Origin: Amoebidium appalachense
Taxonomy: Eukaryota; Protista; Ichthyosporea
Assembly: GCA_963693365.1 (NCBI GenBank)
Contig: CAVNZM010000006.1
Coordinates: forward strand, 9,551,355-9,615,354
Reading direction: 5' to 3'
Length of the DNA: 64,000 nt
The notes beneath the pieces are model-generated. The model saw only the letters and a program-made list of their open reading frames with translations, ran no database searches and was not told the DNA's origin. The translations under genes were made by a program, and so were the position numbers. Below, one piece after another: positions 1 through 64,000 of this stretch (its first letter is position 1; each line of letters starts with the position of its first letter).

Positions 1-477
1 AGGGAGTCCCCACAAACACTGCCATTAAAGACTCAAATCTCCTTCCACTGCCGGCCACATGCCCCCCCTCCCCCCCCTCCCCCCCCCCCCCCTACCCTTC
101 TTCCCCCTCCCACATCTCCCTGGTGTTTGCACGGTAGTTTCCCGTGAATGGACCTACAACCTCTCGCCAGTCAGTGTTTGCTCGGATGCAAACACACGTG
201 TATCGAAACCGACCAGTATAAAGGTAACGAATGATAGAATGTGACCCGATTCGCTGAGTTTCTTGTGCGGGTGCAACTAGCAGAGTAATATAAGCAGAAA
301 GCGGGGGAGGAGGGGAGGGCCGGGGGGGGGGGGGGGGTCTTTTATGTTGTTTAAATTAGTTTTCTTGGGGAAAGAGAGGGGAGGGGGCGGGAGGGGGGCG
401 GGGGGGACGGAGAGAGACGGGGACAGAGAGTGATGGGGGGGGGGGGGGGGGGGGGGAGAGAGGGGGGGGCTACATAC

Positions 478-3901
<3,424 letters not shown>

Positions 3902-5148
3902 GTTGTTTGCCCTACAGAGTCACGTAGGCCGGGGCTGGAGAAAGTCAAAAAGCGTCATAACCGAGGTTGATCTCTTACATGTGGTAAGCTGATGCCGAGA
4001 ACTGAATAGAGGAATACTGGCAAGAGGGGCAATTTCTAACAGGCTTGTGTAGACGCCTGGTCAAGCGGAAACATGAGGTGGACAATGAAGTTTACCCAAG
4101 CTCTATGCACAAGGTATATGCATAAAATGCGTGGCACAAGGTCTAACGAGTCCTGCACGCTACCTGCCACAGCACCTGCCACTCCTTCTCTAATCTATGT
4201 CAAAAATCCTATTCACTAACAGCTGTAGCCGAGACATCACCTAAGCCCCCCTCAAGATGAAAGCAAATTTAGCTTTCTTCGATAGCTCTGGAATTAAAAA
4301 AGAAATAGCACACTTGAGCTCATTTGCTGTTCCGAACTCTACAGTACTGTCACACATCACAGCCAGCGTGATTGTGGGCCACAGAGTGTGGCTCAGAAGG
4401 GTGAGCCACAGGAATGCAGCACTCTGTGTTAGAGCCTGCGCTGATTGGTAGAAAATGTCGCCTAAAGATAAAGGACCATGATGTGATTGGCTGGATCTAA
4501 AAAAACAAAAGATCGATCATAGATGACTCTCACGTGCCACGTGGACGTGTGCAGCACAACGCACATGCATGTGACTGTGTGTGAGCAAAGAAGAACAGCA
4601 GCAGTTTTTATTCAGATCAAGTATTCACCATGGTTCCTCTCAAAAATATAAAACACATACAGAACACAAAAGAACAGTGCGCTGAATTATGCAGGATGTA
4701 TTGTGCTGTTGCTACACACTTGCTCATTGCAACAAATTGCCAACAGATAATATTGCCAACATAGAAAGCATAATTTCACCCCATGGCCATTCAAGAAAGA
4801 AAAAAAAGGCAAAAAGGTACTGTAATGTCTATGCAACAACTCTAGCACAAATGAAATCTAGCATATGCCGGCCAGCGGCACTGGATAATCGGACTTTAGC
4901 TGTCGTATGGTTTGAAAAAGCTTGTAACACATTCGCGAACATTGCCTGTCTCATGAGGGTCTATTTATAGCAACCGTTGCCAACAACAATTTTTTTTTTT
5001 TAAATATCAACAATTTTTATACAAACATTTAGCTGCTTAGACTACCATCTTTGTGCAGCACAGGGTTATGTGCCGTTTATGCTGACCAAAACATGGTATC
5101 TTACAGTTTAGATTTGGTTGTGTGTGTGTGGTGGTGGTGTGGCGGGGG

Positions 5149-5213
5149 TTTTGAATGCGTCAAAAAGTACAAAGTACACAAGAACAAACGGATAACACGA
5201 TGCAGAATGCAAG
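5149..5213 (-). mobile_element. Short 3' fragment of the (C)n-associated repeat family
   Basis: ttttgaatgcgtcaaaaagtacaaagtacacaagaacaaacggataacacgatgcagaatgcaag is nearly identical to the start of the copies at 8910, 22611 and 23065, and is preceded by a G-run on +. Confidence 0.8.
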
Positions 5214-5531
5214 GGGCCATGGTGTGTTTGTGTGTGTGTGGAGGAGGAGGGGTGGTGGGTGGGTGGGTGGGGGATTCGTAAAACTGTAACCGAGGCTGCC
5301 GTGTGTGTGATGCAAATCAATCAGGTGTCTGTTGTGTGCACTTGTGCCTCCAGGTGGTGGGTATGTCTGTGTACGTGTGGAAGTCCGTGTGCCCCTTTCA
5401 GGTCCCTAATTGTCGCGGGCTTCACCGACTGACATGACGTTGAATGTTACATCTCTCTATGGAACAACGTGTACGCATACACCAAAAATACGCCGTCGGG
5501 GGCATGGGGCTGAGAAGAGCATCAACAGGGG

Positions 5532-7663
5532 CTATTGCTCGTAGGCGCTCTTAAAGGACGAGGTGTCTTTGTGGGCCTGGAACCCAATCATCCCATCGTA
5601 GTTGCAGGCACTGCGGAACCGTTGCCTGATTGGTGGTGGTGGTGGGTGGCGGTGTTGGGGGGTGGAGGAGGGGGGAGGGGGGAAGAGGGGTGGGTGGGGG
5701 GGAGGGGATGGGGGGGGGGGAGGGGGGGGGGGGGGATGATGTCAATAACACTTCCCATTACCCTCCAGACTCGCCTCCTTCCCAAGCCCACAAAACAACC
5801 GCATCCACATCCCCACCCCCTTCCCCCCCTTCCCCGGGCCCCCCTCAATCTCCCTCGCTGCACTATCACATCAGCCCTCTTCAGCCAGCCCCCCCTCCCC
5901 CCTCTCCCCCCCTCCCCCTCCCCCCTCCCCCCCCCCCCCCTCTTCCCCCTCCCCCTCTCCCCCCCCTCCCCCTCCCCCCTCCCCCCCCCCCCCCCCCCCC
6001 CCCCCTGTTCCCCCTCCCCCCCCTCCTTTCCCGCGCCCCAACCGAGCCCAGCTACACACGTACCCCCTGTCGACAGCCCCCGTTCCCCCCATTCCCCCGG
6101 CGTCACCAATACATACACCCACACCACACACCCATCCCCACACACTATCCCCGCCCCCCCCCCCCTTCCCCCCCTGGGCAGACACACACACCATACCCAC
6201 TCACCCAACCACAGCACACCCACGCACACACACACACCCTATTCTGCGGATGGTGGCCTCGTGCGCCCTGTCAGCATAGCGGGTCCACACAGCCAGCTTG
6301 TCCTGCACCCGCCTGATGGACACCACACAGCCCGTCACCTGCCCGTCATCGTCCATGGTCTCCCCGACCACCGCAAGCGCCTGCACACAGTACATTAGCA
6401 CTAGTAGCACTGGTCCAAACGGTGCACCTGTGCAGACGTGGCAGGGGGGGGTGGAGAAAAGAACGTGCTTGAAGTGTGTGAAGAGTTGTGTAAAATTGTA
6501 AAATATGACTTGGACAAGCCGACAGGAATTAGACCAGTGGGAAGGAGGTAAGCCGAGGCAGGAAAGGGACCAGTGATGAGAAGAGGGGGCCAGAGAGGTG
6601 CGTGTGGGTGGGTGGTGGTGATGGTGGTGGTGGTAGTGGAGAGAGAAAGGGGGGAGGGGGGGGGGGGGGGGGAGAGGGGGGGGCGGGAAACCAGCTATGC
6701 ACTTGAATGATTGGAACAGTGCACAAGCAAAGGACACCGTTACTACACCAGATGTAACAAGATAAACAAACGGGCATATCATGAATTATGCAGGGAGGGG
6801 CACTCGACGCAGCCCATAACCCCGGAGGAACAGGGGCGCCGAGGAGGGGGGGGGGAGGGGAAGGGCAGGGTAAAGATGTGTTGAATGATACAAGTTTAAA
6901 TGCAAAACGGACACTGTAATGCAAATGCGAAAAAGAACCGAGAATATACAGCTGAAGCTGGGTCATCTTTCACAGCAACCAACATCCAGTGAGTGAGTGA
7001 GTGAGTGAGTGAGTGAGTGAGTGAGTGAGTGAGTGAGTGAGTAAGAACGTGAGTGAATGAGCAAGTGAGTAAGTGAGCCGCATCGCGTGGATCTAAATAT
7101 CTAAATATCTAGATTGTTAAATTTACGTATAAAAATTTCGCAATCCGATCAATCTGTTAAAATTTTAAAGTTTGCATGAAATCTAGATTGATTTTGACCC
7201 TCTTCCAGATGGGCGCGTCTAGAAGAGGGAGGGAGGGGGGGTCTTCTAGATATCTGGGATGAGACGATTGGTCCTTAGAACCTGCCTAAATATCTCTTAT
7301 CCAAAAGAATTGCGATCTACGATCTAGATAATTCAGTTTCTAAACTGCTCTACACGAATCGAGCAGACTTTTAGATACCGAGTATTTAGATATTTAGATT
7401 CACGCGAAGCGACTCAGTGCGGGAGTGCGAAAGTGAGTAAGCGAGTAAGTGCGTGAGTGAGTGAGTGAGTGAGTGAGTGAGTGTGAGTGAGTGAGTGAGT
7501 GAGTGAGTCAGAGAGTGAGTGAATGAGCGAGTAAGTGCGTGAGCGTGTAAGTGAGTAAGCGAGTGAGTAAGCGAGTAACTGCATGAGTAAGTAAGCCAGT
7601 GAGTGAGTGAGTGAGTGAGTGAGTGAGTCAGTATGTGTGTGTCGGCAAGGGTGGGGAGGGGGT

Positions 7664-7694
<31 letters not shown>

Positions 7695-8378
7695 TGGATA
7701 GAATACATTGCACAGCCACAAAGCCACAAACAGAAAGAAAAGCACGGTGGACAGAATATCAAAAAAGGCTGTGTGCAAACGCAAACAGAGCCCACAAAAA
7801 AAATGTTGGTTTTAGCGCAGGCACGCACCGTGTTGAACCAGAAGCCCTCCAGCTTCTCCTCCCTCTGGTTCCTATGGCTGATGATCTGCCACTTGCCCCC
7901 GGCCTCGTTTGCCGGGTCCTCCCACATGGGCTGGATACCGTACTTGAACAGGTGGTAGTTGCTGCCTGCTACAAGCTTCAGCGCTGGCACAATGCTTTTC
8001 CATACCCTGTGAGTGGGTGGTGTCATACTTGTTAGAGTTGGAAAATAGTCAAAACCTTCGAGCTGTTGTGTTTGCTCCTCATGTGTGGGTACTGCACTGT
8101 AATTAATCGATACTTGATCCAAAAACGAGGTTGGAACCCCCCCCCCTCCTCCTCCCCCCCCCCCCCCCTCCCCCCCGGAGCGAACTCCCCCACGAACACA
8201 CCCACACACACGCCAAAAAATAGAAGGGAGGGAGAGAGTGAGGGGAGAGGAGTGTGGGTGGGTGGGTGGGTGGGGGTTTGAATGTGTCATAAAGTACGAA
8301 GTACACAAGAACAACGGATAACACGATGCAGAATGCAAACCTTACATGAGAGTATGCATAATAAGCAGAGCCCATCCT

Positions 8379-8432
<54 letters not shown>

Positions 8433-8776
8433 GATGTATGCGTTAGAGGGTTGGAAATATGGAGGAGACAACAAAGAGCAACAACAAAGCGTCACAAAGG
8501 TGGGGAATCCAAAATCAAACAATTTAAGCGTGCAGGCAGAAGACACTTGAACAGAGCCCATCATCAGGGGGGTTCGGGGAGGGGGGGAGGAAGAGAGCAG
8601 CAGGAAGAATGTGGTGTTGGCCAAATGCATCCAACAAGCTGAATCGACCCCAAGAAAAATGAAAATGCAAGTGCGAGGAAGTTCAATGATACATCTTTCG
8701 GTGTGTCTCGTCTTCCAATTAACCTAAAAAAATGGATACACCGTGGCGGAGGTGGTGGCCGAAGTTGTATTTGATT

Positions 8777-8818
<42 letters not shown>

Positions 8819-8835
8819 CCCCCCCCCCCTGTATG

Positions 8836-8871
<36 letters not shown>

Positions 8872-9711
8872 GTTTGTTTTTGGGTGTGTGTGTGGGGGGG
8901 GGGGGGGGGTTTTGAATGCGTCAAAAAGTACGAAGTACACAAGAACAAACGGATAACACGATGCAGAATGCAAGCCATACATAAAGAGTATGCATAATAA
9001 GCAGAGCCCATCCTCAGGGGGGGCCCACGTCATCCACAGTACCCGAGTTTCGACCTATTCCCCTCGTTAACGAAACCCAACTCAGATACTGTTTCACTTG
9101 AACATGAGTAGGTCACCCGTCTTGATCAGAGACGAGCAGGGTTGCTTATGCAGGCAAGGGCAGTGGGAAAGGCCGGGGGTTAAAGTTGCAGCAGTAAGCA
9201 GAAGCAAGAAAAATATAGATAGGAACTCAGGAGACGGGGCTTCTAGGAAGCTCCCCCGTCGATACCTAAGTCGATACTTCCCTGGCTAACATACTACACC
9301 AGCTGAAAAGAATTAAGTCCCGAAGGCCACAGAATTCGTAATCAGAGGGGAAAATATGAGATTTGACCCACGCCGCAGGGTAGTAACACGCTTACTAGGG
9401 CGGAACTTTATCGTCTTCGAACGGAAAGCTATGCCCCCGGATGTCAGCCGGAAATATGGTATCACCCATTGCTTTGGGCTTGAAAAAAGCCAAACCGATA
9501 GTCCGAGTTATGTTACGCCGGCGGGTAACATGCCGCATGGGTTCCAAGGGAGCTGTCGCCAACAGAGCGGTGTGTGCATGCGTGCGCGTAACGCAATGTG
9601 TGAAGTGTGTCTATAGCTATGAAAGGGGGTATGCAGAAGTGGACAGATGAAGTGTGTGGAGAGAAAAACAGTAAGAAGAAAAGTAGACACCGGTATGTGC
9701 AACCCCGCACA

Positions 9712-9746
<35 letters not shown>

Positions 9747-9807
9747 AATAAGCGAAGATTACAGGTAATCAACCAGAACAACAAATGACAAGCAAAACAA
9801 CAGGCGC

Positions 9808-9844
<37 letters not shown>

Positions 9845-9849
9845 AGGAA

Positions 9850-9935
<86 letters not shown>

Positions 9936-10450
9936 GAGAGAGGAGAGAGGGAGAGAGAGAGAGAGAGAAAGGTGGGGGGGGGGGGGGGGGGGGGAGGGGG
10001 GGGAGGGGAGGGGGGAGGGGGTCTTAGGGATGCTGCAGAATCGTCAGATATTAGACAAATCGTACCAATACGATCATTCTCTCATATATGTGAGAAGATT
10101 GTGACTAACGATGTGCAGATCTGGTTAAGACCTGTTGGGTGTGCAGAGAAAATGGGAGGGGAAGGAGGAGGGAAAGGGGGAGGGGGGGGGGGGGGGAAGT
10201 AAGAGAGGGGAGGGAATGTTAGAGTGTCAGTAGTCTCAGGGGACCCTGCAGAGTCGTTAGATGTCAGACAAAAACGCACCAACGACCAAGTTCTCCGAGG
10301 GGAGAAATGCGTAAAACGTTCTGCAGAGTGGGTTAGAGACCTGCTGATGAGAAGAGTGTATACAGGGTTTGGCCGAGGGGGGGGGGGGGGGGGGGAAGGG
10401 GGGGGGAAAAAGAAGGTAGGAGGGGAAGGGGGGGGGGGGGAGGAGAAGGG

Positions 10451-10523
<73 letters not shown>

Positions 10524-10548
10524 GGGAAGGGAGGGGAGGGAGGGAGGG

Positions 10549-10600
<52 letters not shown>

Positions 10601-10960
10601 CTGTGGTGGACAGATCAGAGACGAGACCTCCATTTCAAAACTTACCAGGCAACCCAAAAAACCTAGCCGGCTGAGAAAGAAGAACGGCGGGGGGAATTGT
10701 TTGGGAAAAGGAGCGGGGGGAGAGAGAGAGAGGGGGGGGGGGGGGGGGGGGAGGGGGAAGGGGGGGGAGAGGGGGAGAGAGGGGGAGAGGGAGAGAGAGA
10801 GAGAGGGAGGGAGAGAACGAGAGAGAACGAAAGAGAGCGAGAGAGGGAGACAGAGAGAGAGAGAGGGAGGGAGAGAGAGGGAGAGGGAGAGAGAGAGGGA
10901 GAGAGAGAGGGAGGGGGGGGAGGGGGGGGGGGGGGGGAGGGTGTAGGGGCTGGTAGGGGG

Positions 10961-10991
<31 letters not shown>

Positions 10992-11274
10992 AACCGGGAT
11001 AGAGTGGGGGACTAGGGAGTGTTGATCTTTTTAGTGATGATGGAGAGTATGTGAGGGGGGGGGGGACTTACGCCCAGAAATCCTCCACCTATGTCGGCCA
11101 GGGTGGCCTTTTGGTCAAGGAAAAGGGCTCACAGGAAGATAGGTGCACTGACCGTACGATGCACCCCAACATAAACACCCCGCCTACATTCATACAGAAT
11201 ATCTCATGCCCTTCCCCTCCCTTTCCACATTACCTTCCCCCCTCCCCCTCCCCCCCCCCCCCCCCAAAACCCAA

Positions 11275-11305
<31 letters not shown>

Positions 11306-11469
11306 ACCATGAACATCCCCAACCTTTTCCAGGCCAAGAAAGGCCCCACCAACCTAAATGCCATAACCGTAGCAAAAACCTACAGAGAGTGCGATAGACA
11401 TCCGCACACAGCGGAGATGCCTTTCAAGCGCGCCATAATACACACAGAAGCACCACCAGCAAACATCAA

Positions 11470-11537
<68 letters not shown>

Positions 11538-11941
11538 GGCAATGACAGAAAGAGTGTTGGCAAGGATACGGTATCGAAGTCCGTGACCTTCTTAAGGTAC
11601 AGGGACCAGCTCTGTGAGTTTGTTTTCCTGTTTGGGTTGTCGTACCACAGCGTCCATTTGTTCTGCAGCAGACAACACAATCAGTACCATAGCAAAGCTG
11701 CAGAACCGACTCCCCCCCCCCCCCCCCCAAAAAAAAAAAAAAAAAAAAAAAAAAGAAAAAAATCACCGCCACCGCCACTGCCACCACCACCACCACACAC
11801 ACACACACATTCACCCAGCTGCCCGAGGCGAAGAACCAGCATAGACATACAGAAGACCCATAATCTTTGTACCCCAAGTTTTTAGTTTGTCGGTCCACAA
11901 ATTCTCCTTCTCTAACTATCCCCCCCCCCCCCCCCCCCTCC

Positions 11942-11972
<31 letters not shown>

Positions 11973-13204
11973 AAAAGAAGAAAAGAAAAGAAAGATCGAA
12001 ACAGGGCTATACCGACACGCCATCACACACCGAGAGAGGGTAGGTTGGGAAGAGCGGCAGGGAAAGACGAAAAATGGGAGTGGACGAGGAAGGGCCGGGG
12101 GGGGGGGGGGGGGAGGGGGGGGGAGGGAGAGAGAAAGGGGAGGCGGAGGAGGCGGGCGGGAGCGATAGAGGGGGGGGGGGGGGGGGGGGACGTGCGTGTG
12201 AAAGGGGGGGGGGTGGGAGGGAGGGAGGGGGGAAAAGGAAGAGGGAGAGGGACAGGGGGAGGGAGGGAGGGAGGGAGGGAGGGAGGGAGGGAGGGGGAGG
12301 GGAGGGAGGGAGGGAGGGGGGGAAGGGTGGGAGAGGGGGGGGGGGGGGGGGGAGGGAGGGAGGGGAGGGAGAGAGTGAGGGAGGGAGGGAGGGAGGGAGG
12401 GAGGGAGGGGGGAGGGGGGGAAGGAGGGAGGGAGGGGGGGGGGGGAGGGGGGGAGGGAGGCGAGGAGAGAGGGAGGGAAGGGGGGGAGGTAGGGGAGGGG
12501 AGGGAGAGAGGGAGGGAGTGTGTGTGAGTGAGAGAGAGAGGGAGAGAGAGAGAGGGAGAAAGGAGAGAGAGAGAGAGGGGCAGGGGGGGGGGATAGAGAG
12601 AGAGAGAGAGAGAAAGGAGAGAGAGAGAGAGAGAGAGAAAGAGGGGGAAGAAGGGGGAAGGGGGGAGGGGGCAGAGAGACGGGTGGGGAGAGAGGAGAGA
12701 GGGAGAGAGGGGCGGAGGGGGGGAGGAGGGAGGGGGGGAGAGAGGGGGAGGGGGGAGGGGGGAGGGAGGAAGAGAGAGGGAGAACGAGGGAGGGAGAATA
12801 AAGCACCAGGAAGTGCACACTCCAACACCTATGTGTGTACGCCCACTCATACACACACACACACAGGTAGGACACTGCCACATACGCGCACACACAACAC
12901 CACACACACGCGCGCGCGCACACACACACACACACATGCTACGTGCATACGTAAGTCAAGCACGCACAAGAACCTAAATTACGTGTAGGTGCTTGTGGGC
13001 TAGCCAGTGCACACCTATGTGTGACTGACACCTATGTGTGCTTGACTCTTGCGCTTGGATGTCCGTGTATAGATGTGCGTGTGTGTGTGTGTGTGTGTGC
13101 GTGCGTGTGTGTGTGCGTATGTGTGTGTATGTGTGTGTGTGTGTGTGTGTGTTTAGGCGTGGGTGTCGTGTGCGTGCTTGCCTGTGCCTGTGTGTGTGTG
13201 TGTT

Positions 13205-13251
<47 letters not shown>

Positions 13252-13259
13252 GTGCGTGT

Positions 13260-13302
<43 letters not shown>

Positions 13303-13458
13303 ATGTTCATCATTCAATGTGTATGCACGTGCCTGTGCTTAACCAGCAACATGCATCTACACACTCACCTGCAACGGGTGTTTTGTGCTCATTATCGCTG
13401 GGTCATCAAAGCCCGCTTTAACCAACGCATTCTTGCCGTCTTCTTCCTTGTCTACCAT
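5532..13458 (-). CDS. EIF4E: Translation initiation factor eIF4E (cap-binding), class I-like, ~204 aa, 6 exons
   Basis: Exons 13369-13458, 11570-11662, 11072-11088, 7829-8006, 6238-6380, 5532-5625 splice in frame: HPLQNKWTLWYD..SQSW..FDTVEDFWAVW..NYHLFKYGIQPMWEDPANEAGGKW..GFWFN..TGCVVSIR..DKLAVWT..IG..FQAHKD. All eight conserved Trp are present. Confidence 0.95.
6988..7630. repeat. (GAGT)n tetranucleotide repeat interrupted by a MITE-like insertion
   Basis: gtgagtgagt arrays at ~6988-7075 and ~7420-7630. Confidence 0.85.
7074..7416. mobile_element. MITE-like non-autonomous element with ~34 bp terminal inverted repeats
   Basis: Left end tgagccgcatcgcgtggatctaaatatctaaata matches the reverse complement of right end tatttagatatttagattcacgcgaagcgactca with 3 mismatches. 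The interior is non-coding and rich in TCTAGA-like motifs. No clear TSD. Confidence 0.7.
8277..8379 (-). mobile_element. Truncated copy of the (C)n-associated repeat family
   Basis: gtttgaatgtgtcataaagtacgaagtacacaagaac...agagtatgcataataagcagagcccatcctc, homologous to 8910-9015 and bounded by G-rich runs. Confidence 0.8.
8910..9570 (-). mobile_element. Longest dispersed copy of the repeat family: putative 5'-truncated Penelope-like retroelement with hammerhead-like RNA
   Basis: The 3' end (minus strand ...GCATTCAAAA) joins (C)n. 8995-9152 is homologous to the 33 kb tandem units and carries CTGAGGA, GAAAC and GTT motifs with compensatory stems. The minus frame ending at stop 9395 reads ...RTIGLAFFKPKAMGDTIFPADIR..., resembling by eye the 'IAY.RP.NL.D.L..A.L' motif after PLE RT thumbs. 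The repeat is seen directly; PLE identity is inference. Confidence 0.55.
8995..9152 (-). ncRNA. Structured RNA with hammerhead ribozyme core strands in permuted order
   Basis: Minus strand: ACAGUAUCUGAGUU pairs with AACUCGGGUACUGU (stem III, GUU triplet). GGG/CCC precedes CUGAGGA (stem I). GGCU/GGUC precedes GAAAC (stem II). Outer stem AUAAGCA/UGCUUAU. Confidence 0.55.
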
Positions 13459-15952
13459 AGTGCTCGCACTTCAACTGCCACTCAGGGTAGCGCTCACGAT
13501 TATATACCTATTCAAGAGCGATGTTTCACTTTTTTAGTTGAACTTTGTCTTATATTAGCTTGTCAAAAAACTGTGCACTGTCACATACACGCTATGCACA
13601 ATGCATGTATCCACGACTACTACTATATGATAATTCTTTGATCGTCTGTATTGCTGTGAACACAAAAAAAAAAAAAAATTCGCGCCACCAATGGCACATG
13701 TATGTGTGAAGCGTTTGCACGGTGCCGCAAACCACAGAATTATTTCTATTTGCATAATTGAAAATGTGTTAAAACGTTAAATATCGGCTTTATAAACTTG
13801 TAAGCAAATTAAATGGTACAAACACAATACTTAGCATGGTATTTATGCTGACCTGGTGTCATCACAAGACGTGTTCCTGAGTGCCAGCTGTGCACTGTGA
13901 TGCAGTTTTCTGTGAAGCTCAGAAAAATAAAATCGTGAACGATAGGCAACAGTGGTTTCGTGTCAAGGTACAAATAATATATATAAAACTATATTCAGTT
14001 TGGCCAAAGGCAAGATCACACTAGTGGGTGGAGCGTTTGAAATAAAACAGAGAAATAACGTGAGAGCAGTGGCTGTGGAGCACAAACGAGCTACAGAGAG
14101 AGGGCTACCGTGGACGATGTTCAGGGAGAGGTCAGGAGGAGCTCATAGTTGTCCCACTTGTGAACTTATTAGTTTCAACAAGTGGTGAGTTGCAAAGGAA
14201 GAGGGGCAAAACGGAAGGAGCACAAAGTGTGTGGAGCATTCGCCACTAAGCGGTTGCTTACACTGCACTTCGCTACGAAAAAAGGCGATCATATACACAA
14301 AACATCATCTGGTATGGCCACGTTATGGTCGTGAGTGTTTGGGAGGATAAACGGTGCGAGGAGAGCCCGTGCCGGGAAAAAAGGGTGGGGGGGGGGGGGG
14401 GGGGGGGGGAAAGGCAAAACCATTGCTCGAATATGATAATTCCCTAAAGCTCAGTTGCTATGATCGAGTAAAACACAACTCAAAGGAGGGGAAGGGAGGT
14501 GGGGAAGGGAGGAGGGTTGAGGGCGCCGGGGGGGGGGGGGGGGGGGGGGAGGTGGCGAGAAGGTGGGAGAAGAGGGGCCCGGGGAGGGGGGGGGGGGGGG
14601 GGGGGGGGGTTGAAAAGGCAAAGAAGAGGATTCAAGTGACAGATATTTGGCTGGTAGTCCCCCCAAAACAGTATGTAGGAGAAGGCGTGCATAATGTATA
14701 CGTGAAAGTTGACGTGTGGCATCTGTTTGTACGGGTGTGACACGGGTGTACATTGTCAAGTGCGTTGGCAAGGTGTGCGTGTTTGTGTGTGTGTGTGTGT
14801 GCGCGTGTGTGCGTGTGTGTACATGTGTGTGTGTGTGTGTGTGGGCGTGTGGGCGTGTGATGTGTGTGTGCACGTGTGTGTGTATATGTGCTACGCATGC
14901 GCACACGTGGCTTGGTGTGACGTGTAGTGTGTGCGTGTAGGCCCTGGCCGGGGGGGAGGGAGGGTGTATGTCTGACACGTGTGGGTGTGCGTGTGCGTGT
15001 GCGTGTGCGTGCATGCATGCATATGTACACGTGTGTGTGTGTGTGCGTGTGTGCTTGTGCGCGTGCGCGTGCGCGCACGCGTGTGCGTGCATGTATGTGC
15101 CGCTTCATGACCCTGTAAAACACATGAGAGGACAATCGCATGATAGCACAACCACGCTCGGTGTCCTAACAGACCTAACCTTGGGGATGATCATCCGGAT
15201 ACATGCCAAGACGTATTTGAAGCCAGAATTGATGCACAAACTTAAAGGAAGAGGGGGAGTCTCGCAGACACGAGCGCGGTGTATCACATGTATGTACACG
15301 GTGCGGCCTTCCGCAACTGTGAAGGGGCCAGGGAAGAAAGGGGAGGAGGAGGAGGGGACCCCGGGGGGGAGGCGGGGGGAGAAGAGGGGGGGAAGGGGGC
15401 GGAGGGGGGTGGGGGGTGGGGGGGGAGGGGGCCGGCCTCCGATGGCGGCCTGAGCTGGCGGCCTGAGGCTGCCGAGCCTTATGTAAACCTATTCTTCGAA
15501 TCTGATTGAAGAATTGCTTGCGGACTTAGCTTTTGTGAGGAATGGGAACAAATTGTTAAACTCTGCTTTTGATTGAAGACTCATTAAAAAAAAGTAGTTT
15601 TAAAATTGTAAGCTTTACATGCGCGGACGGCTTGAAAGATATATAGTCATGCGTTGAGTATCTCCGCTTGTCTTTTTCTCTCGTTTTCCACTGGTTTCTA
15701 CCGCCAATCGATTGCTTTGCACATCTCTGCATCGCTCTACAGTGAGCCTCGCTCTGTTTACAAGTTACAACAAGGCCTTGTCAAGAAGGTTGGAAAACGA
15801 AGAGAGAACGTTTGTGCGTTTGTGGAAGTAAGTTGAGCTAGTCCACACCGTATTTGGAACAGTACGTTTGCTATTGCTACTCCCGATCAATAAGTTCTTC
15901 TTTTCAACCTTTCACTCCCCTTCGACCACCACTGTTGTTTTTGATTGAAAAA

Positions 15953-16102
15953 ATGGCGCGCCACAAAGCGACCAAGCAGGTGGTCAAGCGGCCATTGAAG
16001 CTCAACATGCTTGCCTTCACGGAGTACTTTGCCGTGGGAACCTCTGTGCTCTTCTTTGTGGCCATGTGTGGCCAGCTCTTTTTGGTACTGCACCACCATT
16101 AG
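15953..16102 (+). CDS. Putative 49-aa single-pass membrane micropeptide
   Basis: AAAATGG start context. MARHKATKQVVKRPLKLNMLAFTEYFAVGTSVLFFVAMCGQLFLVLHHH has a basic N-terminus and hydrophobic C-terminus. Third codon positions are GC-rich like neighbouring genes. An upstream GTAAGT donor (~15827) suggests a 5' UTR intron. Confidence 0.5.
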   Translation: MARHKATKQVVKRPLKLNMLAFTEYFAVGTSVLFFVAMCGQLFLVLHHH

Positions 16103-17251
16103 CCCCAACACCCGGCCTTAGCATCACTCCTTGAGTGCATCCGAGTCAACATGACCTGACCTGCTTTCTTCTCCGGACCCAGCTTCGACAAGTTCTCAAC
16201 AGGAGTCGTTGTCTACGTTACGTTTATGTTTCCCTACCGGCACACCATTACTGTCGCAGTCTCCCGGTGCTTCAAGAAGTTGGTCCAGGATGGAGCGTTT
16301 GTGTTCAGGATACAAGAGCACGTCTGCACTACGTACTACTAAACACAATTTGATTTTTGACTTACATAGACTGTGAGTTTCTGCGACTCAGGATACGGTA
16401 ACCGCACTGACTCGGGATGTGTTGAAGTTATTTTCCACAGCAGACCGTCGCATAAAGGTTTGAATATTGTGTGCATGGAAAACATCTGGTGAAGCTTTAA
16501 GGTGCTTGAAGCACCCTATGGAGCGAGTTACAGACGGTGCTGTGGTTTGGGTTGTCCTCATCTTGGTTGTTACCTTGCTGCTGCCGCATGTGACTTAACA
16601 GACACGGTTAGGTTCATTGATATTGTGTGTTTTGAGACACGCATAGTAGTAACAGTTCTCCAGTTCAAAGTTAATGGAACTACAAGCCAGGCAATGCTTT
16701 TAGACTGTCTTAACTCGTAGCTGATTGGACAGCTGCAGTAATTCGAAAGAACGAGTGTTCTCCTGTGTACCAGACCTTAATAAAGGGGAGTTTTTTCATG
16801 AAAGCTTGTCACCTGCCATTTTTTTCTTTGTGTCCGTCTTGGCCACTTTCGTTTCTGCGTCTATCACTTTTGCTTCCAGCATTACTGTTCTCTCGCCTGG
16901 GGGGTGGGGTGGGGTGGGGAGGTGGGGTGGATGTGTGTGTGGGGGGGGGGGGGGAGAGCGGGGGAGGAGAAGGGGGGGAGGGGGGGGGGGGGAGGGGGGG
17001 AGGGGGAGCAGCAGAAAATCAAGGAATCATAATTCATCCTCCCCAGGCTGGGATCACCCCATATAAGTAGCTGCTCAAGTGGATGCCCGTCTCCCCCCCT
17101 CCTCCCCCTTCCCTCCAAAAGAAAAACCTGCCTATCTTTTCTTTTCAAAAGTTTATTAGTTGCTTCCCCTCTCCCCCTCCTCCCCACCTCCCTCTCCCCT
17201 CCCCCCCCCCCCCCCCCCCCCCCCCCCCACGCACGCACACACACACACACA

Positions 17252-17340
<89 letters not shown>

Positions 17341-17353
17341 TCTCCCTCTCTCG

Positions 17354-17403
<50 letters not shown>

Positions 17404-17502
17404 CCCTCTCTCCCCCCCCCTCCCCCCCCCCTCTCTCCTCTTTCTCTCTCTCTCTTTTTTCTCTCTCTCCCTCTCTCTCTATCTCTCTCTCTCTCTCTCT
17501 CT

Positions 17503-17591
17503 CCCCACCACCATCCCCTCTCTCAGCTAACGTTGGCTGAAGGGGTCCCCCCCCCCCCCCCCCATCCCCCCCCCCCCCCCCCCCCCCCTCT

Positions 17592-17651
<60 letters not shown>

Positions 17652-17730
17652 TCCCCACTCTCTCAACCTCTCTCTCTCTCTTTCTCCCCACCACCATCCC
17701 CTCTCTCAGCTAACGTTGGCTGAAGGGGTC
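17503..17730. repeat. Two identical ~45 bp direct repeats, each an inverted-repeat hairpin, within (CT)n/poly-C
   Basis: ccccaccaccatcccctctctcagctaacgttggctgaaggggtc at 17503-17547 and 17686-17730. Confidence 0.85.
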
Positions 17731-17778
17731 ACCCCCCCCCCCCCCCCCCACCCCCCCCCTACCCCCTCCCCCCTCCCT

Positions 17779-17810
<32 letters not shown>

Positions 17811-17944
17811 CCCCCCCCCCAAAAAAAACAGAAATGAATAAAGAAAAAAGAAAAAAAGAAAAAAGAAAAGGAAAAGAAAGAAAGGAAAAAAGCCCCCAGG
17901 GGGAGGGGGAGGTCTCTAGAGTCCCCAACAGCGCTAGCACGGCC

Positions 17945-17989
<45 letters not shown>

Positions 17990-19107
17990 AAAAAAAAAAA
18001 AAAACGGAAAAAGAAAAAAAAGAGAAAGAAAGAAAGAAAGAAAGAGGCGCTCAGACAAACACCCATGACATCAGTGTACACACCGTGACTGACACATTCG
18101 ACAAACAAACAAACAAACCAAAAAAATAAACAAATAATAAAACGTCTATCTCCCTTGGAATACGTATACCCCCCCCCCCCCTCCCTCCCTCCCTCTCTCT
18201 CTCGAGGATCCCTCTCAACGACTCCCCGGTGAGGCAAACTCACCTATATTAGGCCGCTTCCTCCTATGTAGCTTACATTGGCCCACCATTGAAAGTATAC
18301 TGACCTTGTCCAATCGATCAAGGGTTAACATGGTCTATATCACGTTGCAGTGGATTGGGAGCACTGATTCTAGCTTTGCGATCGATATATCGTTCGGGCA
18401 TGAACGCCATAATCATGTTTACGTACTCAGTCTGACACGGACCGGGTGTCACATCATGCTTGTCTGTGTGGGTGTGTATGTGTGTGTGTGTACATGTGTA
18501 CGTGTGCATACCTCCGAATCCAGCCGCGGCTAACGGCATGTGCGTGTGTCACGGTGTGTGTGTGAACAATGTCATTGTGTTGTTAATTTTCAAAAACGAA
18601 CATTCACGATCATGCAACAATGTATGCGGATACATGCATGCACGTGTGTGTGTCTTGTCTGTTCATTTGTGGCTGTGTACATGTAACAGTTCCACATTGA
18701 GGTTCTTTATCATGATTTAATTTATACGATGTATCATACTGACCCATCAGAAAACGTAAAAACCTAGGCAGAAAACTTTCGCACAAATGCACCATAAGTT
18801 ACTGTATATACTCGTTGAGCCCACCGAAAAGGGGAGCCCGTTCATGTATGTACAATTCATGACCAAACGAGCGAGAAAATCGGGCAAGCCACTGATAATC
18901 TGTCGAAGTCATAACCAGTAAAAAGTCGACTTGACTATAAATGTGTAAAGCTAAACCTGAAAAATCCAAACACACTCCCCCGCCACCTATGCAACTCGTG
19001 CATCTAGAAAAATCAGGCGCTCTCTCAAACATAATAACATCTAAGTATTACGAAAATCCACCCATACACATTCAAAAATCCAACAACCACCGCCAGCACT
19101 ACGGCAC

Positions 19108-20545
19108 TCATGCATCCACAAACTCCACGCTGTCCGTGCGCACGTTTTCGCGGTAGAACTCCTTCAGGTTGCGGTGTGTCCTCATGGCCCTATCCAGGGT
19201 GGTCTGGCCGTGTGTGATCACACGGCTCCTCTCTGCTATGTCCCTCTCCAGGGTGCCCTTCTCCTTGTGCAGGGCGCCCTTTGCCTCGTCGATCTGGCAG
19301 GCCAGCTGCTTGAGCTGCAGGTCCCTGATGGACCCGCTGTACATCTTGCCTGCTGCAAGCGCCACCTGAGGGGCCACACCCCGCAGGTGGTTTGCAAAGT
19401 GTGCCATGAACTGCGCCTTGAACCGCCGCTCCTTTGCCGCGTTGGTGTATGTGAGGTACTCCCACCCGTACAGCGCCCCGTAGATGCCCCCCACCCCCAG
19501 CACGACCTTCCACACGCTGGGCTTGGTGATGAGCGTCACCACCACCGTGGTGAGCGACAGAACAGATGCCGGGTTGAGTAGCGCCGAAACAAACGGAATC
19601 ACCGCGTGAGGACCAGCCCCCTCCGCACCCGCCATCTCCGCACCCTTGACGGGGCTACCGGTAAGTGCGACGTTGATGAGCGAGTAGCTGCTGCCGCCGA
19701 ATATTTTCGGCCCAAGTGCGTGCCAGCCGAGAGAAAACCGGAAGTCAATGTCCTCCTTAAAGGTAGGCAGCACGTTGGTGGCCAGCTGGTCGGGCGTGAC
19801 TGTGGGCCGCTTGAACGTGTGGATGGAGGTGCTGACCATGCGGTCCTGCATCACCTGCGCCACCCTGGCCACCATGGCCTCCTGTGAGTCCCGGTATGCT
19901 GCAGCAATCCCTTTGTCGCTGTGTGCACGTAGTGCCTCGCACGCCGCCGCGCCGGTATGTTCCAGTAGGCGCTCCTTGTACTTTGTGATGGTCTCGGGCT
20001 TGAACACGCAGTAGTCAAACCCGGCCACTATGTCGTAGAGCCTGCCCTCGACCAGGTCATTGAAGGCATCGGCCACCTTCTGGGTGACCCTCTGCTCCAG
20101 CTCGACGGCTATCTCGTCACAGCGCTGCAGCACCTTGCCCCCGTGGGTCTCCAGCTCACGCAGCCGTGTGCGCCTATCGTCCAGCTTGCTGGTGGCTATC
20201 TTCTGCTGCCGCTGCACATCCCCTACTAGCCGCTCCAGCCACTCCTCAAGTACCTGAAGGAAATCGGTTAGCCTGTGTGCTAGTGTTGAGAGAGTATGGT
20301 GTGCAGGGAGGAAAAGATGTGACAGGAGGAGAGGGCAGTGTCGTGGTGCCGGTGTCCGGGTGTGGGTGCACACGTACACAAATATCTCACTCACTCATTC
20401 CCTTCCTCCCTCCCTCACTCACACGCAATCCCTCCCTGTGAGCACACTATGTACTGCGGCAAAAATACAGCCCCCCCCCCCCCCACCCACCCACCCCTTA
20501 GCCGCAAGCTCGGTAAACTCAATCAGTGAGAGTAAGGAGGGGGAG

Positions 20546-20587
<42 letters not shown>

Positions 20588-21216
20588 GGAGCATAAGGAA
20601 CTGGGAACCCGAAAGTAGCGATATCAAAAGCAACAAAAGCAAACAGAAGCGGCAACTGACCCTAAGTCCTATCATCATGGAGGTTCCCATCGCTCCACAA
20701 GCGAATGGGCAACTTTCTTCAGCCACTAGCGCACGGTTCCAACCCCTCGTGAAAGGCCCCCCCGGGGGGGGGGGGGGGGGGGGGGATGCTGTGACTTTTG
20801 AGCGCTAGAGAGATCGAGGGGGTGTATTAGGGGAGTGCGAACATGTGTTTTTATCGAATGGTGTTGCATAATTGTAACAGGTGATATGCACGTGGGCATG
20901 ACGGAGAAAGAAGGGCAGTGGCAGCAAACACACGTGTACAGCATGCATGTGGAGAGCAGCAGCCACGTAGTCATGACTTGTATCCGTGCATGTAGGGGGG
21001 AGTACATATGTGGGCAGGGGAAGCCCAAGCCATCCACAGAGGGGAGAAGGAGGGGGTGGGGAGGGGCTGAGAGAGGGGGGGGGGGGGGGGGGGGGGGAGG
21101 GAGGACAAAGACAGACAGAGAAAGGGAGAGAAGGGTGGAGGGGAGGGAGGGAGGGAGGAAGAGGGAGAGGGAGGGAGAGGGAGGGAGAGGGAGAGGGAGG
21201 GAGAGGGAGAGGGAGA

Positions 21217-21252
<36 letters not shown>

Positions 21253-21966
21253 GAGGTAGAACGTATCACAAGACTACGAAGTACACATTCGTATCGGACA
21301 ACACAGTGCAGATACAGAAAAGAGAGCACACAAAGAGTATACATCGTAAGGAGGAGGGGTAGGGTAGGGTGCCGGGGGGGGGGGGGGGGGGGGGGGCACA
21401 TACAATGACGATGTCCAGGCCCCTGACTATGTGGGCCTCGAACTTTGTCCTAATTGCGCTCTCACTGATGCACTCCTCAAACAGCTTCTCAAAGCGCTTG
21501 AAGTCCTCGTAGCGCGCCTGGGACTCGGGGTTGTCCATGCCCTTGTACTCCTTGCGGGTCCGGTGCAGCAGTGTCTCCTTGCCGCTGACAAAGAACACAC
21601 GCTCCGCTGGGTCCACCGCTAGCCCCAGTTCCTGCATAATCGTGTGGCTGTTAGCTGCCTGTTATCCCCCCCCCCCCCCCCCTCCCCACCCCCCTCACAC
21701 ACATCTCCCTCACCCCTTCCGTTTTCAACCCGTCTCCCAGCTGCTTTTCCTTACCCCTTCATGAATCATAACGATGCAAAGGACAGAGGCAAAGAGAAAG
21801 TGAGAATGACGGGTGTGGGACAGATGCGTAGTGTGATGGAGAGAATAAGACTGGTTAAGGAAAGTGTTACAGAGTACCGTGTAAACACTAACCACGGACA
21901 ACGCAATGTACATTTTGAAAAAAAACACCAAAAAAACAAGGCGTATGCATCTGGTGGTTGGGGCGG

Positions 21967-22015
<49 letters not shown>

Positions 22016-22118
22016 TAAGAATGTGATAGACTGAGGTACCAATCATATTTCACGTAATGTGGATATGCATAACTCAGTACACACATTGTGCAACGTAAAT
22101 AGAGCTCATCTTGTAAGG

Positions 22119-22166
<48 letters not shown>

Positions 22167-22575
22167 TGGGGTGGGGGTGGGGTGGGGGGCAAAATCGTGC
22201 AGGTACCAACAGAAGACACAAAGACAAAGGGAGCCAACACCCACATATACACAACCCATATCCCCATGAAACACACCCCACACACCCATCGACATCATTC
22301 CCCACACACATCATTCCCCCTAGCCCTCCCCATACCTGTGTGAGGAAGTTAGCGGCCTTAGTGAAGTGCTGCTCACGCACGGCCGCCACCCCATCCTCGT
22401 CATCACTACCGTCCCAGCGGTTGTACAGCAGAAACACGTTGGGCTTGGACAGCTTCTTGGCCACCTCCGTGAAGAACGTCTTCTCCTGTGGTAAAATGGT
22501 AAGGACATATGAAGGATGGTGTGTACCGCAGCACAATGTTGCATCTCTCCATACCCACAGGTGCTATTGGTGACG

Positions 22576-22612
<37 letters not shown>

Positions 22613-22805
22613 TTGAATGCGTTAAAAAGTACGAAGTACACAAGAACAAACGGATAACACGATGCAGAATGCAAGCCATACATAAAGAGTATGCATAATA
22701 AGCAGAGCCCATCCTCAGGGGGGGCCCACGTCATCCACAGTACCCGAGTTTCGACCTATTCCCCTCGTGGGGCAAACACACACACAGGTGCTTTTGATGA
22801 CGTTT

Positions 22806-22836
<31 letters not shown>

Positions 22837-23022
22837 ACTCAGAAAGGGATTGTGGATGCGTTGAGAATTCAAAAGGGAAGAGCAGATATTGGGGTGGAGG
22901 ATGAGGGGGAGGGGGGCCGGGGTGGCAAGTGTTACAGAGTACAACGTACACATCCATGATGGACAACACAATGCAGATTGCAAATCACAGATTAAGAGTA
23001 GGTACGGATGGGGAAAAAGGCC

Positions 23023-23062
<40 letters not shown>

Positions 23063-26000
23063 GTTTGAATGCGTCCAAAAAGTACGAAGTACACAAGAAC
23101 AAACGGATAACACGATGCAGAATGCAAGCCATACATAAAGAGTATGGGGGGGGGGGGGGGGGGGGGGGATTGGGTCTTGGACATAGTTGCAGCTGAGCAC
23201 AGGGGTGGGTAACGTGCAGTGCACAGAATGAGAGGTAAAAAGAGGGAGCATGGCTAGAAAGGATCCGAACTAAACTCTAATAAAAAAACAGCTCTGGAGA
23301 AATGCTCACACTATCATCCCCCTCAAACACCCCCTTATCCAAGCAGCATTATATTCGGAAACCTTGTCCTGCAGAAGACAAGAGAAAGACTGACAGACAA
23401 ACAGCACCCCCCCCCCCCCCCATCACCCTTCTCCCTCCCTGCTGCTCCCGAAGTGACATTCCATTCCCACTTCTTTATATCCACACTCCCACACTCCCAC
23501 ACTCCCACGTGGGCACACGAGCACACCCACACCCACGCACACACACACACACAAATGCACGACCCACTCCACCAACACACGCACATTCATGCCTACGCAC
23601 CAACACAGCAACCAATCCACCCAACTACCCAACTCCAATAGCTTGACCTCCCCAAACAAACAATTCCTTTAAGACACCCACATTTCCGCCACACATCACT
23701 GACCACCATTCCATGAGCATCCCCCCCCCCCTCCCCCCCCCCCCCCCCCTCCCCCTTCCCCCACCCCACCCACCCACCCACCCACACACACAAAAAAAAA
23801 AAAAAAAAAAGGGCACGAACCGTATGTTTCAGTGTAGACTCGGCGTTTGCGACCAGGACAAACACATCCGCATCGTGGCAGAACTTATCGATCCAGCTGT
23901 CATAGTGCTCGTCCATGTCCAGGCCCGGGGTGTCTATCAGGCACACCCCGTCCCCCAGTAGGCGGCACACCTTCTTGTCCCAGAACACCTTGACCATGGC
24001 CATGCTGGCACTGGGCTTGGCTGCCTGCCCGTTCTCCTCACTCCCCTGCAATCACAATCACCCAGTAACTAAACTGCCCATGGAGGCGAACAACGTACCG
24101 AATACTGTCCGAAACAGCACACATGCGCCCAGACACACACAAACACCAGTGGTAGCTTAAGGGAGAATGTGTTGAGAGGGTGGTGTTGCTGACGTAGACC
24201 GGGGCTTGCAAGCATGTGGTTGAGCTTGGTGGGACCCAATATTGCGCACATTGCACTATTTGAATGCAGAGTGCATGTGTATGCTTTTTGCTCTTGATAC
24301 CCAATCCTCCCCCCCCCCCTCCCCCCCTTGCCCCACACACACACCTCCCCCCCCCCCCCCCCCCCCCTCCAAAAAGGGGCTTGCTCGCAGCTTATCTACC
24401 TCTGCCTTCCTCGTGCTCTTCTCCCCCCAGCTGCTCCTTGTCACCTTGCCCAACCTCTCCCCCTCCCCCTCTTTTCCTCCCCTCCCTCCTCCCGGGCCCT
24501 AATCAACCCCCCTCCTCCCCCCCCCTCCCCCCTCTGCACACACAAACAGTATTAACTTTACCCCCTCCTCTCCCCCCTCGCCCCCTCTTGCCACACAAAA
24601 CCAACACCACCACCACCTAAGCCCACACCTCCTCCCATTGTTGCCGGTTTTCTAGAACGCGTTCTTTGCCACTACTCGGCAACAAGCACGTACCATGTAG
24701 CAATCTTGTTTGTGTGTTTGCAAATTGCCAGGGTGGTGGCAAGAGAAGAACAAGCAAGAGAGAAATCCGAAAGAGAAGGGAAATCAGAGGGAAGGGTGCC
24801 CGGAGGAACAGAAAAACGGGGAGGGGGGACGGAGAGGGGGCAAGAGAGGGAGAGCGGGGAGAGGGAGAGAGGGGGGAGAGGGAGAGAGAGAGGACGGGGG
24901 GGGGGGGGGGGGGGGGGGGGGTGAGAGTGAGAGTGAGAAAGAAGGGTGGGAGGGAAGAAAGAGAGTTAGAGAGAAGTTGGGAGCGAGGAAGGGAAGGGGA
25001 GAGAGGGGGGGGGGGGGGGGGGGGAGGGGGGGAGGGGAGAGAGGTGGTGGGAGGGAGGGACTGAGGGCACAGAGAAAGGGGGAGACCGGGGAGAGAGAGA
25101 GAGAGAGAGAGAGAAGGGGAGAGGGGGGTGGGAAGGAGAGAGTCGCAGAGAGACAGAGAGAGGGAGGGGAGGGGGGGGGGGGGGGGGGGGGGAGATAAAG
25201 AGACGGAGAGGCGTGGGGTGCAGGCGTCCAGAACACAGCTGATGTTCTTTGCACCTCTTTCCCTTCCCCACCTCCTCCCCCCACCCCCTCTCCATCCCTT
25301 TTCCCCCACCCACCCACCCTATACTCTTATTATACCCTTCTCTACACCCTACCACCTCAGCCCAGCCCAACCTCTGCTCTTTCAGTTCCTTCCAACACAC
25401 AAGCCCATCATAATCTCACTTTGAACCATCCCAAACACACCCTAATGAAAAGGATGGATGGATGATGTTCAGCAACCAACCAGGCATGCTGTCTCATGAA
25501 CAAGCACGGATACCAAATACACCCACCTTTGCAAGAGCGTGAGCCACCTGTTTCACATTGGTGATGCTTTGCCTTTGTCCCCCCTCACCCACCATCATAT
25601 ATGGCTCCTCCTCCGTTCCCTCAACCGAGCAGAAGCAATTTGTGGTGTGGCCGATACCAACAGGTAGGATTGTCTGCCATAACATGCTGTTGATAACTGT
25701 GCTTTTACCGTTGCTTGTATGGCCCACAAAAACCACTTTCATGTTGTCCCGCCGCAAAAGCGCAACAATGTTGTCTACCACCTCTTGAAATTCATGTATG
25801 GCCTTCTGCTCCTTAATCGTCGGGTCTGTGTCTGTGGAGAGGGAGACGGAATAAATACTCAACAACAATACCTGAACCCGGAAAATTGCAATACATTCAA
25901 TTTGGGCTGCTAGCTGTCATTCATGAATTCAGCTTTGTTCAATTCGATTTTCTTGCTCCAAGAGAATCAATCGTCATCACCCCCAACCCCTCACCCCCTC

Positions 26001-26416
26001 CTCGCCTCCCCCCCCCCTTCCAAATACCACTGCCACCCTACCAGCATCACCGTCAGTCAGCAACACAGGTCAACAAATTGTAATAACAAGGAGCACTGGT
26101 GCCCGGCTAGAGCGGTGGAAGAGTTGAGACAGGCAAGCGCAGCATCTGGACAAACGGCGGACACTGTAACGTAAACCAACACCTAAAGGCTTTTAGGGTA
26201 CCAATTATGATAATGCCCTAAAACTTAAATGGAAAGAAAGACGCAGAACCTACCAAACCTCTCAATGTCTGAGAGGAACTCCCCCGTGCTCTCGATGACA
26301 TCTTTGAGATCTGTAAACTGCTGGCTGATGGCAACTTTGCACGCGGCGAACTTTCTCAGCGGGCTAACGCCGTTTGGATGAAGTATAAAAGACTTTCTTG
26401 TTGTTGCGGAATTCAT
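19108..26416 (-). CDS. MFN: Mitofusin (Fzo/MFN dynamin-like GTPase), 6 exons
   Basis: Phase-consistent exons 26254-26416, 25527-25831, 23821-24045, 22336-22485, 21404-21631, 19108-20253. Motifs: SPLRKF, MKVVFVGHTSNGKSTVINSML..LPVGIGHTTNCF, LIDTPGLD..DSWIDKFCHDADVFVLVANAESTL, KLSKPNVFLLYNRWD, RVFFVSGKE, FEECISESAIRTKFEAH, FKEDIDFRFSLGW, TM region, YLTYTNAAKERRFK. Confidence 0.96.
22611..22768 (-). mobile_element. Truncated copy of the (C)n-associated repeat family in a mitofusin intron
   Basis: Near-identical to 8910-9067, including the CTGAGGA and GAAAC strands. Preceded by a ~30 G run on +. Confidence 0.88.
23064..23145 (-). mobile_element. Short 3' fragment of the (C)n-associated repeat family
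   Basis: tttgaatgcgtccaaaaagtacgaagtacac...cataaagagtatg, flanked by G runs on both sides. Confidence 0.85.
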
Positions 26417-27121
26417 TTCTAATTTTGAAAAAAACCACTAGGCTATGTTATGTGCACGATGGCAGTGCAGCACACTGCTCCTAGCGAAAAGCTTCCTGGC
26501 TGACAAAACAACTACCCATCCAGCGGTGCTACAAAGTCCAAAGACCTCCGCTATGCAGATGTACCTAAGAATACAGAAACTACTGTCGATCGTGTATATG
26601 CGCGAAAAGTATAAACCTAAGTTTTGCCAGCAGCTAGTAGTGCTCTCTCCCGCCAATCAAAAGATCTAGAAACGGGTCAACAGTAAACCCTTAAATAAGC
26701 ACGCTGTAAGCGAAGTCAGAGATCCGTTAACCCTAGCAGAGAGTACAGCACTGTTACGTGTGTGAAATACAAGGCACTCTTACTGATAAAACGATAGTTT
26801 ATAAAGTCAATGCGTTGATCTTTCCCTTCTCTCGCTTTGTCATCTCTTTGTAAACTTAGGAGTTCGCAGCTCTTGGTGCTTGGTGCCACGCGCTGTCTGC
26901 CAGGGTGCCAAGGGCTCCGCAGCCGTAAACTTATGATGCCTGAATCTTGGCCAATCGGTAACCTTTGTGGAAGAGTTAACTTATCAAGCCCGGATCATCC
27001 GATGGGGATGATTGCGTGTAGTGCGCATGCCTGCTTGCACAAGAAGCTTCCACACAAAAGTACATTTGAAGTGAAAGGAACTTTTTAGATACAAACACAC
27101 ACACAGACACAAATACATGTA

Positions 27122-27236
<115 letters not shown>

Positions 27237-27482
27237 CAGCGCTAGCAGCTCCAAAGGCCGGCCAGGGCACAGCAAAAGCGTAAACTTATTAGGAAGGTAA
27301 TCAAAAGTAACATGTCCGAGTGACCATGTACCACCGAGGAATTCGAAATGGTCGAATCGACCCCTGCATGTAGAAATTCCTCTTTTCTTTGTGGTGGCAT
27401 TTTTGCGTCGAAATTATTGTCCTTGTTGTTTAGTTAATAGTGATATTATAATGTTGTGCGTAAGCAGGTTGATGTAGAGGCC

Positions 27483-27528
<46 letters not shown>

Positions 27529-27700
27529 GGGCGCCGGCCCCTATGGGGTCTGGTGCCCTTTGGATGTGGAAACCTGGCCCGGGAACGAGGAGGAGAATTT
27601 CCTGATCAGACCTAGGGGCGACAAGCTGCAAGGCCGAAAGAGGGTGTGTGTGTGTGTGTGTGGTGTGTGTGTGTGGTGTGTGTGTGTGGTGTGTGCGTGT

Positions 27701-27731
<31 letters not shown>

Positions 27732-28820
27732 GGGGGGGGGAGGGAGGGGGGTACGAGACAGGTACGTGACACTATGATAATTCTCGGTTTACCTGATTTG
27801 GACTCGTCGCAAGCCGCTGCACACGTTCAGCTGGTGAATTTGCCGCATAATATAAGCGAACATGCATAAAGTTGTTGTTATAATTGCTCTCAACCATGGC
27901 AACACACTGTGCTAAAGTTGATCAGCAGCACTTTATTGATATCGATGCTCGAATCCCTTGTTACACCCGCATAATTCAGGAAGCAAAAAAAAAAAAAAAA
28001 AAAAGGTCCATTAGGAGTATTTAATTGGTGTGTGCGGCCTCGAGATACAGAAGTGTAGTTGCTAATCCTACAAAATAGGCAATTGTAAACCTGGCTTACA
28101 CATAGAACGAAAGCCCCTAATAATTATGAAGCAAAAACGAACCTACATCAAAACTCAAGTCAGAGAAGGTCCAGCTTAAAGAGGCATGACGCAGTTGGTG
28201 CTGGCCACGAAGCCACCTCAATCATGTTGATTATATCTCGCTAATCACACACGAGGGTGCTGGAAGCGATTTAGTGATGGAGTGATCACACTCCCGTCAC
28301 TCAGTGGCCTCTCAGCTGCCGCCCCCCCACCACGTTAGCCATTAGAATCAACCCCTGCAGCAACACCCTCAAATCTATCATTATTAACCCCGGGCTGGGA
28401 AATATATTCTTTGATCATACACCCCTTACCAAGATCACATTATATCAGGGAGAATCCTGCACAAACCTACTTTTCCTCCCACCCTGCAAAGCAGATCTCC
28501 TTTTATCCTTTCATCACAAACAGGGTGTACCTGCATACACACCCGACCACCCGCCATAATCCCCCTCCACACGCACACGCACACGCGGTGCACAGATACC
28601 GGGCATCAGCAACATCCCCCCCGCCCCCCCCCCCCCCCCCCCCCCCCTCCCCCCTCCCCCCGTCCCCCCCTCCTGCTCTTTCCACAGTCCTATCACACAG
28701 GGAATAGATAGGCGCAGGAAGAGAGGGGCCGTGAAAACGCAGCACCGCAATTATCACATACACCACGTGTCAACTCTGCTTCGACATCGCGACACACATC
28801 ACATGCACAGTCAACGATAC

Positions 28821-28998
28821 CTCTTTGACGGCGTCAGCAAAGCGCTTCTTGTGGCCCCAGCTGTTGATGCCGATGTCGTCCAGCATCTGCTTGAGGTCCC
28901 CCTCGGCCTGGTCCAGCATCTCACCCGTGATGTTGTTCTCACGCAGTTTGGCCGCTATCATCCGGACCTCAGATACGGGGTGGTTGCTCGCCCAGCTG

Positions 28999-29090
<92 letters not shown>

Positions 29091-29979
29091 CGCGCGCGCG
29101 CGCGTGTGCGTATGGTATTGGCGGTGATTAGTGTAAGTATATCTCGTGCATATCTCTACAAACCGTCTGCCTGCTGAAGGCTAAGGCCCAATGGATAAAG
29201 GATAGTCTTTTGACCAAATGGATTCCTAGGGGTAGGTAAACAGGTTGCTCGAATATCGCAAGAGACGGAAGGTTTGATATGCGTTCCAGAATACAAGTAC
29301 AAGTGCACGAGGCACAACACGATGCAGGCTTTGCGGAAGGCAGCATGGAGCACGCAAAGAGAGAGTCATTGTTCTCGCACCGACAGCAGCATTCATTGAC
29401 CTGGGAAGAACACCATGTGTAGGGCTTGAAATGGAATACGAAAAAGCCCGCAACAAGGGGACAACGTGGTGGGGAGGGGGGGGAGGGCAAGAATGTGAGA
29501 AAGAGTACGAAGTACGCATTCACGACGGATAAAACAGAAGAGACTTTGCACAGTCCACACCAAGAGGGGGGGTGAGGCGGGGAGTGAGAGAGGACGAGGG
29601 GGGGAGGGGGGGGGGGCATGTGTGCATTAGGGGGTTGGATTATGGAGGGGAGACCAAAAAACAAACAGGGGGTTGAAAAGAGTACACTACGAAGAGCAAA
29701 TTCAAACCAGATAACGCAATGCACACCAAAAGTAAGCAACATAAAAATACCCCATATGAGAAGGGGGCAGGGGGGGATACCAAGAGTCACATGCACACAA
29801 ACATGCATGCCTACATATTCACAGCACAGCAGGGCCAAAATGTGCCGGCCAACCCAAACAGAATGAATACATACGTCAGCACGTCGTCCTCCGACCAGGT
29901 GTGGTAGTCGCCAGCAGGCTGGGTGGGTTGTGGTGCCCCATCTGCCCCCATTGCTGCTGCTGGGGCCGGCATGCCCATA

Positions 29980-30013
<34 letters not shown>

Positions 30014-31297
30014 TCCCGGGCATCTGGCCCGGCATCTGACCCGGAACCTGGCCCGGCATACCATATGGGAACATTGGGTTGAAGGGCATTGGGCCAGGGG
30101 TGGGCATGCGTGGAGCCTGGGCAGGGGCATTGGGATTTGCAGCCTGCTGGGCCTGGGCCTGGGCCTGGGCCTGGGCCAATGCCATGGCCATGAACAGCTG
30201 CGGGTTGACGTTGAAGCCGGGGGGCAGGCCCATGTTGGGGGGCATGCCGGCCATCATGGGGTTGTACATGGACGGGAAGCCCCCCATCATCCCCGGCGGG
30301 CCTGGCTGGGTGGGCACAGGGGGGCGCTGTGCACCGGCATTCTGGAGATTGGCAAGGCCGGCCATGCCCGAGATGGGGGAGCTGATCTTGGCTGGGGCAC
30401 TGGCCTTGAGCTTGGTCTCGGATGAACCCTGCAGTGAAACAGGTATGCCTGTCAGTATCCAGGCATAAACACCAGAGAGAAATGCCGCAGAGCAAAAAAG
30501 CGCTGACAATAGTTATCTGCAGTGGCAGCCAAACACGGAGGGGAGAAGAGCACCCTGCAGGTTGCGCACAAATCAGGAGAAAGGAACAGGACAGGTCTTT
30601 ACCTCATCGTCGTCCCAGAAGCTCATCTGGCGCTCCATCTGCTGCACCACGTGGTCGGCCTGCTGCTGCTGGCGCTGCGCCGCCTGCTGCTGGCGCATCT
30701 GCTCCTGCAGCAGCTGCAGCTGCGCCAGCTGCTGCTGCTGCTGGCTGCCCGGGGCCTCTGGGGCCTGCTGGCGCTGCATCTGGCCCTGCATCAGCTGCTG
30801 CAGCTGCTGCTGCATGGCCTGGCTCTGGCCCGTGGCCCCAGCCAGGGCCGGGGATGCCCCCTGCTGCTGCTGGGTGGGGGCCAGTGCCTGCAGGGCTTGC
30901 TGGCTGGCCTGCATGCCCTGCTCCCTACTGGCCACCGCCAGCCGCAGCTGCGCCAGCTGTGCCTCCAGCGTGGCCTGCTGCGCCCCGGCATCAACACTGG
31001 GCCCTGGTATCGTGGCTGGCACGGCAGGGGCAGACATGGGGGCCACGGGCTGGCCAAAGACCCCCAGGGGAGGCTGGGCTAGGCCGGGGGCTACGGACGC
31101 AGAAACGGGGGTGGGCAGTGGGAGGGTGACGGGGGACTGGGGGAGAGGCAGGTTGGGCATGCGTACAGCTGCAGGGGCTGTAGTAGGCACTGTGGGAGCA
31201 ACGGCTGGCGGCGCAGCTACAGAAGGAGAATAGACCGTGGCAGGGGTGCTCTGGGGCATTGATATTTGGGCCTGCGCCGGCTGCTGTTGTGGTGGCT

Positions 31298-31383
<86 letters not shown>

Positions 31384-31438
31384 TGGAGAGAAAGAGAGAG
31401 AGAGAGGGGGGGGGGGGGGGGGGGAGAGAGAGAGAGAG

Positions 31439-31470
<32 letters not shown>

Positions 31471-31666
31471 CATTAGCGCATGTGTGTGTGCGTGTGTGTG
31501 CGTGTGTGTGATTCCGTGAGCTGTGGTGCTAATGCAATTGTGTATAAGAATGTGTCTGCATGTTTTCCTGTATCTGTGATTGTGTGTCTATGGACGTGTG
31601 GTGTGGAATGTGTGTGTGTGTGTGTGTGTGTGTGTGTCTGTCTCTCTCTCTGTGTGTGTGTGTTTG

Positions 31667-31707
<41 letters not shown>

Positions 31708-32194
31708 TGCATACGTGCGGGCGTGTATGTGTGTGCATGAGGGTTGTACGTATGAGTGAACGGACGTCCACGGTGCAATGCAGGAATCGAAGCAGCAGGA
31801 TAGGTCGCTGCACATCACAGGAATCCGAGCACAATCTTTAAATCCTTCTTGGCTGTCTTTCCCCCCCCCCCCCCACCCCACCCCCTCCCCCCCCACACAC
31901 ACACAGGCGCGCACCACCCCGTCCCCCATCACCCTTCCATCCAGAACAACAAGAAATCCACATCGAGTTGCCACTACTTCATTCATAGACAACACCGGCA
32001 ATGGTACGGGCACAGAAAATGCGTTTCGCACCTACGCACATGTGAATGAACACCCATGTCATTACACTTGAGCCACATTTAACAAGACTAGGAAAAGGAT
32101 AAAGCAAATATTCGAGGAGAGGGGTGGGCTGGGGGAGTTTAGAGTGTGGTAAATGGTACTATGTACAACTACACAATGAGAAAGCCGGGAGGAA

Positions 32195-32235
<41 letters not shown>

Positions 32236-32318
32236 AATCTTGTAGAAGATCACATCAACTCTCGCATGGAGAAAAAACTGATACCAAAGCCTTTCGGCGA
32301 AAAAAAAAAATGGGGACG

Positions 32319-32358
<40 letters not shown>

Positions 32359-34630
32359 CAGGTAACAACTGCACGCACCTTAGCAACAGGCTCAACCTTG
32401 CCATGTTTTGCCTCGTATCTGTCTTTAAGCACCTTTAACAGCACCATCTTATACTTGTGAATCTCCTTCGTCTCGCCATTAAGGTGATCGTATGTGCAAT
32501 ACCGCCCAGTACGGCCATAACCTGATCGTTCCGATAACTCGCACACCTGGTTGTTCCTAGCGCGCTCGCACGGCTGAACCTTGTAATTGTGGGGGTGGTA
32601 TTGCTTGGCCGTGTGCCCGGCATTAGGCCCCAAAGCGAGAAAATCGTCGGTGCGGGGATCATACTCCACAGGGTCACGCTTGTCAATATACTCTCCAGGA
32701 TTGGCAAGATCTTCGTGGTATCCGGGGCACCTATAGTACAACGTGTTAGTTTTGGGCATGCCTGGGCACTTAGGAAGAATGTCGGGTTCATAAAAACTGC
32801 AATGGAGATCACACATGCAGGAAGGGCTCGAGTGTGAGAGCAAGGGATGAGGTATGTCCACAGATCAATACAAAAACGATCTACACTGGAGAGTGGCGCT
32901 AACCCCAATGGGGAGGGGGGGAAAGGGTGTGTGTGGGGGGGGGGGGGGTTTGAATGCGGAACACGGTACGAAGTACGCATACACGATGAGAAGGATGGTG
33001 CAGGACACATGCAAAGGCAAACATTCAAGTATGCAACATCATCGCGCACAGTATGCGTCATAAGCAGAGCCCACCCTCAGGGAGGGCCCAAGTCATCAAT
33101 TGCGTCTGAGTTTCGACCCCTTAGCCCGCGTATATACGACTCTCCAACTCAGGCAGCAGCATCAACTGAACTTGGGAGGGTCAACCCGTCTTGATCAAAG
33201 ACGACCAGGGTTGCTTATGCAAGCAAGGTGAGCAAAACGGTGAAGATGTGTGTGCAAACTAATGCAGTGCAGCGAAAAATGTGTATGTGCTTACAGATGC
33301 ACGACACAGAGCAACCATGCCCGGTTGCATGGAAGTAAAGCGGCCTCCACACAGTGGTCTGTCCTGAAAGGACACCTCTGAAAGAAGACTGGGGGGGTTT
33401 GAATGCGGAACACGGTACAAAGTACGCATACACGATGAGAAGGATGGTGCAGGCACATGCAAAGGCAAACATTCAAGTATGCAACATCATCCATGCGCAC
33501 AGTATGCGTCATAAGCAGAGCCCATCCTCAGGGAGGGCCCAAGTCATCAATTGCGTCTGAGTTTCGACCCCTTAGCCCGCGTATATACGACTCTCCAACT
33601 CAGGCAGCAGCATCAACTGAACTTGGGAGGGTCAACCCGTCTTGATCAAAGACGAGCAGGGTTGCTTATGCAAGCAAGGTGAGCAAAACGGTGAAGATGT
33701 GTGTGCAAACTAATGCAGTGCAGCGAAAAATGTGTATGTGCTTACAGATGCACGACACAGAGCAACCATGCCCGGTTGCATGGAAGTAAAGCGGTCTCCA
33801 CACAGTGGTCTATCCTGAAAGGACATCTCTGAAAGAAGACTGGGAGGGTTTGAATGCGGAACATGGTACGAAGTACGCATACACGATGAGAAGCATGGTG
33901 CAGGACACATGCAAAGGCAAACATTCAATTATACAACATCATCCATGCGCACAGTATGCGTCATAAGCAGAGCCCATCCTCAGGGAGGGCCCAAGTCATC
34001 AATTGCGTCTGAGTTTCGACCCCTTAGCCCGCGTATATACGACTCTCCAACTCAGACAGCAGCATCAACTGAACTTGGGAAGGTCAACCCGCCTTGATCA
34101 AAGACGAGAAGGGGTTGCTTATGCAAGCAAGGTGAGCAAAACGGTGAAGATGTGTGTGCAAACTAATGCAGTGCAGCGAAAAATGTGTATGTGCTTACAG
34201 ATGCACGACACAGAGCAACCATGCCCGGTTGCATGGAAGTAAAGCGGTCTCCAACACACCGAGTCACAGACGGGTTTCTCACCCTCTATGATACCGCGTT
34301 CCAACGGATCTATACCCGGGCTGTACAAGATACACCAACTTTAGTCTACAATGCGCCGTGGAGACCACGGAGCTTTGAAACTTGAGCTTTTCCCGCTTCA
34401 CTCGCCGTTACTAGGGTGTGTGTGTGTGTGGGAGTGGGGGGGGGGGGACTCAAAACGCCGTACACAGTAAGAAATGCAATTCATACGGGATAGTGCAATG
34501 CACACACACATCGTATGGAACGGAAGTAGAGCCTATTCTCAGGGGGAGGTCAAGTCATCCTCAGGATCCAAACTTCGACCCAGTCAAGCAATGCCCGAAA
34601 ACCAACTTCAATATCACTTCTATCTCATTG

Positions 34631-34677
<47 letters not shown>

Positions 34678-35208
34678 GGTGGGGGAAGGCGGGGCAGGGG
34701 AGGGGGGAGGGGGGGGTTGTTGTGGAACCCTGCACGAAGTACAATCACACGATGAGAAACACTGTACCAGACACATGCAACGACATGCAACATCTGCAAT
34801 GCCAACAATATGCGACATAGTAGAGCCCATCCTCATCGAGGCCCAAGTCAATCACAACTGTGTTTCGAACCCTTTCACGAAATCCCCACACCATCGGGGA
34901 GAGGGGGGGGGGGGGGGGGGGGGGGGGGGGCTTAGAGGGAGGTTGGGACTTACTGATAACGGTCGACACAAATTTTCTCCTTGCAGGGTTTGGTTTTAAA
35001 CTCGGTCATCAGGTAGTAGAACCATTTATCTGCAGAAGAAAATATTACACAGTGAGCAAAGACGACGAGAGGGATGGAGAGGGGGGAGGTGTAGACATAG
35101 ATGAGCATGCAGTACACTGTAAATGTCACAAAGAAACACACAAAGCAAACGTCTCACACCAAAAACGATATGAGAGAGGCGCAGAAGAGGGGGGAAGACT
35201 GAAGGGGC

Positions 35209-35288
<80 letters not shown>

Positions 35289-35713
35289 ATGTGTGACCAA
35301 AATCAACTAGGCGAAAAGAAAACATAACACGTGAGTGTGGAATTATCACAAGATACCCTTTACTAACCCGGGTGCGAGGCTGCACGTGCGAGCACAGACA
35401 GAACACACACACACCACATACAACTCGCACTGACACGGGCCACAATTGAACAAAACCACAAGGCAGAATTGAGATTTATCCAAAAAGGTAAATGGACACA
35501 CACACACACACACACAAACACATACACAGTCATTCGGACGAGCCCACAAGGAACCAATTATATGCTATACACACCCACGACACTCCCCCCCCACTCCCCC
35601 ACCCCCCGGCGTGAGACACCGGCAAGCCCTCCACAGAACACACGAAAAAACACACACACACAGAGCCAAGCACACACATACAGACGCACAAGCCGTGCAC
35701 GCATGCCCAACCG

Positions 35714-35758
<45 letters not shown>

Positions 35759-36743
35759 ACCACCGTAACCACTACCACACACCCACACAAAAAAAAAAAA
35801 GAAAGAAAGAAAGGGGAAAAAAAAGAAAAAGAAAAAAAAAGTAAAAAAAGAAAAAAGAAAAAGAAAAAAAAGGGGGGAAAGAAAACATGTGTACGCACAC
35901 ACACACACACGTACACCACAACAACAAAAGACACATGGTTCCGGAGGCAAGGACTGAAACAGGAGCAACTTACAGGTGATGGGCAGAGGAGGATAAAAGA
36001 TTCCGTCAAACACAGCGCCAGCATTGCGCCAGCTTGGCACATAGCGTTCACCAGGATGAAGAAACGCACAGGCCTTCTGGGTGCAATCTTTGCCACGGTC
36101 ACACTTGTTAGTCTTGTACACATCCGGATGAAACATGTAATCCACGGTACGTTTATCATTCACCTGACTGGCTAAGTAGCGCCAAGGCGGATACTCGTTC
36201 CCTTGTATACGAACTTCACGGCGATTTTTTCTTGGGATCATACTCGAACATGGTGCGATTAAGCTTGTTGACCTCGTCGGCAGACAAAAGCGGCGGAATC
36301 CCCGCAACTGGTTTCTTAACCGCCTTCTTAGTAACCACTGCAAGGGGAAAAGAAAAACAGTTAGCACCTGTCGACAGTTGGACGAGCAACAAAAGTGACC
36401 ACGAACACCTTGAACGTGTATTAATCAGCGGTCGCTTTTCTGTAATCAAGCTTTTTTATAACAAAAAGTAAATAATTGTGTACAGAAGGAACTTTTCACT
36501 TTAGTGCACTTACATTCAGGCCAAGTTCTTGGACACATGCACAATTAACTCCAACAAACAACATGCACTCAGCTACAGATCCAACAAAACCGAAAGCGAG
36601 AGCAAAGGGATCGCAAAGCAATACCCACCTTGCATGTCAGATAAATCATCTTTGGCGGCAGCACTAGCGTTTGCATAACTAGGCTTTACACTAGTACCAC
36701 CACCCTTCCCTCCACTCAACAAAGCAAATCGGTTATCACCCAT
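28821..36743 (-). CDS. Unkempt-like CCCH zinc-finger protein with Q/P/M/G-rich region and C-terminal SAM domain (paralogue A; one frameshift; last exon not located)
   Basis: Exons 36629-36743, 35974-36337 (extra A in the run at 36225-36230), 34954-35029, 32379-32730, 30603-31295, 29875-30428, 28821-28995. Fingers [34 protein letters not shown] and [17 protein letters not shown] resemble Unkempt YKT-type fingers. SAM: [42 protein letters not shown]. Confidence 0.8.
32948..34255 (-). repeat. Head-to-tail tandem array of three ~450 bp units (second subfamily of the repeat family; retrozyme/pLTR-like)
   Basis: Units start with tttgaatgcggaaca at ~32949, ~33398 and ~33849 and differ by only scattered substitutions and small indels. 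They share blocks with the 8910 copy (ataagcagagcccatcctcagg, gagtttcgacc, caactcag, cccgtcttgatca.agacgagcagggttgcttatgca). Confidence 0.92.
34505..34875 (-). mobile_element. Two degenerate copies of the structured repeat
   Basis: agagcctattctcagggggaggtcaagtcatcc...cttcgacc (34528-34580) and cgaagtacaatcacacgatgagaa...agagcccatcctcatcgaggcccaagtca...gtttcgaacc (34735-34872). Confidence 0.65.
35214..35285. repeat. (TA)n microsatellite
   Basis: Uninterrupted TA run. Confidence 0.95.
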
Positions 36744-38076
36744 TCTCGAACTCTCAAACAAAACCTCTGAGCAAGCTCGCACCACAATGTTAAGAAAGCA
36801 TCCACTATCACCACAATTAAAGCACGTACTCCACTCTATCAAAATACTGTAGTGTGTGCCCTAACCTAAACATAAAAAAACAGTGAATGCTCTTTCAATG
36901 ACCTCCAAAACACCTAAAGAGAGAGAGCGCAGTGTGCCCTGCTTGCACAGCAGCTTTGTGGGCTTGGCAACTTGAGTCACGGCCTGACGGCGCCAGCGTC
37001 GTGCTGGTTGGCAAGCAAACAACCGGTCATATCTTGTATATGTGGATACCTGATATCACAGGCTAGCTGCATGTATTTTACGCATAGATATCTATGAGAT
37101 ATATCATAATGCGCTTGAGTGTTGTGGGAGACTGGGCGCCAACTTTTGACACCCTAGACCTTGAGGTCATGACGTCATCGAAGATTTTCTTTTTTCTTAT
37201 TTTTGGCCGGACCCGTTACGGTTCACTGCTCACTGTTTTACTAAGTTAGGCTAGCCTTTATATGTATAAGAATAGTGCACTTGTCACGGCGACCTTCTGC
37301 AAGCAGCTGTTTACATAGCCTAAATATTCAGTGCATTGTCCAACATGCACAACTCGGCCAAACGCGCTGAACTACCCATCGAGTCATGGTACCACATGCG
37401 CATGCGATGCATGCTTTGCCACCGGGCCAGGGCCATGCACCAGACCTTCTTTCTCTTTTCATACCCTCTCCCCTATTTTGTGGTGTGTGTTTGTCTCTAG
37501 GTATTTGCTGAGGGTTGGAGGGTGGGGAGGGGGGGGGGGGGGGGGGAGAGGGGGGGGGGGGGGGGGGGGGGGGGGGAGGGGGGGGGGGGGGGGGGAACGC
37601 GGACTCGTTCACTGTGGGGTTGAATTCGAAGACTGTCTCATGCATTAATTGGTCCCCGCGCGGAGTTGAATACTCGGTCGGAGTTGATCTCTAGAGGGAA
37701 TTCGAAAACGGGCAAAGAATGCTCTTGTATACATGTTACCGCATGGAGCAAAAAGAGCATACAATATGACCTGCTTCTATCACTAGGACTCTTCCCCCCC
37801 CCCCCCCCCCCCCTCCCCCCCCCCCCCCCCAAAAAAAAAAAAGAAAATAAAATTTAATAAAATAAATACTCATACACACTGACACGCACACACGCATACA
37901 CACACACCGTGCACGTGGCACACACAAACACACACACACACAGAGAGAGAGAGAGACACGTGCAATTATTTTTTTGGTGTGCACAGTGCCATGTCATCGC
38001 CGCAGCAGCAGCTGCCTACGCATATGTGTGCGCAATGAATGGCCTAGGTGTGTGTGTGCAGTGTGTGCAGTGGGTG

Positions 38077-38135
<59 letters not shown>

Positions 38136-39039
38136 TTGTTTTTGGTGTTGGGAACCGGGAGAAGAAAAGGGGGAATGATGATCGGATACAGTAGCTACTC
38201 TTCCACTATCATAGTGAGTACTGAGGTTTTACAAATATACAAGGTACGGTGTGTCGATCTCTCAGCAAAACTAGAAGACTAAATAAGAATAATGAGCCGT
38301 TAAACTTTTTCGTGTATACGTATAATTACTTCGCTGAACCGATACCATAATTGACCATTATTTGTTTATCAGTACTACAGCGACCATTTCCAGTGGTGCC
38401 AGAAAAAATCTTTGACATAACAGTCGCAATGAAGCCTAAATGGCATGACGAAAATTCGTTTATACAAAAGTGCTTATACCGAATAAACTGTTTGACACTA
38501 TATATACGACCTAAGAAAACCAATTCATGCATGCGCATTTACATTTGGCATGCCTAGAAAATATCACTGCTATCCCTCTCACCTCCACCACACACTACAA
38601 GTGCACACAAAACCAGGCAGGACAGCCTACCAAAAATCCCCACCAAGTTAAGGTACCTTAACTGTCTACAACCAATCGTACCACCCAATAACCAGGAAAT
38701 GTGAATAAAACGGTCCAAGAGCCCAATAAGCAATGCATTAGAAAAGGACTGTACAACAGAAAACGTGGTTAAAATCCTAGCTAAATCTAAGGCTCAAAAC
38801 CCCCACTCCTCTGTTGCCGGTAAAGACTGCAGCAGCTTCGAGCAGAATCCACCACAGCCTTTCATGGGTTGGTAGAACGAAGCTGCAAAAAAGGAACACT
38901 TTCTATTAGCTTTGAAACTGGGCTTCCCTTAACTTTCCATCCATCGTATCCTCAATCCCTACCACTACCCTGGACACGAATCCCCCCCCCCCCCCCCCCC
39001 CCCCCCCCCTTCCCCTCTCCCTCCCCCTCCCCCCTCGAG

Positions 39040-39074
<35 letters not shown>

Positions 39075-39095
39075 TGCGCGCACACTAGGGCGCGT

Positions 39096-39159
<64 letters not shown>

Positions 39160-39620
39160 GGGCACGCGCACACACACACACAAAGAGGGCGTGTGCGCAC
39201 AAACACTCACATACAAACCACAACTAGTAAGTCATACTCAGATTTGCGCAAAATCTCATCATTGCTTCCCCCCCTCCCCCCCCCCCCCCCCCCCCCCCCC
39301 CCTTTCGCCCGCCCGCCCGCCCCCCGCCTGCCTGCACAAGAGCAACGGCTATTACATTACCATTCCCCGTCACAGTTTTCCACCTTCCTACCAGGCACAC
39401 ACATCACAAATTGCCATCAGTATGCATACAACGGATACACCTTATCCCCTTCCCCCCCCCCCCCCCCCCCCCCCCCCCCCTTCCCCCCCTACACACACAG
39501 GAATCACCACCACCACCACCACCACCACCACCACCACCACATTTCCACTGCCCAATCGGACATCCCTTTCCAGTCCCTAAGCCCAATCATGCCCCACCCC
39601 GGGCACCATGCAGCACACAC

Positions 39621-46301
<6,681 letters not shown>

Positions 46302-47316
46302 ACTGTCTACTCATGCCTATCCGCTCTACACAGCTCAAGCAAGACCGTCTAGGCTAGTGAGGGCAGAGCACATACACCGTGACAACACCGGCGAACCCAA
46401 GTACAGTAAAAAAAAAAAAAAACGCGAACGTGACACGCGCACAGTACCGCGTTCGCGCCAAATTTCAGTGCATCAGGTCACGTGATCCGGTCAGCTGTAG
46501 CCTGCAGCTCCTGGCTGTGCTTGTGCTGAAGCTTCATATCATGCTACCCCAGCAATAGTTTCAGGCATATGCACGGGTATACAGTATTGTATGGTTACAG
46601 GGCAGCTAAGCAGCTGTCTTGTGCGTATTTGAATCATTGCAATGACAAGCTCATGCAATCTGTTCATTACCAAGGCCTCCCACAACCGGTACTGGTCGAC
46701 GGAAGAACTTGTGCAATTAAAAGTGGTGTTTGGGGCGACCAAACGAATCCGTTTGAAATCACCCTCCTGGGTAGGCAGGATTTGCTGATTTAATGAAGAT
46801 ATCCCAGGCTCACAAAAACCCCAGTGCCCCCCTTTTTTTGTTTGAAATGCCCCCTACAACCCAGAACCTTGATATTAGCACACTTACTGGTGTATATTCC
46901 AGCTGCCCTCTTCCAGAGAGTAACGGCATTCGAAGCTGTGACCATAGGCACAGCACCAGAGTCTGGAAGCCTGCCACGCACGTGTACTGGCGCTACCCCT
47001 GTTTCAGAATCTAGTTCTCGTGTGCTCACAAACAATATACACAATGCACTGTAATGGTACAAGTTTTAACAGCCGTAACAAAAAAACCACCTATTCAGCT
47101 TTGTGCTTTGTAAGGTACATTCACAACCACACTGACTGGTAGTATCTGTGTATTTATCACTGTTTTGTGTTCATATCTGTGCGCTCCAGCAAGCTCGAGA
47201 CAACCTGTCTGTGTAACCTTTATGTGAGAGGCATGTTGTCTGAACTCGTGACCCGCCAGCACAAAACCTATCACACCACCCTTTCATGCAAGCTGATGAA
47301 TAATCCAGAAACACCC

Positions 47317-48505
47317 TTACTGTGTAGATTCCGGCTTTGCTGGCTCCGATGCCTCCTTCAACTTCTGCCTGGCTGCCCTTTGTGCATCGTCTACCTCCTT
47401 AAATGCCTCCCAGCTGATGGGCCGTACTGACAGTTTTGGCACCTTTTCATACACGTAGGCCTTGAGCTGTAACATGGTAACATGAGACACAAAATCAAGG
47501 TTTTTGGCGCCCACTAGTCCAGCCCCCCCACCCTCCCGTCCATAGTGACATTCCCTTCCCCCCCCCCCCCCCCCCCTACCCCCCTTCCCCCGGAAACACA
47601 CCCAACCACACCGACCCTCCCTCCAAAAAAAGAACAAAGAGTAAGAAAAACAATGATAACAAAACATTTATGAAAGAAGACCCCCCCCCCCCCTTTCCCC
47701 CCCACAAAAATAAAAAAATAAAAAAATAAATAAATAAAGAATGAAAGATTAAAAGGAACGTGAGAAAGAAACGCAAGTAAAGGACCAGACACGATGGTGT
47801 TGGTAGGAAAAGGGGGGTGGGGGGAGAAGGGGGGGGGGGGGGGGGGGGGGGGGGGGGTGGTTGCACCGTTCTTTGGGCAAGAAAGACAACGAAACCGGTC
47901 ACCCGAAAGTTTCTCATTCTCCCACCCACTCCCACCTCCTCAACTCCCCTTGTTGAACCTTCCGACACACACACACAGCAGCGACACAAACGTTCGGATG
48001 TGTGTGTGTCGTGCACAAGACAGCCCTTCACAAAACCCCTACCCTTTACCAACACCAAACACACTACGAAGGGGGAGGGCCAGGTGAACAAGGGAAGGAG
48101 CAGATTTGGAGTCCGTTGGAGGCAGGGAAGGGGCAAGCTAGGGGGTCGCCACTATTCGCCTTGATTGTCTACAGGCATAAGTGAGCGTGTCGAACATAGA
48201 TACAGCATACCCCACCTCGCAAATACACCCGAAGACGATCACATACCTTGAAACCAGTCAAATCAGGTATAATAAACTCTGGGATCTTGAGCGGACTGAC
48301 CATGTAGCCACCTACACGTAAACGAGGACATCAGCAAAGTTCTTTGCCACTAAGTAGTTGTTGCTGACCTCACAATTCACTTTTCCCCTCGGCCCCCGTC
48401 CTTCCCCCCTCCGCCTGTGCCCCATCACCGTGCCCCTCCGCCCCTCCTCCCACCTACCCACCCACCCACCAACACCACAGCACTTCAACCCCCTCCCCCC
48501 CCCCC

Positions 48506-48536
<31 letters not shown>

Positions 48537-49174
48537 ACAAAAGACATACAGACACCAAGCCCGGCCTCCAATAACCCCTCCCCATCCCCTCCCCAGCACA
48601 GCCAAACGTCAACACAGCTACTTCCCGTCCACCAAGTTGATAAAAAGAGGGCCCGATTCCCTCCCTCCCTCCCCCTTTCCTACCTCCCCACCTGCCCCCC
48701 CCCCTCCTCAACCCCTTTCCAGCCCTCTCCCCTCCCTCCCTCCCCGTGCCCCTTCTTGACGACCAACATTCTCCCTTACAGCTGCTTCTTCTATCCGCAG
48801 TTCAACCCCTTCCACAACTCTGAAATCTCAGGCCTTTTTTTTTCCTTCTTCTGTTCTAGTTGTGCTGACTGCCAACCCCAGCTACAGCCCCAACCAACAA
48901 GCCAACAAACAAGGAAACAAAGGATTTCCCTGGTGCCCTTCAAACCATCTATATCTCGGCCTTGCTGTAACCGTGCACTGCAACCCCGCCTTTCCCATAA
49001 ATAGACGCAACGGACATGATGAGTGTGAAAGCGTGTCAAGAAAGAATTACCTTTCCGCGTATGCCAACCAGTAGACTTGGCGCCGTAACCTTTGTAGAAG
49101 TTCTTGTTTCCTTGTTTGGGCGACAAAGGACCCCTTCGCGCACCCCTCAGGAAGCCTCTCAGAACGTTGAGCAT
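47317..49174 (-). CDS. MRPL41: Mitochondrial ribosomal protein mL41 (MRPL41/yeast MRPL27 family)
   Basis: Exons 49051-49174, 48247-48311, 47317-47466: LSPKQGNKNFYKGYGAKSTGWHTRKGGYMV..KIPEFIIPDLTGFKLKAYV, the typical family signature. Confidence 0.93.
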
Positions 49175-49982
49175 TGTGGCTGTCTTCTCAGTCTAATGAC
49201 GTAATGTGCGCTTCTAGAAATCTCAGAACCCTTGCGTTTTTGTCCTGTGTGTAAACATAAGAAGGCCTGGCTCGCCGTTGGGGAACGAGAATTTACTACT
49301 ACTTCCAGAAATAAGCTAAAACGCGGCTTTACGGTGCCACACACTATACTTCGGCAAGTTTGTCGAAGTAGCTTCCCTCTCCCTCCCTTGTTATGCCTTA
49401 CGAAAGTACAAGCTTAGTACTAGAGCATGCACTCGCGGAAGAAGTCTTCATGCACGCATGCGCGCCTGTCTGCCTGTCACCTGTGTGTGCCGGGCACCGT
49501 GAGCCGAATCTATATATAGCACATTTCGGTATTGATTATCTATTTTTAGAATCGACCTAATAGCCCAAGCGGCCGTGCACGTATCACGTACTACACAGTT
49601 TTGACATGTTTTCTTTAGAGAACCTGCTATGGTTGCGAACGAAACCTGCACGCATCCCCTCCTTCCATCGCCTATGTGTAAGTTTATGACGTGAATTCTC
49701 GGTGGTTATAGCAGTATGGGGTTGACTTCCATGAACCGCCAACAACTACACAGTGACAGCGATTGGATCTTTTCAGCATGTGGCCTGTAGACAGCCCCCT
49801 CTAGTACCTGCTCCTGGCCCCCCTGCTCAGCCTCGTTTACGTTCAGTTCCTTTATTGTCCTATGTTACCCGTTATTGAGTGCGCAACATCTGTCGAACTT
49901 AGACACATACAGTTGTCAAGCTTGAGTTAACTGACAGGAACTCCTACTTCGCAGGTTTGTGCACAGGGCGCCACCTTTGAGA
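49175..49982. promoter_or_regulatory. Probable bidirectional promoter region (MRPL41 / RRM gene)
   Basis: ~800 bp of repeat-free sequence between divergent start codons. Inferred from gene arrangement only. Confidence 0.45.
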
Positions 49983-53650
<3,668 letters not shown>

Positions 53651-55560
53651 GGCCCCAACGCAAAACAGTGCACGAATTCCTACCGGATCTTCCTACCGAT
53701 TCAACTGATTTGGAGATAACACACGGCATAACAGCTGCTTCGTCATTACTCGTTTTCATTGTGATTATCTCGTGAATGTGATGAGTTCTTCACATGTTCG
53801 TCTACTATGACACACGACGGGAAAACCGGCTTCTGTTCACGAAGTCGGGCACCGAAAGTTATTGTTTTTTTCACCGATTCAACTTATCGTTATGCGACGA
53901 TGGGAGTCCCGAAACGAATCTTGATGGCCTTCCGGAGATGCCATATCCATTGTTGGTTCCGTGGTGACTGTTGTGCACGAAAGATGTGTCGATTCGTTCG
54001 TATCAACATGACCGATGCCATCCGTCTTCGTGTGTGATCGATTCGATGAATCGTGGAGAAGACGAAACAAGGCTGCATGTGGAGACGTTTTCTTCCCCGG
54101 TTTTTATTCTTTTTGTGTTGTTTTTTGGCCCTTCCGACGGCAAGCGACCCCACACACATCCACACGAACACGAATTTCGATTGGAGCTTCGGCATGCAAC
54201 AAACATTTGGCTACTTACTAAATACAGCCGGCAGTTTGCAAATGGCCTAAGACCAAAGACCAATACAGTGTGATAAGCTCCGCATGGTACCGGTGATCAA
54301 TACGTTTTTCGAAATGTAGCCGGCAACACTAAATTCTGTGATTAGCCAGCGTGTTTTTTAGGTGAACGGCCCTTCTTTAGTGTCTATGTTATGTTTTGTG
54401 TTTTTTGTCGTCAAATCATGCACAGCCCAGGAATCATCCGACGGCAGGAAAGCAACCGAAACTTGTGGAGTCCTTTTACATTATCGTTTGTGGCTGAGCC
54501 TCATTCGAATAAACCACCCCCGGTGTGTCGTGACGTATCGTGATACGGGTGCCTCCTTTTCTCCTCACGTACGAACACTTGATTTCCCTTCCGGCCACAC
54601 ACCACACACTCACAGGATTTGCAGGACGGGCAAGTTACACGTGCAGCCCTCGCGTACCATTGGTTCACTAGAATGTGTGCTATCGAATCAGATTCGATCG
54701 AGCCGATTCGAATCACCAACGGCAACGAGAAGCGTATTCAATGGATGTTATGTACAGACTGTGGTGTTTATCTATGTTCGGTTATCGAGTTAGTCGTCAT
54801 TTCTCGATAACGCACCTTGTATGGTGATGACTAAAAAGAGCTTCGCCATATATAGGCATAGCTGATTATGTTGCTCGGTGACAACGGCGGTGGAAACGGT
54901 GACGTCATCGGTGACAAGCTTCATAGCAGCATCACAATGACGGCTAACTGAGGTCAATAAGACTTCAGGTCTCGAAATCCCGATTTAGAGCTTAAGCAGC
55001 AGGTTTAGCATTACCATTTATGGAACCCATCGATTTTGCAGGGCTGCGGTTTCACACAGCGACTCGTCGCTATATGCACATTCCTATGTTTTCCCGATTC
55101 TTATCCCGAATATTTGCTGCCAGATCACCTTCTCAATCCCACTACGGTATCCTCGAAGGGGCCTGTGTTATCACCAGGTCGGATCGAAATCTTTTCGCCC
55201 AATCCAATCACAATCGTGTAACGAGATCACCACGCTGCTCCAATCGAAGGAGGATACCCAGATGGTAGTGTTACTGCATTGTCGGAGTGTGTAAAATCTC
55301 TGTCGAATAATGTTTCGCGCAAAATCCCTTTGTTTCCCTGTTTGCTCCGTGTTGTTGTCGAGCCACACCAACCAGTCTGAGATCATCAGTTTCGTTCGGC
55401 AGATCTACTGTGCAGGCAGGGTGTCGGCCAATATGTGCATAGGTGGTGTGGTTGTGTGCATGTACATTTGCGTGCATGTATATGCTTTGTTATTTCTGTT
55501 TTATTTTTATGGTTTTTTTTGTTTTGTTTTGTTAAGGAGGAGGTGCGGGGCGGTACCGGT

Positions 55561-55630
<70 letters not shown>

Positions 55631-55763
55631 ACAGCAGAAGAAGCAGCAGGAAGCTAATCAGGATGATCGAGTGGACCATCTACCAGGCAACACTGATTAG
55701 AAGTGATGGTAAATCCCCCCTCCCCCCTTCCCCCTCTTCCTCCTCCTCTTCGCCACTCGCACG

Positions 55764-55866
<103 letters not shown>

Positions 55867-56207
55867 CTCACACTCACGCACACCATCTGCCTCCCTCCCC
55901 CTCTCTAGCAACCTCCCTTCTGCTGTGCATCTGACTTTGCCTTCAGCCCCTGTAAGCTCTGGGCATCGTGTTTTCTATAAACTAGCCGGGCATGTTGGCC
56001 TACTTCAAAACTTGATGTTTTCCCTTTGGCATATGAGGAGAATTTAGAAGACCGTTGCTAAGAGGTGCATGTGGTGCCTGTGTGCTGACCATATATGGTG
56101 CTATGCTAATCCGATGCCTTATCTTTCGTATTATGGTTGCGGCAGTTGATTTTGCAAATATGAGCTGTTTCTAACTTGCTCAACCTGATCCCCCCCTTCC
56201 CCTTCCC

Positions 56208-56238
<31 letters not shown>

Positions 56239-56393
56239 AAAAAAAAAAAAAACGCTCGCCCCCAACACACACACACTCACACACACAACCGACATCGTGA
56301 CTTCAACTTCACCTTTTCCTTTCGTACTATTATGATCCACATAAAAAGTACGCATGTACGCATGTACCTCATCCTCCCTCTTTCCTCCCCCCC

Positions 56394-56656
<263 letters not shown>

Positions 56657-57142
56657 TCTCTGCACTTCCACACCACCCACACAGCACCTAGTTTCACAGG
56701 CACATCATGCACGGATGCTCACGTTCATCTTCTGAATCACCCATCTTGATGCGAGAAAGAGTCTTGGACTGGTCGGTGGTGGCCAAAGGTCGTCTATGGG
56801 CATCAGTGGCCACCGTGGCTGAGTCCACGCATGCTGTGATGTGAGTGGAAGGCAGCCAATTGAGAGGTGGTGTATGTCAGGATCTTCCCATCGTGAAAAC
56901 GCTGGTGTGATTTTAGCTCACCCACCTTATAGATCTATATTGCTGCCTGACTTAAAGTCTACCAAGGTGTGCATACCGAACTGACTACCAGGTTTGAACC
57001 GGGCCCCGGAGGCTGACTAATAGTGTGTAGATAGGCACGAGGTGGATGCAGCGTACTTGTTTTGATTTTAAGAGGGATGTGTGTGACACGCGGCTGTGTG
57101 TGATGCACTAGTTGTGTGCATGTGTGGTGTGTGAGTGTGTGT

Positions 57143-57173
<31 letters not shown>

Positions 57174-59113
57174 GGGGGGGGGGGGAGGGGGGGGGAAGGG
57201 GGGATATAATTAATATAACCACGGCTGCAGTTCTAGTTCAGAATCTGTATTGTTTGACATGGGGAAAAAAATCTTTGCATGTTATGTCGTGTGCGGTGGG
57301 AGGTGGTGCCTTCCAGATTATTCGTAAGGTGAACGAAAGAAAATATATGATCATTTGCAGAGTTCGTGGTTTCTACACCCCCCCCTCCCCCCACTTTTTT
57401 TTTTTTTGACTGCAGCTGCGTCATTGACGCACGAAGGCGTATTTCAAGCATTGTGCAAAGCCAAGCCTCCCCCCCCCCCCCCCCCCCCCCCCCACGCACA
57501 CACACACACACACACACGGGTACACGTGCGCCCACTAGCTGGCATGCCCGGCTCTCAGTGGCCCTGAACTCAACACCCAACCGTTCAAGTACAACGTAAT
57601 TGCTCTGGTCACCGCCAACATTGTGCACGGGGCCCCACGGATGTACAGGTAGTAAGTACTACTTAACTGAAAATCGTTTCTGAATCAAATTGTCGAGCTC
57701 GAAGTCAAAACTTGTAAAAACCCTAATCATGATTGTCGAAGGTCAGGCTCCGTTATATTTGCGCACGTTTTGAGTCTGAGGGGATTTTTTTAAAGGTTCC
57801 TGGAGCAATCATGACTCGTGCAGTCACTATGGAATTTTAGGTTACCGATTTGCACAGCACCGTGACGGTGACCGTCCGTACTCTAAACACACTCTGCAGA
57901 CCTCGGCCGCGGTCTGCTGGTTTGCCTCGAGCTCAGGTCGAGAGGAGGCTGGCAGCTACATAGGGGAGATTCGATTGCAGGCACATGTACATACGAAGGG
58001 GTGAGGTCGTTTGGTGGGCCGGTGGGTTGTTTTGGCCCGTGGGTGCCAGTACTCTTGCGGGTGGGGACCGGGGGGAGGGGGAGGGAAGAGGAGGGGGGGG
58101 GGGGGGGGGGGGGGGGGATCCGGGTTCATGTACACTAATGTAATCCCCCCCAGTGGCATTATGATATAACTAGTTAACTCAACTGTTGCCTAATATTAGT
58201 GGGGCCCCAAGTTGAACCGCAATTATTCTGCTAAAACGAACGAAATTCTGCTTATTCAACGTCGAGCTTCATTAAGTGGGCGCAGCGGTGCTGAATACGA
58301 CCTTAATAAAAACAGGCTCAAATCAAAAAACCATTCAGTGGGCTGCAGTTAGCAAAATAATGGAAGTACTGGTAGCCTAAGGGAAACCAGGCCATAAATC
58401 AAAGTGATTTTGTTTAGTTGCATAGCGCAAATTTTTCCTTCTTTTTTTTTTTGTTTAGTTGCATGGCGCAAATTTTTCCTGGAAATTTTTCCTTTTTTTT
58501 TTTTTTTTTTTTTTTTTTTTGCATTTGCGGAATATTATATGTTGTTCTGTATTATTATTCCCTAATGTTTGGCATGGTGTGGAGTGGTCTGCAGGATCCT
58601 GAAGGCCTAGGGGAGATGGGGCCGAGACGGCGCTTCGCTCTTGGAATTTCTTTTCATAGTTTTCTTTTCTTCTTCTTGTTTTTCGTGTGTGTGTGTTGGG
58701 GGGGGGGGGGGGGGGGGGGGGGGGTCGTGTACGTGGGGGGGGAGAGGGGGGGAGGGGGGGGGGGGGGTTTGAGCGGAACGCATCTATCCCAAGGTTGTTT
58801 TATGAACACTGGCTGATGGGCGGCTCCTGGCCTGCCATTATGCATTATGATAGGTCAGCCTGGACCCAGCGCCGGATCGGACATTCGACGGTGCAACTTA
58901 ATTTTTTGGTTTGTTACTCTACTGCAATGGATCCTATTTGGACGAATATTGGACGGACAAAAGATTCTGAAGGCAGAATGAAGAAAAAGCATATCGGATC
59001 CAAAAATCCACAACAGAAGTAGCTGCTGGCCGGGACACAAAACAATAGACGAAGAATAGGTGTGTGTGTGTGTGTGTGTAATGTGTGTGCGTGGTTGTGT
59101 ACGGTGGGAGGAG

Positions 59114-59170
<57 letters not shown>

Positions 59171-59807
59171 GGTCAAACCTGAGCCCTTATACAAAACCAA
59201 CGCCTGAGCTACCGTAATGGGTCAAAACACACTGGGTAGAAACGAAAGATATCATATGCAGTAGTCACTCAGGAATTTGGGCTAACACGATTGTAGAATT
59301 ACATCATGCTGCAAAGGGAAGTAAATTTAAATCTTAATATAGTACAAATGTGTTATTCTTGGGTTCAGAGACTCTGTTGCTCTCCAACAAGTGTCTAAAC
59401 TACGTACATCGTACGTCTGGGCTAGAGTGTCGCTGCAACCAGGTGAAGAAAATATCCAACCCGTCTAGTATGGACCCTCCGGGGGTGTTGGGGGGGGGGG
59501 GGGGGGGGGGGGGGGAGGGGGGGGGGGGGGGGGGGAGACACAAGCACTATATAAAGGTACAAACAGTGCGCCAAGGCACAGCCAACACATCATATACACT
59601 TTTACATGCACAATTTATCAAACATTATTGACCTCCACCACCACACGTCCGCTAATCTACGTACCGCCGTGTGATATACCTTTTCCCCTCCCCCTGCACC
59701 ACAGACTGTTGTGCATTAGCACACACATCACAACGGCTGTTACATGTGTGATTGCGTGAATATTAGTGCACCATGAGGTGGATGGCCCAATTTACGCGTG
59801 TGAGATA

Positions 59808-63682
<3,875 letters not shown>

Positions 63683-63958
63683 CTAGTGTAGGTGGGGAAG
63701 TTATCAGATAACGTTGCCTATGCTAGATTAACCTATAGTCGAATTATTGAAAACCACGTGTGGATAGATTAAGTAGTGTTGTCGGCACCTAGAGCTGAGT
63801 GTTCATTCATTGGTTAAAATGACGAGTGGGTGTAGAAAAACGGATTCACAGTAGTATCTGTACCAGATGCGCATACATGAATGGTGTGTGCCACGGTGTG
63901 TGTCTGTGTCTGTCTGTGCGTGCCTGTGCATGTGTGTGCGTGTACGTGTTTGCCTGTC

Positions 63959-64000
<42 letters not shown>

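Follow-up and report, generated by a model that had tools for sequence, protein, structure and literature searches.

A hammerhead ribozyme core whose conserved blocks follow one another in the order cleavage site, GAAA and CUGAGGA (S-G-C) is carried by a 451-bp repeat of Amoebidium appalachense, dispersed, 5′-truncated and partly tandem, which we found in a 64,000-nucleotide stretch of contig CAVNZM010000006.1 (assembly GCA_963693365.1, positions 9,551,355 to 9,615,354), hereafter the window, whose own numbering is used throughout. The hammerhead feature is real, and its cleavage is predicted from the sequence; the core letters, their order, the pairing potential, the compensatory changes between two subfamilies (A and B), the tandem layout and the shared 3′ ends are direct observations. 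We consider it probable that this S-G-C core is a split one, predicted to be self-cleaving, in a repeat that likely moves by a Penelope-like cycle. Its likely novelty, as judged from the letters, is a core divided across the RNA ends between A9 and G10.1 and residing in a genomic repeat, with cutting predicted. To a bolder reading we incline a little: that this is a natural hammerhead outside the published scheme of six permutations, a ring closed by a k-turn and opened inside the core, possibly switched by an L7Ae-family protein, which would represent the missing ribozyme of Naiad-type elements, extend to what is likely a unicellular relative of animals and run a retrozyme cycle.

The first-pass annotation had placed the three core strands on the minus strand of the middle unit of a tandem array, and they are indeed located there, with GUU at 33599-33597, GAAA at 33565-33562 and CUGAGGA at 33531-33525. 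Its central claim, a hammerhead core in a non-circular order, was borne out in three copies, and the block orders CGS, GSC and SCG that define types I, II and III were not found in the window. The core letters CUGANGA, GAAA and UH are present in units 1 and 2 of the array and in a copy at 9 kb, while the core of unit 3 reads CUGAGGG (A9G). Standard descriptors had been expected to miss the motif, and Rfam yielded no hammerhead match in the window or in 32800-35000. A descriptor permitting all six orders, written after the motif had been seen, gave three matches in the window, all S-G-C and with U16.1 at 34050, 33598 and 9080, and these are homologous and represent two lineages. On 1000 block-shuffled windows it produced 13 matches of any order in 12 windows, two of them S-G-C, and a shuffled window gives such a match about once in 100 or less. 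The predicted cut sites proposed earlier, 33597/33596 and 9079/9078, follow from the core, and a remnant at 8567 reads CUGAUGA as described.

Around the core, stems I (3-4 bp), II (6 bp, with an upstream partner) and III (6-13 bp) can be paired, and GUU is a slower cleavage triplet than GUC. For the middle unit, both strands of the stem III first proposed are present, and the stem is weakened and broken there by C33604, which is private to unit 2; nearly all contigs of the sequencing runs that aligned to the unit, and unit 1, carry U at this position. Unit 1 (34125-33957) is therefore the better model. A canonical type I reading was rejected because GAAA is not within reach 3′ of the core, and a CUGAUCA sequence in the loop of hairpin H1 of B was rejected as a second core because it is missing G8.

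The array, belonging to subfamily A, extends over 32942-34258 on the minus strand, comprises 2.9 units of 451 bp, is truncated at its 5′ side and ends in a C run. Each unit bears one hammerhead motif and the core is intact in two of the three, namely unit 1 (domain 33957-34125, with the majority letter in stem III and a predicted cut at 34049/34048) and unit 2 (33505-33672, the interval originally annotated), with unit 3 (33054-33221) likely being inactive as a result of its A9G change. Subfamily B is represented by a copy at 8904-9152, which also ends in a C run and carries a complete ribozyme at 9152-8991, and by a 5′-truncated copy at 22605-22768 retaining only blocks G and C. Two further copies, C1 (34702-34897, with a damaged core) and C2 (34450-34628), are diverged and decayed; a short remnant, D (2860-2905), covers the block C region and the CUGAUGA remnant occupies 8547-8573, all of these lying on the minus strand. 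A search of the window with a profile built from six of its copies gave ten matches with E<1e-7, every one on the minus strand and three of them corresponding to the units of the array, together with weaker remnants. The 3′ ends of ten family copies run into C or CA tracts, mostly after a CAUUCAAA-like end, and their 5′ ends are variable, so that the repeat combines 5′ truncation, a fixed 3′ end and insertion at (C)n/(CA)n, as has been described for Chlamys elements. Additional short 3′ fragments of the family occur at 5144-5213, 8272-8387 and 23058-23133, with weaker ones at 22920-22983, 29271-29328, 29483-29535, 32133-32186 and 52518-52557, and nearly all of these short pieces have the minus-strand orientation, in which the neighbouring genes are also read. 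Contigs aligning to one unit numbered 9028, 13327 and 5067 in three whole sequencing runs and seven in a fourth, totals that reflect many variant copies rather than a copy number, one run possibly being the source of the window itself; among the runs listed for the repeat none is an RNA run.

The proposed fold is described here for unit 2, 5′ to 3′ along the minus strand. It would begin with a closing helix P0 (33663-33670, pairing with 33517-33510 with a probability of 0.98), followed by a CCC at 33659-33661, by hairpin H1 (33635-33657) placed immediately before G10.1 (33633), by the putative 5′ strand of stem II (33628-33633, partner 33571-33566), by Eckert's helix I, which links stems I and II at their far ends (33621-33627 with 33544-33538), by the bulged strand of a k-turn (33612-33620, reading UCA, bulge GUU, GA; partner 33549-33544) and by block S (33593-33606), which holds the 5′ strand of stem III, GUU and the 3′ strand of stem I. 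A self-complementary 10-nt linker (33580-33589) would lead from S to block G (33554-33571), with the 3′ strand of stem II, GAAA and the 3′ strand of stem III, after which the second strands of the k-turn and helix I would precede a segment (33525-33540) containing the 5′ strand of a helix Y, the 5′ strand of stem I and CUGAGGA. The last part, downstream from A9 (33510-33524), consists of an extra U, a partner for P0′ or Y, and the 3′ strand of P0. The whole layout would correspond to an SGC ring opened between A9 and G10.1, where the RNA ends lie, with the hairpin and the closing helix inserted at the opening and the k-turn at the hinge. P0, H1, helix I, the k-turn and stem III would form first as a scaffold, which the k-turn would bend back such that the loop of stem III docks on the basal junction via two pseudoknots, stem I (33596-33594 with 33534-33532) and stem II, the latter using the upstream GACCC (33633-33629) as its 5′ strand.

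In this split-core reading, helix I has 7 bp in both A and B, with one double and one single change between them, and stems I and III also show one double change each. A split-core descriptor recovered the same three window copies and matched three of 2000 shuffled windows, or one of 2000 when H1 was required. By nested folding programs, for which pseudoknots fall outside the scoring, the nested scaffold is 0.9 kcal/mol less stable than the minimum-energy structure in unit 1 and 3.3 kcal/mol less stable in B. The shortness of stem I, at 3-4 bp, and the slower GUU triplet count against activity of the split core. At the hinge, both A and B carry the k-turn consensus, in which a bulge of 3 nt precedes tandem G.A and A.G pairs, a pattern that occurred in 1.5% and 0.8% of shuffled linker pairs. 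The bulge is GUU and the 3b:3n pair U.U in A, and they are AGU and A.G in B. This consensus defines the standard k-turn, whose included angle is about 50 degrees, and among ribosomal k-turns A:U at -1b:-1n is rare (PMC5689011). Since -1b:-1n is A:U in the repeat, folding may need a protein (15.5K/Snu13), and protein-assisted kinking of a hinge with this sequence pattern is plausible.

The same pairs could in principle be formed between two molecules or between neighbouring units, either by docking of a loop on a junction or by joining through palindromic linkers, and we regard this as improbable, though it is the best of the competing explanations. It draws on the tandem layout of the units, on the dimeric cleavage known for axolotl retrozymes (PMC7229834) and on the S-G linker, which is fully self-complementary (10/10) in A, B and C1 despite differing sequences (33589-33580, 9073-9064 and 34882-34873). 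These palindromes were noticed after the fact, however, and head-to-head pairing of linkers would bring block C no nearer; moreover, B was found as a solo copy, and in order to fold back a monomer would need a k-turn at the hinge, where the consensus is found, and for this reason the monomer is favoured. The loop of H1 in A (33649-33642) is also palindromic, and linker and loop possibly constitute a dimerisation signal.

Slightly less probable again is that the ribozyme is a relic or is mostly silenced, its fold being kept for recognition by a reverse transcriptase or a k-turn protein and its core shut by helix Y. The strand after A9, besides its pairing with P0, can pair either with the CCC at 33659-33661 (P0′) or with GGGCCC at 33540-33535 (Y), using GGG 33523-33521 in the former case. 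Helix Y, which may either extend stem I or close off the core, does not vary between A and B, and changes that preserve its pairs occur in the remnants C2 and D, that in D being compensatory; together with its inner pairs the helix can hide the core, with a pair probability of 0.6 in unit 1 and 0.2 in B. Silencing would suit copies residing in introns in sense orientation, such as the array, and A9G is found not only in unit 3 but also in remnant D. Against loss of function, none of the 14 core positions is changed between A and B (P = 0.055), although the ribozyme domains of unit 1 and the 9-kb copy differ by 29 substitutions and seven gap columns alongside 133 identical positions. No core position varies at a level of at least 5% in the aligned contigs either, which is a weak argument as fewer than one would be expected.

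The position of the opening in the core depends on the 5′ strand of stem II. When the upstream GACCC is paired with GGGUC, none of the six pairs is lost in either subfamily, although one pair has changed on both sides and another on a single side, and B-type loose ends of the aligned contigs show U.G, the intermediate of the covarying pair. The stem II first annotated, GGCUC immediately after the core with GGGUC, loses two of six pairs in B with zero compensatory changes, and its 1-nt register has a G.G mismatch; it is probably not real, and of the pairings earlier described for the 9-kb copy only the 13-bp stem III and the 3-bp stem I stand. Duplex energies are -9.4 (unit 2) and -7.3 (B) kcal/mol for the upstream helix vs -5.4 and -2.2 kcal/mol for the annotated one, and -6.6 vs -5.4 kcal/mol in unit 1. 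The 5′ strand of stem II is thus likely to be the upstream GACCC and not the strand after A9, and because that segment pairs better and covaries, the core is likely to be opened between A9 and G10.1, a conclusion for which the compensatory changes come from two independent full copies. A plain type-SGC hammerhead, with stem II taken from the strand right after CUGAGGA and the GACCC pairing acting as an off-switch, is very unlikely: its stem II is formally possible (5-6 bp in A and 4 bp in B), an extra U past A9 is typical of HRIMA-1, and the decayed C1, whose upstream strand is missing, fits the 1-nt register well (7/7 pairs, by eye) and could not pair with an A-type GACCC, but this stem is weaker than both rival helices as well as lacking compensation in B, and in the Naiad tails of coral and octopus the letters that follow the core are unable to pair with block G at all.

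The S-G-C order alone is not new, since it has already been published as type SGC by Eckert et al. (2023, PMC10085705), in whose study five such RNAs cleaved in vitro at 0.007-0.13 per minute. Type SGC, comprising HRIMA-1 and variants, shares with the repeat the block order, the pseudoknotted nature of stems I and II, the helix that connects these two stems distally, the extra U past A9 and the occurrence of GUU sites. It differs in that stem II follows directly after the core, the S-G linker has about 3 nt and, in the parts of that paper available, no genome of a known organism is given as a source, the motifs being almost all metatranscriptomic and the only candidate from a known organism's genome being of GCS order. 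In the present case, by contrast, stem II likely takes its 5′ strand from upstream, A9 and G10.1 are separated by two helices and blocks S and G by a linker of 18-21 nt, the ring is closed by a k-turn consensus, and the motif is carried by a genomic repeat; a stem II strand 0-2 nt past CUGANGA that covaries with its partner, the mark of type SGC, was absent from the two independent copies. The scheme of six permutations assumes that CUGAnGA and the adjacent stem strands stay together (PMC10085705), and a core opened at A9/G10.1 breaks this block rule. The PK hammerhead (Zhan et al. 2024, PMC11300833) resembles the repeat in forming helix II as a pseudoknot, but there the CUGAUGA loop connects helix I to the pseudoknot without a break, giving a pistol-like connectivity, and the core is unopened at A9/G10.1 in the text available. 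Core insertions of 1-2 nt are described along with the PK form (PMC3088659, PMC12192606, PMC11300833). In the literature searched, mostly outside subscription papers and bioRxiv supplements, no hammerhead opened at A9/G10.1 was found, nor, mostly outside subscription papers, any SGC-type motif in genomic repeats.

The mobile elements that the repeat closely resembles include the Naiad and Chlamys Penelope-like elements, for which Craig et al. (2021, PMC8557442) describe microsatellite bias and head-to-tail non-autonomous forms and, in the portions available, no canonical hammerhead, recording only 'HHR_core' or 'HHR_half_core'. With these the repeat shares 5′ truncation, head-to-tail non-autonomous copies, the (C)n/(CA)n insertion bias and the lack of a canonical hammerhead; they carry a reading frame with GIY-YIG at the N terminus and RT at the C terminus, no counterpart of which was found among the 78 frames scanned, and the stem I of the repeat has 3-4 bp rather than 6. 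In the supplement of that paper, three Naiad consensus tails, one from a coral and two from octopus, show by eye the split-core wiring; these are the records preceding the Naiad_Aacu, Naiad_Ovul and Naiad_Omin headers and hence, by file order, Naiad_Amil, Naiad_Obim and Naiad_Ovul. In each there is a hairpin, and the segment that matches the letters before GAAA, and would form stem II with them, is 6 nt long and lies upstream; the cleavage site is GUA, stem I has 6 bp, and the strand following the core pairs upstream of the hairpin. Stems I and II of the three tails differ in sequence while remaining fully paired at 6 bp. The last 420-600 bases of the tails were viewed and the octopus pair had been picked by a core-motif search; among six Naiad ends picked blind, the wiring was clear by eye in one and the other five gave no clear fit. 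The motif was seen in none of six Chlamys ends, by eye, and six 10-mer core searches of the available supplement gave a single, unrelated match.

Other Naiad tails in the same supplement present different structures. A spider tail (the record before the Naiad_Lpol header, by file order Naiad_Smim, annotated 'HHR_half_core') contains by eye a complete type-CSG hammerhead with block C intact, which would be the same ring opened elsewhere. The oyster and acorn-worm tails (before the Naiad_Sglo and Naiad-2_Skow headers) have in common a conserved, structured 3′ motif without the CUGANGA/GAAA pair in the portion seen, perhaps an RNA element of another kind.

Non-LTR retrozymes (Cervera and de la Pena 2020, PMC7229834; Li et al. 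2026, bioRxiv 10.64898/2026.07.22.740005) likewise consist of tandem units, 150-450 bp long and each bearing a single hammerhead, and are linked to Penelope-like elements, and their circular RNAs have been demonstrated; they carry type I hammerheads and have <50% G+C. The repeat, unlike these, is not of type I and is known from its sequence alone. The 451-bp family is likely to be a non-autonomous Penelope-like retrozyme. By analogy with the non-LTR retrozymes, cleavage behind the GUU of unit 1 and of unit 2 would free a monomer of 452 nt. A host ligase would probably close this monomer into a circle, and a Penelope-like reverse transcriptase could copy it in trans, priming at G-rich DNA via the C-rich 3′ end; reverse transcription of such a circle would yield tandem, 5′-truncated inserts.

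The enzyme partner would possibly be either Naiad-type or endonuclease-less. A scan of 78 of the 375 candidate frames in the window revealed no reverse transcriptase domain. A 71-codon open frame on the minus strand (9398-9610) ends just upstream of the B copy, from which it is separated by about 245 bases (9153-9397) that are not common to subfamily A, and the two segments could belong to an autonomous partner, the frame as its tail and the 245 bases as its 3′ UTR. What we presumed to be a motif-level resemblance of this frame to the end of a Penelope reverse transcriptase was not upheld: no Pfam family was detected, 24 candidates included no homologue, and phmmer gave five multi-stretch matches of which the four examined were unrelated repeat or AAA proteins.

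A working split core, if true, would overturn the assumption that CUGANGA is inseparable from stem II, and hammerhead searches would be missing a class. It offers a direct way to examine the apparent lack of a hammerhead in Naiad-type retrotransposons, and it would take non-circular hammerheads beyond the viroid-like RNAs, placing them in mobile elements of chromosomes. A ribozyme gated by a k-turn would, moreover, be a ready-made protein-responsive switch.

Outside this genome, a two-block pattern had no match in metagenomes and an rRNA pattern none in viral contigs. A block C pattern matched 69 metagenome and 40 viral loci, none of which is a family member, and the split-core descriptor fits none of the 109; three of these loci (candidates L049, L067 and L100) are ordinary hammerhead matches of type I order, unrelated to the 451-bp family.

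At its 5′ end the array abuts a eukaryotic large-subunit rRNA fragment (34259-34417, minus strand, limits approximate; RF02543, 66 bits, model positions 68-248, of which the fragment at these limits covers about 75-240), which sits between a (CA)n tract and the array, and the fusion is possibly such as would be left by a template switch onto rRNA during reverse transcription. The array lies within an intron (34953-32731) in the sense orientation of the gene. This gene (28560-36424) and a second one (38824-44953), both on the minus strand, are paralogous SAM-domain genes with Cys/His-rich exons and are 44% identical in one exon; the repeat cluster in the shared intron is confined to the first, the matching intron of the paralogue giving no family match in the profile search. 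Introns across the window are dense in long poly-G/poly-C runs and in CA/GA microsatellites, and the 451-bp family may have used some of the intronic C runs as targets or left them as its tails. The host is likely a unicellular relative of animals, as other genes in the window include an animal-type mitofusin and a class I-like PI3K, while the best relative of the mitofusin is only 36% identical.
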